Of a stretch of 64,000 bases of DNA, positions 1 to 64,000 are shown piece after piece (position 1 is the first letter of the stretch; every line of letters begins with the position of its first letter). The notes beneath the pieces were generated by a model. That model did not search any database and was not told the DNA's origin. It saw only the letters and a list, made by a program, of their open reading frames with translations. The stretch comes from Felis catus. Taxonomy: Eukaryota. The stretch covers positions 52,764,001-52,828,000 of the forward strand of contig NC_058382.1 of NCBI RefSeq assembly GCF_018350175.1, in the 5' to 3' direction. The translations under genes were made by a program, and so were the position numbers.

Positions 1-578
1 CTTTGCGGGTGTAATTAAGGTAACTCATCGGGTGACTTTAAAATGGGGAGATTCCTGTGGCTTCTCAGGGTGGGTCCCATGGAATCACAGGTGCCCCTCA
101 GAGCAGAAGAGGGAGCAGAGGAGGGAGGGAATCAGAGAGAGGTGGCCAGAGGAGAGGCAGAACGATGACAGAGGACGAGGGTTCCGTGTTCGGTTCCTGA
201 CTTTGAAGATAGAGGGGACTGAGGGGACTGTGTGCTGAGAAAGATGGGCGGCTTCTAGACGCTGAGAGCTAGCTCTGGCCGGCAGCCAGAAGGAGATGGG
301 GGGCTCAGTCCCACAGCTGCGTGGGACAGGGGGACCTCAGTTCTACAACCACGTGGGACTGAATTCTGCCAATGCCTTGAGTGATGCTGGGAGCAGATTC
401 TTTGCCAGAGCCTCTAGGCAGGAGCCACAAAGTCTGACACCTGGGCCAGGTGACCCCGTGGCCTTGTGAGCCCCACCGTGTCTGGACTTCGGACCCGTGG
501 CAACGGTGAGATATATAAACAACACCCCCCCTTGTTGAAGCCGGCAGCCTGGCCACTTGCGGTGACCACGAACAAAAC
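1..578 (+). mobile_element. MaLR solo LTR, MLT1E-like (5' end outside window)
   Basis: MLT1-type motifs in consensus order: gtgtaattaagg...atggggagatt, actttgaagatagagggg, ggggacctcagttctacaaccac..gactgaattctgccaa, gcagattctttgccagagcctc, ggacttcggacc, ttgttgaagcc. Confidence 0.8.
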
Positions 579-1144
579 TCCTGCATTCCCCGGGGCCTTT
601 CGTGGGGGGCAGGTCTTGCCCAGCTCGCAGTCCCTTGAGCTCCTTGCCAAGTACCTCTGCCCCTTTCGCCCATTTTCCCTCCCTAGAGAATCAGCTCGCC
701 TCATTCAGTAGAATTGCTTTTGTTGGATTATGAGTGCGTCCAGAGGCATACTCAGCCTAATTATTGCCTTTGACTAACCCCAACACATAATGTTGTATGT
801 CATGCTGTACTACCTTTAATTTCACAGATGAACACGTTTCTATTCTTTAATCCCCTCTCCAAGTCTCGTGTTAACTCCATCTGGACGAGGCACTGAGGTG
901 TGTGTATGGCTTCCTCCAGGCTGAATGCCACAGCTGCCCTAGGTTCACCCTACGGGGCCAGGGCAACAGGGAAGAGGTTTTCCTCTTGAGTGACGAAAGC
1001 CTTATTATGTGGAGTTCATCGTGCTGGCCTGAGAGGTCTCGCTCCGAGATTCCACATGCCACCCCACGTCTGTATAGCCGTCTGTCTCGGGGACTTACCG
1101 TCTTAATAGCAACAGCACTGCTTCCTTAGTGTCTAACATGTGCC

Positions 1145-1312
1145 CATCAAGGGGTGTGCTGGGGGCTTTTCATGCATTATTTAACTTCACGATAGCACTC
1201 CCATTTGGCAGGTGAGAGGGCCAAGGCTTGTAGGCTTTCCAGGGCGATGTCGCTCTAAGCTTAGTCCAGCAGTTCAACCCAGGCGATGACACCAGAGTCT
1301 ATGTCCTTAACT
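1145..1312 (-). mobile_element. MIR SINE fragment
   Basis: Degenerate antisense MIR core: cccatttggcaggtgagagggccaaggc...ttcaacccaggc..tgacaccagagtc..gtccttaac. Confidence 0.5.
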
Positions 1313-1475
1313 ATGGAATACTGCGTATGTTTGCAGGTTGTGGTTTTGGTTAAAAAGAAGAGAATGGCCCCAATCATTTCATCTTGATAGATTACAGATT
1401 GTCTCATCCATCCTTTTCCAATACTCCCTCCCTGTCTTTGAGGGATTGTGTAGTCTCCAGCCCAGATGCACTACA

Positions 1476-1477
<2 letters not shown>

Positions 1478-1525
<48 letters not shown>

Positions 1526-1544
1526 ACGCGCGCGCGCGCGCATG
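1478..1544. repeat. Compound (TG)n-CA-(CG)7 microsatellite
   Basis: Uninterrupted purine/pyrimidine alternation seen directly. Confidence 0.97.
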
Positions 1545-2340
1545 ATGGGTGGGGTGGGGGAGTTAGTCATTGGTTATTTCCTTGAGGAAAAGGGAAGAGA
1601 AAAGCGCACCACTTTTCAGTGTTCCAGCCAGAGCACAGTGGCATGCCATTGTTCCAAGAGGAAGGGGCTTGTTTGTTTTATCAGCTCCTGATGAAATAGG
1701 ATATTGGGTTGGAAAGCTAAGTTATAGCAGGTGCACTTGAATTTGAGAAGGAGAGACAAAGCAGAACCCTGGCTCTTCAAGGTCAGTTTTATTTTCCTGT
1801 TCAGGCATAGCACACACACATACCCGTGCACAGGCAGGTTTTTGGCATTGGGATTTGTGGATTTCTAAACTCATGAATGATAAGACTTAAAATGATTGTC
1901 GCTAATGTGGGGTAAAAAGTTGAGCTGAGATCCTGTCTCCTCGGGTTGCATTTTCTGCAAGCATTTGGGTAACAGTTCCTCTTAGATACTTGCAGTTGAG
2001 GAAATTGGGAGTTTTCAAAAGAAATTGAAAATCTGAAATCATTATGCCCGGGACTTTGGGGTGCAAGAAGGCTGACACCTTTGAGGAAAGCCGGACTTTC
2101 AAGATTACGGTTCTGAGTGTGTCCTCTGATTCTAACGCGACATTTGCCAGGTGTGTGGTAGCTAAAGTCTGAAGATCCGCCCTGGAGAGAGTTCTTTCAA
2201 CCCTTTTCAAACCCCCCCCCCCCTGATTTTATCCCCAGTTGCCTTCCTCTCAGGCAATAGGTGGGTAGGGAGGCTGGGAGCAATCACAGGGGGGCAATGA
2301 GAAGAGACCAGATGAGACTGGAGTTTTGTTTTTTTTTTTT

Positions 2341-2850
2341 TTTCAGTTGTGAGTGATGCTATACCCACCCCCAGAACAAGGGGAGTTTATCATTTCCTGG
2401 AACCGGGAAGCCAAGCGTTAGATCTGGCATGGTCTGACCCGGGTGATCAAATGGCGCTGTCATAATTCTGTTTCTCTCCATCTTTCAGCTGAGCTTCCCT
2501 CTGGGTAAACTTCATTTTCAGCCAGGGCCAGTCCAGGAGGGCAGACATGGCCACCATGAGCCCAGACATCCTTCAGGTTCCAAGAACCAAGGGGGAAAGC
2601 GTGTGCCTGGCTCCTCCCCTACAGCGCCAGCAGGATTCTCGCGGCTGTCTCTCATTGGCCCTTAGTGGGCCACATGTCAGTCCCTGAACCAATCACCTTG
2701 CCCCTGTCCACAGCGGGCCTGAATGTCACGTCGGAGCTGAGGGATGAGATTGCTCGACCCAAGCCATAGAGATGGTGGGGAATGGTGTAAAGTTAGGAAT
2801 GTCATTGCTGGAAAAGTGGGATGAAGATTACAAAGATAGAAACAACAGAC
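2341..2850 (-). mobile_element. Old MaLR LTR, MLT1J/K-like
   Basis: tttcagttgtgagtga start, ctgtttctctccatct, ttcattttcagccagg, ctctcattggcc..ggccacatg..tccctgaaccaatcac. Confidence 0.7.
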
Positions 2851-3199
2851 CTCGATGGCAGCAGCTTTACTGCTACAGCGGTCCCCGTTGCTAGAGACCG
2901 TGTGAGTCTTACTTGACGTTGGTCTGGCTCTAGACTCATCCCCAGGGGAATTGGAGACCAAAGGACCTGAGAAGCTATTGCTTCTTATCCTTGGGAGCCA
3001 GGTGATGGGAGCACCAAGCATGGGCCCATGGAAGGGAAGAGAATCATACAAGTAGTCATGATGGGGTCCATCCAGGATTGCAGATGGCAGGGAAGGTTCG
3101 AACAGGACAAGGGGAGGTCCCTGGCCTAAGTGTGCCAAGTATAAGTAGCAGCATCCTTGTTATGGAGGAGGTAGTGCCAGCAGAGAGATGGTTTTTTGC

Positions 3200-3791
3200 T
3201 CTCGACCTTTTTCAAAGTACAGCCAAGGCGATCTTCTTGAAACTCAAATCTGGGTACACCATTCCTATTCCTCCCACCTCCACTTAAACCAAACTGATGG
3301 TTTTCTTTTGCTCTTAGGATAAAGACAGACCCCATAAACGTAATCCACAATCCTCCCACCCGCCCACCCAGTAATCTAGCCCCCATCTACCTCCCTAGTC
3401 TCATTTCTCTTGGCTCTCTCCTTAATTCTCTTCCCTCTTACCACAATGACTTTCTCCCAGTTTCTGCAAATTTTCCTGCTGCCTCCTGCCACGGGGCCTT
3501 TATGCATGCTGGTCTCTCTGCTTCTTTGCCCTCATATTTCAACTTCATTGTCACTCCCTCCAGGAAGCCATCCTCGACTGCAGTAAACCCTCCTAGAAGT
3601 TCTCAGAGATCCGCACAATGCCTCTTGACAGCCGTGCTGTGATTTTACACTTATTTGTGCTCATCTATCAATTCCTGTTTTTCCCACTAGACTGTGAGCT
3701 CCACAGGCCACGTGTCTGTTTTGATTCACCGGTGGCTCCCTAGTGCCCAAACAGAGGGCTCGGCAGCCGATAAATATGTATGGAATGAATG
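3200..3791 (+). mobile_element. L2 LINE 3' end
   Basis: acagccaaggcgatcttcttgaaactcaaatctg, ctcttaggataaa, gtcactccctccaggaagcc, cccactagactgtgagctccaca, taaatatgtatggaatgaatg tail. Confidence 0.8.
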
Positions 3792-4848
3792 CGTGAAAAA
3801 GCAAGTGAGTAAGGCTGTGCTTCCCCGGGACTTACTCAGGCTTCCAGAATCATTCTGCCATTGCGGAGGGAAGCAGGCGCCACAGGAAAAGCTGAACCTG
3901 GATCACGGATCCGTGGGCCAGCTAGGGCCCACAGGTGTTCATGACAGATCGCTCGTTTCCATGATTTTGCTTTGTTTCCTTGGAGGTGTTTTCTTCTGGT
4001 AGTCAGTGGTGGTGGTGGTGAAGCTGTATGTTAACTGAGCGACTGTTCACTTGGACCACACCCGACCAGTATCGGCGCTCAGACCTCCTAGGTTAGGGCC
4101 CTTGGTAAATCCAGCCCTCATTCTGAACAGACGGGCCAGATATAATGTGAGCATTGTCCTTTGGACCTAGACTGAGCTGAAGTCCATCCCTGGTCTACGT
4201 AGGATAGTCAAGGCGTGAAACAAATCACTACTTCAGGCACCATTGCAATGGGGGGGTTGCATATTTAACCTACTTGAGGGAACGCGCTCTTTTTAAGGGC
4301 TTTGCACACTAACTGTATGCAAACGGGTGCTGCTAATTGCAAACACGAGATTCAAACTTAGTCAAATTAGAAACCTGTTCATCGACGGTCCCTTGAGGCC
4401 CTCTGCTTTACTCTGTGAGTTGAAACTGCTATTTGGTGGTACATCCCACCATCTTTCTAACCCCCAGTTTACACTGGCTTCTGGCATTGCCTCAGGAGAC
4501 TCCCGGAGGGCAGAAACTTTGTCCCCCTTCACTTTTGCCCAATGCTCAGCACAGCCTGGCAGGTGCCTCACTTCAAAACAAAAATACATATTGAGGTCCT
4601 CTGTGCCAGGCATGGCAATGGGCTAGGACAGTAGAGACGCATGCATGCGTGGAGAAACTCTTCTCTGGAATGCCTTGCTCTCATCACCTGGTTCCAAATC
4701 TGAGCCAGCCCTTCTGTCCCAGCTCAAATTCCACCTTCCCTGAGGTGCCCAGCTGGATGGGATCAAGCCCCCTTCCACTCTTCGATGACATTGTGTCTAT
4801 GGCATTTATCTGACGCGTTTCACTTACCATCCTGTCTTGTATTTGTTT

Positions 4849-4952
4849 TCATTCATTAATTCACCAGTCACTTACTCATTGCTACTGAATAAAGCTTCTG
4901 TGCAAGACACCATGGGAGACAAAAAGATGGACGAGATATGGTCTTTGCTTTC
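4849..4952 (-). mobile_element. L2 fragment
   Basis: tcattcattaattcacc..tgtgcaagacac..gggagacaaaaagatggacgagatatggtctttgctttca. Confidence 0.5.
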
Positions 4953-4984
4953 ATATATTTCTCCTCGTCAGCAGCAACATATGT

Positions 4985-5078
4985 CAAGGCAAGGACTCTA
5001 TCTTTTTCTAGTCATCTTTTCTTTTTTTATCACCCATAAAAAGGCATGGCAGAGTAGGTATTATTGCACATTTTTTCG
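4985..5078 (+). mobile_element. L2 3' end fragment running into a GGAT array
   Basis: aggcaaggactctatcttt..ggcatggcagagtaggt. Confidence 0.4.
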
Positions 5079-5190
5079 GTGGATGGATGGATGATGAATG
5101 GACAGTTACATGGATGGATGGATGGATGGATGCGTGTACAGATGAATGGTTGGATAGATGGATAAATGGTGCATAGTTGGATGAATGGTG
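5079..5190. repeat. Degenerate (GGAT)n array
   Basis: ggatggatggat units seen directly. Confidence 0.9.
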
Positions 5191-5989
5191 GAATTTTTAT
5201 ATTTTATTGAAAATCTGCAATGATATCCTAGTGGCTTACTGGAAATAATGTAGCTGCCCATATGTCCAATCACCCTTTTGTACTTGTGAGCATCAGCGAC
5301 ATGCCAAGCCCATGCCAGAACCGGAGATAGACATACAAATGAGAACAATTAAGACAGACACCCTGTCATCAACGATTTCTTGGTACAAGACCACAGGCAC
5401 ATAAGCAAATGTCTGTTAACATGGGAGGTGAGGGTGGTGGGGAGGGTGACAGTGCAAATGGCACAAAGTAGTACTGGAACACAGATACTTGTTCGGCTTG
5501 CTCCTTCTTGATCCGGGAACTCTGCAGAGAGGACATCACTGTCGGAGGCTCTGTAGGATTTTCCTGGTGGAAAAGGGGGGGCTTTACCTCTGGGTCAGGA
5601 GGAGGGACTGTAGGTGTCAGAGACCCGGGCTGGTTCTGACAAGCCAGAAGGTGGTCTCAAATGATGTTCAGCACATCGGCACGAGTGGGCCACCAAGTGT
5701 CCCTCACAATCTAAAACAGATGTTTTCTCCACACACAGTGTCCATGAAGTTGGTCAGGGTTGTGCTGTGACACTTGGGGCAGACTCAAGACAAGTGGGGA
5801 GGGGGTGGTGTTTACAAGGTCTAGAGTCTCAGATTCTATTTTTGCTGGAACACGGGAGTCCAGATCTTGGTCAGGACAGTCAAAAGTTCTCCTCAAATAG
5901 GGACACTGTGCTGAAATTCTAATAGCTGGTCATTTCTACCACTATATTTTTCAAATATGCTTTTTGTTGAAGCTGTTGTCACTTCTTTT

Positions 5990-6305
5990 TTAATGGGCTT
6001 TCCTTTTTAGAGCATTTTTAGGTTCACAACATATTTGAGAGGAAAGTATGAGAAGTGCCCATATCCCCTTACCCCCACACATGCACAGCAACCCCCCCAT
6101 CAGGATCCCCTACAGAATGGCTCTTGGGTTGCCCTTGAAGAATCTATCCTGACACATCACTGTCACCCAGAGTCTGTACTTTATATCAGGGTTTACTGTC
6201 GGCGTTGTTCATTCTGGGGGTTTGGACAGACGGATCATGACATGGGTCCACGATTGTGGTCTCATACAGAGTAGTTTCACTGCCCTAAAAATCCTCTGTT
6301 TTCCC
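5990..6305 (-). mobile_element. L1MC-like LINE-1 3' UTR fragment
   Basis: tttttagagcatttttaggttcaca, cccccacacatgcacagc, tgacacatcactgtcacccagagtc, catacagagtagtttcactgccctaaaaatcctctgt. Confidence 0.85.
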
Positions 6306-7035
6306 CTTTTTTCCCCCTTTTTGAACCTGCATCAGAAATTCTTTTTGAGTTTTCAAGTTTTGAAAGTGTGCCACAAACATGAAATTCCAAGCTCTGCCTC
6401 TCATCCAAGCATCGTCCCAGATCCCCAGGGAGAAAGAGGATAGTGAGACTGGGTCTGGGCAGGTGGACTTGAAACATGTCAGGGGGCACATCTCAAACAC
6501 ACAGCTTGGAGCCACTCAAAATTCTGAGAAATTGGATGTTTCCTAAAGAAGGTTTGCCATCATTTCTGAGTGATTATGGTCCTTCCAAGTACGTGGGTGT
6601 CTTCGACAAGAACAAACCTGCCGGAAGCTTGAGGATTCTGTTCAGTCTTAAAGATCTCAGCATCATAACGTTTGTTATCATGTGCTTTACTTAATAGACT
6701 CATCTGATGTGACGTTTTATATCATCCTTTGTCTCTAAGTGATTTACTGCTGGGAAGATAATAAACACTCCAGGTTTATACTCAGAAAGTCAAATACACC
6801 ACGAATGTTGCATCCTAAGGTATTTGCACTTAAAGAGGAAATATTTACTGAGATGGGGGCACGTGACTTTTCTAACAAACCACACCACCATCCCTTTCTG
6901 CAAGGAAATAAATAATTGAGATACCGACATGCATGATGGCCAGATGAATTATCTGAGAAAAACTTAGCATCTAATGATGTTCTTTTGAGATCACAAGGAA
7001 GAATTATATTCACTTGAGCTGAGGTGGTTTTTTTT

Positions 7036-7039
7036 CTTT

Positions 7040-7102
<63 letters not shown>

Positions 7103-7107
7103 TCTTT
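7036..7107. repeat. (CT)n/(TTTC)n microsatellite
   Basis: Seen directly. Confidence 0.95.
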
Positions 7108-8531
7108 AGTTGTAAAAACAGTCACAAATGTGAGTGCTTCGGGCTTGAACCTGTCGACAGTCAGTGGCCTACTGCGGAGATAGAGATGTCACCTGTCTTT
7201 GGGTCTGAGACACCAGAGCAGGTGTTTCTGTGGGAACTAGGGGCTTCAACCACTTTAATCTTGGATCTTCTTGCTGGTGAAATGCCCGTGATTCATAACT
7301 CAGTCACGTTGCTGCGGGCTGTCTCTTCAGATAGATTCTATCTCTAAGAACTTAAGTCAAGGGATTTTCAAACAGTCACTTGATTTATGTACGTGAACCT
7401 CTCACTCAGGAAAAGAACTTTTATTTGGCAAAGCACCATGTGAACAGAGGCCTGAAAGAAATAATTAGGACTCTCTTCTCCCTTTTTAATCTCAAGGTTT
7501 CCCTGCACGGGTGTGGACGGCCCACTCGTACCTTTGTGAATTTGCCGAGAAGAAGGGTGCGTGCGGCACGGCTGATCCGACTGCTTCCCTTTCTTTTGTT
7601 TGCGCAACAACTCAATCCACCGTCACCACATCAGCACATTTTGCTGCAAATCTCAGTGCCCTCTCGCTTTTGTTTTACTTAATGCATGTCTGCGTTTACC
7701 CAAGGCCAGAGGAGCTGTTTTCTTGTGAGTAGCGTACCTGTCTCAAATAACTAAAATTGCCTGGGCCACGGAATCGGAGCCTTCATATTCCCCCATATGT
7801 TATTCGGTCCTATTGTTCCTGAACTTACTCATCATTCACACAGTGAAGGAAATTCCATTTGGTCCTTTTAAGACTGCCAGACTAGCTGACTTAAACACTC
7901 AGCCCCGGCTACTTCTGGATATTTCAGTTCTTTATTGAAATGGTCCTTCTAATGTCATCTTTAATTTAATCAAATAGTGTCATCAAAATAACATTTACTC
8001 TATTACTGCAAATTCACTGCATTATTAACTAGTGTAACTAGACAAAAAAAGATGGTACAAACCCCCATGGAAATATATACTTACTGTAAAAATGGATACA
8101 GTTCATAGATGTTCTATATTTAATTTGCAGTTTCAAAGCACTCTCTATGGAGAGGTTTTATGGTTCTGAAATAATTTAAAAACACACTTTACTACAATCC
8201 ATAGCAGGTAGTTTTTGCCAATTTGGGAAGTTATGGTACCTCGTACTTTCCAAAGTAACCCGCGCTGTATTTTTTACAGCAAGGTGCCTGTCCCATTACA
8301 AACGGGAGTCGGTCCTCCCGCCATAGATGGTTTAACCAAGGGCTTGCTAGTTTTCCCTCAAACAACCGAAATATAACAGCATAAATAGTTTGGCAGGTGT
8401 CGTTGGAATCCAGGTAGCTTGATGAAAAAAATTCTTCGAGGCCACTTTGGATACTTTGATCAGAGAACAGGCCATGCTTGGGGCAGGGGACAAAGGCTGA
8501 GAGGGTTATGCAATTTAAAAAGTCTTGCTTT

Positions 8532-8696
8532 GGGGCTCCTGGGTGGCTCAGTCAGTTAAGCGGCCGACTCTTGGTTTTGGCTCAGGTCATGATCTCACGG
8601 TCTATGGGTTTGAGCCCCACACTGGGCTCTGCGCTCCCAGTGTGGAGCCTGCTTCGGATCCTCTGTTTCCCTCTCTGCCCCTCTCCCGCTTGAGCG

Positions 8697-8732
<36 letters not shown>

Positions 8733-8750
8733 AATAAATAAAACATTAAA
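8532..8750 (+). mobile_element. CanSINE (tRNA-Lys-derived), older feliform type
   Basis: ggggctcctgggtggctcagtcagttaagc head, B-box-like gggtttgagcccc, (CT)n, aaaaataaataaaacatt tail. Confidence 0.95.
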
Positions 8751-9169
8751 TTTTTTTTAATTCTTCTTTTGATTCAAAAGAAAATATGGACTGGGAGATA
8801 AGAGTTCTGAGTTCAAGATGTTGAACATGTTATTTGCTAGGCCTTAATTTTCTCATCAATGAGAAGAGAGAGTTCTATGATAGTGAGACACTTACTATCA
8901 GAATAATCCATTATTTTCAAAATGCTATCTACTCACTTTCTCTTGAGATCAATCATACTATCTTCCAATTAGAATTCTTTTTATCAGAACTTGCCACTAG
9001 CTATTTCTTTGTACAGTATAAAAGTAAAATATCAGTGGCACACCTCTATTTCACAATTGCATTCTTCTCCCTACCAAGAAATTCTGTTCTTGGAAGGATA
9101 TTGGATAGACCTACCAATAAGGGTATTAAATAAAGTCATTCATTTTTAAAAGGCATATATTTTTCACCT

Positions 9170-9280
9170 GTTGCTGTACCAGCCCACCAGTCAGGTGCTA
9201 TGGTAGGCTCCAAGAATGCAAAGACAAATAAGTTCAAGGTCTCTGTTTTATGGAATTTGCAGTCTAGTAGGGAACACAAA
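9170..9280 (-). mobile_element. L2 fragment
   Basis: gtcaggtgctatggtaggctccaagaatgcaaagacaaataag..ggtctctgttttatggaatttgcagtctagtaggg. Confidence 0.55.
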
Positions 9281-9353
9281 CATTTGAAGAGAATGATAAA
9301 GTAATTAAGATATTATAATAAAAGTCTTCCCAGGGTTGCACATTCCTCTCTTT

Positions 9354-9500
9354 ATCCATCTGTCCATCCATCCATCCTTTCACCCATCCATCAACCCATC
9401 CATCCATCCACCCATCCGTCCCTACTTCCATCTGTCCATCTGTCCATCCTTCCATGCATCCATCTCAACTTCCATCCATCCATGCACCCATTTATCTGCC
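9354..9500. repeat. Degenerate (TCCA)n array
   Basis: Seen directly. Confidence 0.9.
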
Positions 9501-9719
9501 TAACCACCTCTAGGATGTCAGAACCATCCATGCTGAATCTCAGTGGAATAAGAAGGCTTTGTTGAAGATCAAGAACTTGTTGAAGTCTGTAGAATGTAGT
9601 GGAGTTCCAGATACTGATGAGACTTTATAGAAATAGGACATCAAAAGGCCTGGAAACCTTGCTAGGCAAGAAGCACAGATCGATGAATCCAAGAGAAGTG
9701 GGGTACAGTCGTGCTCAAT

Positions 9720-9876
9720 CAGTGGTTCTCAACCCTACTGGAATCATCTGGGAAACTGTAAAAGAAAAATCCTAATGTCTGAGTTCTTCCTCTAGGGAGC
9801 CTGGTTAGGTTATAGCATGGCAACAGAATTTTTGAAAGTTCCCTAAGTGATTCTAATTTGCAACTAAGATTAGGAA
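9720..9876. mobile_element. MER5A-like hAT-Charlie MITE
   Basis: cagtggttctcaacc TIR, gaatcatctggga, aagttccctaagtgattctaatttgca. Confidence 0.75.
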
Positions 9877-10479
9877 TAAAGGGCATGTGTGAGGAGATAT
9901 CTTCCTGGATGATTGAAGGAAGTATCAGTGGTGTCCATGCCTTTGGCTAGCGGGTATATGACACATGGGTGGGCCAAATTAGTTTAACAGGCCACTGGTA
10001 GGTCAAATGTCATAGAAGTGAGGAGTAGGGTGGTTTGTTTTTGATGATACAACAGAGATGAGACTCAGGCAGCAGGACTAATCCCAGACACCCATGATTT
10101 GGTGTAGACAATTGCTAATACCTGACTTATAATGTTTGACCCCCAAACGGGCCATAATTAGGGTCACAGGTCAAAGACACCCTTACTTCTGATTTGGAAT
10201 GACAAAAAATGATAGGACCAGGGTTTCCTATCTTCTTGTGTAGTGCTTGCCTTGTACATTCAACAACAAATCAGCATTTGTTGCTGACTGCCTGGCTGCA
10301 ATTATTCATTCTTTAGCCACGTAAGCCTCTTCTCCAACAACCTCACTACTTAACATGAAAGGAGACTCTTACCCAATGGAAATCATTCACTTGCTTTAGG
10401 TCGAAGCCATTGAGAATCACAATGATGTCTCATTCTGTCACATTCTTACCAGGGAAGGACATACATCCATGACTTAGCG

Positions 10480-10610
10480 GATATTTATTGAGTCAGGCAC
10501 TGTCAGGCATGGAACAGATCCAGTGGTAAGAAAGAGAAAAATGGTCTCTGCCTTCTGGGATCTTACAATCTGGAGGGGACAGAGAGCTAAATAAAGCAAC
10601 TCAATACAGC
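10480..10610 (-). mobile_element. L2 fragment
   Basis: atatttattgag..caggcactgt..aatggtctctgccttctgggatcttacaatctggagggga. Confidence 0.6.
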
Positions 10611-11241
10611 GCAGCAATCATAATAATTCCTATGTCATCAGCCACTGAGTTGAATGAATCTATGACAGGTATACAGCAGTTCATCTGTAAGGAGGCATAT
10701 CTAGCTTTGGAAGTTCTTTTTAATTGAGTTGTTTTGTTTATTTATTTTGGGTTAAGTTGGTATAATCTTTCACTGAATCTCTGTCTTGGTTGTCATATCT
10801 ATTACACACATACAAGCAGACACACACACGCACACAAACACACACACTGATGTGTTGAAGACTTTATGTTAAAGGTACCGAACTTCAGAACCTATGGGTT
10901 TGCATAGGTCCCCAAATCCTGTTAACCTCTTGGAAACAGAAGAATCTAAAGCGTATTCTCCATAAAGTATCTTTGCAGGGAAAGAAATTACTCACTTGTA
11001 ATTGGACGTCTCACAGAGTCATCAGCCCCATAGATGGGTGCTTGCCGACCTACAGACCCATGAGACTTGGGTGTTCTCAGCTGAAAGTACAAGTTCCCTT
11101 GAAAAAGAGAGTCAAGCCAAAATGGTTTGTTCCAGATCATACTGTCTTTAAAATCCAGGCAGTCTTTCATACAAGGTGGATGATATCTGAAAATAGGTTT
11201 ACATAGGTTAGTGAGAAAAATGGGAAAATTACCATTATAAG

Positions 11242-11269
11242 TTTTTTTTTTTTTTTTTTTTTTTTTTTT
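11242..11269. repeat. Poly(T) run
   Basis: 28 consecutive T. Confidence 0.95.
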
Positions 11270-11436
11270 GGTAATGACGATTCTATGCTTAGACTGATGA
11301 TCATATAATTAGAAGTGGCTAAGTTGGTGTGTTCCTTGTAAAACTCATTGGCGTATGGAAATTTTGTTTTTGACCATCAAGGAGGGTGCAGTCTGTGGCG
11401 TGGCACATGGAAAACAGTAGCTATGTAGTGATAAGA

Positions 11437-11535
11437 TGGATGGATGCATGCATGGATGGGTGGATGGTGATGAGTGGATAGATGGATAGGATGGATGGAT
11501 GGATGGATGCATAGATGGATAGTTGCATGGATGGG
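11437..11535. repeat. Degenerate (GGAT)n array
   Basis: Seen directly. Confidence 0.9.
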
Positions 11536-11589
11536 TAAAGGGATAAATGAAAGGCCCTGTTCCCCTTAAGAAAATCTTTACCAAGGAGC

Positions 11590-11751
11590 CCTGATCCCCA
11601 AACTTGCACATGCAAGAGAATCCTCAGTATGAGCTTGCTAAAATAAGAACATTTGGGGGTGTCATTCCCAGAGATTCTGACTCAGTAGTTCTGGAGAGAA
11701 ACTTGCGAATCTGTGTTTTTTAAACAAGTACCCCAGGTTATTATAGTATGC
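11590..11751. mobile_element. MER5-like hAT-Charlie MITE
   Basis: gagcttgctaaaat, cccagagattctgactcagtagttctgg, gaatctgtgttttttaaacaagtaccccaggt. Confidence 0.75.
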
Positions 11752-12589
11752 ATAGTCTTGCCCTCCTGGATCCTCATTCATCTCTATTTCTAGAATATCT
11801 TCTGTTTTATTGATTTTGCAGAGATTATTGTGTCGTTCCATTTTGCCTGCATTCAGGAGTTGCTGCTTTCAAATCAGCATCATAGGCAGTTTGGAAGAGA
11901 TTTGGGGGAGAGTTGGGTGGCCAGGTCTCTGCTTCCAGTGACAGCTCTCCTGTGTCCCATCAGGACCTCCTTTCGGGATGATCCTGGAGAAACCTAGATA
12001 TGCCTTCGACCTGTGATCTGGTGGGCCAGGCTATAGGGAAGCTTTGGAAAGGGATGATATCGGGGTGAACAAGGGAGAGAGGTTTGTCTTCTGAAGTGGA
12101 GTGTTCCCCAGAGGTAGGAGAGCAAGCCTTTGACCAGGATCCAGGATGTTTATCCATTAGGCGACTCTTCACATGGTATGATTTGGAGGTGGCCTCTCTA
12201 TACTCCTTGATGGCTGAATTTCATGCCACAGGACAGAAGTTTTGGGTCATTGGGGCATCTTTTTTTTTTTCTGGAAGTAATCTAAATATGAAGAAGAGAG
12301 AAGAAGGCCCTAGGATGCTGGACGAGGGCTGCTAGGTAGCTGGGAGTTTCACACATTCGTGATTTCCTTGTAGGCCAAGTTTACTCTCGGGGATGACAGT
12401 CATTTTCCAAGAAAGTGAGATTGCTTCACATTGTGTTTAAAGGCTTAAATAATGTATTCTGTCAGACAATTCTCTGAAATGGTTTTCCAAGTGAATGCAT
12501 CAGAAAGTGCCTAGAAAGAATGCCAGCCACGGGGAGAGGAGGACCTTCAGAAAATGTGAGCTGCTTGAGTCCGAATCCAACTGGCGGTG

Positions 12590-12910
12590 TACCATACAAA
12601 TGGTAAGGTGTGCACATATTAGAGATAGTTCAAAGAATTTATATACCACGTAACTTATTTACACACACGTGCAAACACCACCCAGATCAAACTAGAGAAC
12701 GTTTCCAGTATCCCAGAAGGCTTCCCTTTCCAACCAGTAGATCCCATAACCATCAAGAGCTAACCACTGTTGTGATACCTTGAGTTTTATATAAAGAGAA
12801 TCATACAGCATGGACTCATTAGTGTCTGGCTGATTTTACTCCTCATTGTGTTACGTGATTCATCCACAGTATTTCATTTTTCTTTGCCGCTGTGTCGTAT
12901 GCCATCTGTC
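12590..12910 (-). mobile_element. L1ME-like LINE-1 fragment
   Basis: caccacccagatcaaactagagaacgtttccagtatcccagaaggcttccc, ttttatataaagagaatcatacagcat, gtgtctggct, gattcatcca. Confidence 0.7.
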
Positions 12911-12915
12911 CAACA

Positions 12916-13180
12916 TTATATTATTGTGATAAATGTCAAATGTATATAAGAGAAGAAAGAATTGTACAGTGAACTGTGCACTACTCGATGCGCTACCTAG
13001 ATTTGGCGATCAGTGTTTCCCTGTGCTTGCATCTTACCCATTTGTCAATCCCTCTGTCCATCCATCCCTCTGTCCACCTGTCCCTCAACCCATTCATCAG
13101 TCCATCTTACTTCTTGATACATTGCAAAATAAGTTGCAGACATCAGTCACTTACTCCTAAACACTTACGCAGATGTATCA
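12916..13180 (-). mobile_element. L1MC4/5-like LINE-1 3' end fragment
   Basis: ttattgtgataaatgtcaaatgtata..gaattgtacagtgaac, cattgcaaaataagttgcagacatcagtcacttactcctaaacactt. Confidence 0.65.
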
Positions 13181-13284
13181 TCGTTGCGTTATTGAACTAG
13201 AGCTTGGGATTTGCTTCTGGTTTTATTGAGGGTGTGCTTCTTTGTTGTTGTTAATAATTAGAGTGATGTAATTATAAAATTATT

Positions 13285-13462
13285 AAGAGCCAACATTTAC
13301 TGAATACGGATTTTGTATCAGACGTTGCACTAGCACATGTGTTCTTATATTGTTACTTCCATTTTAAGATAACAGACACTGGGCCTTGAAGATATTATTG
13401 ATTGGCCTCAATTTACAGAGAAAGCAGATCACCCCTGGATTGGGGCTGACTCCAAAGCCAGC
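13285..13462 (-). mobile_element. MIR fragment
   Basis: ccaacatttactgaa, ccattttaagataacagacactggg, ctgactccaaagcc. Confidence 0.55.
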
Positions 13463-13489
13463 TGGCCTGCCTGCAACTCACAGTCATTT

Positions 13490-13665
13490 GAGTTAAAAAG
13501 CTTGGATTCAGTGCCCACCTCTGCCACTTACTGGCTGTGTGACTTTGGGCAAGTGAAGTAACCTGTCTGAGAGTCACATTTATCCAACATTAAAACGGGG
13601 ACGGTAATAACAATGCCACAGAGTTATTACTGATGACTGAATGACACAGTTAAACGCCTAGGAAA
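13490..13665 (+). mobile_element. MIR SINE
   Basis: ctctgccacttactggctgtgtgactttgggcaagt..aacctgtctgag..taaaacggggacggtaata. Confidence 0.8.
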
Positions 13666-14529
13666 ATTCCCGCCCCTTGAATGGTTCGCAATCTCACAAT
13701 TTCCGGTAGAAGATTCCAAAACCGTTAAAGTCTACAGAGCAAACTGTGTTACTCAAGCCAGTTTGGTTGGTGCTGCTGTTTGTTTTGTCCTCACTGAATT
13801 GTGATTTGATTCCATTTAAGCAGCACTCTGCAAACACAAACTCTGCTCTTCTCTGTCTCTTCACTCAACAATGTTATAATATCTAGAGGCTTATTGATTA
13901 TTTGTTTGATTCTATTGTGGGCACAGGAGCAGTTCTTAGATTAAGACTATTAGATTTTCCCAAACGGTATTGCCGTGGTTTATACAATTGGACGAAACGG
14001 GTGATGTAATTTGGACTCAATTTGCTCCAAAGTACAGCAGGAGGAAGGAGGTGCTGTGATTTGGTTCAGAGCCTGAAAACAAGTGGAAAAAGTTATCTCC
14101 AGGTGATATCTCTGTGCCTCATCAATTCTGGATATACTGCGTGAGCAGGTCTGAGAATCCAAAGCATTTTTTGCTTGGTTTCTTTTCTTTTCTATGAGCT
14201 AAAGAACCTAGCTTTACCTATCCAACTGAGATATTAAACCCACTGATATAATTTATTTTTCCACGTGAAATATCTCAGAAAAAAAAAAATAGGACCAGGT
14301 TGAGTTTTCTTGAGGCACTGGGTTAAGAGAAGATAATAGATATGCCAAAAACAAATTGCTTCCTGATAGCTGCTTTGGATGGAACCAAATGGAAAATGTT
14401 TCTTTTATTTCACTGTGCATCCCCCACCCCAGCATCCAAACATATTTTGGTCATACCAAGAAAAGGTTCAGTTCTGCGTTTTACCTTAACACTACAACAC
14501 AGTTCCAGGATATTATTGACTCTTCATGA

Positions 14530-14790
14530 ATATCATTTTTAATGATGGTTATAAATTCCATTTATTGGCTATTAGTGTAGTTTATTGAACCATTCCCCTA
14601 ATATTGAAAATGTAGATAGCTTCCAGATTTTACTTATTATAAATAAGGCTAAAAAGTAACATGTGAGTGTTTCCAACTAATAAATACAATATACAATATT
14701 CGACTATTTCCTAAGATTAGATTTCCAGAAGTGCAATTACTGACTCAAAGAGTGTATACTTTTTTAATAGGCTTAAATATATTGCACAGT
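14530..14790 (-). mobile_element. Old L1ME fragment
   Basis: tttattgaaccattcccctaatattg, gcttccagattttacttattataaataa, tatttcctaagattagatttccagaagtgcaattactgactcaaagag. Confidence 0.65.
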
Positions 14791-14824
14791 TATTTTAATG
14801 ACGTGTCAATATCATTGAAAGTGA

Positions 14825-15025
14825 TGGTTTGGGTTCAGAGCCCAGGTACCACATGGTCTTCTTTGGGGAAATTAGTGAACTGCTCTGTGCCTCGGTTTCC
14901 CCCTCTACCAATTAAGAAAAATAATACCTATTTCATAGAGATGTTGAGGATTGGATTTTAGTTCATATATATATAAAGCATGTAGAATGCATCTGGCACA
15001 TAGTAAGGTCTTAGTAAATATGATC
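14825..15025 (+). mobile_element. MIR SINE
   Basis: ctctgtgcctcggtttccc, ataatacctatttcatagagatgttgaggatt, taaagcatgtagaa..tggcacatagtaagg. Confidence 0.8.
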
Positions 15026-15649
15026 AGTTATTTTTATCAGTAACTACTGTTACTGCCTTAATGGAGGATCTGTGGAATACACAAAACTCATCCAGAGGCT
15101 CCCCTTGATCAACTGTTTCAATTTCTCCCGCTTTAGAACTTTCCCCATATTTACTCCCCAGCCCCTGAGATATCCCATGTGTGTTTCATCCTGTGTTCCC
15201 AAGCTTGGCTGCTTCTCTTAGCCCATCAATGCTGAATGGTATCTGGACATAAAGAAGCAAACTCATGGTCCAAAATATGTTCCAAGTGGATGAATATACC
15301 CCTGAACAATTAAGAAGTGATGACTCTTGGCCACCTCCACTTTCACAGTCAGTTGACCACAGGAAGGGGCAAGACGGAATCAAACAGATTTGACGCGTGA
15401 GGTTTGGGTGTGTGTTAGGTCCCCGCATCCATACACCCCATGTTGGGAGGAAGAGTCACTGTGACCATCAAGAGCTGCCTCAGGCTGGGTAGTGGCACAG
15501 AGCTCTGAATCTTTGGGTCTATAAAAGTGAGGGCAAGGGGGACATGTTGGGAGTGGCTTCACGTAAAAGGTCTTCTTGCTGTATCCGGGGACATAACGGC
15601 AACAGTAGGGCCAGGAGGAGGAGATAACAGCTTCCCCTCAGTCTTGTGT

Positions 15650-15878
15650 TCTTCTCATGTAGCACTTACCCCAATAAATTAAAAATGTGTGTGTGTGTGG
15701 GTGGGTGTGTGAGTGCGCACGCGCTTGTGTATGTGTTTACTCTCCCATTCTTCTGAGTTTTCTAAGAGCAAGGAACGGGACTTGCTCATTTCCTCATTTC
15801 TAACTCCTGGCATAGTGCATGGTCTGTAGGACATGGTCACGCGAGTGCGTGAGTGAATGAATGAATGAATGTATGAAT
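15650..15878 (+). mobile_element. L2 3' end with internal TG repeat
   Basis: gtagcacttacc, tgagttttctaagagcaaggaac, cctggcatagtgc, gaatgaatgaatgaatg tail. Confidence 0.6.
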
Positions 15879-16551
15879 AGGCTATTTCCAGGCTATCCAG
15901 AAACTATACCCCATGGTCCTACCCATACAGGCCTTATATAAGGACTGAGACCGCCAGCCCTGGACAGCGCTCTTTGCCTTGGGCGTGCAGTGTGGCAGGA
16001 CAGAAAGTGCCACTGCCGGCTGCCAAAGAAGCCAGGTTCTGGTGGTGGCCAAGCAGTTCCCAGCCAAGTTCTCGCCAATGTCGCAAAACGGGGCAGCAGT
16101 CTTAATTATGGAGGCAGTTGTGTCTCCTTGTTAACCCTCACCGGCAGAGGGACGGTGCGATGGCTGTGACTGGTTTCACATGTAAGCTTTGACCTCAGAG
16201 CAGTTGGGTGGCCTTTTCTCAAGGACCCTGTTGATGGTGAAAATAAACACTAGCCCCAGCTGCCAAGAAGGCTGATAACAGGAGAGCAGAATGTGTCTTG
16301 TCTTTCTTTCTTTCGTCTTTTTCTTCTTTTCTCTTTGCTTCTTCTTCTTTTTTTTTTTTAAACCATGCTCATTGGTTTTAGGAATCATTAGCATGGTAAA
16401 GATTAAAGCTATTGGAGATAGCACAGATTGTTTCATTTTATTATGTTCAATTGGATTGGATCCGAGCCATTTGCAAAGTGCAGTATTACCATAAGAAGGG
16501 ACTTAGAATGTTTGTCACATAATACCCCTTCCTGGAGAAGGCAGTTTCTTA

Positions 16552-16556
<5 letters not shown>

Positions 16557-16596
<40 letters not shown>
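16557..16596. repeat. Poly(A) run
   Basis: 40 consecutive A. Confidence 0.95.
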
Positions 16597-16598
<2 letters not shown>

Positions 16599-16859
16599 TT
16601 TGAAATAGAATGGCTTGCAAAAGTGCAAGGAAATAGAACTCTCTGTCCAGATGGGCTGCCTGGGACCTGGTGAGTGGCCCAGTTACCCTAGCCTTAGACA
16701 CTCCAGGGGACAAAGTCAAGGAAGTAAAACTCAGGGCTCCTGTCCTGCTCTTTCAACCGGAACCATTCTACTTTTATTTATCGTCCCTTGTATGACACCT
16801 GAGATGCTATTCATGACAAAAGGGTTTCCTGCGGCTTTAATAACAGCAACAAAATAGTA

Positions 16860-17160
16860 TGTTGAAGACATTATACTAGGTGAGAGAAGCCACTCAGAAA
16901 GGGCCGTATGATTCCATCTCTGTGAATTGTCCAGAGGAGGCAAATCTATGGAGACAGAAAGTGGATTAGTGGTTGCCTAGGGCTAAGGGCAGGGAGGGAT
17001 TGAGGGATAACCGTTAAGGGAATAGGATCCCTTTGGGGATAATGAAAATGTGCTAAAATTGACGTTGTATGACTCCGTGAATATACTGAAAACGATTTTA
17101 CATTTAAATGGGTGAATTGTATGGTATGCAAACTATGTCTCAATAAAGCTGTTAAAAATA
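16860..17160 (+). mobile_element. L1MB-like LINE-1 3' end
   Basis: tatgattccat, ggcaaatctatggagacagaaagtggattagtggttgcctagggct, tttaaatgggtgaattgtatggtatg, tctcaataaagctgtt. Confidence 0.9.
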
Positions 17161-17489
17161 GTATGAACGGGGTGATGTAATTCAACCAGTCTGATGCTCA
17201 CGTCCCCCAGATGTCCCCATTGAAGTTTGGACTGGGACAGAAACCCAGTTGTGGCCTGAGTAGCCCTTAGTGGAACTGACCAGCCCCCTCCAACCCAAGC
17301 GTCCTACTGCTGTTACTGCTCCCTTAAAGCCATGAGCTTTTTTGGTAGCCACATTGCCATGTTGGCTGTATTATTTAAGCTGATTCTTCCCTGCACTGCA
17401 ATACTTGTATGTGGTTCTCTGTCTTCCTCCAACCATCAATATGGTATAAACCTCCTGAGGACAGAATTTCCAGTTCACCGTGAGTGATA

Positions 17490-17705
17490 ATTTTTAAATG
17501 TTATTTATTTATTTTGAGAGAGAGAGCGAGCGAGCATGCACAAGTGGGGGAGAGGCAGAGAGGGAGGGAAAGGGAGAATCCAAAGCACGCCCCACTCTGT
17601 CAGTGCAAAGCCCCATATGGGGCTCGGTCTCACAGACAGTGAGATCATGACCTGAGTCAAAATCAAGAGTCAGATGCCTAACCTACTGAGCCACACAGAC
17701 AACCC
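17490..17705 (-). mobile_element. CanSINE with degenerate TSD
   Basis: Antisense body (gagatcatgacctgagtcaaaatcaagagtc..ctgagccac); acYgtgagtgat at 17477-17488 and 17706-17717. Confidence 0.93.
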
Positions 17706-17739
17706 ACTGTGAGTGATTTTTTAATAATATCAGTTATGA

Positions 17740-18000
17740 CTTCGTGCCCAGCATGGTACTTGTTGTCAAAAACATACAATGAATGAGACGTGATTCTTGC
17801 TCTAACTAGCTCACAGCTCGTTTGGGGAACACTCGTACTATCTACTGAAACCAGGGAAGATTTCAGCCAAGAGCTTATGATTAAGTGTTGAATGATACCT
17901 TGCACATCACCAAGTATGAATGCAGAAGAGTAAGACATTTTAGGTAGAAGGAACAGCATGGGGAAGGTCACTGAGCTAAGAAAAAACACAGTATGATACC
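17740..18000 (-). mobile_element. L2 fragment
   Basis: gtgcccagcatggtac, atgaatgagacgtgattcttgctct, acattttaggtagaaggaacagcatg. Confidence 0.6.
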
Positions 18001-18063
18001 AGAATCATGAGAAATTTGCTGAGAATTAACTTGAGCCCACAGTTTAGAAAGATTGTATATCTT

Positions 18064-18180
18064 GGACAGCCTGGCTGTCCCAATCGGTAGAGCACGTGAC
18101 CCTTGACCTTAGAGTTGTGAGGTTGAGCTCCACGTCGGGTGTAGAGATTACTTAAAAATAAAATCTTTAAAAAAAAAAAA
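18064..18180 (+). mobile_element. Short tRNA-Lys-like CanSINE (SINEC_old type, no CT tract)
   Basis: gcctggctgtcccaatcggtagagcacgtgacccttgacc..gagctccacgtcgggtgtagagattacttaaaaataaaatcttt followed by poly(A). Confidence 0.85.
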
Positions 18181-18229
18181 GATCATCTATGATATGCCAT
18201 ATCCAGAACTTTCATGGGGCAGTGCTTAC

Positions 18230-18730
18230 ATGTTAGCCATAATTCTTGGTGGCAATTAAAACTCGTTTATGACAAAAGAGAGTATGTTCATCGACATACT
18301 AGAAAGTCTTGGCATTAGTTGTGGCTTCAGGCAGGGCAGGATCTGTGGCTCAAATACATAACCAGATTATTAGTCTCTTTCTATCCTGTGGCTATGGTGG
18401 TCTCTTTGTGACTCAGTTCTGCATTCTTGTAGCTGGTGGGAGAAATGGCTGCCTGAGGGACCAGAACCTTGTTCTCATGCAATATTAGTAATGGAAGAAA
18501 GGGACCTTGCTCTCAGAATATATGCATCCCAGGGAAGATTCTAGTCCAGTTTAGATCATGTGCTTTGTCTCTGAACCAATCACTGCGGTCAAGAGACAGG
18601 TCATTTAATTAGCTGACCAAGGTGATGTGTGGAAAGGGAATAGAACGCTCTGACCCACAGAATCAAACAGAGTAAAGTATGCTTCCTAGAAGAATAGAAG
18701 GAAAAGGAAGGACCAATGTGCCGAATAGGA
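18230..18730 (-). mobile_element. Old MaLR LTR, MLT1J/K-like
   Basis: ggcttcaggcagggcaggatctgtggctcaaa, aaatggctgcc, gatcatgtgctttgtctctgaaccaatcactgcggtcaag. Confidence 0.65.
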
Positions 18731-19279
18731 AGAACTATAGTTGGGTTAGCCCCTGTATCCCCTAGGATGTTTTTCTATTTTCAAGTTCGGGCATTAAGCT
18801 ACATGTTTGGTGTCTTATTCTTGTGATTTTGCGTTTCAAACCTTAGCTGAGGATTTTACGCCATGCGTGTTCAACTCCAATCCAGTCGCTTATTAACAAA
18901 AGAGAATGTATGCCTTTTTCCTCTTTTAACAACCCCAGTTTCCTCATCAGTGAAATCAGGGTAATGGTGGGGACATGGTGAAGGTCCATCAGGAAAGCCA
19001 AGCACGCCCTCAAAGCGCATTACGGTTCTTCCCGGGCCAGGCCGAGTTTATCCACCTGCTGTTGACGTAGGAGCTTCTCCCTCTCCCTGTCCATTCGGCA
19101 GACTGATCAGACGGAAGGTCGCCCCTTACACCCAGCGGCCCCAGACCTCTCAGGAGAGGGCAGGTTGCTGCCCGCGTGCCAGTGAGGAGCCAGCTTGGGG
19201 CAGGTGGTAGAACCACATCGTTTCCAGATGAAACAGGGCTCCCTGGACATCAGCTGCCATGCTTGAAGGGGCGTGCAGA

Positions 19280-20345
19280 CAAAGAGCCAAATTTAAATTC
19301 ATGTAATGTTGCTGTTTGTAACATTGAATACTTAAGACATCTGCTCAAAGTCTCGCATTATAAATGAATGGAAAGGATCCAGGAGTGCTTTATTAGATGG
19401 GAGCCGTTAAGTGAGCGCCACATATTTCAAAGCAGGATCTTAATCAGACATTATTTATATCTGTAATATTTTACAAATTAAAAGCAGTAGAAATAGTCAC
19501 CGGAAGGATGTCAGCAGGCAGGGGTGAAAAAAAAAAAAAAAAGAACCTGAAGCCTACAAGAGAGAGGCTGATCATCTCTGGGGGCGGGGGTGGGGGAGGG
19601 TGAAAAAGTAGCAAATTTACCGTCATTGGCAGGTGTCTAAATGTTCCATTTAAATTAAATGGCACATGTCACAAGGCAGCATGGGCATTGCGCATCCCGC
19701 CCTGCGCTTCTGTTTCGGCCAGAGAGCCTATTTTTCTTCCCCTCTCAGCTCAGCCACCGTCTCCTCCCTGACACTGGGTCACCCAGGGCTCCTACTTTAT
19801 TATTTCCTTTTACTTTAGTTCATTATGCTCTGTGATTCAGTGGAAACATAAAAAATGGTTCTTAATTTTAATTAATGGCAAACTTAGAACAGGCCCATTT
19901 AATAAATCTGTTCTCTGAACTTCACAAGTCTCTTCCCCGGCAAGGGCCTCCTGTCATTTTATTAGTGCCAGAACCTCCCAACCGAACGGCTGAGTAATTG
20001 ACAAAAACTGCAGGTAAGGCAGGAGACACGTAATTGATTCGTACGATGCCTTCCGCAGAACGCACTGAAGAGTTAATTATTTTTCCTGCAGTTGGGACTC
20101 AGCTGTTGTTTCCACTGGGATTAAACAGCTGTCAGCATTGTTAATGACATCAAATTCATGCATTAAAATCCTCATTCCCTTGCCATATAAAGTGGGGTTG
20201 CAGAAATCTCTGCCACATCCCCCTTTATGAAGGAGTGAAAATTCAAGGAAAGATAACGGCCCTTATTACAAAACCACAGACCGGAGCTTGTGTTGATGAA
20301 ATCTCGTAATGAGTAATTAAGCCGCTTTGCAAAAGTCGGGCTGTC
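19280..20345. promoter_or_regulatory. Candidate conserved non-coding element / enhancer
   Basis: No recognisable repeat; dense TAAT/ATTA cores; CTGTCA directly adjacent to TTTTATTA (19951-19964). Motif-based only. Confidence 0.45.
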
Positions 20346-22249
20346 ATGTTGGCATTTGGGTACTTAGGTTCCTTGGTGGAAACAGCTGGATAGACTGGGA
20401 AGGTGATAAAGGAAGAAAAATAGAATTTTTCTCAAATGATCTCCCCCCCCCCTTTTTTTTTTAAACAACGCAAAACAGTTACTAAATAATTAACTGAAAA
20501 TGAACTTTTGTATCTTTTTAAAGTGTCTGCTGATTTCTTCAAACATCTGTAACACTATGTCTGATGAATCGAAATGAAAGGCTCGTGTCGCCTTTTTTGG
20601 GGGGGGGGGTATTTTTCTTTCTGTCTCGATCTCCCACATTGTATGAGAACAAACTTTAGGGGTTTGTTTCTGTTTGCCTTGTCTTGCTTTGCTTAGTTTT
20701 GTTTCTTGAAGCATTTTCTTAGCACATGAAAGTCCAAACCTTGAGTTTGACTGGGCGATCTGTCCCCGAGGAAAAAGTAAATGAAGGTATGTCTGCCTGT
20801 CTTGCAACACAAATCCCTATGCAAGGACAGAGTCAGGGGTGAGAAGGCAGGAACAGCACCAGGGTTTAGAGCTGAGGGCCCCCACTTCCCCTGGTAGACA
20901 GAATTGGGTATTTTTCTGTCTCCAACTGAGGAAAAATATACATGTGTAGACTTTCATGTTTCCCTTCAGCCTATCTGTTTCATGAAACAAGATCAACCCT
21001 AGGATTATTTCAGGATAACTGTTCTTTTTCCCTGGCAAGGCAAAACTCACCCAAACGGCCATTTCGAACGTTTAAAATTATGTTCTAAAAATCTTTCCCC
21101 TTTCCCAAAACATCTGGCAGTCCAAAAGTGAGCTCTCCCCCACTTCGGCACCTGAGGGTAGGGCGCGATGTCACAAACCGAACAGTGATTAGCAGGGCCC
21201 CTCAACTTCCTTAATACCAGGATGCCGAGAGAAGGGCAAGAGGCAAGACAAAATCATCAGAGGGCCCATTCTTTTGGATTCCTGTTAGAGCAAAACCATC
21301 GCAAAGGAACTCCTAGAAACGCAGAGGCAAAGCAGTTAAATAACTAACTACCTCCCCGCCCAGATAATAAAATGGGAGCATTTCATGTGTCACATCCATA
21401 CCCATCTTAATTGGACGGCTCGCGGGTTCTCTCCAACCCCTGCCTTGTACTGCACGAGCTTTCTGGAGTCTTAGCAAAGGAGGAATCACTCAGACTTAGG
21501 TGTTCGGTGAATGAGGCTTCCTTCTCCCCAACTGGCTCCCAGTGCGAGCTGATAAATCCATCTTGGTTCTGATCATCAACCAAACAAGCCATATTTTTTT
21601 TTTTAGCAGTATCATGTCATGACGCACCAGGAATCATCTCAGTTTGGTTTTTGATTAAGCCAAAGCCTGATACTCCTGACTCAGAGACAGCATCACCCGA
21701 TGGAAATCGCTCGGCCTCTATGGCCAAGGCCATTTGCAGTTACAGCATGGCCAAACCCCGAGGCCCACGCTCGCTCTCTGGTGTCGGGTCCCCCAGCTCA
21801 CCGCCTTTTGGAGTGGGACGTTGAGGGCGTAACCTCCCAAGGCCTGCAACCCAGGCCGGGAAGCAGGGACAATTTATTACCCTGGCTTCCCGTCCGCGAG
21901 AGGCCTGGGGAGGCCTTGAAATTCGCAGCTGCAAGTCAAATTCCACCAGCGCAGTCACGAAATTTAATGAGGCCTCTCCGGACTCAAAGAGAGATGGACG
22001 TTTCCAGGCTCGCTGGCTCCTCTCCGCACCACCCCCCACCCCCACCCCCATGAGACCTTCCTGCAAAGGCCTCCAACACTGGCATGGCTGGGTCTCAGGC
22101 ACTTGACCTCCTCCTGACTCTTTAGCTGCCAGTTTGGGAACCTTTGAGAACCCTTCTCTCTGGAGACGTCGCTTCCTTTCAATGGCGCCTTTGGCCAGTT
22201 GCCCGCTCCGGGGTGCTGTAACCTCAAGGGATGTTATCTCCCTCAAATA

Positions 22250-22370
22250 CAAATTTGAAGATTTTGTCTTCCGTTCTTCCTGGTGTATCCTTGGATGTCC
22301 TGCACAGTGACTGACACAGAGAAGTCACTGATCATTGTGTGGTTTTTTTTTGATGAATGAATGAATGACT
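22250..22370 (+). mobile_element. L2 3' end
   Basis: ttttgtctt..tgtatcctt..gcacagtgactgacacagagaag..gatgaatgaatgaatga. Confidence 0.65.
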
Positions 22371-23949
22371 AAGGGCTTTTTTTCCTTGCAAAACACCTTG
22401 CACGCTTTAATCTAGCCATCATCTTGTGAAGCACACCTACTTCTTTCTGATCTGCATTTTTAGGTAGTTTTGAAATGAGAACCAATGAGGCTGCTTTAGT
22501 TCTGGTACGTCCTGTCCTCACGCACTCCCAGCACCCAGAGCCGTGCGGTCAGAGTCTCAGATCCGGAGCATGTGATGTGCGTGGGCCTGTGATTAATAGA
22601 GCCTCGTGGCACGCAAGCCGCGCAGCCTGGGAGGCCAACCGAGCAAGTCATTTCTAAAGAAGGGACCCACAGGGCGGAGAATGGGCTGTGCCACGCAGTG
22701 GAAAGAGACAGAACATGCATACTTGGCCACTGGAGGGCCATTTTGGTCCCGAGGAGCAAGTGAGGTCAAGGATCTACGTCGGGAATCCTCAGCTTGCGAG
22801 CGTCAGGGCCTCAGCCCCTCCAGGCGTTAACATCCGCACCAGTCAGAGGGCTCCTGGATTAGCGTGACACCGACATAAACGAACACAAAGACAACATACC
22901 TGCGGTGTCCTGGGGGAGAGGTAGGGGGTGCTCGACAGCTAGTTCTTTTCTCTTCCTGTAACCTGCACGTGCACTCCCCCCCCCACCTTCTACCCTGCAC
23001 CCTGTTCTTTATCTGAGGCCCACCGACATAGAAGTGCCTGGCTGGGGTTCCACACCTCTCTTCTTTTTGCTGGTTTTGTTTTCTCGAATGTAGCACACAA
23101 GCCCTTCGGGGCACTTTCCCCTGGTCTGGGAGAGTCCGGTGTTCACGGGGGCTCACGTACGTGTCAACCCAGCAGCTCTTTTGCTGCCTTTGGGCAATTA
23201 TGTAAGAGCTGTTGATCCTTCTCTTGCCCCCGTAAGTGAGCGAGTGGTATTTCAGGTACCCTGTACATCTTTGAATCAAGAGGTTGTTTTGAATTGCTCC
23301 TTTTGGTGAGATGCAGGCAAGTGGGCCAGGACTCAAGAGCTCCGGAAGGAGGAGGGAGGAGCTTGGCGTTTGTCAGAAACGTACAGCCCTGGAATGCAGA
23401 TGGCCTCCCTTGGGGACCTGGGCTCCTTGTAGGATCCTCAGAGGGCCTGGAATCCTCCAGATCGTATTCATGTGCCTAATCAGTTCTGACCACAAAAGCT
23501 CTTGGAGTGGCCCTGTGTCTGCCCTGGCCCCCTAGATACATCAAATACCAGGAGCCTTAAGGACCTTAGCTAAATGAGCCCGCCCCCCACGCCCCCCATT
23601 TTATTTTTCCATCCTTGAACCCCACTCAGACCTCCTTTCTGCATTTGGGGCAATTTCTTCATCCCTGTTTCTCGGAGGGGCTTAATATACAAATTATACA
23701 TGAACAAAGGTGGTAGGAGTGAGGGGACAGAAGGACCTTGGTGAAGGCAGAGCCCAAGGGAGAGCTTAGAGGGAGGGTAAGCCCAGCAGAGGGCGAGGGC
23801 GGGTGCGTGGGCTGCCATGACCTGCCCGACCACCTTGGGGGCTCCGTTGCAGGCACACTCTCCCATCTTACCCTCGCAGCTCCCCTCTGGGAAGCAGCAG
23901 GCGCACTACCAGTATAAGCGAGGAAACGTGAGGCGCGTTTGTGTTCCTA

Positions 23950-24643
23950 TATATATTTTTTAAGTGAGGTGAAATTCACATACCGTTCAAACGAACCATT
24001 TGCAAGCAAACAATCCATGGCAGTTAGTACATCCACGATTTTAGGCAGCTGCCACTGCCTATCTACAGGGAGTTCCAAAATAACCCCTCACCCTGCAGTA
24101 ACCTGGGTACCCATTCTTGCTTCCTCTCGGCCCCTGGGAGCCTGCAGTCTGCTGTCTGTCTCTATGGATTTGCCTTTTCTGGACATTTCATATCAATGGA
24201 AGTCTACAACAGGTGGCTTTTCAGATCTGTCGTCTTCTACGTCTTCTAGCGTCTTGAAGGTTCATCCACGGTGTGGCATGCATCGAAACTCCATTCCTTT
24301 TTGTGGCTGAACGCTATTCCGTGGTATGTTGGTACCACATTTTGACCATCCATTGATCCACTGATGGACATCCGTGTTGTTTCCACCTTTTGGCCGTTGT
24401 GAATGATGCTGCTGTAAACACGCACGTCCAAGTGTTTGTTCCCGTCCTGTGTTCAGTCGTTCGGAGGACAGACTTAGGAGTGGCATCTACCCAGTGCTCG
24501 ATCCTTTGGCCATCCCATCCTTCACTTTTCGATGAATTATCACACTGTTTTCCACAGCAGCCGAACCGTTTGCACATCCCCCCCCCCCCCAGCAACATTC
24601 AAAGGGTTTAGTTTGTCCACGGCCTCTCCAATGCTTGTTTTTC
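23950..24643 (-). mobile_element. L1MB-like LINE-1 (ORF2 C-terminus plus 3' UTR)
   Basis: gaggtgaaattcacata 3' end; tgtctctatggatttgccttttctggacatttcatatcaatgga; ORF 24314..24598 contains TCVFTAASFTTAKRWKQHGCPSVDQWMVKMWY, resembling L1 ORF2p MFIAALFTIAKTWNQPKCP. Confidence 0.92.
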
Positions 24644-25169
24644 AGACGTCTCCGAGACAAGGAACGGTGCCCATTTCTCAGGACATGTGCAGGCATGCGT
24701 GGAATAGGAGATGTTGAAGAACCTGGGAGGTCCCTGGTGGCCCACAACTTCTGTCTCTCTTTCTTTCTTCCCTGTGGAAGCAGCACTCGGTGTCTTCCCA
24801 GGTCGGCTGTATTGGTGATGTTTGCCTTCATCCAAAAGATGCAATTGATAACTGGAGGTAGAGTCGGGGGTTAGTCAACGTGTGGGCGCCCCGTCCCCGA
24901 CTCCCACCCCAAATCCGTGCCAAACTATAATTGTTCTTCGCCTTTCCAAGCATCTGGGTGATCAGTTTTCATTTTGAAGTAGGTCATCTGAGCTCCATTT
25001 CGCAAATGGAGAAACTGAGGCAGAGTTTGCCAAACATGGCTCATTTCCCTTGGCATTGCCATTTTTTGAACTTTACGTAAACGCTTTCGCTGCTAAGTTT
25101 GTGCCAACAGCATCACTGGAATTGTTTTTAGTTCTCTTGGCTCTCACCAAGTCTACACAATGCCACTCG

Positions 25170-25320
25170 AATTGGCAACGTCAGAGTCGAACCTCAATTT
25201 TCGCAATTAATCGCGCCGCAGTTAATTAAATTGATTGCCTGGCAGTCCAGCCTCATTTAAAATACTAATAGTTTATTTATTTATTTAGCTGTTTACAAAG
25301 CATTCTTAGCTGCCACCGTC
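25170..25320. promoter_or_regulatory. Candidate conserved non-coding element
   Basis: caattaatcgcgccgcagttaattaaattgattgcc homeodomain cluster; FOX core TGTTTAC at 25290-25296. Motif-based only. Confidence 0.35.
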
Positions 25321-26739
25321 TTGCAGGATTCCGTTTGGGTGTCCTGACGACGGACATGATAATAACGTCCGTGTCTGATTATTCTGTAGTTAAGAGTTCT
25401 AGGAACTGGATGGGGCAGTTCAAACGAGGGTTACAATTTTGACTTTGAAAGTGGGACCAGATTTCCTTACTCACCTCCGTTCTCCCAAGGAGGCAGAAGT
25501 CCCAGTTTAGCTACTAAACTTGCCGCCTTTTAAGTAAGTGTTTTCCAGAAGAGCATTTATTCTCAATATCTGAGAAAGAGGAGAAGGAGAGTATCAGGTT
25601 AAAGAGTGCAGTTGTGTGATTCCGTAGTATTGAACTCCCTGGACGATATGTAGGGGTGTCGCTTTCCATTTTATTTGCTTTCAGAAACGTGAAAATAGAG
25701 TCCTATCAGGTCCTGGCAGGGGCCCTGCCTTTTGGTTCTTGATGCGTGTATAGATCTGTGCTAAGAGGCTCTTTGCTCCTTCGTCATGAGGTATTTTTGT
25801 ATGTAATGCAACAGTACTTTCCAGGTTCCTCGAAGCCTCATGAAGCTCTTTCCGCAGACTTGTGTGTGTTGGCGCGAAGCCTGTGTCCTAAGAGGGAGGG
25901 TCCTGTGCCGCTAGCCTTTCCTGAAATCTGCATGGGGTCTACACGACATCGCTGGGGGCCTCAGCCATCTGACATGGCTTCACCCACACCTCCCAGCACC
26001 GCTTTCTTGTTCCCTCATTAGGATTTCTCTGTGCTTGCATAATGCCTCAGCCATTTCATGATCTCTGTGTGAATATTCAAAAATGCCCAAAGACGAGAAA
26101 AAAAAAAAATGCCAACAGAGGCTTTCCAAGCGGTGTAGAGGGAGCGGGGACAAAGCAGGTTGCTGTCTTGCATCCACATGCAGGATGATTTCACACGGAG
26201 CCACGTCATTTAAGCCCAAATAGTCCTGAGAGGCACGTACAACCAGCTCCAGATGAACAGCAGAGCAGAAAAGTGAAGTCATTCCCCCTGGTCTACAGAG
26301 GATGCTTGGATTTCAAGTCCTCGCTCTGTCCGTAATGCCAGGTACCACCCAAAAAGTCAAGTGGCTCCTTCAGACATGCCTTGAATTTGAGTGCTGCCAC
26401 CCTGTGCTATGTTGGAGAAACCCTCCAAGGACCCCAAGGGCCCCAGTCTTTGATGGACGGGGTCTCAAGATTCACTCTGTCCGTCTGAAGAGCGCTGGAC
26501 CCACGTTGGGTGAAACGTCCCCTCTGCAGAAACGTGCCCACATAAGCCACACCAGGCTTGGGGCCAAGCACTGTGGGCGTTGAACTCCTTCTCCTCCATG
26601 GCTCTGAGGGGGAAACGAAAATGAAAACAGAAACAAAACAGGACACAGCGGCCTCTCCTGTGCACCCACCTTAGAAATAGGAGCGTGCATTTGCATTCCT
26701 TCCAACTCGTGTATTTGCAAAATACAGACAGGCAAGTTT

Positions 26740-27480
26740 GAATCGCGCTGACTTTGAAAGCATGATTTTGAGCAGTTATCTGGGGGGAAAAAAATACCTC
26801 CTGCTCACTAAATAGGTCTGTCAAGGAGAGTCATAGTACAGCATGCCATTGCTCGAATACACGTGTGTACTGGTAAACTGGACGAACCAATTAAGTAGCA
26901 AAATGTCGACTGCATTCAGGCCCTTCCTGGTCCGCAGACAGACTTGTGCGAGTTCATTTTCATAGCGGTGTGTGTGTATCTTTAGACCTTAACTGACAGA
27001 TTCCCACAGCGAATCAGGTAGGGAGTTATCAATTACATGGTTAGCTAGGCGCTGCCCGTGTGCGCACTGTGACTTCCTGACAGAAGCAGGCAGAGAAGGG
27101 GGGAAGGACTAATATTTCTGGTGCAAAAGGACTGTTAATATTTTCAGCTGGGCTCCTCGAATATGCACGTTTATTTTGTCAGGAGAAAGATGGGCACTTC
27201 CGCGTCGCAAAGCCTAAAGAAGTTTGCATTGATAAATAGTGATTACCATAATAGTCTCTCGTAAAATATATTTTATTTATCAAATGAATACCCTTCTGAG
27301 CTTCTCTTTATCCTTCCTGTGATGGCTATATTAATTTCATCAAATTTTGATTTCTTCATGGTGGTGTCGTGAAGAGTACTTGAAATAATAAAATTACCCT
27401 GAGCAGATTGCTTATGAAACCATTTGCAACTGCAGGAGCAGTAATTGGGGCTATCGTTCCCTTTGGCTGCAGGATAATAT
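26740..27480. promoter_or_regulatory. Candidate conserved non-coding element
   Basis: No recognisable repeat; CTGTCA/TGACAG, CTTTGAA, GATA cores; CTCGTAAAA at 27258-27266. Motif-based only. Confidence 0.35.
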
Positions 27481-27820
27481 ATTCCTTTGTTTTCCTTTGT
27501 GAAATATTTACCGTGAGTTCCCCTTTAGCCCGAGTCTGATCTGTAAGTGGACTGTGTTTTGCTTTTGTGGGCTGATGCCGAGAGTGGGATTCTCAAGTCT
27601 GTCTCCCACCGAGATACCAGACTTGACCGTTTGGGATTTCTTTGCAGGATCACGGAGTCAGAAAGAGCTAAAAGATGCACCATGGATGTCCAAAGTGTTT
27701 ACACGTAAATAAATAGGAAAGCCGTGGCTGCAGGAGGGAAGCATTTGGGAGATGACCTGGTAGGAGAGCAGGGTCTAGAACCAGGGTCTCTTCATTCCTG
27801 GTCTTAGGTTCTTTTCATGA

Positions 27821-28188
27821 CCCCACCTCCCCTCCCCTCCTCTCTCCTTCCCTCCCCTCCTCTCTCCTTCCCTTCCCCTTATCCCTTCCCCTTCCTTCCC
27901 CTCCCATCCCTTTCCCTCCCCCCCTTCTCCCCTCCCCTCCCCTTCCCTCCCCCCCTTCTCCCCTCCCCTCCCCTCCCCTCTCCTCCCCTCCCCTCCCCTC
28001 CCCTTCCCTTCCCTTCCCTTCCCTTCCCTTCCCTTCCCTTCCCTTCCCTTCCCTTCCCTCCCCTCCCCTCCCCTCCCCTCCCCTCCCCTCCCCTCCCCTC
28101 CCCTTCCCCTCCCCTCCCCTCCCCTCCCCTCCCCTCCCCTTCTTTCTCTTCCCCTCCCATCACCTCCCTTCCCTTCCCTTCCTTTCTC
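27821..28188. repeat. Polypyrimidine (CCCCT)n/(CCCTT)n tract
   Basis: About 370 bp of almost pure C/T with pentamer periodicity. Confidence 0.97.
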
Positions 28189-28899
28189 AGTATTGCTTAG
28201 CTATTCTAATATCTGTGTTGCCAAAGATTGTAACATTTGCAGTTGATTTGCTGGTTCCTCCCACATGAGGGGTCAGTGATGGGCCAGCTTTAGTATTGTC
28301 CCTACTGTGGATGGGCTGAGGGCAGAGCTTGTATTGTGGGTTGTAGAATTGAAGAGTCAGAGGTGACAAGAGCCGGGATTATCCAGGGGGCCTGGGACGA
28401 AACCACCTGGAGCAGAGTAATCACAGGATGTGATACCTTTAAGCCAACCTGATCCAAGCAGCTTACTCATTTGGCTTCAGGGTACTCCTCAGAAACACTT
28501 AACAAAACCTGTTATCAAAATATTAGAATTGGGTTTGTTTCCTAATTAAGGATCCAGTGTCAAAAAGTACTAATTATGACCGTTACCATTCAGAGAGGCT
28601 GCAGGTGAAAACCTATGATAATTTTGTTACTATAGGAAAATCTCTGTGTGATAACGTAAGCAACGTACCACTCTCTTTGCCCAGAACAGATCCTTAACAT
28701 GTAAACAATTAGAACGAAAACTAATCTGCCTGATCGTGGCATCTTGAGTTCAGCATTACATAATCGTGTTAGGATGGCTCTCCTCCTGGGAAGAGTAACA
28801 CATTGCGTGTCTATCATTGAAGAGCCTTCTTTTCTTCTAGGAGACACCACGATGCCGTGAATCAGGGAGGAAGGAGGGGAGGGATAGGTCGTGCAGCAG

Positions 28900-29168
28900 C
28901 ATGTTCGCTGGCCCATTCCCCTTGCCTCCTGGCCAACACCCCTAGATTGTATTTCCCACATCCCCTTGCTGTTAGATTTGGCCGCATGACTGAGTTCTAA
29001 CAGAAGGGATGAGCCCCAGGATGGAACTAGCCTGGATCCCTGAATGACCTCATGGAGCTCGCCTCCCGCTGGCAAGAGTTTACAGGAGTGAAAGATAAAA
29101 ACTTCTTTTGGGTTACGCCTCCAGACTTTGAAGTTTGTCTGTTCAAGCAGGTAGAGTTAGCTAATACA
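28900..29168 (+). mobile_element. MaLR LTR fragment, MLT1J/H-like
   Basis: atttcccacatccccttgctgttag..catgactgagttct, gcctggatccctgaatgacctcatggagc, aagataaaaacttct, ends ctaataca. Confidence 0.7.
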
Positions 29169-29333
29169 GAAAAGTGGGACTGGTGAAGCATTCCATCTTT
29201 TTTTGAGAGTTGTCCTTTGTTCTTGCTCTGCGTCTGGTCTTCAGCAGAGGCCAGTACAGAGCAGAGCCTGGAGGTCTAAGGAGCTTTAGCAGATAAATTG
29301 GAAGTCCCCACACAAAAGCAGCACTCTCTAGGT

Positions 29334-29626
29334 CAGGAGTCAGCAAACCTTTCCTGTAAAGAGCCAGATAGTCATTATTTAAAAATAGCCATAGACAGTA
29401 TATGACAAAATGGGCATGACTGTGTGCCAATAAAACTTTATTTATAAGGACAGGTGCTAGGGTGCCTGGGTGGCTCAGTGAGTTAAGCCGACTCTTAATT
29501 TTGGCTCAGGTCATGGTCTCACAGTCGTGAGATTGAGTGTCACATCAGGCTCTGTGCTGGGAGTGCAGCCTGCTTAAGATTCTCTCTCTCCCTCTCCCTC
29601 TGCCCCTGCCCCACTCACTCCTGCTT

Positions 29627-29663
<37 letters not shown>

Positions 29664-29726
29664 AATAAAAACAAAAATAGAAACAGGTGGCAAGGCAGGG
29701 TAGAATTGGCCTGTTTGCCCACATCT
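29334..29726. mobile_element. MER58A hAT-Charlie MITE, internally deleted and split by a SINE
   Basis: caggagtcagcaaacctttcctgtaaagagccagatagt, gtgtgccaataaaactttattt, and the remaining end aattggcctgtttgcccac after the SINE. Confidence 0.85.
29460..29676 (+). mobile_element. CanSINE inserted in MER58A
   Basis: gggtgcctgggtggctcagtgagttaagc head, (CT)n, A-rich tail; degenerate TSD ataaggacaggtg / atagaaacaggtg. Confidence 0.93.
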
Positions 29727-32111
29727 ATCCTGTGTGATGACCCACATTGGAGGAATCCTGGCATCGACTTTTTTCAGAGTGGTATTGATACACTTCTACT
29801 CAAATAAGTCAACTGGTTTATGTAACAACATACAAGCTGACCCTCGGGATCCTTCTACCAAAGTTCTCGTGTTTTCATAAAAGCCCTCGGTTGCAAGTGG
29901 TCTGATTGTCCTTGTCTGTTTTCATGATCACCATGTTGGTGTCTGTCGATCGATACCTGGCATTTTGGGTAATGAGTGTGTGCAGGGATGTAACAGAAAG
30001 GGAAAAAAGCAAGGAAGAAGGAAAAACAAGGATCCCATGGGGGGCGGGGGAGAATTGATTTATTTTATTTATTTATTTTTTCTTATAATTGGCCCGCACG
30101 TTTCCAGTTTTGAAGCCTGGTTTTATTTGCCATGTCAAGAGAATACAGACTGATATTTGGGCAAAAAGAAAGAAGCCCGGACACCAATGCGGTTCCAAGG
30201 AACTCTGAGTCCCCTGCCCCCTCCACCATCTCTCTCTCAGCAGCCAAGCTCCGGCCACCCATCATCAGGGTTTTGAGACTTTGTGTTCGAGAACTGCTCA
30301 ATCGCAGATGACTTCAGCCCCAGCAGCAGTGGCCTCCGTGACACGTGTGACATGATTCTTTCCAGGACTTAACTCTGGAGAGATCTCCATTTCCTGTTGA
30401 TCGTGGGGGCCTTCTACACACAAACCGTCTGTTCTGTGACTTTGTCACAGCGCATTATGTCAGGAAAGAGGAAACAGTTCAGGCTGTGAATCTGTGTCAC
30501 TGGCACACAGGGTGTGGTGCCGTGTTGTCTCGCATTGTAGCTTGTCAACACCGCAGGGCTAACAGCAGTGGCGTCAGGGTCTCCGTGCCCCTGATCACTT
30601 CCCATCTCGACACTGGTGGAGCAGGTGTGTCTGAATTATCTGGATCCTTCCAGCAGGAGTACTGAAGTTGCAGCTGACGCCTGAGTTCCAACCGGCTGCC
30701 TTCTCACACTCACTCAGCCAGGATCCATCTGAAACAAAGACCTTGACTCGCCAAGGAATGCGGATGCTGTGTCAAAAGGTCATGGCGAACAGCCAAAAAT
30801 GCACCATGCTGACCTCCAGTTCTCCTTGAGGAGTGGATTTGAGGGCATCCCGGGGTCAAGAGGATATCCAGCGCAAGCTTGTCTAAGATGGCATGGGAAC
30901 ATGGCGGAAATGTCAAGATTAACTGGGGCTTAAGGGAGACATTTACCAAAACAGGAGCACTCACACCCCTGGCTTCGTCAGCATTTCCCCAGGCGAGATG
31001 AGTCAAACATTTATATTTTTACATACGCGACGTGCTTGCAATTTTCAACCCGGGATGATAGAAAAACTTATTGAAAATAGTTAATCAGTTTTACAAAGAC
31101 GCCATAGGTGGAGGTGCGTGCAGACCCGTACGGTTTTGAAAGTCACCTGGAGGGTGCCAGTCTGACTCATAGCTTTACGAAGGCACATTCCTAGTGTTCT
31201 CTGTGCGTTCCATGGAAAACAATTGGTTTGGACGTGAACTGGTTTCTGTTTTTAGACTCCAGGCCCACAATACCCTAAATAGGTTGGGGCTGTGCTGATT
31301 TGACCATTCTTTGCATTTTAGTGAGTTTTCTTGTTCTTTTTGCGCATACGTGATCTGCAGAAATTAAGGATGAATTAGAACAGGGATGAGAAACCCACAG
31401 TATACTTGACATCGTTCCCCAGTTCTGGCTCCACGGCAGCCATCATTAGCTTACGGATACGCCCTTTTCCACCCAAATGTGGATGTAATTCCCACACCCT
31501 AGCTAATTCAGTGCTCCAGGAAGTTTTCAACTGAGCGGGTGTGATGTACACGCTGAAGCTCATTTGCCATCCTGGATAACCCTCAAGGAGAGTCTAAACT
31601 ACCACTCTTTTGATGTTGCTCCTTTTGAGAATTACAGATCAATTGCCCAGGGATTTATCGGACACCTTTTCCAATAACCTGCATTATGTTAAGCATCAGA
31701 ATTTCAAGGTGAACGAGAGACTCCCTCTGACCTCAGGGACTCGGGAAAACACAGTACTTCAAGGTCATGCCACAAGCTTCTACAAAAAGGATGGCCCAGG
31801 GGTGCGGGGAAGGGATATTTATCCACCAGCAAGTGGAGAGGGAGAAGGCTTCCCGGGGAGGCGATCGTGGGGCTTCCTCAAAGGACACACCCACCGTGGT
31901 TCTTCAAGGACAGCTTTCACAGAGAACCAGCTTCCCAAGGGGATAGGATTGCGGGCCCAGTAGTTCTCCTGTCTCTTGGCTTAAAGCACACAGAAGGTCT
32001 TCGTGATTCGAGATCTCCTTGCATCGTGCCTGGAAAGATGAATATGTTTATAAGTAGGCTGTGCTTATTAATCCAGTTCTGGCTTTGTTGTTCTGGACAC
32101 CGTGATCGTAG

Positions 32112-32192
32112 CTTTCTTTTCTTTTCTTTTCTTTTCTTTTTCTTTTCTTTTCTTTTCTTTCCTTTTCTTCTTCTTCCTTTTTTTTTTTTTTT
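32112..32192. repeat. (TTTTC)n/T-rich simple repeat
   Basis: Seen directly. Confidence 0.9.
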
Positions 32193-32796
32193 AACTTTGG
32201 ACAGTGCTATTTTTCTATCTTATAGCAGGAGTAGGTTGGAATGCATTTGAAAATTAAAAATATTTTCCCGGCAAAGGCGAGATTTTTCAAGTTTGTTCAC
32301 ACTGAACCCTTGCAACTTATTTTATCCCTGTTTCAAGCCAATCTTGAAGGGAGGAAAACAAATGAATTGTGAAACCGGAAGGTACCTCATTTTTTAATCC
32401 ATTGTTTTAGTGAGAGTTCAGAGCTTTCCCATAAAACGTGTAGGTTGAGAAAAATGGGAAAAGAGCTCTTCAAGGACTTCTCCTTGTGCTCTCTCATGTT
32501 TCAAGATACTTCTTGTGTGACGGCGCATGTGTCTTTATTTCTGTACGGAGCCCTCCACGTTCAAAAGCCAAGTAAAGTGAATTCATTTTGTGCTAACGAG
32601 AGAGCTGCTCTGTATTGGTCTAAATGCCCCGTGTCCTTGCTTTCTTGGGCTGCTGAACTCTGCAGCTCTCTAAAAATGTACTCTCCACAAATTTCCAGCA
32701 GGACTTTCCCCCACGTTTAAATAAAGAGCCCAGCATGGTAGGTTCTGCTACTTAGAGCATGGCCCGTCGGAAGCCAGGGGCCTCATCTGTCCTTTT

Positions 32797-33252
32797 TGTA
32801 TCGGTGGCAGTCCTGGCAGGAAAGAAATGATACACGCACATAGGGTAATTTGAGGAGCGTTTAATAAAGCGATTATTTATACAGGTGGGGTCAGTGTGAA
32901 AAGCATCCAGAAGAGATAGGGAGCTTCCCAGGGAGAGTGGTGAGGGTGGCCGTGACCATCCTACACCCAAAGGAGCAAGGACGGGAGCCACATGAGGGTA
33001 TCTGGGTGAAGAGGACCACCTGGCAGGAGCTGTAACCTTCAGCTGAGGAATTGAGCCTAAATCTTTGGTGACACTTTTCTCACCAGGAAAGATCCCAGGG
33101 TAAGAAACATTCTCCACCATTATTCAAGCCCATCTAGACACCAGATGGTGAGAGGAACTCATTGAAGTAGCTCTTATTGGTCAGCTTTTCCAGCCATGAG
33201 GACAAAAGGCTGGAGAGTAAATCTGGACCGGGAAATGGAAGAGTCCAGCGTA
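32797..33252 (-). mobile_element. ERVL solo LTR, LTR33-like
   Basis: tgtatc..gcaggaaagaaatgatacac..gggtaatttgaggagcgtttaataaagcgattattta, ctggcaggagctgtaaccttc, aaatggaagagtccagc. Confidence 0.65.
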
Positions 33253-34122
33253 AACGTCATGTTAGCCAGGAGACAGAGAAAGACTATATAGTCTGTGTCC
33301 TACCCCAATCTGTTGTTTCTCAGCTCTGTCCTGTGTCCGTCACCAGGGCCAGCATGTTGGTATGTGGGTACCATTTTGTCACTGCCCAGTGGGCAGTTAG
33401 GCAAAGCATATGTGGGTGGTTCTTTTTAGCTTCGTGCGACGGGTTTTGTTTTTTATCAGGAACCAGCCAGGGGGTTACCTAAATTGTCTATAAAAGCAAG
33501 AAGAAAGTGATCAGTGCTGAGGTCAGTGACTCACAACATAAGTCATTTAACCTGTAGAGCTTTGAGAATTTTTTTTTTTTTGGTGCCTTAATTAACAAAA
33601 TTTAGTGTGATCAGTTTAACAGTATGAAGTAAATACTTTAACTTACACACGTCTCATGAGCTCTGCTCTCTTTGCTTGGACTCCTGAGATAGAATGACCT
33701 GCAGTCGAGTCACAGCACCCTACACAATCTGAGCAGCACCACGAATGAGTTCATCCAGCCCATCAGTCCACACCTGCCCTTAGGCTGAGGGTCCCTGTCC
33801 ACAATGTCAACAGTTCCCACACCAGTCAAGTTGAGTGGGGCCAGCAGTGTATTGCGGTGGTGTTCAGCTCGCAAGGATTTGAAGAGACAAGCACAGAAAA
33901 AGACCCGCCAGTTGGCAATAAATACTGAAACGGAGAAATTATCGTTGTGGATTCAGGGATTGGACGTCCAGTCGGGACCTGCTGCAGGGAAGAGGTGGTG
34001 GGAGAGCAGAACCCAAGAGAAAACAGGAAGCTGTTCAGTAGAGAGGATAATGGGACGGGTGTGCAGAGAGGAAGGTGAGATGCTGAAGAAGAAAGGGAGC
34101 CAGAGGAAGCAAAGTAGGACGT

Positions 34123-34125
<3 letters not shown>

Positions 34126-34175
<50 letters not shown>
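34126..34175. repeat. (GT)25 microsatellite
   Basis: Seen directly. Confidence 0.97.
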
Positions 34176-34177
<2 letters not shown>

Positions 34178-34252
34178 CACAGAGAGATTGAGATACCAAG
34201 ACCCTAACCTATCTCTCAGACCAAGGACCTCCATTCTGCCCCCCAGATTTCT

Positions 34253-34470
34253 TTTTTTTTAATTTTTTTTTAGCATGTATTTTTGAGACAGAGAGAGACA
34301 GAGCATGAACAGGGGAGGGTCAGATAGAGAGGGAGACACAGAATCCAAAACAGGCTCCAGGCTCTGAGCTGTCAGCCCAGAGCCCGACGCGGGGCTCGAA
34401 CTCACGGACTGCGAGATCGTGACCTGAGCCGAAGTCGGACGCTCAACCGACTGAGCCACCCAGGCACCCC
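34253..34470 (-). mobile_element. SINEC_Fc (felid CanSINE), full length with 16-bp TSD
   Basis: Full antisense body; TSD tgccccccRgatttct at 34237-34252 and 34471-34486 (one mismatch). Confidence 0.97.
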
Positions 34471-34799
34471 TGCCCCCCGGATTTCTAACCCTTGGCTCTG
34501 TTTTCTGTGAGGCCTACCTGGGAAGGGTCCTGTCCTCAGCATAAGGCACTGCAACAAGTCTAGCCGACCTAGTTGTGGGGGAGGGGACTGTCCAGCTTCA
34601 GTGGATTTTCAGAATCCTGAGCTACCAAAGGTCAACAGCTGTGTTATTGCAAATGCTGTGGACTGCGTTTTATCAACGCCAAAATGCACATCACAACGAC
34701 AACAGCCCTTTGTTAACACCGGGGAGCTCCCCAGAGCCCCAGGGAAATTCCATCACCACCCAAGTTGTGGGATGCCTTAGTGAACGGTCCAGGGTGCAG

Positions 34800-34890
34800 A
34801 AAAAAAAAAAATAATAAAATAAATGAAAGAAAGAAAAAAAAAAAGAAAGAAGGCAGGAAGGAAGGGGGGAAAGGAAGGAAGGAAGGAAGG
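34800..34890. repeat. A-rich/(GGAA)n simple repeat
   Basis: Seen directly. Confidence 0.85.
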
Positions 34891-37199
34891 GTAACATCTG
34901 GTTTCAGACCTGCCAGGACCCCTCCACTCTTAACTGAGCCTCTGTCACAGTCTTTCTGGTCCTTTGTCTCCGTGTTCGTTTGGCATTTTTTAAAAGGAGA
35001 CACAACAGGTGATGAACACAGTACAAATGATTTTCCCTTAAGAGAGGAAAGTGTCATACTGAGAAAAAGGAGCAAATCTCAAGGGGAACTTGTCTCGAGA
35101 CCAGAAACCTGGGAAGGACAGCTTATTTGGATCCTAGTTATTTCATTAGATTTATGAAGTGCCTTTGAAAAGAACAGGGTACTCTGGGGACACGTCCGAA
35201 CATGGCAGCCCTCGTCTTCCCAAAGAAAAGCTAAGATGGAAAAGTGAAGGAGAAGACTGTACCGAGTCCGTGACGGCAGATTCCGCCCGTGAAATCAAAG
35301 TCAAAGAAGAAATTTTGGAGAAATTCTCACCTCTGTGCTTTGAGAGTCACCCTGAACCATTTCTTGGAAGGTTTTCCCACCATCTTTCCTCAGGGTTGAG
35401 AGGCGACAAGACGGGGAGGTAAGAGCATGGGTGATGGAGCCCAGTTAGCAGCAGTGGGGCATTGGCAGACTTTTTCACCACTCGGAACCTCGGTGTCCTC
35501 TTCTGTGAGATACAAGCCACGGAAGAACAGCTCCAGGGATTGGTGTGCAGATTCCACGAGAAGGTGAAAAGTTAGCCTCCTGAAGAGTCTTAACACGTTG
35601 CCTCGCCTATCCCGAAGACCTTAGCTACCACCACCGTTTTTGTCTTCATTTCCATCATCACGCACTTCGGGCCCCTGTCCGTGTCCAGCTCCCAAAGATC
35701 CCCGAGATCAGAAGGTTCCTTTGTTCTCATAATACCTGCAACAAAATAACCCTCAACGTGTAGTCCTTAGTGGATGCTGCGAAGAAAAGGAAAATCAGGT
35801 GACCGGGAAACGTATCTTGATGGATCTGCTTCCACTGCCTGGGCTCTCCGTGGGCATATATGCTTTCATTCATTTGTGAAACTAACATGCCTACAACGTG
35901 CTAGTTATCGGAGATTCAACAGTGAATAAGAAATATTTATAGTTAAAGAAGCCTGCTGGGGATTCTGGGCCACCAATTCCAAGGATACCAGTGTACTGCT
36001 CGTGTGTGCCTTTGTCTCCCTCTTCTGCACAACCAGCTGCCTCCACTGCCACGATGGTGTTCTTTGAGGTGAGAGTAGCCTACCATGGCAATGCGAGGTG
36101 CTTCCATTTTTAGCTTTCTCAAAGCAAGGATGAATCTTTCCTTTTCATCTTGTGGGCTCCCTTATCCTCTGTTTTTGCCATCTGCCCCCAGTCCCCCCCA
36201 AGATTTCTGCCAGTCTCCTCCGAAGGCAAGCAGGAAGTCATGACCATCCCTCACTGGCTCCCGGGGTGGTCGCTGTCTATGGTCGAAGCCTTGGTTTGAC
36301 CACCATAGGCCTTCCTGGGTCTTGCTGTTCACTCTTTCCAAATGCTCATCATCTCCCTTTCTTAACCCCTTGGCTATACTTCAGCTACCCCAATGCAAGT
36401 ACTACCTTTCTCTGGGAAGGTGTTGCTCTTAAATGATAGCATTTGGAAACCCAGCCAATGCAGGGTGCTGGAAGAAGGAGACACCTAAAGATCAACCCAA
36501 ATAATCTGTGAAACAAAGGAGCCCAAGTGCCTTCCCCGGCTGCTTTACCATTTGAACGCTGGATTCCAAACCCAAAGGCCCCGTGTTCCAATAACTTTTA
36601 CTCACCATGGCTTTCAACCGATTGGAACAAGATGGTCTCAAACCCAGAGACTCCAACACTCTTGAACATCCGTCTCTGTCCACGTGGATCTGAGAAGAGG
36701 TCCAGCTGGGCTCAGTTGAGCTCATTTCGCATCACGTGCGCCCATACGTGTGTGTGTGTGTGTGTGTGGTTGTATGTATCTGTGTGGGGTGTGTTTTTCC
36801 TCTGTCAGAATGAAAGGTTTTATTCACGCCAGCTCCCCATCCGTTCCCATTATTCCCTCCTAATGACCGTTACCGGCGTTGGCCCACGGTAGCCTCAAAG
36901 CTACCCAACGAGGCTCACTGAGCGGAAAGATCACCTCGTAAAAATCAGCAGGAAGGTGGCAAGGTGAAGCAGACCTGCCAGGGCCCCCCTTGCCATGAAA
37001 GAAGTGTCCTCTGAATGCTCCTTGAGGTATTAAAATAGCCCCAGGAGTCCCTGAATGCTAAGTTGGCTTTCTCCCCAAACCTTATAAGTAGGCAATCAGG
37101 ATTTAACGACCCACAAATTTCCAATTTTTTAGTTTATGAAAAAAATATATACATATATATTTTTTTAACCTCAGTTAGAGACTCATCTTTAAAAAAAAA

Positions 37200-37830
37200 A
37201 AATATTCAGTGATTTCCTCCCTCTCTTTCCGATGAGGAAAACCGGACTATTTATGCTGCATTTTAGGCTTTTTTTCATATATAATTTTTCATATAAATGC
37301 ACATTTTCCCCTTCTTTCGGGGCGGAAATTTAACTTTTGTGGAAATGTGATGTGTGTTTAAATTACCAATTTCATAGGCAATATGTCTGATAATTGCGGC
37401 GAGATACTGAGTTAACTTGCAGCAATGAGTTTACGTGACAAAGGGAAGATCAGTTTGTTTGCGGGGAAGCAGCGGATAAGGCTCCCAAACTTTACTATTT
37501 GGGGGTTAGTGGTGTGGGGGGGGGGGGAGCGGGGAGGGGGGGGAGGTTGGGGAAGGGAGGCCCTGAAATTGCTTTTTATAATTAAAAAGGGAACCTCAGA
37601 TGTTTTTATATCTTGAATATTTACAATAAAACCTTTAAGTGCTTGTCAAGAGGGTAATGTGTCATTAACTGGGGACTCTGCCTCGCCTCTCCTCTCGGAC
37701 ATGACAGTGCAATAGGATAAGAGAAGAGTAATTATAGTTCAACAGGACTGCCAGGTGTGATAAATGACTAATCAGCACGCAGGAGCCTCTGTCCTCAAAA
37801 GAGGACTATTACAGTGTTATCAGCTGCAGG
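37200..37830. promoter_or_regulatory. Candidate conserved enhancer (T-box/GATA/NKX/MEIS motifs)
   Basis: AGGTGTGA 37753-37760 overlapping GATAA; TTAAGTG 37635-37641; TGACAG/TGTCA; several GATA cores; no recognisable repeat. Confidence 0.45.
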
Positions 37831-39939
37831 CCCGGGTGTGCGGGGCCCCAAACAGGGACGGGGACAGGACCTTGCACCGCGCGCCTTGGCAGGCCTCTCG
37901 TGAGCCTGTGGCTGTCGCTTCGTTTTGTCACTGGCGTCTTTGTGAAGCTGCCACTGGGGGGGAGGGGGGCCGGGGGGGGGAGGGAAACACACAGGGGCTC
38001 AAGCAATCTGCCTCGTGCTAATATTTATATAACACGCTCACCAGCTTCCGTCGCCTGAGTCCAGGGGTGGGGGTGGGGGGATGCTTTTCCAGGAGCGGGG
38101 TTGGCGGGGAGGGGGGGGGGGGGGGCTGATGGCCTAAGACCCTGCCGGAAGGCGGTTCTCCAAGATGGAATCCGTGGGCCTCTCCTGTCCTTTTCATGTG
38201 TGTCGGGCGTGAGTGTTGTTCCTAGTGTATCCGACTGCTTCCCGTGCGGGAACAATGCCGAACTGTTCCCTGGGCTGGCGGACAGCTCAGTCCTGTCCCT
38301 GAGAACCCCAGATGCTCCCACGGTGGGGGGGGGGGGCACGCCTGACCCTTGTCCTAAATGTTCTTCCACTCTGCCCGGGATCTGAACACCTTTGGATTTG
38401 ATTCACTTATGAATCCTCCTTATGATCAGGAAACGTTTCCTATCGACCTGGAGGGAAATTAATCAAAACCCCTCTCAGACAAACTGCGTTACTTGATTCT
38501 TTGCTCATAAACCCTTTGTTTGTTTGTTTTCTCCTCCCAGCGTCCTGAAGGATGTCATGGGAGTAGCGAGGCCATTTAAGAAAGAATTGTAAAAAATGTA
38601 CCTCAGGAAATAGCCATTTGAGTATGAGGAGGTACCTGATACGGAAAAGGACATCATGTGTTTAAAAAAAAAAAAAAGAAAGAAAAAGAAAGGAGCTAGT
38701 CCGACACTTTTGATACAAAGGTTATTTTTATAATACTTGCATTTTTATCGGTTGACATATTTTAACAGGGAGCCCTGACTGAAGTCACAAAAATTATGAC
38801 TCTGGCACCCGAGCTCCTTATCTGACAAATGCAAGGCGAACGGTCTTGTTCTTATCAGTGAGATCAGATTTCAAAAATGAACACAAGACCGAGACGTTGC
38901 TTTGTGCACAGATAACCTTGCAGGCGCGAACTCCCAAACCAGAATAAAAGAATCCGCTATGAAATAATGGGCCAGGAAGCCCCATCGCGTCACACTGTAA
39001 TAGACAGTGGGGGGGGGGGGGTGGAATCAAAAGGGGGAAAAACTCATTTCATCTCAGTTAATGGCAGGGAAACAAGGCAGAGAAGGACTTTCCGCGTAGC
39101 GGAGCTGGTGTGACAAACACCAGGGCTTCGCCGTGTCACGCGCCATTTGACTTTGCACTCCGGCTTTTTTCAGGAGCTGTGAAGCCATTATTATAATGTG
39201 AAAAAGGTGGAAAGAAATACTCCCTTCTGGACACCGGAAGGGCAAATGAGGTGCAAGCCTTTCTTCTTCTTTTTCTTCTTTTTCTCTTCTTTTCTTCTTC
39301 TTCTTTTTTTTAAACTCTCAGTGTCTTCTTTGCGTTGATGCACAGTGTGCTCAGACAGGGTAAGAGTCCCCCTGGTAAAAAGGCTGGAGAGTTGCCAAGG
39401 CGTTCACTGTGCCCTTAGATAAACAGGGTGTTTTGGCTCTGCTCACCTCCTTTTGTGACTTCGCTGGCTGGAAAGTAGCACACGTATGTTCTGACCTCAG
39501 CTCCTCTCTGCGCGCGTTATTTTCCAATAAGAGATTTCAAAGCCCGAGTCCCATCCTTGCTCTAAGTTCTTGGCAGGAAAGAGGGACAGAGGTATCCAGG
39601 AGCACGGTGGCCAGCCTGGGTCCTGTCTGTAAGCCGCCACCGAGAAGGGCACGTGTGGGCTGCTTTCCTTGGGGCGGGGCACAGAATGGGGAGACGGAAA
39701 GAGAGCCTTCCTTTTTCAGTCCTCGGCCGTGGGCAAGCCAAGTTCTTCTGTAAAGTACGGAACCCGAGGTGGGACTTGGAGGCTGCTGGAAATGAGCATT
39801 TTTCTAACCGAACGATAAATACGGCCGCTACCCTCTCAGAAGAGGAGGGCGAGAGGGAGAGAAAGAAAGCAGAGAAAAAAAGATAAAAGCTCCAAACTGG
39901 CTCGTTCGTACGTGGTTATCCGGGACAGCGAGATGACCT

Positions 39940-40240
39940 AGACAGCCAGCCTTTGATTCTCAGGACCGCTAAAGTGTAAAGAACAGCAGTGACATTCTGG
40001 TCTGCAATAAATCACTATAAAAATGTTTATGAACCCTGCAATTTGCTGTCTTTTAAATGCAAATGGAAAGGGGCACCATTGCAAGTGTAAAGGAGACCGG
40101 GGTGGCCTGCAGGAATTATAAAATGTCGCCGTAGGTTTTGGAGATGGTGTGATCTCAAATGGGACCATTTTCGAATGATTTTGCATTTCTACCTCTGTGA
40201 CAGTTGGGTTAATTTATCAACGAGATGGCCGTGAACCACG
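39940..40240. promoter_or_regulatory. Candidate conserved non-coding element
   Basis: CCTTTGAT 39950-39957, CAATAAATCA 40005-40014, octamer ATGCAAAT 40057-40064, TGACAG 40198-40203. Confidence 0.35.
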
Positions 40241-41545
40241 GGGAGGTGGAGGTTGGCATCGCCCTTAAACAGTGGCTTTGAATGAATGGCATTTTCATTT
40301 CACTGAAGGAAGAGGGAAACCAGTGATTCAGAATCCAGATCCTGAAAGTTGTCAGGACAAAACGAATTTAGAACGTGGACCCTTCAGTGAAAGTCGGCTC
40401 AGGCATAGGGTTTTTTTGTTTGTTTGTTTGTTTGTTTGTTTGTTTATGAAACTCTCATCATTTTTACGTAAAATCTCTCTTTGGAAATTTGAAGACTCAT
40501 GGCTAGATGAAGTAACCCCGAGAAGGGCAGAATTTAGCCATCCTACACAGCACAAGAGACCCTCCCCGCCAGCTTCCCAGCTGAGTGCTCCCTGAAAGGA
40601 AGATCTTGCCATTGGGTTTGGTCACCCTGAGGGTATCTTTTCCACCTTCATAGAGACCGGGAGGCGAAGACTGGAGTAGGAAGTACGACAGGAGTTTTAT
40701 CCCAAGGCCGGGGTCACCTCTTCCCAGTCACGTTACCTTGGCTACATTGTTCTTTATGCTTGACCCCCCCCAACTTCCCCAGGGGTAAAACGTTTGGCTC
40801 TGGGTTCCCAGTAAGCTGGTGCACACGTACATCGCTTAGCACAGGGCCAGACCGATGGGCAGAGACCCGTAACAGCTTCGTGTTTGTTTGTTTGTTCCTT
40901 TTCCCTCTCTCCCCACCCCTTCCCATCCTCCCTCTCTAATGCAGAGGGAGAGGAGGAGACGAAGAGACGGTGATCCGTTTACAACCAGATGTGGGCTAGC
41001 ATTGAGGTGTGCCATTCATTCGTGGAGGTCCTCGGCTTGTGTCACAACCCCTGAAACGTGAATCTGGCGAATAGGGACAGGTACAGTGAAAGAAAGCAAA
41101 CAGCGCATGGAAACAGGTTGCCGCGCAATTCTCCCGACTGTTCCCTTCCCACTTCCCACCTGCCTCGTATGGAGCACGCCCAAAGCAGGCACTGTTTATA
41201 GAGCCGTTGCTTGCAAAACATTTCCCCCCGTCTCCAACATATGTGCCGGAAGTGCCGCAGAGCTGTGTCCCCGCTTATGCTCCCGCGAAAAGCATTTGCT
41301 TGTTTTCAAACACAAGTGTCTCACGCGGATCGGAGGGCGAGGAGCGGATCTGTTCGCCTTGGCGGCCCCTCGCTCAAATGTGCATCTCTGGCAAGACCTG
41401 TCTGCTGATCGCACCGCCACTGAGCGGGCTGGCTGTCAGATTCCGAAGGCATTATACCATCTGTTTTTCCTATCTTCTGCTCTCCCGTGTAGACATATGT
41501 TCGAGGGGGTTGTGTGTACGAGGGGGAGTGCTTTTTTCTAGGGGA

Positions 41546-41572
41546 AGAGGAGGAGGAGGAGGAGGAGGAGGG
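41546..41572. repeat. (GGA)n trinucleotide repeat
   Basis: Seen directly. Confidence 0.9.
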
Positions 41573-42594
41573 GGACACCTGTCCCTGCCTACTTCTCCAA
41601 GATCCCCAGACCAAACTGAAACAGAATTTTAAAGGTGTCCAAAGTGAGGGCTCCCGGTGAGAAATTCGACCAGGTGGGGTCATCTCCTGGAAAACATCCC
41701 CATAACAGCTTTGGAGACAATGTGCCTTTTGTGTTTGTAGTAACCGAGGAGATGCACGGCTTGGATTTGTTTTCCTTCTTAGCCTGGTCACGTTCCACAG
41801 AGTTTTTTTGTTTTTCGGTTTTGGCGGTGGTGGTTGTTGTTATTGTTTGTTTTGAACGTTTGCTATTACGTCTGTATATCCATGTGCACCTCGACCTCCC
41901 CATTCCAGACTTTTATTCTTTTTGTAACTTCCATACTCCTTCGTCTTTCTGGCTTTCACCTGAAGAGTAGCGTGTGTAGACCACGGAGCCGATAAAATTG
42001 ACTCTCGCCTTCCTGATCACACCAAGAAGCCTAGGGTATGGCAGATTTGTACTCATATTTATTTCTTCCTTTCCCTCCCGCCCCCTCCCCTCCCCTTCTC
42101 TGCCCTTCCCATTCCACCTATACCCCTTTCTTTTTATTATTCCCCTAGAAGGAAATATTCACGCTGGCTTGAGGGAGGATAGCACCGGTAAGGCCAACGA
42201 GCCATGGGATGGAGGCCGGAAGAGATTTTCTATGCACATTTCACGCTGCCTTCCTGGGAATTTCTGGATGTTTTGCAGCCTAGTGCTCAGCCTCCAAAAT
42301 TCTTTAAGAAAAATTGCACAATGTGAGTAAAATGGGGCCGTTTGTCTCTCGTGCTTGTGCCCCACGACGTGCTAGAACTCATGTCAGTCTGAGATGCTGG
42401 CCCCCCTCTGCCTTCTCTGTTAGTCTGCAAGCTCCTTGCGTGAAGGATCGTGGGTTTTTATGTTTTGTCCTTGGGCCCAGAGCAGAGCCCGCTGCCTGCA
42501 CAGAAAGTGCCCCACATGTGTGTGTGGAAGGACCTCGCAGAAGCCCGCGATTTTAAAGACTTTCCAAGGAGGGACTCAGCAAGGAACATAGAAA

Positions 42595-42830
42595 CGGAGG
42601 TGGTTAAGCACAGTGGTTAATTCTGGAGCCCTTCTGAGTTCAGATCTTGGCTTTACAGCATACGTTCTGGGTGCCAGAACGTAGTTAAGCCCCAGTTTCT
42701 TAGCATGTACAATGGCTGTAATAGTAACGCCTCCTTCCTCCAGAACTCGTGGGTTGGGTGAAGTGATTTAATGCGATAGGAAATTGTCCAGCGCCATGCT
42801 CAGCATAAACAAAGGGCTCTTTAACTGTGA
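42595..42830 (+). mobile_element. MIR SINE
   Basis: gcacagtggttaa..tctggagcc..gagttcagatcttggct..cccagtttctt..tgtacaatgg..taatagtaac. Confidence 0.65.
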
Positions 42831-43564
42831 TCAATAGAGAACATCCACCTTGAAATGTGGAAACGGGTCTTGCTTCCACTGAAGCGCCTTTTGAGAGCAC
42901 CGATCTGATCCTGACCTTAGGGCATGTCTCTGAAATTCTCTCATGTTAGCATCTCTGAAATCTGAGCACATCTCGAAGTCCCCGTTAGGCAGGCAGCGGC
43001 GATATGAGATTTGTCGCCGCCTTTGCATACGTAAACATGCACAGCGCCAGCGATGGAACTTGACTTGAAGGGCGGGTGTCGGTGGCTTTGATGCAAAAGC
43101 GCAGACATAACGCTGGATGGAGTACCTGCTTTCAAGGAACCGAAGGGCCATCGGGGTGGAGGGGCAGGTGGGTCTGGCTACATTCCAGAAGTGGGAAGCA
43201 CAGGCAGGTTTTTCTACTTTACGGAACTGAACGGCCCTCTCGAGAGCCCAGCACCGATGGCTTTTCCTCTTTTGCGGGGTTCTTCTAAGAAAGCTTGTGT
43301 CACTCGTGCTTTCAGTGGCACAGAAGGTGACAGTTCGTAGAGGAATACAGGCACCCAGTGATTCAGAGTTTAAACATTATTCAGCGAGAGCGGTACCTTT
43401 ACCTAATTATAGGAATGCCTTACCATGTGTTCCTCACTTCTGTTGTTATTGTAGACAGAAGAGTTAATCTATGACACAAATGGATGTCTGATGATGTCTG
43501 TAAGTTCTTGCACTAAGTATAAAATTTAAAAAGTCTAAGTGACAGGAAAGCCTTGTGCCGTCTC

Positions 43565-43759
43565 TTTTTTAACGTTTATTTTTGGGAGAGAGAGGGTGAG
43601 TGGGAGGGGGGCAGAGAGAGAGGGAGACAGAATCTGAAGCAGGCTCCAGGCTCCGAGCTGTCAGCACGGAGCCTGAGGCGGGGCTGGAACCCACAAACTG
43701 TGAGATCATGACCTGAGCCAAAGTCGGACACTTGACCGACTGAGCCAGCCAGGCACCCC
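43565..43759 (-). mobile_element. CanSINE (SINEC_Fc-like)
   Basis: Antisense body with acagaatctgaagcaggctccaggctccgagctgtcagc; degenerate TSD agccttgtgccgt / agcgttgtgccat. Confidence 0.95.
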
Positions 43760-44113
43760 AGCGTTGTGCCATATTTTGATTGGCAGCATTTTTTTTCCCT
43801 TCGTGGAAAATAAATAATGCCATCTATAATCTCAGATTCATTAAAAACAGTATCAAATCCCCCAACGGGAGTATTTAAAGAGTTTCTTCGTGCTTTTGGG
43901 GTAAGGGCCAGAATTCTTCCTATGACTGGGCAGGCTCTCCAGGGCATGGCCCCTGCTCACCTCCCCAGACCCTTTTGCACCAGCCTGTACCCCTGCACCC
44001 CGGTACTGAGTTTCTAAGCCGCGTCCACACTGGCACACCGTCCAAATCTCACCTCACGAGGTTCCGCCTCTGCCTGGAATATTCTTTTTCCTTCTCCCTC
44101 TATAGACCCCACC

Positions 44114-44858
44114 TGGGGTAGACAGGATAATGGCCCCGAAGTTGCCGACATCCAGATCCCCACAACCTGCGAATATATGAGGTCATGGGGCAAGTGGGGC
44201 ATTCGAGTTTCAAAATGGAATTAAAGCAGCCGGTCAGCGGAGCGTAAAATTGGGAGATTGCTCTGGATTATCCAGATCGGTCCAGGATAGTCACAGAGCT
44301 TCCTTAAATAGGGAAAAGGGAGGCAGCAGAGTCAGAAGCAGATAGCAGAGCACAGAAGACGTGGCCTGATGTTGCCATCTTTGAAGAGGGAGGAAGGGGA
44401 TGTGGACCAAGGGATGCCGACAGGCCCCGGAAGCTGGAAAACACAGGAAATGAATCCCCCCTGGAGCTTCCACAAGGGAACAGAACCCTGCTGACACCCA
44501 GGATTTTCACCCAGTGAGTTCCATTTTAGACTCACGACCTCCAGCACTATAGGAAAATAAATGTCTTTTTTTTTTAACATTTATTTATTTTTGAGAGAGA
44601 GAGACAGAGCGAGCACACATGGGGCGGGGGGGGGGGGAGGGGCAGGGAGAGAAGGAGGCATAGAATCCCAAGCAGGCTCCAGGCTCCGAGCTGTCAGCAC
44701 AGAGCCCAACGAGGGGCTCGAACTCATGAACCGTGAAATCACGATCTGAGCCAAAGTCAGACGCTTAACCGACTGAGCCACCCAGGTGCCCCTATGTGCG
44801 TCTTTTAAGCCACTAAGTTGGGGGCAATTTGTTCCAGCAGCCACAGGCAGCTGACAGA
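44114..44858 (+). mobile_element. MLT1D solo LTR split by a SINE
   Basis: tggggtagacaggataatggcccc start, gggagattgctctggattatcc, ctttgaagagggaggaagggg, gacctccagcactata, ttttaagccactaagtt..ttgttccagcagccacagg end. Confidence 0.9.
44565..44792 (-). mobile_element. CanSINE (SINEC_Fc-like) inside MLT1D
   Basis: Full antisense body ending gactgagccacccaggtgcccc. Confidence 0.95.
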
Positions 44859-45559
44859 CCCTCTGAAGGCCCCTTCCTCAGGGAGATCGTGTCCAGCCTC
44901 CCCCAGGGGCTCTCAGGGGACCTCACGTCTCTCCTCCCCTGCACCCACGCGGTTTGTCGTTACGCCCTTATTTGTGTGATTATTTCCTTAATGTCTGTCT
45001 CCGCCATCGGACTGTCTGCACCGCAAGGGCAGCCATAGTCTCTGCTTCACTGTGATATCCCCACAGCCCAGGGCCCACCACCGCCCCGGAGCCTAAGAGG
45101 AGCTCAGCATTTATAGAAGGAATGAATACACGAATGCATGCGTGTGTGCTGGAGTCCATGAACACGTTCACTGACGATTCCACCGGAGAAAGGAGGACAG
45201 GCCGCCACCAGCTGTAACGAAGCACAGACCCCACATCCGGGGCCAGCGACACAAGGGCACTTTCATTCGCTGCTGAACACGCTTCTGAATATGGAGCGAG
45301 GAAACCGTCCCAGACCCAGTCTTGTTGAGACACCGGCCGGCCCCTTTGCCTCCTCTCCCAAGACAAAAGCCTTTCCCCAACCCCCCCCCGGGCCCCCCAC
45401 AAATCGAACACACCGTCAGCTGCCCCCCTTTCTCCCCATCCCCCCCACCTCAGTCTCCACGGGGGAGTCAAGCTGAATATTTCTTTAAGGGATGCTGTGG
45501 AGTTTCTTCTGGTGGAGTGAAGGATTTGTAGCGAAACCCAGCATGTAACTTGAGTGTTC

Positions 45560-45790
45560 TGTGAAGCCAGATATCGGTGCCAAGCTAAATTTGTGTGTGC
45601 AGCTTCTGTTTAAGGCAATTATATAGTGTGTAATACCCAGTAGAGAAATTAAGTCGAAGTACATTTTGCCCATGGAGATTATCCTCTCAGTTGGATTTAT
45701 TTTAAACAAGTTTTGCCCCTTATACATTAAGGTGTGTGCCATAAATCACTTATGTAATAAACTACACTGTATTATGTGGGGGGAAAAAAA
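45560..45790. promoter_or_regulatory. Candidate enhancer with a PBX-HOX site
   Basis: CCATAAATCA (reverse complement TGATTTATGG) at 45739-45748 flanked by AGGTGTG and GTAATAAA; unique AT-rich sequence. Confidence 0.35.
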
Positions 45791-46259
45791 TGAGCCCCTG
45801 GTAGGGGGAGAGACTTCAGATAGAGCCAGACCTGAGGCAGGAAGGGAGGGAGGGGAGGGGTGGAGGGAGGGGGTGTTCTGCAGAGTCCGCAGGGGCGCAG
45901 CTCAGGACGCTGCTGTCGGGAGGCGCTTATGTAATAACTGCAGGGGTGTCGCTTTAGGAGAAGTCACACCGCACGTCTTTCTGGAGCAGGCTCCTGGCCT
46001 ATCTTAATTAGCAGCCATCCTCAGTGAGTCTGGAGGGAGCAAGAATGATGTCGGCTTTTATTAAGGATGAGAAAATGGGGAGAGGTGGCAACGATAAGGG
46101 ACCTGGGGTCACCACCCACCAGACTCTACGGATAATCTAGGAACTAGTACAAGACATCCAGTGACATTTGAATCTCGGAGGACATTGCCGGGCACCTTGG
46201 GTTTTGATTTGCTATCTCGAACAACTTTCATCAAAGCAGAACTCACGCTGATGCCGTCG

Positions 46260-46525
46260 CTGTAGCAGATCAATTACTCTGAGCTCCCACCCTCTGTGGG
46301 TCCCTTTGTTAAGGCCCTTCCCGTGATCTAGTTGATTCTTCACAAACAAACTAGGAGGGTGGCGCTGTGTTTATTCCCATTTCACAGAGGAGCAAACTGA
46401 GGTTTGCAAAGGTTCAACCACGCGCCGAGTATCTCTCCATCGATCAGGGCGAGATCGAGACTTCACACTGGGGCCCGTCGGGCTCCAAAACGTGTTCCCA
46501 CAATCACGAAGTTATACAGCCTCTT
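46260..46525 (-). mobile_element. MIR SINE
   Basis: tttattcccatttcacagaggagcaaactgaggttt core, ggctccaaa, tatacagcctct end. Confidence 0.75.
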
Positions 46526-47084
46526 CTAGACGCTGATTTGAGAAATAGCTTCACAATGAAACGCGCCAAGGGAGACTGCCTGTTGTCCTTAATGCAGAAG
46601 CACGTTAGAGCTCACCAATCTGTGCCGTTTAGGAAAGAAAAATGATATCGCTCGGAAAATCATTTAAAAACTTCCTGGCGCACACAGCTGGCTCACCACG
46701 GAGAGCATGCCATGGGGCCTCGAAGCGCACGTCAGCAGCAAGACTGTTCAGGCCCTGCTCTCTCCTGCCGAAGAACCTCCTTCCAGAACCCTCCTCTGCG
46801 GACAGCCACTCCAGTTTACACGTTCGGCATCCTCTAACTTTGAGAGCCCAGTAAAACCGAGCGCTTAGCGAGAATCGGACGTGGATAAGCTGCTGGTAAT
46901 TTATGATTTAATGCAGCATGGTGTCGAAGAAGGTGATTGCACCGAAAACCAATCACCCTCCATTGTCACAAGGAACGGGAGAAACAGGGACGTGGTCTGA
47001 CTTTTGCGGACAGTCCGCTCTGTACCGGGAACCTTCCATCCACGGTTTCGTTTCATCTTCCGATTATCCATGTGGAGCCTCTCT

Positions 47085-47610
47085 CAAGTATTTCCCTGTG
47101 GCTGAGAAACAAAGCCCCCCCCCCCCCAATTCACTGCCTTAGGACCGCCGTTCTATTAGCCATCGCGAGTCTCTGGCTCAGGACTTTGGATAAGTCTTGG
47201 CCGGCAGAATCTCCGGTTCCATGTGCCGCTCCCAGGGGTCATTTAGTGATGTTCAGGGGACGAGAGGGCCGGTCTTGGGGGTCTAAGATGATTTTCCTCC
47301 CACGTCCAGTGCCTGGCAGGACGGCAGGGAAGGATGTGTTCGGCTGGGCCCTAGCAAGGTGGGCTCAGTGTGGTTGGAGTTCTGGAAGGCGGCCGTCCCC
47401 CCAAACACAGCCTCAGTTGCATGGCTGCTCTGCCCTAGCCTCGGAGGTCACAGGGCATCGCTTCTGCTGTATGCCTTTGTGGGAAGCTGTCACCTCTGTG
47501 CTTCATGGGGGAACCAGCCCAAACCCACCAGATTCCAGGGCGGGGGGGACAGCCTCTGCTTCTTGATAAAAAGAGTAGTGATGAATCTGTAGCCAGATTC
47601 TAGAACTGTG
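47085..47610 (-). mobile_element. MaLR LTR, MLT1G/H-like
   Basis: ctggctcaggactttgg, gggtctaagatg, ctagcctcggaggtcacagggcatcgcttctgctgtat, cccaccagattccaggg, ctgcttcttgat. Confidence 0.7.
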
Positions 47611-47689
47611 ATGGGGCCTCTGCCCTTTGTTTTGTGGGGGGAGAAAAGTTCTCCTATAATCTCCCCATTGCTGGGTGCCCCCCACCCTC

Positions 47690-48080
47690 TAAGTCTCTTT
47701 CAGATGTTCCTATTTTAAATTTTTTTTTAACGTTTATTTATTTTTGAGACACAGAGAGACAGAGGATGAACAGGGGAGGGGCAGAGAGAGAGGGAGACAC
47801 AGAATCGGAAACGGGCTCCAGGCTCTGAGCAGTCAGCACAGAGCCCGACGCGGGGCTCGAACTCACGAACCGCGAGATCGTGACCTGAGCCGAAGTGGGA
47901 CGCTTAACCGACCGAGCCACCCAAGCGCCCCCAGACGTTCCTATTTTAAAGTCAGCTGATCAGCAACCGTAATTCCATCTGTGATCTTAATCTCCCTTTG
48001 CCTTGCGACCTAACACATCTGTAGATGCTGGGGATTCGGATGTAGACATCTTGGGGGGGGGCATCCTTCTGCCCCCCGTA
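47690..48080 (-). mobile_element. MLT1D-like LTR 5' fragment split by a SINE
   Basis: cctattttaaagtcagctgatcagcaaccgtaattccatctg..ccctttgcc..ggggattcggatgtagacatcttgggggg. Confidence 0.75.
47720..47931 (-). mobile_element. SINEC_Fc with about 18-bp TSD
   Basis: TSD agaYgttcctattttaaa at 47702-47719 and 47933-47950. Confidence 0.97.
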
Positions 48081-48199
48081 GACGTTCTCTTGACTCCTCC
48101 CAGAGCCCATCTATGCTGACTGTGCCCCATCCTCCACATGCCCTGGCTTCCCAGTCCCCTCTGAGTGTTTGCACATCACCCGCATCATCTTTATCGTCT

Positions 48200-48325
48200 C
48201 TGTCCCCACATCACACGGTTCCTAGAGACACAGACCCTGGTTTTGTTTTGCTCACCCGCCGTCGTGCGTGCGCAGGGCTACATCCAGCACATAGACGACT
48301 CTCCGCGCATAATCGTTGAATGAGT
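48200..48325 (+). mobile_element. L2 3' end fragment
   Basis: ggttcctagagacacagaccctggttttgttttgctcacc..cagcacatag..gttgaatgagt. Confidence 0.55.
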
Positions 48326-49479
48326 AGACATGCCCGGGGGCAGTACCAAACAGTGACGGGCACCCTGGATGCTGCCTCCTCCAAGGAGAATTCCTGGGAT
48401 AACAGTCTATTCATGTCTGTCAGGCAGGCTTGGATCTTTCTAATTTTCCACTGGCCCAGGAGTGTCGGAGCAGAGCCAAAAAGTACACGGGGGCAGGAAA
48501 GGCTGCGGTCAGAGGCAGACCCTGTTAGCCTTGGCCGCATCTGCCGGGGTCTACTGGTTTTCATTACAGCCCTAGTACAGCAGAAGATACCGTGTGACTG
48601 CGGGCACACTTCAGCAAGCCCATCCCTCCGGATCCCCCGCACCGTGCGTCCCTCTCAACTCTTAAATATCCTTTTGAAGCCCATATGTTCAGTCCACCCC
48701 AACTTCTGTTTATACTGGTGCAGAGCGAGGGGCTGCTCAGATTCTGGGAGTTGCACGGGAAGGTATTAAATGTGTTTTGAAAATACTTGAAAGTCCAGCT
48801 GTGTATGTTTTAGTATTATATTTAGCCTTAAATTAGAGACTCCGTACACCTCAAGTAATAAAAAGGCACAGCAGGGACTTGCGTTTCCCTTATGTTTGCT
48901 GGGGCCGTGCACCTAGGTGAGATTTTATTATTTGTAATCTTTTTTTTTTTTTTTTTTTCTTGGTCGGTTGTTTAATTCCGCAGCTTAATTCCGGCCTTTA
49001 TGCTTCTTGAGGTCCCCTCTTGCGTTGCAGAAAGTAGTCACTGTTGTTTTGCCTTCCACTCGAATTTAAGAAAAGCAAAGGGAGCAGGGAGGGGAGGAAG
49101 GAAGTACAAGTCGGGTACCAGACCCTGAGCTGGGTGCCCTGGCGTGGTGCACCCGCAACGCACCCTTTTGAAGAAGGAGAGTGGGGCCCAGCAAGACCGA
49201 GATGCTCCCTGACTTTCGCCGTGGTTCACTTTTTGCTTTGAGTGCCGTCTTGCTCTCTGCCTGTGGCCCTGACCTCGGGCTTCCTGATACCCCCTGCTCC
49301 CACCTGCAGCGGGGGGGGGGGGGGAGGGGGGTCCCCAAGAGCCTGTCCCAGGCTGAAGTCCAAGGCTGCTTGCTGAGCCTTGGAGGAGAAGGAACTCGTG
49401 ATTCCCCAGTGTCACTAAGTGCCCAAGCAGAAGGGCAAAGTCGCAGGAGCAATGTCGCCTGTAGCCCAGGATGAGGGTC

Positions 49480-49703
49480 CAGCCGATGAGTTTCCTTCGC
49501 CTGCCTTAAACTGCTACGAAGTATCTGGCTTAAGACAACTCACATTTACTGTCTCACAGTTTGGGAGGCTGGAAATGCCAAATCAAGGTGCTGCCGGCCG
49601 GGCCGTGTTCTCTCTGAAAATCCTGGGGGAGAATTCTTCCTAGATTCTGGCATTTCTCAGCAACCCTTGGCTTTTGTGGCCTGTAGGTACATCACTCCAA
49701 ATG
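49480..49703 (-). mobile_element. MLT1C-like LTR fragment
   Basis: tggcttaagacaac..atttactgtctcacagtttgggaggctggaa..aaatcaaggtg, ggagaattcttcct, catcactccaa. Confidence 0.8.
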
Positions 49704-50061
49704 TTTGCGAGGCCCTGGGTTAGCTTTCTATTGCTGCTGTAACAAATTAGCACAAGCTTAGGACCTCAAACAACCCAGATTTATCATCCTTCAGTTCCAC
49801 CTGGCAAAGGTCCGACAACACGAGTCTCGAGGCTGAGATCAAGGTGTGGTCAAGGCTGTGTTCCCGCTGGAGACCCTAGGGGAGAAGCTCTTCTCTGGCC
49901 TTTTCCACCTCCCAGAGATCTCCCACGAGACTCCGGGCCCCTTTCTTCCATCTTCAAGGTCAGGAACGTGGGGCTGAACTCTTTTCACAATGACATCTTT
50001 CTGGCTCTCTCTTCAAATTTCCTCTTCCCCCCCTTTTTTTTTTAATTTTTATCTTATTTTT

Positions 50062-50292
50062 TTTATTTTTTTTTTAATTTTTTTTTTCAATGTTTACTTA
50101 TTTTTGGGACAGAGAGAGAGACAGAGCATGAACGGGCGAGGGGCAGAGAGAGAGGGAGACACAGAATCGGAAACAGGCTCCAGGCTCCGAGCCATCAGCC
50201 CAGAGCCCGACGCGGGGCTCGAACTCACGGACCGCGAGATCGTGACCTGGCTGAAGTCGGACGCTTAACCGACTGCGCCACCCAGGCGCCCC
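50062..50292 (-). mobile_element. Young SINEC_Fc inserted in the tail of an older SINE
   Basis: TSD taatttttatcttattttt at 50043-50061 and 50293-50311; CpGs retained. Confidence 0.97.
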
Positions 50293-50497
50293 TAATTTTT
50301 ATCTTATTTTTGAGAGAGAGGGAAACAGAGTGTGAGTGGTGGAGGGGCAGAGAGAGAGGGAGACACAGAATGTGAAGCAGGCTCCAGGCTCCGAGCTGTC
50401 AGCACAGAGCCTGACACGGGGCTTGAACCCACGAACCGTGAGATCATGACCTGGGCCAAAATCAGGTGCTTAACCGACTGAGCTGCCCAGGCGCCCC
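50293..50497 (-). mobile_element. Older CanSINE (its tail continues at about 50034-50042)
   Basis: Antisense body; flanking cctcttcc repeat at 50021 and 50498. Confidence 0.93.
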
Positions 50498-50704
50498 CCT
50501 CTTCCACTTTTAAGGACCTTTGTGATTACATTGGTCCTGCTGGATAATCCAGGATAATCTTCCCATTTTAAAATCAGCTGATCAGCACCATAATTCCATC
50601 TGCAATCTTAATTCCCCTTTACCTTGTAGCCTAACATATCCACAGGTTCTTGGAAGTAGGGTGTAGATATCTTTTGGGGGGGGCATTATTCTGCCTTCCG
50701 CAGT

Positions 50705-51153
50705 CATCTTGTCACCTGTCTAGGCACTGTGCAAAGCAGAGACGATACCACAGTAAATGATACCAGCAAGGCCCTTGTGCCCGCAAAGCTTATGTTCTGG
50801 TGGGGTGAAGGGCGTTGAAAAGGTCAGCAAGCAAATAGGGTAATTACAGGAAGCACAAGCGGTGTGTGTGAAATAAAAAAAGAAGGGTGCCGTGATGGAG
50901 AATAATTATGGGAAGTCGTTACATAAATAGAATAATCAGGAGAGCCTCCTGACGGACCCTAAAGCATGAAAAAGGGCCTGTCATGTGACGCGCTGGGAAA
51001 AGATGTTCTAGGAAGAAGGAACAGCAAACACAGTGGCCCTGAGGCCTTGAGAAAAATCATTCCGACTTCCTTCTATAAAATATATCGGAGAAGGTGAATG
51101 AGGGTGACTGTTAGTAGCTGTTGGAGTGATGCAGGAGAAAGACGACAAAGGCC
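50705..51153 (-). mobile_element. L2 fragment (left part of a split L2)
   Basis: ctaggcactgtgc, agcttatgttctggtgggg, atcagggagagcctc, tgggaaaagatgttctaggaagaaggaacagcaaacacagtggccctgagg. Confidence 0.75.
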
Positions 51154-51369
51154 TTGTGCGGCAGGTGGAATCATAGCACCGGAGGAGAGCCATACCCTCA
51201 TCCCCAGAATGTGCGGATGTTACTTTATACGGCAAAAGGGCATTTTTGTTTTTTTATTTTTTTTAGGTGACTTCATGTGTGATTTTATTTCATATTACAA
51301 AAATATTAACCAAGCAGCCAGTAGTCAGATGGCAAGCACTCTATAACAAATTCTGTTGAGGTTACGAGC

Positions 51370-51770
51370 GTAGGTTTTCAGAGTGTTACCGAATCTAAGA
51401 ATTGACTGCAGAGTTTGTTAAAAATGCGTATTTTCTTTTTTTTTTCTTTTTTTTTTTTAATTTTTTTTTCAACGTTTATTTATTTTTGGGACAGAGAGAG
51501 ACAGAGCATGAACGGGGGAGGGGCAGAGAGAGAGGGAGACACAGAATCGGAAGCAGGCTCCAGGCTCTGAGCCATCAGCCCAGAGCCCGACGCGGGGCTC
51601 GAACTCACGGACCGCGAGATCGTGACCTGGCTGAAGTTGGACGCTTAACTGACTGCGCCACCCAGGCGCCCCAAAAATGCGTATTTTCAAGCTAAACACC
51701 AGATTCTAATTTAGTAGGACTGAGGTGGAGTCTAGGAATCCACAAATTGTTGGCCAACTTAGTGACCCTG
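51370..51770. mobile_element. MER5-like fragment within the insert, split by a SINE
   Basis: gagtttgttaaaaatgc | ccagattctaatttagtaggactgaggtggagtctaggaatc. Confidence 0.6.
51436..51672 (-). mobile_element. Young SINEC_Fc with perfect 16-bp TSD
   Basis: TSD aaaaatgcgtattttc at 51420-51435 and 51673-51688. Confidence 0.98.
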
Positions 51771-51818
51771 GCAGGAGACAAAGAGATTACTATGGAGTTA
51801 GGCATACCCTTATTTCTT

Positions 51819-52051
51819 TTTTTTTTTTTTTTTTTTTTAATTTTTTTTCAACGTTTATTTATTTTTGGGACAGAGAGAGACAGAGCATGAACGGGGGAGG
51901 GGCAGAGAGAGAGGGAGACACAGAATCGGAAGCAGGCTCCAGGCTCTGAGCCATCAGCCCAGAGCCCAACGCGGGGCTCGAACTCCCGGACCGCGAGATC
52001 GTGACCTGGCTGAAGTCGGACGCTTAACCGACTGCGCCACCCAGGCGCCCC
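51819..52051 (-). mobile_element. Young SINEC_Fc with perfect 16-bp TSD
   Basis: TSD catacccttatttctt at 51803-51818 and 52052-52067. Confidence 0.98.
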
Positions 52052-53040
52052 CATACCCTTATTTCTTATTTGAACTGGAAAAATGGATGATGGGTATGAT
52101 AGAATGAACCTTATTAGATCATCAACGGAGAGGCAGGAACGGGCCAAGGTGTTTTAGCCTAGCTTAAGAGGCTCAGATTAGAAAAGGCCTCCAGTATCAC
52201 ACCAAAAAACCCTATGGATTTGAATCTTGAAACCAAATAAGGTTTCAGAGTAGGGGAATAATAATCTGAGTGATTTTTAAAGGAGCGTTGATTTGCTGGG
52301 ATGAGTTGTAAAGATGGAAGGCCGGTGAGGTTTAGAATGAGGTGATAAAGGTAAGCATCAAGGAGGAGGTACAGACAATAGAAAAACAAAGTTGCAAGTC
52401 ATTTTGGTAAAAATGTTGAACTTCCATTTACATACGTAAGGATAGGAAGTTAATATTAAATACATTAAAAATACTCATTAAAAACTTAATAGGAACAGCA
52501 CCAATAGCAATAACAATAATAAAAATAGTAAGAATGAAATCTTTAACAGGTCTTTCAGACGTTTACTTGCATCGTTCTTGAAACTCCACAGGAGCTCAAC
52601 AACCGTTTGTGTTGCCTTCTTTCAATGGGGCTTTGAGAGCAGAATTTTCTTTACTTTCATGAAGAAAAGCAAAAGGCATTTTTAGATGTAATGCAGTGAA
52701 GGGTTGAGATGAGGAGACGGTCTGGGAGGGCCTCACTAAAATCACAAGCGTCCTCATAATAGACACAGAGGAAGGTTTAACCACAGAATTAGCAAATGTG
52801 ATGACAGAAGCTGGCTTGAGTGATGGAGGGAGGAATCATGGGCCCAATAAGACCATAGTCTCTGTGGCCTGGAAAAGGTGAGGGGACTGATTCTGTGGGG
52901 CCCACGCCTTGACTTTAGCCCAGGAGAGCTGGTATCAGCCTCCTGGCCTCCATGCCTCCAGAACTCCAAGAGTTCTCGTGTTGTTTTAAGCTGCCACGTC
53001 TGTGACCATTTGTCAGGGCAGCCCTAGGAACCTCGCATGT

Positions 53041-53300
53041 CTCACTAAGGATGTGCTTTTGGACACAGAGGAGGAGTCCCCCTGGGGCAGAACTTGGTCC
53101 CCCTGGGGCGTGGGGAGAGCCGGGGGACAGAGGATGTGGGATGAGCCTACGGTCCCTACTTGAGTGACTGACCGGAGAATGGTGGCATTAACTGAGAGAA
53201 AGACGAGCAGAGGGAGGAGAGAGAGTTCGGTTTGGGCCGTGCTGAGACCGAGTGCACAGATGAGGCCCAGGAGACCCTGGCTGTGCGGGTCTGGAGACCC
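53041..53300 (-). mobile_element. L2 fragment (right part of the split L2)
   Basis: cactaaggatgtg, gaatggtggcattaactgaga, gagttcggtttgggccgtgctgag, gtgcgggtctggag. Confidence 0.55.
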
Positions 53301-53637
53301 AGCTTCAGGCCGAGGGCCTGGAACCTATTAGGCACTCACTGAATGAGTGAATGAATGAGTGAATGAATGAACGAATACTTGATGTGAATGTGGCAATCCT
53401 CTGTGAATGGTGGTAGCTGACACCATCAGATTGGACAAGATACTCCGAGGCTTGGTATTTCGGTTAACCTTTCTGCTTAAAAATATGTCCCTGAAACCTT
53501 GTCTTATTTAAAGGCAATTTCGTTTCGGCCTGACTCTCCTTCCATGCCCCCTGTGAGTTTTCTCCTCCGGGAGACACCATCTTTCAGCCTCCCATCCCCC
53601 AATCGATGGGATGCCACTTTTAAATACTGGCAGTTTC

Positions 53638-53765
53638 GGGGGCACCTGGGCTGCTCAGTCGGTTAAGGGTCTGACTTCAGCTCAGGTCATGATCTCCGGG
53701 TTCGTGAGTTCAAGCCCCGCGTTGGGCTCTGTGCTGCCAGCTCAGAGCCTGGAGCCTGCTTTGGA

Positions 53766-53810
<45 letters not shown>

Positions 53811-53852
53811 TGCCCCTCCCCTGCCCCTCTCTCTCTCAAAAATAAATGGACG
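53638..53852 (+). mobile_element. SINEC_Fc with an internal (TG)n expansion
   Basis: ggggcacctgggctgctcagtcggttaag head; TSD taaatactRgYagtttc at 53621-53637 and 53854-53870. Confidence 0.96.
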
Positions 53853-54159
53853 TTAAATACTAGTAGTTTCTGGGCCAGACGATGGTTAAGAGAAATCAGT
53901 GTGATCAACCTGTATGAACCTGAGGAACTAGGCAAGCCCTTCAAAATTATTAGACGCTTAAACCTAACTGCAGAGTTAACCTAAAGGGAGATGATCTTGG
54001 GGGGAAGTGTTATCAGATGAGGAAACAGACGTAGTCAACTTACTCGCCCAGGATCCCATAGCTGCTCGGCGACAAAACCAGGATGTGAATTGATAGCTCC
54101 TTCCAGGATACAGAAGCTCTTTAATATTTATTATCTTACTAATAATAGTAGAGAAAATA

Positions 54160-55041
54160 AATCAGAATAACAGCTACCCTTTATTAGTCACCTGGTACTC
54201 CAGGCTCTTTCCCAAGCACTCTGCATGCAGTTGGTGCCTCCTAACATCCCCAGGAGCTAGTTACTTTTGGTGGATTGGCTATGTGTTTCTGCACGACAAA
54301 TCACCACAAACTTAGGAGGTTAAAATGCATATACATTGTCTAATATCCCCACGGGCCCAGCCTAGCTATGTCTTCCGTTCACGGTCTCAGGAGGCTGAAA
54401 TCAAAGTGTCAGCCAGGGCTGGCGTCTTCAGAGAAGTTGTGGCTGTTGACAGAGGTCGTTCCTCTGTGATCATAGGGCTGTGGTCTCCATTTTCATGTGT
54501 GGGGGTGGGGCTGCTCTCAGCTCCTGGAGGCTCTTCTCGGGTTGTGGCTGTGTGGCCTTTTTTCCATAGATGCTTCCACAACATTTGCTCCTTCAACACC
54601 ACGAGAGATTCCGAATTTTTCTCTTCCGGGAGGGCGCTCTTTCCTTTTAAGGGGTCACCTGATTAGGTCAGGCCCACCCAGGATCATCACTGTCTTGATT
54701 GACTCAAAGTCAGCTGCTTTGGGACCTTAACAACATGTGCGACTTCTCTTCCTTGTCGGATAGGGTAATCCAGTCGTGGGAGCAAGCCTTCCTATCATAT
54801 TCCTAGATCCTGTCCACACTCCAGAAAACTGTAAGCGTGTGTATCTTAGGAAGTGGGAATCTTAGAGGCCATCTTGGAATCCTGCCAACCACAGCCTGTG
54901 AAATCCCCGTTTCACAGATGTTGCAACTGAGACTTAGATGTATTATGCAGCTTGCCCCAGGCCATGGGAAGGCAGAGCTGGGATTCAGGCCAGGGCCCAT
55001 CAAGTCAGGAGCCCATGCCTCCAGCACCAGGCTGGACTGCC
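54160..55041 (-). mobile_element. MIR split by an MLT1E LTR
   Basis: aataacagctaccctttatt..aagcactctgcatgca before the LTR; atccccgtttcacagatg..aactgagacttag..ggcagagctgggattca after it. Confidence 0.7.
54270..54893 (-). mobile_element. MLT1E-like solo LTR
   Basis: acaaatcaccacaaacttag, aggctgaaatcaaagtgtcagccagggctg, ctttccttttaaggggtcacctgattaggtcaggcccacccaggat, gggaatcttagaggccatcttggaatcctgccaaccaca. Confidence 0.88.
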
Positions 55042-55959
55042 GTCACACTCGTCCCCCGGCCTCCACCTGAAGGTGCTGACCTTGCCGCTTGCTGCCTCCA
55101 TTGAGGTGCAGGTGGCCGCACCCGTCCTCGGCATTGTCCTCCAGCCCCTCAAGCTCCCGCCTGCGTCCGGAGAGCAGAAAGGACGGAACAAGTGCCAGGG
55201 CCTTTAAGTGAAGCCATATTTGTACAGTGAGCAGCGCGTGCACAAAGAGGCAAGCTAAAAATGTCCCTGACCTTCTAAAAATGGAATGCCGTGGCCAGGT
55301 AGTGAGTCAGCTCTGCGACGCTCATGCAGTCGTCCTGATTCAGGATCAAATTCATTCCTCATTAAACGTATTTTAACTTGATTACGGACAAGCCTCATAT
55401 CACTTACGGAACCGTCGGAGCTGGCCGAGAGGGTAGGTTGTATCTGTGGCTACCTTGCTCTCCCAGACGTGCGAGGTGATGGCCTCGCCTGCTCAGAAGG
55501 CCCGCTCACTGGTGGACTCTTTGGAGCTGTTTAAGGAAAGCAGGAGCTTGATACGAGTGCCAGTGGGCTTGAATTTTGTAAGCCTGGACGTGTATCCTGC
55601 TCTTTGCAGACGAATGGGGGCTTCTGGAGTCCAGAAGACCGAGGCCCCGTGGTCCTGTGGGTGCATTGGCCTCGAAGTGCGTGTTAAAAACGGTGCCAGG
55701 AGCTGGCAAGAGTGTGATGAGCTGTAACGAAACCCGGCACCTGCCCTCCGGGGGCTTTCACTCTAGACATCAGTCAGAGCAGCCAGATATCCGGGCGAGG
55801 AAATGTCCTAAGACATCTAGGGCACAGCTCTGAGGGAGGGATGCACCTGAGGCAGCACCTCATGGAGTCGTGAGCTCGTCTGGGAAGCTTGTTGGAGAAA
55901 GAGAGGCATAAGCCGATCGGGGTCTGGCCTCCCGCCGGTTACGAGAGGAGTTCGATAAT

Positions 55960-56080
55960 TTGTGCACCTGTGACCTTGGGCAAGGCCCTGAGCCTCTGTG
56001 AACCTCAGTGTACTGTTGAGAAGTAAACGGATGGAAGAAGTAACGGGTCTTGAGCATTGCTGAGTACTAAGCAAGCTGCT
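55960..56080 (+). mobile_element. MIR fragment
   Basis: ctgtgaccttgggcaaggccctgagcctctgtgaacctcagt. Confidence 0.6.
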
Positions 56081-56984
56081 GTCCCCAAAAAGGCTCCCCC
56101 CGCTGTCCCTTCTTGTTTTTGCCCTTAACGCTCTTCCGTTTCTTCTCTACCTTACTCATGCCTACGTTAAAAAAAAAAAAAAAAAAGAAAGAAAGAAGAG
56201 AAAAAACCCACCTATAAGGCTCATGTCTGTTTATGAGTCTGGCTTCCCTATGAGGCGTTTTTGAGCTCCTGCTGTATGAAGAGATGAGAAGAACGCCCAG
56301 AAAGAGAGGGACCGTCGCATCAGGGAGCACCTTGTGCTCAGAGAGGGATGCCCGGGCATCGAGGTGCTGGGCTCTTAACTCATTGAGGCTTCTGGAAGGG
56401 TACAGTCTTCACCCAGAGACCCATGGGACTGCGTTGGTTAATGAGGGGAAGCAGGGCCTGGCCCCCAGCAGGGGTCTGGGGACAGAACAGATCTGTGAGT
56501 GAGAGCAGGGGGTGCTCTGGCCTGAACAAAGGAGGCTAAGGAGGCCACCTTGTTGGGGGCGGGGCAAAGAAGCAGACCAGTCACTGATATGAGAACGTAT
56601 GGGAAGGTGATGAGTGTCACGGAGAGAAAATGAAGTGAGGCAGGAGGAGCGGGCATTGCATTTGTTCACAGGGTGGTCGGGACAGTCTCCCACGGGGGAG
56701 GTTCTGGGGGCCGGTGGCAGCAGGTGGGCGGGGACCCAGCAGGTGCTTGGGGGGAGCCTTCACAGCAGAGGGGACATGGATGCCCAGGTCCTTCCGAGGG
56801 GGCAGGCCTACGGGGTTGGGGAGATGGCGGCAGGGCACTGAGGGAAACCCAGAAGGGTGGCAGGATCAGCTTGTTGAGGATGGTTACTTCTAACATGTAT
56901 GATCTCGTCTCTCAATAGTAAATATGTCTTCCTACATCCTCATGCATAGGATGACGCATCTTTATATAAAATATAGATGGTTGT

Positions 56985-57168
56985 GGGGCACCGGGTGGCT
57001 CAGTCTGTTTAGCGTCCAACTTCGACTCAGGTCACGATCTCGTTGCTCGTGAGTTCAAGCCACACGTCGGGCTCTGTGCTGACAGCTCAGAGCCTGGAGC
57101 CTGCTTCCGATTCTGTGTCTCCCTCTCCCTCTCAAAAATAAATAAACATTAAAAAGAAGAAAAAGAAA
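56985..57168 (+). mobile_element. SINEC_Fc-like CanSINE with shortened CT region
   Basis: ggggcaccgggtggctcagtc head, ctgacagctcagagcctggagcctgctt, aaaaataaataaacatt tail. Confidence 0.95.
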
Positions 57169-59601
57169 GTGCCCGTGGTGGCTAGTGGCCACAAGCTGAG
57201 AGATCGCTGTGATCGGTCAGTGAATAAAGGATCGAAGGCAAGGGATGTGGGAAACGAGGCAGAAGGAACAGAACATATACAAAGGGCTAGATGTTCCACG
57301 AAGCAGGAAATATGCCGGCACTTTCCCTTCCCCTGTGGCCAGCTGGCACCTGGAACAGGGCAAGCAGGCACTTGGGCGCACGGTTCTCTTTTCCTGCAAG
57401 TCACGTCCCCTCCCCACATGGCCCACGGCAGACTGGGACACTCGTTGTAAGCCTGGCTGAAGGCAAGTATGAAGAAAGTCCCCTCCGTCCAGCAGTCATT
57501 TGGCGGCTCACCTTGTTAACTGCCCATCTCCACGCTGACGCTCTTCTCCTGGCCCTGCCTTCAGGTGCGGTGCATCTGGCGACCTTTGCACCCGCTCTGA
57601 GCTCCAGCCCCAGAACGTTCCCTCGCTTCACCCTCCTGAAGCAGCAAGATGTGCACGCCTGTCCTTGTGGGGATCAGCTCCCCCTTCAGGCTCTGCTGGG
57701 GCCTGGGGAGGGGAGCTCTGATGTCCCCAGCCCCTGACACCCACCCTCACCCCCATCCCGTCCCTCCTCTCTTCTGATGCCTCTTTTATCTACCCTGGAG
57801 TTGTGTGTTTTTTCTCGCCTCTTTCTCTGTAAGCATTTCTTGAGCCAACTTCACGTTCCTCTCTGGAGTCCCTCAGAGCCCAGGCATCTGTGCCCCAAGC
57901 ATCATCTACCGGTCCCCACTGAAGACCAGGGACACGGCTTGTTCTTTTGGTTTTCACCTGGATACACCAGCCTCTGCCCACTTGCCAAGGGTTAAATCTT
58001 GCGGCGACTGGGTCCCGTCTCCCCCAGCTTGGTTTGTATCACGGGCTGCATTAATCCACCCAAGTTTACTTGGAGACCCAATCTGAACTCAGATGGGAGC
58101 TCCCGGAAGCAAAGCAATTGAAGGTTCATTTGTTACTTTTATTATCTCATTTCTTCATCTTTTTTTTTTTTTTAAATCCAAATTGCCTCCTATATGGGAG
58201 AGGCTGGGGTCCTCTTTATTCTCCTCTTGGTTCTGTCTCTGCCTCCTCCCAGGTGTTTGCAGTCACGTATTTTGCATTCGGTGCCTGGGTCCGATGCCAT
58301 GAGCCCCAAACGCCTCTTCCCCCGAGAGGAGAAGAGGACGCTCCGTAATCTGTAAGGATTTTTCCTCTCTTCCCTTTGTCAGCTGGCATGCGAGATGCTT
58401 CTCGGGCTGTAATTTAGAGACTGTCAATTTCCGAGAGCGGCTGGGGAGCAGAGACATGGGCTGCATTTGCTGGCTTCAGCTGGAATCGGGTCTGAGCTGG
58501 CATACGGCGAGGTCTCTTTCTGGGAAGGGACGGTCCTATTTAAGGAAGGCCCTGGCTTTTGTCAAGTTCAAAAGGGTTTCAACGTCTTCCCGAGGTGGTG
58601 GTCGTGGGAGGGGTTGTTATGACACATCGGTCTGGGGAACGCCGTGCCCGGGTCGTGATTTATACCAACAGATACTTTCCTGGGGAGGGTTCCGCTCCAC
58701 AGTTGGGCACTGACACGTTATTAATGCTTTCCTGTTTTCTATTGTCCCTGAATGGAAAAACACTTTGGAGCCCTTAAATTTTCTCAAGATGTCTGTGTTT
58801 TCCTGGATCGTCCCTCAATTTTCCATGGTACGGAAAATGTAAATGTTGCTACATTTGGTTCGGGGAATCTGGCGGTTGCTGCGAATCCTTTTAAGATTTG
58901 CAGCCCCACAGATGCTTTCACCTGGAGAATCCCCGACTTGGCAAAAACAACCTTCTTCCCAGCCACTGCTTTTGGAGCAACTCCCGGACTCCCGCGACTT
59001 TGCATACATTATTGATCATGCCGTACAGCGTCCCTTCAAAGGAGACGTCGCTGTCCTAATTCCAGAGCTGGGAAAAATAAAGCTCAGAAATGAAGTCACC
59101 TTCCCGTGAGGATACAGCTAGGGAGTGGGTTCCGATCCAGTTTCTCGGACTCCAAGGCTCCCGACCGCACTTTTGCATTCCTTTCTGTTTCCTGCTTTTC
59201 TTCAACGTACATCTGTCCAGTTCTCTCTTACAAGCTCTTATTTGGCACCACGTGTTTCCAACGAGCACTTGTTTAGTGAGTAACTGTGGTTGCACCTAGG
59301 AAGAAGCTGCGATGCCCTACAATAGCCAGCAGAAGGATAGATGTACCAAATTCACCTTTGAGCGATCAAAGACGGAGAGGGAGAGATCTGATGACCCAAG
59401 TGAGACTCGCAAGGAGCTTCTTCTGACAGCTACTGTCATCCGGGACCTTTGTCCCCCAAATGTTGGTGTGTAAGAGGTCATTGGATGCTTGTGTCCACTT
59501 GTCTATGGCTTGCCGTTGGATTGTCACAGTATGGAGAGCTTCCTCTGTGTTTCTATTGTATTCTGAGTACAGACGTGGGCCCTGGAGTTAAAACAGGGAG
59601 T

Positions 59602-59790
59602 GAGGCCCCTGGGTGGGTCAGTCGGTTGAGCGTCTGACTCTCGCTCAGGTCACGATCCCAGGGTTGTGGGATCGAGTCCCGCGTCAGGCTCTGTGCTGAG
59701 AGTGGACCCTGCTTGCGATTCTCTCTTTCTCTTCTCCTCCCCTTTGCTTACTCTCTCTCTCTCTCTAAAATAAAAATTAAAAACAAAATA
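59602..59790 (+). mobile_element. Older CanSINE
   Basis: cctgggtgggtcagtcggttgagcgtctgactc, gggatcgagtcccgcgtcaggctc, (CT)n, A-rich tail. Confidence 0.92.
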
Positions 59791-59839
59791 GAGAATGAAT
59801 CACGTAAGGTGCCTGACTTCATGGGCCTTACAGCTAAGG

Positions 59840-60030
59840 GAGAGAAGCAAAACTCTGGAGTCAGATCAACTTTGGCTGCAAAATTCCAACTTTATCATTT
59901 TTCCAGCTCTGTGATCTTCAGCGACTTAGCTGCTTTTCCACAAACTTCTGCCTCCTTTCAAGCGGCCTTACAGATTTGAGAGTTAACTGGAGCGTCTGCC
60001 GCATAAAATAGGTCCTCGGTAAACATTAAA
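59840..60030 (+). mobile_element. MIR fragment
   Basis: actctggagtcaga..aaattccaact..agctctgtgatctt. Confidence 0.55.
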
Positions 60031-61095
60031 GTCTTTATTTCTTTTTCCTTTCAACGAGCAGTTGCTTTTCCAAGAGGAACACCACAGCAGATGGCTTGGG
60101 AAGATGCCTCCGGGAAAAAGCCTGGCTCAGCTCAGGGGCTGCTGGTCGGGTTGGGCTCTGTCATCTGCATCAAGAGCTGGAAACACAGCACACACCTAGA
60201 TTTTTCTTTCTTCTAAGCTGTCTTCTTAATCTTCTGATTAAGCTAACAGTTACCTCCAGCAGGCCCTGAATGGGTGAGAGAGAAAGGTTCCGCTGGCAGA
60301 GACTGAGGGTTTCTAGAACACCTCCTACTGCAGGGGGGTGTCATGAAATATCATTAGCGATTCTCTCCTCCATTTTGCTTCACGCTGATGCTCCCCACCG
60401 CAGGGACGAATGGAGGCGCTGTGAGGGTTGGGGGGGGGGCTCACTCCCCCACCGAACCCTCTTCTCATCTCAAGGTCACTCTCTGTCCCGTGAGGAAGAG
60501 CTCCCCCTTTCTGAACGTTCCCTCTTCCCAAGTCCCCAGGCCTCCCTTCGCCCAAGGTGGTCTGACTTCTTGCTTCTTAAAGAAGAGTCAGGTCATATGA
60601 CCTGGACTTGAGCGAAGTCCCCCGTCCCCATCTTTGTGTCTTTCTCATCCTCTCATTATTTCGTCTGTTCCAAAATTGCCGCCTCCTCCTCTGAGCCTGA
60701 TTTAGTTCATTCTCTCTCCTGATGTTTGAGCTTCCCATCATCTGCCCTGCCCACCCCTATCCCAAGGAGTCTCTGGTCAACCCCATGTGCCTTCTGGAGC
60801 AGTGGGCCTATCACCTTCCTTTCGAGATTTGGAGTGACCAAAGCAGCTACCCTCAGCACCTTGAAAATGGATATGGCAGGTTGTATATTTCTTCTAAAGT
60901 GGCACTTTGTCTCAGAAGCATGGAGTTTGGGTCCCCTGATGGGTACTTCTCCCAAAGCTTACTTAGAAAAAATACCGTAGACACGGGCATCCACCATAGG
61001 CTGGGTAGGTCATTTGCTTCTATGTTATGTAGCTATGTTAGTTTTTCATCCATACATCCCCCGCCTTAGCCCACAAAAACTGGAGGTGACTAGAG

Positions 61096-61468
61096 CTGGA
61101 ATCGGCAAACTGCTTCTGTAAAGGGCTAGATAGTGAATGTTTCGGGCCTGGCAGGCCATATGGTATTCGTTGAAACTACTCAGCCTTGAAGTACAAAAAC
61201 AGCTATCTACAATACATAAATTAGTGAGCAAGGCTCTGTCCCAATAAAACTTTATTTACGGACACTGAAATTTGATTTTCAGGCGTCAAGAAATTATGTT
61301 CTTCTTTTAATGTTTTAGTAAAGACATTCTGTAAAAGACTTTGAGTCTTTTGTGATTCCAAGTTTTAATTTGGCTATTTCAACCCCCTTATTTGAAGAAC
61401 AAATTACAGGTAGGCTATACATAAACAGGCTGGTGAGCTGGATTTGGCCTGTGGGACATACTGTGGTG
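61096..61468. mobile_element. MER58B-like hAT-Charlie MITE
   Basis: tcggcaaactgcttctgtaaagggctagatagt, ccaataaaactttatttacggacactgaaatttga, aaacaggctggtgagctggatttggcctgtggg. Confidence 0.88.
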
Positions 61469-61699
61469 AAGCGTGGCCAAGGAGATTAATAAGCAAAGAA
61501 GCGGTAAAATACATGTAAAAATAAAGACCAGGCAAAAATACAGGCAAAGGCATATTTGCAGGCCACAGTGTCCAAAAAGGCTATGTATTTGAACTGAAGA
61601 TTTAGCTCTGAGTTTCCTGGTGGTCAAAGGAAAAATGGAAACAAAATCATTTCCACAGTTTACTGGCCATTAGGGCAAAAAGGAATCAATTCTTCATGG

Positions 61700-62340
61700 G
61701 CGGTAGAGGTACCATGGCCTTCTGAATTAAACCCGGGAGAGAAATTTGATTTCATCGTCCATGATTTTATTTTGCCCTCACCAAGTCTAGTCTCAGAGTG
61801 TTTTGCTCTACTATGTAAAATCAACAATCAACCATCGTCTGGTCATTGCAATGGTGTAGATTATATCTGACGGTTGTTAATTAAATACCTCGTCATGCTC
61901 TGGAGCTAAAGCCAAATAGTGCTCCGTAAACATTATGATTTGTCAGTAATCAATGTGATCTGTATAATTTGTGAGTGATCAGATACTTTTCCCAAAAGCA
62001 GATTATTGACTTCCATGCCTACCTTGGGAGAAATCGCCACTTGGTCTGTGTCTACACAGACCTGAGAGAAGAAGAGATTTGACGATGGTCTGATTAATTG
62101 AATCAGTGGTTTGGGGGAGTGGGCTGTCTGTATTGATCCAATTAAATAGATAATTGTCAGAATTGAGGTCATGTCTATAAAACACCACCATTTCAAAGCC
62201 AAAGAGATTGTTTCAAATATATAATGCACACCCAATCAATGGCGGCTGCCTCCTCCACACGCAGTCAACCAGAAAGTGATTGATTCTATAGAGCTATAAA
62301 CTGGGGTCTTTCCCATTTTTAGCAAACATTTATGCGCTAA
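61700..62340. promoter_or_regulatory. Candidate conserved non-coding element / enhancer
   Basis: No recognisable repeat; TTAATTAA, TAATCAAT, CTGATTAATTGAATCAG, TGATTGAT (62277-62284), TTGTCA cores. Motif-based only. Confidence 0.45.
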
Positions 62341-62994
62341 ATACAGTGCTTTGAATTTTTTGTTCCCCGTAGACCCAAGGGCAGTGATTCATTATGTGGA
62401 TAAGGGGATGGGAATATTCAAGTCAAACGTTGGAGCGACGTAAGACTGCAAATAGTCCCTTTGAGGGGGGAAGAGAAAACCAAAGAGGTAGGCAAGCTGG
62501 TATTCTCCATACCTGTGAGCTCAGGAAACATTACCTGAGTATATTGGATAGGCAGGGGAGACTCTGGGCTCTCTTAGGGTGTTCCTTTATGGCAGCCACC
62601 CTGAAGTGCAGACTTTAACTCCCGGTGAGTGGTCAAGTAGAAAGGGAAAAGGAAGAAAGCAGAGGGCTTGACTTTAATTTCCATATCAGATTTGAGACCC
62701 AGTCTCACCACTAACTAGCTGGTGATTTTAGACAAGGTAGGCGACCACCCTGATCCTCAGTGTTCTGTCACCTACCTAACGAGGGTAAACATACTTGATT
62801 CATTGCGTAGCTGTGTCTATACCACGCACACGGTCAAGGTTGGTTAGCCTGCTACTTCTCTACTGACGCCCGCCAAAGAGAGGAACTGGTTGCTAGCAGT
62901 TTTCATCTGAAACGTGGCAAGAGGCCTGCCCTTCTTGTCTCACAGGCACTACAGCAGTCAGTATTCGCCCGGACAGCTGATGAACACCCATCGC

Positions 62995-63172
62995 CTGCCA
63001 GCTGTGTCGCAATGAGCAATAACTTAATTTTTTGCACCTCAGTTTCTTCATCTGTAAAGTGGGATGATAATACCCACCATAGGGTGGTGGGGAGGATTGA
63101 AGGCATCAATAATCCCCGTGCAGCATGAAAAGACAGTCCAGGCTCATAGAAACTGATCAATAAATGCTAGTT
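62995..63172 (+). mobile_element. MIR SINE
   Basis: cctcagtttcttcatctgtaaagtggggatgataatacc..gaggattgaa..tcaataaatgctag. Confidence 0.85.
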
Positions 63173-63409
63173 ATTTATTTTAAGTTTATTTCATTATTTT
63201 GAGAGAGAGATAGCGTGCACGAGCCGGGGCGGGGGGGGGGGGGGTGGAGCGGCAGAGAGAGAGGGAGAGAGAGAATCCCGAGCAGGCTCCGCGCTGTCAG
63301 CGCAGAGCCCGACGTGGGGCTTGAACCCACACACTGTGAGATCGAGGCGACCACACTGAGGCGAAGTCAAGAGCTGGACACCCGACCAGCCGAACCACCC
63401 AGGCACCCC
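63173..63409 (-). mobile_element. CanSINE
   Basis: Antisense body gagagaatcccgagcaggctccgcgctgtcagcgcagagcccgacg..ccacccaggcacccc. Confidence 0.93.
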
Positions 63410-64000
63410 TATCAATGCTAATCACCTTTGTATTAGTAAATCAGCATTCCAGTTCGCTGGGTAGAAAGGGAGACATGGGACACTCCAGGCAGACGAGGTA
63501 ATGAGATCAATAGACAAGAAAGGAAAAGTGCTGTAATGCAAAGCTGTCTGCAGATACGGGGCGGGGGGCGGTGGGGGGGAGGTCAATGCCTAAGTTGGTG
63601 CATCTTCCCACACACGGAGTAGATTCTTCTTCCGGCCTGCCATTTTGGCGTCTCTGAAAACAGCTGGCCGTCTTTAGGTTTGGCGTGTTGACTTCCACCA
63701 CAAAAGTGGAAAACGCAGGTAGCCGGCTGTTGACAGATTTTTCTTTTTAAGTGAAGGAATATGTTAATGGGCTTAGCCTGACAAGGAGCTATCGGATGGT
63801 GGGTAACTAAATAGATCACCCCAAGTTGTTTCGCAAGGGTAGAAGACCGAGGGGTTACAGAAGCTTTAGAAGTTTGTTCTCAGGGAGGGCAGAAGATGTG
63901 GTGTTTGTTTTGTTGTTGCTGTCTGTTCGGTTCAAAGCTGTGTCTCTGCTGGTGGTCTGGTGCTTGGCACATAAGAGGCTTTTATTATATACTTGATGAG

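What the first reader, a model, noticed from the sequence alone, without database searches (positions are those of the whole stretch)
51232..52683. Hidden L1-mediated retrocopy of a non-TE transcript (~0.9 kb excluding SINEs) splitting an LTR
Seen: the MLT1 LTR stops at ggcaaaagggcattttt and resumes 1.42 kb later at gcaaaaggcatttttagatg. The TSD is 15/16 bp with one indel. On the minus strand the insert ends in a decayed poly(A) (51249-51264) with AATAAA about 20 nt upstream (51284-51289), and the empty site reads TTTT/AG. Established: these are target-primed reverse transcription hallmarks of the L1 machinery. The body is AT-rich unique sequence carrying passenger MER5-like and L2-like fragments, with no L1 sequence. 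Inference: a 5'-truncated processed pseudogene (mostly 3' UTR), a copy of an intronically polyadenylated RNA, or an orphan 3' transduction. Repeat and gene annotation would probably miss it.
Basis: partly seen in the sequence, partly recalled or inferred. Interest (0 to 1): 0.72.

Follow-up and report, generated by a model that had tools for sequence, protein, structure and literature searches.

The report
Truncated HMMR retrocopy in an LTR
This is a dead, intron-less copy of the tail end of the cell-division gene HMMR (RHAMM), pasted by LINE-1 machinery into an old retroviral-type repeat in a cat-family genome; it is real and easy to miss, but an ordinary processed pseudogene.

Summary
A 1,421-bp insert (919 bp without two later SINEs) splits an old MLT1-like solo LTR, with a 15/16-bp target-site duplication, a TTTT/AG nick site, a decayed poly(A) and AATAAA 19 nt upstream. 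Its 5' end encodes the HMMR/RHAMM C-terminus: a sub-threshold Pfam HMMR_C hit and 13 of 15 residues matching the published human T703 peptide. A genomic contig from a public run aligns up to an AG at 52617 and then diverges for 171 nt, where the last intron is expected; its letters were not shown. An RNA contig carries the same UTR without SINE2. It is therefore a 5'-truncated processed pseudogene: about 55 nt of exon 17 plus exon 18, roughly 5% diverged, with no promoter and no sign of expression in the one raw-read RNA sample laid. Side lead: about six RNA reads and contig depth point to a third, transcribed HMMR-tail copy. The donor's poly(A) site and the outgroup empty site were not tested. 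The scan had no earlier HMMR note; other retrocopies were noted in this genome. Ordinary; interest low.

The parts
51156..51247 (+). Left arm of an old MLT1-like (MaLR) solo LTR; family name recalled
   Evidence: Aligns to LTR-like copies at 44114-44203 (+) and 50610-50717 (-) above shuffles and stops at the TSD
51232..51247 (+). Target-site duplication, left copy (16 nt)
51249..51264 (-). Decayed poly(A) tail of the retrocopy
   Evidence: Direct reading
51284..51289 (-). AATAAA polyadenylation signal, 19 nt upstream of the tail
51265..51435 (-). Distal 3' UTR of the retrocopy, including one copy of the SINE1 TSD (51420-51435)
51436..51672 (-). SINE1, a young felid CanSINE (subtype IIB-like), 16-bp perfect TSD; splits the MER5-like fragment (about 51399-51745, label recalled)
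   Evidence: A-box T>G as described for IIB in PMC4084570
51673..51818 (-). Middle 3' UTR segment between the SINEs
   Evidence: The loose end of RNA contig X15 record 14 equals window 51773-51802
51819..52051 (-). SINE2, a young felid CanSINE (IIB-like), 16-bp perfect TSD; absent from the source transcript
52052..52562 (-). Proximal 3' UTR of HMMR, with an L2-like passenger at about 52150-52350 (label recalled)
   Evidence: RNA contigs and reads align with about 3-5% differences
52563..52670 (-). Coding remnant of the HMMR C-terminus: 24 codons to a TGA (52596-52598), 35 codons to a TAA (52563-52565)
   Evidence: Pfam PF15908 positions 139-157 of 157, E 0.0049, below the gathering score; 13 of 15 identity with the human T703 peptide; the residue before the TAA maps to human residue 724
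52615..52616 (-). Inferred spliced junction of exon 17 and exon 18 (last intron lost)
   Evidence: X9 record 24 aligns 52451-52617, ending on the AG, then 171 nt run on unlike the window
52669..52670 (-). 5' truncation point with a likely 2-nt microhomology (GC) between target and the HMMR Ala codon
   Evidence: the mouse exon-17 primer in bioRxiv 2021.02.19.432042 ends on the K-A codons; inferred
52669..52683 (+). Target-site duplication, right copy (15 nt, one G lost); followed by AG (TTTT/AG nick site)
52669..53036 (+). Right arm of the MLT1-like solo LTR
   Evidence: Collinear with the copy at 44235-44538; its 3' part matches the copy at 49722-49917 (64.5 vs shuffle maximum 47.5)

Best explanation
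A spliced, polyadenylated HMMR-derived mRNA was copied by LINE-1 ORF2p in trans in a germ cell of a felid ancestor. The endonuclease nicked TTTT/AG inside an already old MLT1-like solo LTR, and the T-rich end primed reverse transcription on the poly(A). Synthesis ran through the roughly 0.8-kb 3' UTR and the last exon junction and stopped about 55 nt into exon 17. It joined the target through a 2-nt microhomology and left a 16-bp duplication. The copy was dead on arrival (no promoter, at most 35 codons, antisense to the LTR) and has since drifted about 5% from the gene-like sequences. Two young SINEs later landed in its AT-rich UTR. Shown: junction anatomy, HMMR peptide match, an alignment break at an AG, SINE2 absent from a source-like RNA. 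Inferred: that the 171 unseen letters are the intron, the germ-line origin, the microhomology, an age of roughly 10-25 million years (recalled mammalian rates) and the lack of function.
For: TSD, tail, AATAAA and nick motif. LTR arms collinear with another copy. HMMR_C is the only Pfam family hit for the frame at E up to 1, and it matches the very end of the profile. 13 of 15 identity with the human RHAMM peptide printed in PMC3217025; the residue before the second stop maps to human residue 724 against a stated length of 725. X9 record 24 leaves the window right after the AG that a splice acceptor would share with the end of the upstream exon, and differs by 11 substitutions and 3 gaps in 167 nt, so it is a paralogue and not this locus. 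HMMR has 18 exons and mouse exon 17 holds the codons just before the truncation. An 885-nt RNA contig runs across the SINE2 site without the SINE. A separate canid HMMR retroCNV shows that the gene is a LINE-1 substrate.
Against: The Pfam score (17.6 bits) is below the gathering score of 28.6. Both large protein searches, the PDB search with the 35-residue frame and the Atlas returned nothing, so no full-length HMMR was fetched and aligned. The 171 diverging letters were not displayed, so GT-AG intron identity was not read. The donor's poly(A) site was not tested, and the RNA contig extends 613 nt past the SINE2 site where 285 would reach this tail without SINE1: the source may have a longer end, other inserts, or be DNA. 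The empty site in outgroups was not seen; the lay had no depth at 52690-52900 in 3 of 4 runs.
Confidence: 0.93

Rival explanations
1. Still an HMMR-derived processed copy, but not made directly from the gene's mRNA: this insert and a third sequence (haplotype B) descend from one earlier retrocopy, either by second-round retrotransposition of a transcribed retrocopy or by DNA duplication.
For: In one cat-labelled poly(A) library two haplotypes (A and B) occur over 52112-52240; they differ at 4 sites in 36 nt and neither equals the window. B differs from the window at 8 of about 261 nt (3.1%), against 27 of 494 (5.5%) for A plus the intron-bearing piece. Contigs identical or nearly identical to the window have 1.89-1.93 times single-copy depth; a two-copy model gives at most 1.5-1.7 and a three-copy model about 2.1.
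Against: B rests on about 6 reads from 2% of one run. The distance difference is not significant overall (Fisher p 0.15; p 0.02 against record 24 alone). Independent retrocopies from the gene, divergent alleles, or B being the gene are not excluded. The tool warns that contig depth is no copy number, and X15 record 16 looks chimeric.
Confidence: 0.2
2. Orphan L1 3' transduction: an L1 inside or upstream of the last HMMR exons read through into them, was spliced and polyadenylated at the HMMR site, and was truncated before any L1 sequence was copied.
For: No L1 sequence is needed in an orphan transduction, and the TPRT hallmarks would be identical (established knowledge).
Against: The insert is sense-strand HMMR, begins inside a coding exon and crosses the apparent normal junction. 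Ordinary mRNA explains this without an extra L1, and HMMR has another retrocopy in canids.
Confidence: 0.03
3. Copy of unspliced or intronically polyadenylated RNA, or a DNA-level duplication of unique sequence that only mimics TPRT.
For: The RNA contig runs longer than the retrocopy's 3' end predicts; the intron letters were not read.
Against: The genomic paralogue breaks from the window at the AG while the reading frame continues across that point on both sides. Tail, signal and TSD are all in register.
Confidence: 0.03

Closest known systems
LINE-1-mediated processed pseudogenes (retrocopies) of mammals
   Same: Spliced junction, poly(A) after AATAAA, 16-bp TSD, TTTT/A-type nick, 5' truncation, no promoter.
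   Different: Very little coding sequence (at most 105 nt, one junction), so it falls below RetrogeneDB's criteria of 150 bp, 50% coverage and two introns (PMC5509963, passages).
Canid retroCNV HMMRL1 (Batcher et al. 2022, PMC9435743, supplement file 12, row 723)
   Same: Same parent gene; listed with a poly(A)-type junction.
   Different: A non-reference canid copy whose listed junction flanks do not resemble this LTR site (compared by eye); an independent and much younger event. Ten of 21 supplementary files were not searched.
HMMR/RHAMM (PF15908 HMMR_C)
   Same: C-terminal residues around the T703 phosphosite (13 of 15 identical).
   Different: Only the last 24-35 codons are present; the T703 position reads Ala; no basic-zipper core, no start in donor sequence.
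Feliform CanSINE subtype IIB / SINEC_Fc1 (Walters-Conte et al. 2014, PMC4084570)
   Same: Both nested SINEs carry the A-box T>G and a one-base deletion relative to older copies in the window; the paper dates IIB to the last 5 million years.
   Different: The subtype is assigned from the paper's text; its alignment figure was not seen and its subfamily II motif GGCTCGG reads GGCTCAG here.

Membership tests
L1-mediated processed pseudogene | Target-site duplication flanking the insert | tested here: met
   15 of 16 nt, one deletion
L1-mediated processed pseudogene | 3' poly(A) downstream of a polyadenylation signal | tested here: met
   Tail 51249-51264, AATAAA 19 nt upstream
L1-mediated processed pseudogene | L1 endonuclease-type nick site | tested here: met
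   TTTT/AG on the strand opposite the transcript; consensus recalled
L1-mediated processed pseudogene | Homology to a parent gene elsewhere in the genome | tested here: met
   HMMR peptide match; diverged paralogous DNA contig and RNA contigs; no copy in the window
L1-mediated processed pseudogene | Loss of a parental intron | tested here: met
   Genomic contig breaks at the AG at 52617-52616 and runs on unlike for 171 nt; one contig, letters not displayed
L1-mediated processed pseudogene | 3' end coincides with a poly(A) site of the parent | tested here: inconclusive
The human UTR end resembles it by recall only.
L1-mediated processed pseudogene | Empty site in outgroups | not testable with these tools
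   No genome held; DNA holders were organism A (13 runs) and B (1 run)
Functional retrogene | Intact ORF of the parent | tested here: not met
   At most 35 of about 725 codons
Functional retrogene | Transcription of this locus | tested here: inconclusive
   In X24 all reads covering 52210, 52285, 52324, 52387 and 52395 carry non-window letters (3-4 reads each; 2% of one run). In X15 window-identical stretches are present but may be DNA.
Orphan L1 3' transduction | Source L1 immediately upstream of the donor segment | not testable with these tools
   Donor locus not available
Transposable element consensus end to end | Insert is itself a repeat family | tested here: not met
   No second copy in 64 kb; depth about twice single-copy in two DNA runs; HMMR coding end

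The most novel reading that the evidence does not exclude
Felids carry a small family of HMMR-tail retrocopies in which one copy (haplotype B) is transcribed as poly(A) RNA at a level at least equal to the parent in some tissue, and it, or its ancestor, served as the template for this insertion. That would be a retrocopy-of-a-retrocopy lineage made almost wholly of 3' UTR, invisible to protein-based catalogues, and a candidate trans regulator (miRNA decoy or antisense RNA) of a mitotic and meiotic spindle gene.
Probability: 0.12. Interest if true: 0.45.

Novelty: new member of a known kind. Interest (0 to 1): 0.2.

Why it matters
Modestly. It is a clean example of the UTR-only retrocopies that protein-based catalogues skip, and a nested series (LTR, then retrocopy, then two young SINEs) usable as felid phylogenetic markers. 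In practice a roughly 95%-identical copy of the last HMMR exon can absorb short reads and confound expression, variant and primer work on cat HMMR. If the transcribed sister copy is real, second-round retrotransposition of UTR-only copies becomes directly testable in cats.

Tried and rejected
No whole genome is held. Self-BLAST found no donor in the window. Rfam gave 0 matches. Two other candidate frames at the 5' end (plus strand, 61 and 29 residues) had no Pfam hit. PDB sequence searches: one irrelevant hit at E 0.19 for the 30-residue frame, none for the 35-residue frame. The 5.8-billion-protein search found no candidate, the 1.84-billion search 0 hits at E 0.001 and the Atlas no usable hit; with a 30-41-residue query these are weak negatives. 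Metagenome scans: 0 matches for a UTR 21-mer; 49 matches for a coding 19-mer, all chance, with the longest alignment to the insert 31 nt. Four short joints from the SINE edge (20-22 letters on the short side) were treated as SINE artefacts. The six RNA runs listed hold 0.20-0.48 of the words; only X15 was laid, so the others are not used as evidence. My first idea that the TGA at 52596 is a decayed arginine codon is unresolved: it may be the true felid stop; 8 difference rows were not displayed. A promoter role for the LTR over the insert was considered and rejected by inference (opposite strand; the insert sits near the LTR's 5' end). Whether the site lies in an intron of a host gene was not determined. 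Literature: no felid HMMR retrocopy was seen (0 papers; 20 of 74 listed; 4 of 4 listed) or 49 (25 of 410 listed, none containing HMMR); retrocopy databases and genome annotations could not be searched, and bioRxiv supplements (such as the catalogue of 10.64898/2026.06.26.734816) were closed, so it may already be listed.

Full report
Observation. The sequence is as described. A 16-nt word at 51232-51247 recurs with one G missing at 52669-52683, enclosing 1,421 nt. On the minus strand the insert ends in a decayed poly(A) (51249-51264) with AATAAA 19 nt upstream, and the plus strand reads TTTT/AG at the right junction. Of 3,000 random window 16-mers, 46 have a one-deletion copy within 3 kb; that control does not ask for the copies to sit at both junctions with a tail beside them. 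The flanks are two arms of one LTR-like repeat. Aligned separately, the left arm matches two other copies in the window and stops at the TSD, and the right arm resumes in order against the copy at 44114-44538. The right arm did not beat shuffles against the second copy. The names MLT1, MER5 and L2 are recalled resemblances, as no repeat library was on hand. Two SINEs inside the insert have perfect 16-bp TSDs and differ at 4 of 203 positions; removing them leaves 919 nt. The SINE type points to a cat-family genome (against PMC4084570 passages).

The donor. No donor lies in the window and no genome is held. Six-frame translation gave three candidate frames at the 5' end. One, on the minus strand, hit Pfam HMMR_C at profile positions 139-157 of 157 (E 0.0049; 17.6 bits, below the gathering score of 28.6); the other two hit nothing. 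A full-text search with a motif from that frame returned one paper with the motif, PMC3217025, whose passage prints the human RHAMM peptide around T703. The window matches 13 of its 15 residues, with Ala at the T703 position. Counting from T703, the residue before the TGA at 52596-52598 is 713 and the residue before the TAA at 52563-52565 is 724; human HMMR is given as 725 residues and 18 exons (PMC12625487 passage). Whether the cat gene stops at the TGA or the TAA is open. A mouse exon-17 primer (bioRxiv 2021.02.19.432042 passage) ends on the K-A codons, and the insert starts on that Ala codon, whose first two letters are also the end of the target duplication: a likely 2-nt microhomology (inferred). 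The large protein searches returned nothing, so no full-length HMMR was aligned here.

Public runs. Of 24 runs listed, 14 DNA-type runs hold 0.99-1.00 of the words of 52068-52900 (13 organism A, 1 organism B) and 6 RNA runs hold 0.20-0.48. Four were laid on 52030-52900. First, X9 record 24 (341 nt, depth 15.3) aligns over 52451-52617 with 11 substitutions and 3 gaps, and its remaining 171 nt on the upstream side do not fit. Positions 52617-52616 read AG on the minus strand: a genomic copy with an intron here would match exactly through that AG and then diverge. I read this as the parent gene with its last intron, lost in the insert; the letters were not displayed and this is one contig. Second, an 885-nt RNA contig (X15 record 14; 7 differences in 272 nt) passes from the SINE2 TSD directly into sequence equal to window 51773-51802, so the source-like RNA lacks SINE2 and the middle segment belongs to the same UTR. 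Its overhang is 613 nt where 285 would reach this tail without SINE1 (538 with it), so the donor's poly(A) site is not confirmed. Third, in the cat-labelled oligo-dT library (X24, about 2% read) every read over five diagnostic sites carries a non-window letter (3-4 reads per site), which gives no sign that this locus is transcribed there. The tool drops human-like records and the right flank was nearly empty in all four runs, so the empty site was not tested.

Mechanism and history. The best-supported account is target-primed reverse transcription of spliced HMMR-derived mRNA by LINE-1 proteins in trans: nick at TTTT/AG, priming on poly(A), synthesis through about 0.8 kb of UTR (796 nt from the TAA) and the last junction, truncation 55 nt into exon 17, and a 16-bp duplication. 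HMMR is needed in gonadal tissue (PMC7226759 passages) and has a separate retroCNV in canids (PMC9435743 supplement file 12; 10 of 21 files not searched), so it is a plausible substrate. Divergence from the gene-like pieces is 23 substitutions in 494 nt (4.7%; 27 events with gaps). With recalled mammalian rates that is roughly 10-25 million years, probably around or before the felid radiation; this is inference. Both nested SINEs show the A-box change described for subtype IIB, dated to the last 5 million years, which fits their arrival after the retrocopy; this is shown for SINE2 and inferred for SINE1. In X14 a contig with one difference from the window continues without SINE2 and no SINE2 junction piece was listed, so SINE2 may be polymorphic; contigs cannot show absence.

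A side lead. X24 holds two haplotypes over 52112-52240 that differ from each other and from the window. A matches the X15 contig; B (about 6 reads) differs from the window at 8 of about 261 nt. Contigs matching the window have 1.89-1.93 times single-copy depth, above two-copy predictions (at most 1.5-1.7) and near three-copy ones (about 2.1). A third HMMR-tail copy that is transcribed is therefore plausible. B is closer to the window than the gene-like pieces are (3.1% against 5.5%), but not significantly overall (p 0.15). X15 record 16 looks chimeric, being A-like to 52403 and window-identical beyond, and depth is a poor copy measure. This stays a lead.

Comparison and verdict. The insert meets the tested defining features of an L1-mediated processed pseudogene, with the parent's poly(A) site inconclusive and the outgroup empty site untestable. 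It fails the test for a retrogene. It would be missed by RetrogeneDB's criteria (PMC5509963 passages). No felid HMMR retrocopy was seen in the paper searches or in the scan's notes, but annotations, databases and bioRxiv supplements were out of reach. All papers were seen as listings, passages or supplement rows, none in full. It is a new member of a very common kind; interest 0.2.

Noticed in passing
window 52100-52420 (runs X24, X15, X9, X14): Evidence for a third HMMR-tail sequence (haplotype B) in poly(A) RNA, differing from both this insert and haplotype A; contig depth about 1.9 times single copy.
   Followed up: partly
window 51819-52051 (run X14, record 7): In the organism B run a contig almost identical to the window continues without SINE2, so this SINE may be polymorphic or lineage-specific.
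   Followed up: partly
window 50720-51150 and 53045-53330: L2-like sequence (recalled resemblance) on both sides of the LTR suggests a four-level nest: L2, LTR, retrocopy, SINEs.
   Followed up: no
window 44114-44850 (+), 50480-50717 (-), 49722-49917 (-): Other MLT1-like LTR copies. The one at 44 kb is interrupted by a SINE at about 44566-44792; the two minus-strand pieces flank a SINE pair and may be one interrupted LTR.
   Followed up: partly
window 50033-50497: Two SINEs in tandem: a young IIB-like copy (50054-50292) sits in the tail region of an older copy (50298-50497).
   Followed up: no
window 52599-52679 (-): An ATG inside the target duplication is in frame with the HMMR remnant and gives a 27-codon ORF; no promoter or expression evidence, probably chance.
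   Followed up: no
window 34380-34465 and 43668-43754: The two ARAGORN tRNA calls lie inside CanSINE copies and are SINE heads, not tRNA genes.
   Followed up: yes
window 27826-28182: A 357-bp polypyrimidine pentamer array (71 copies).
   Followed up: no
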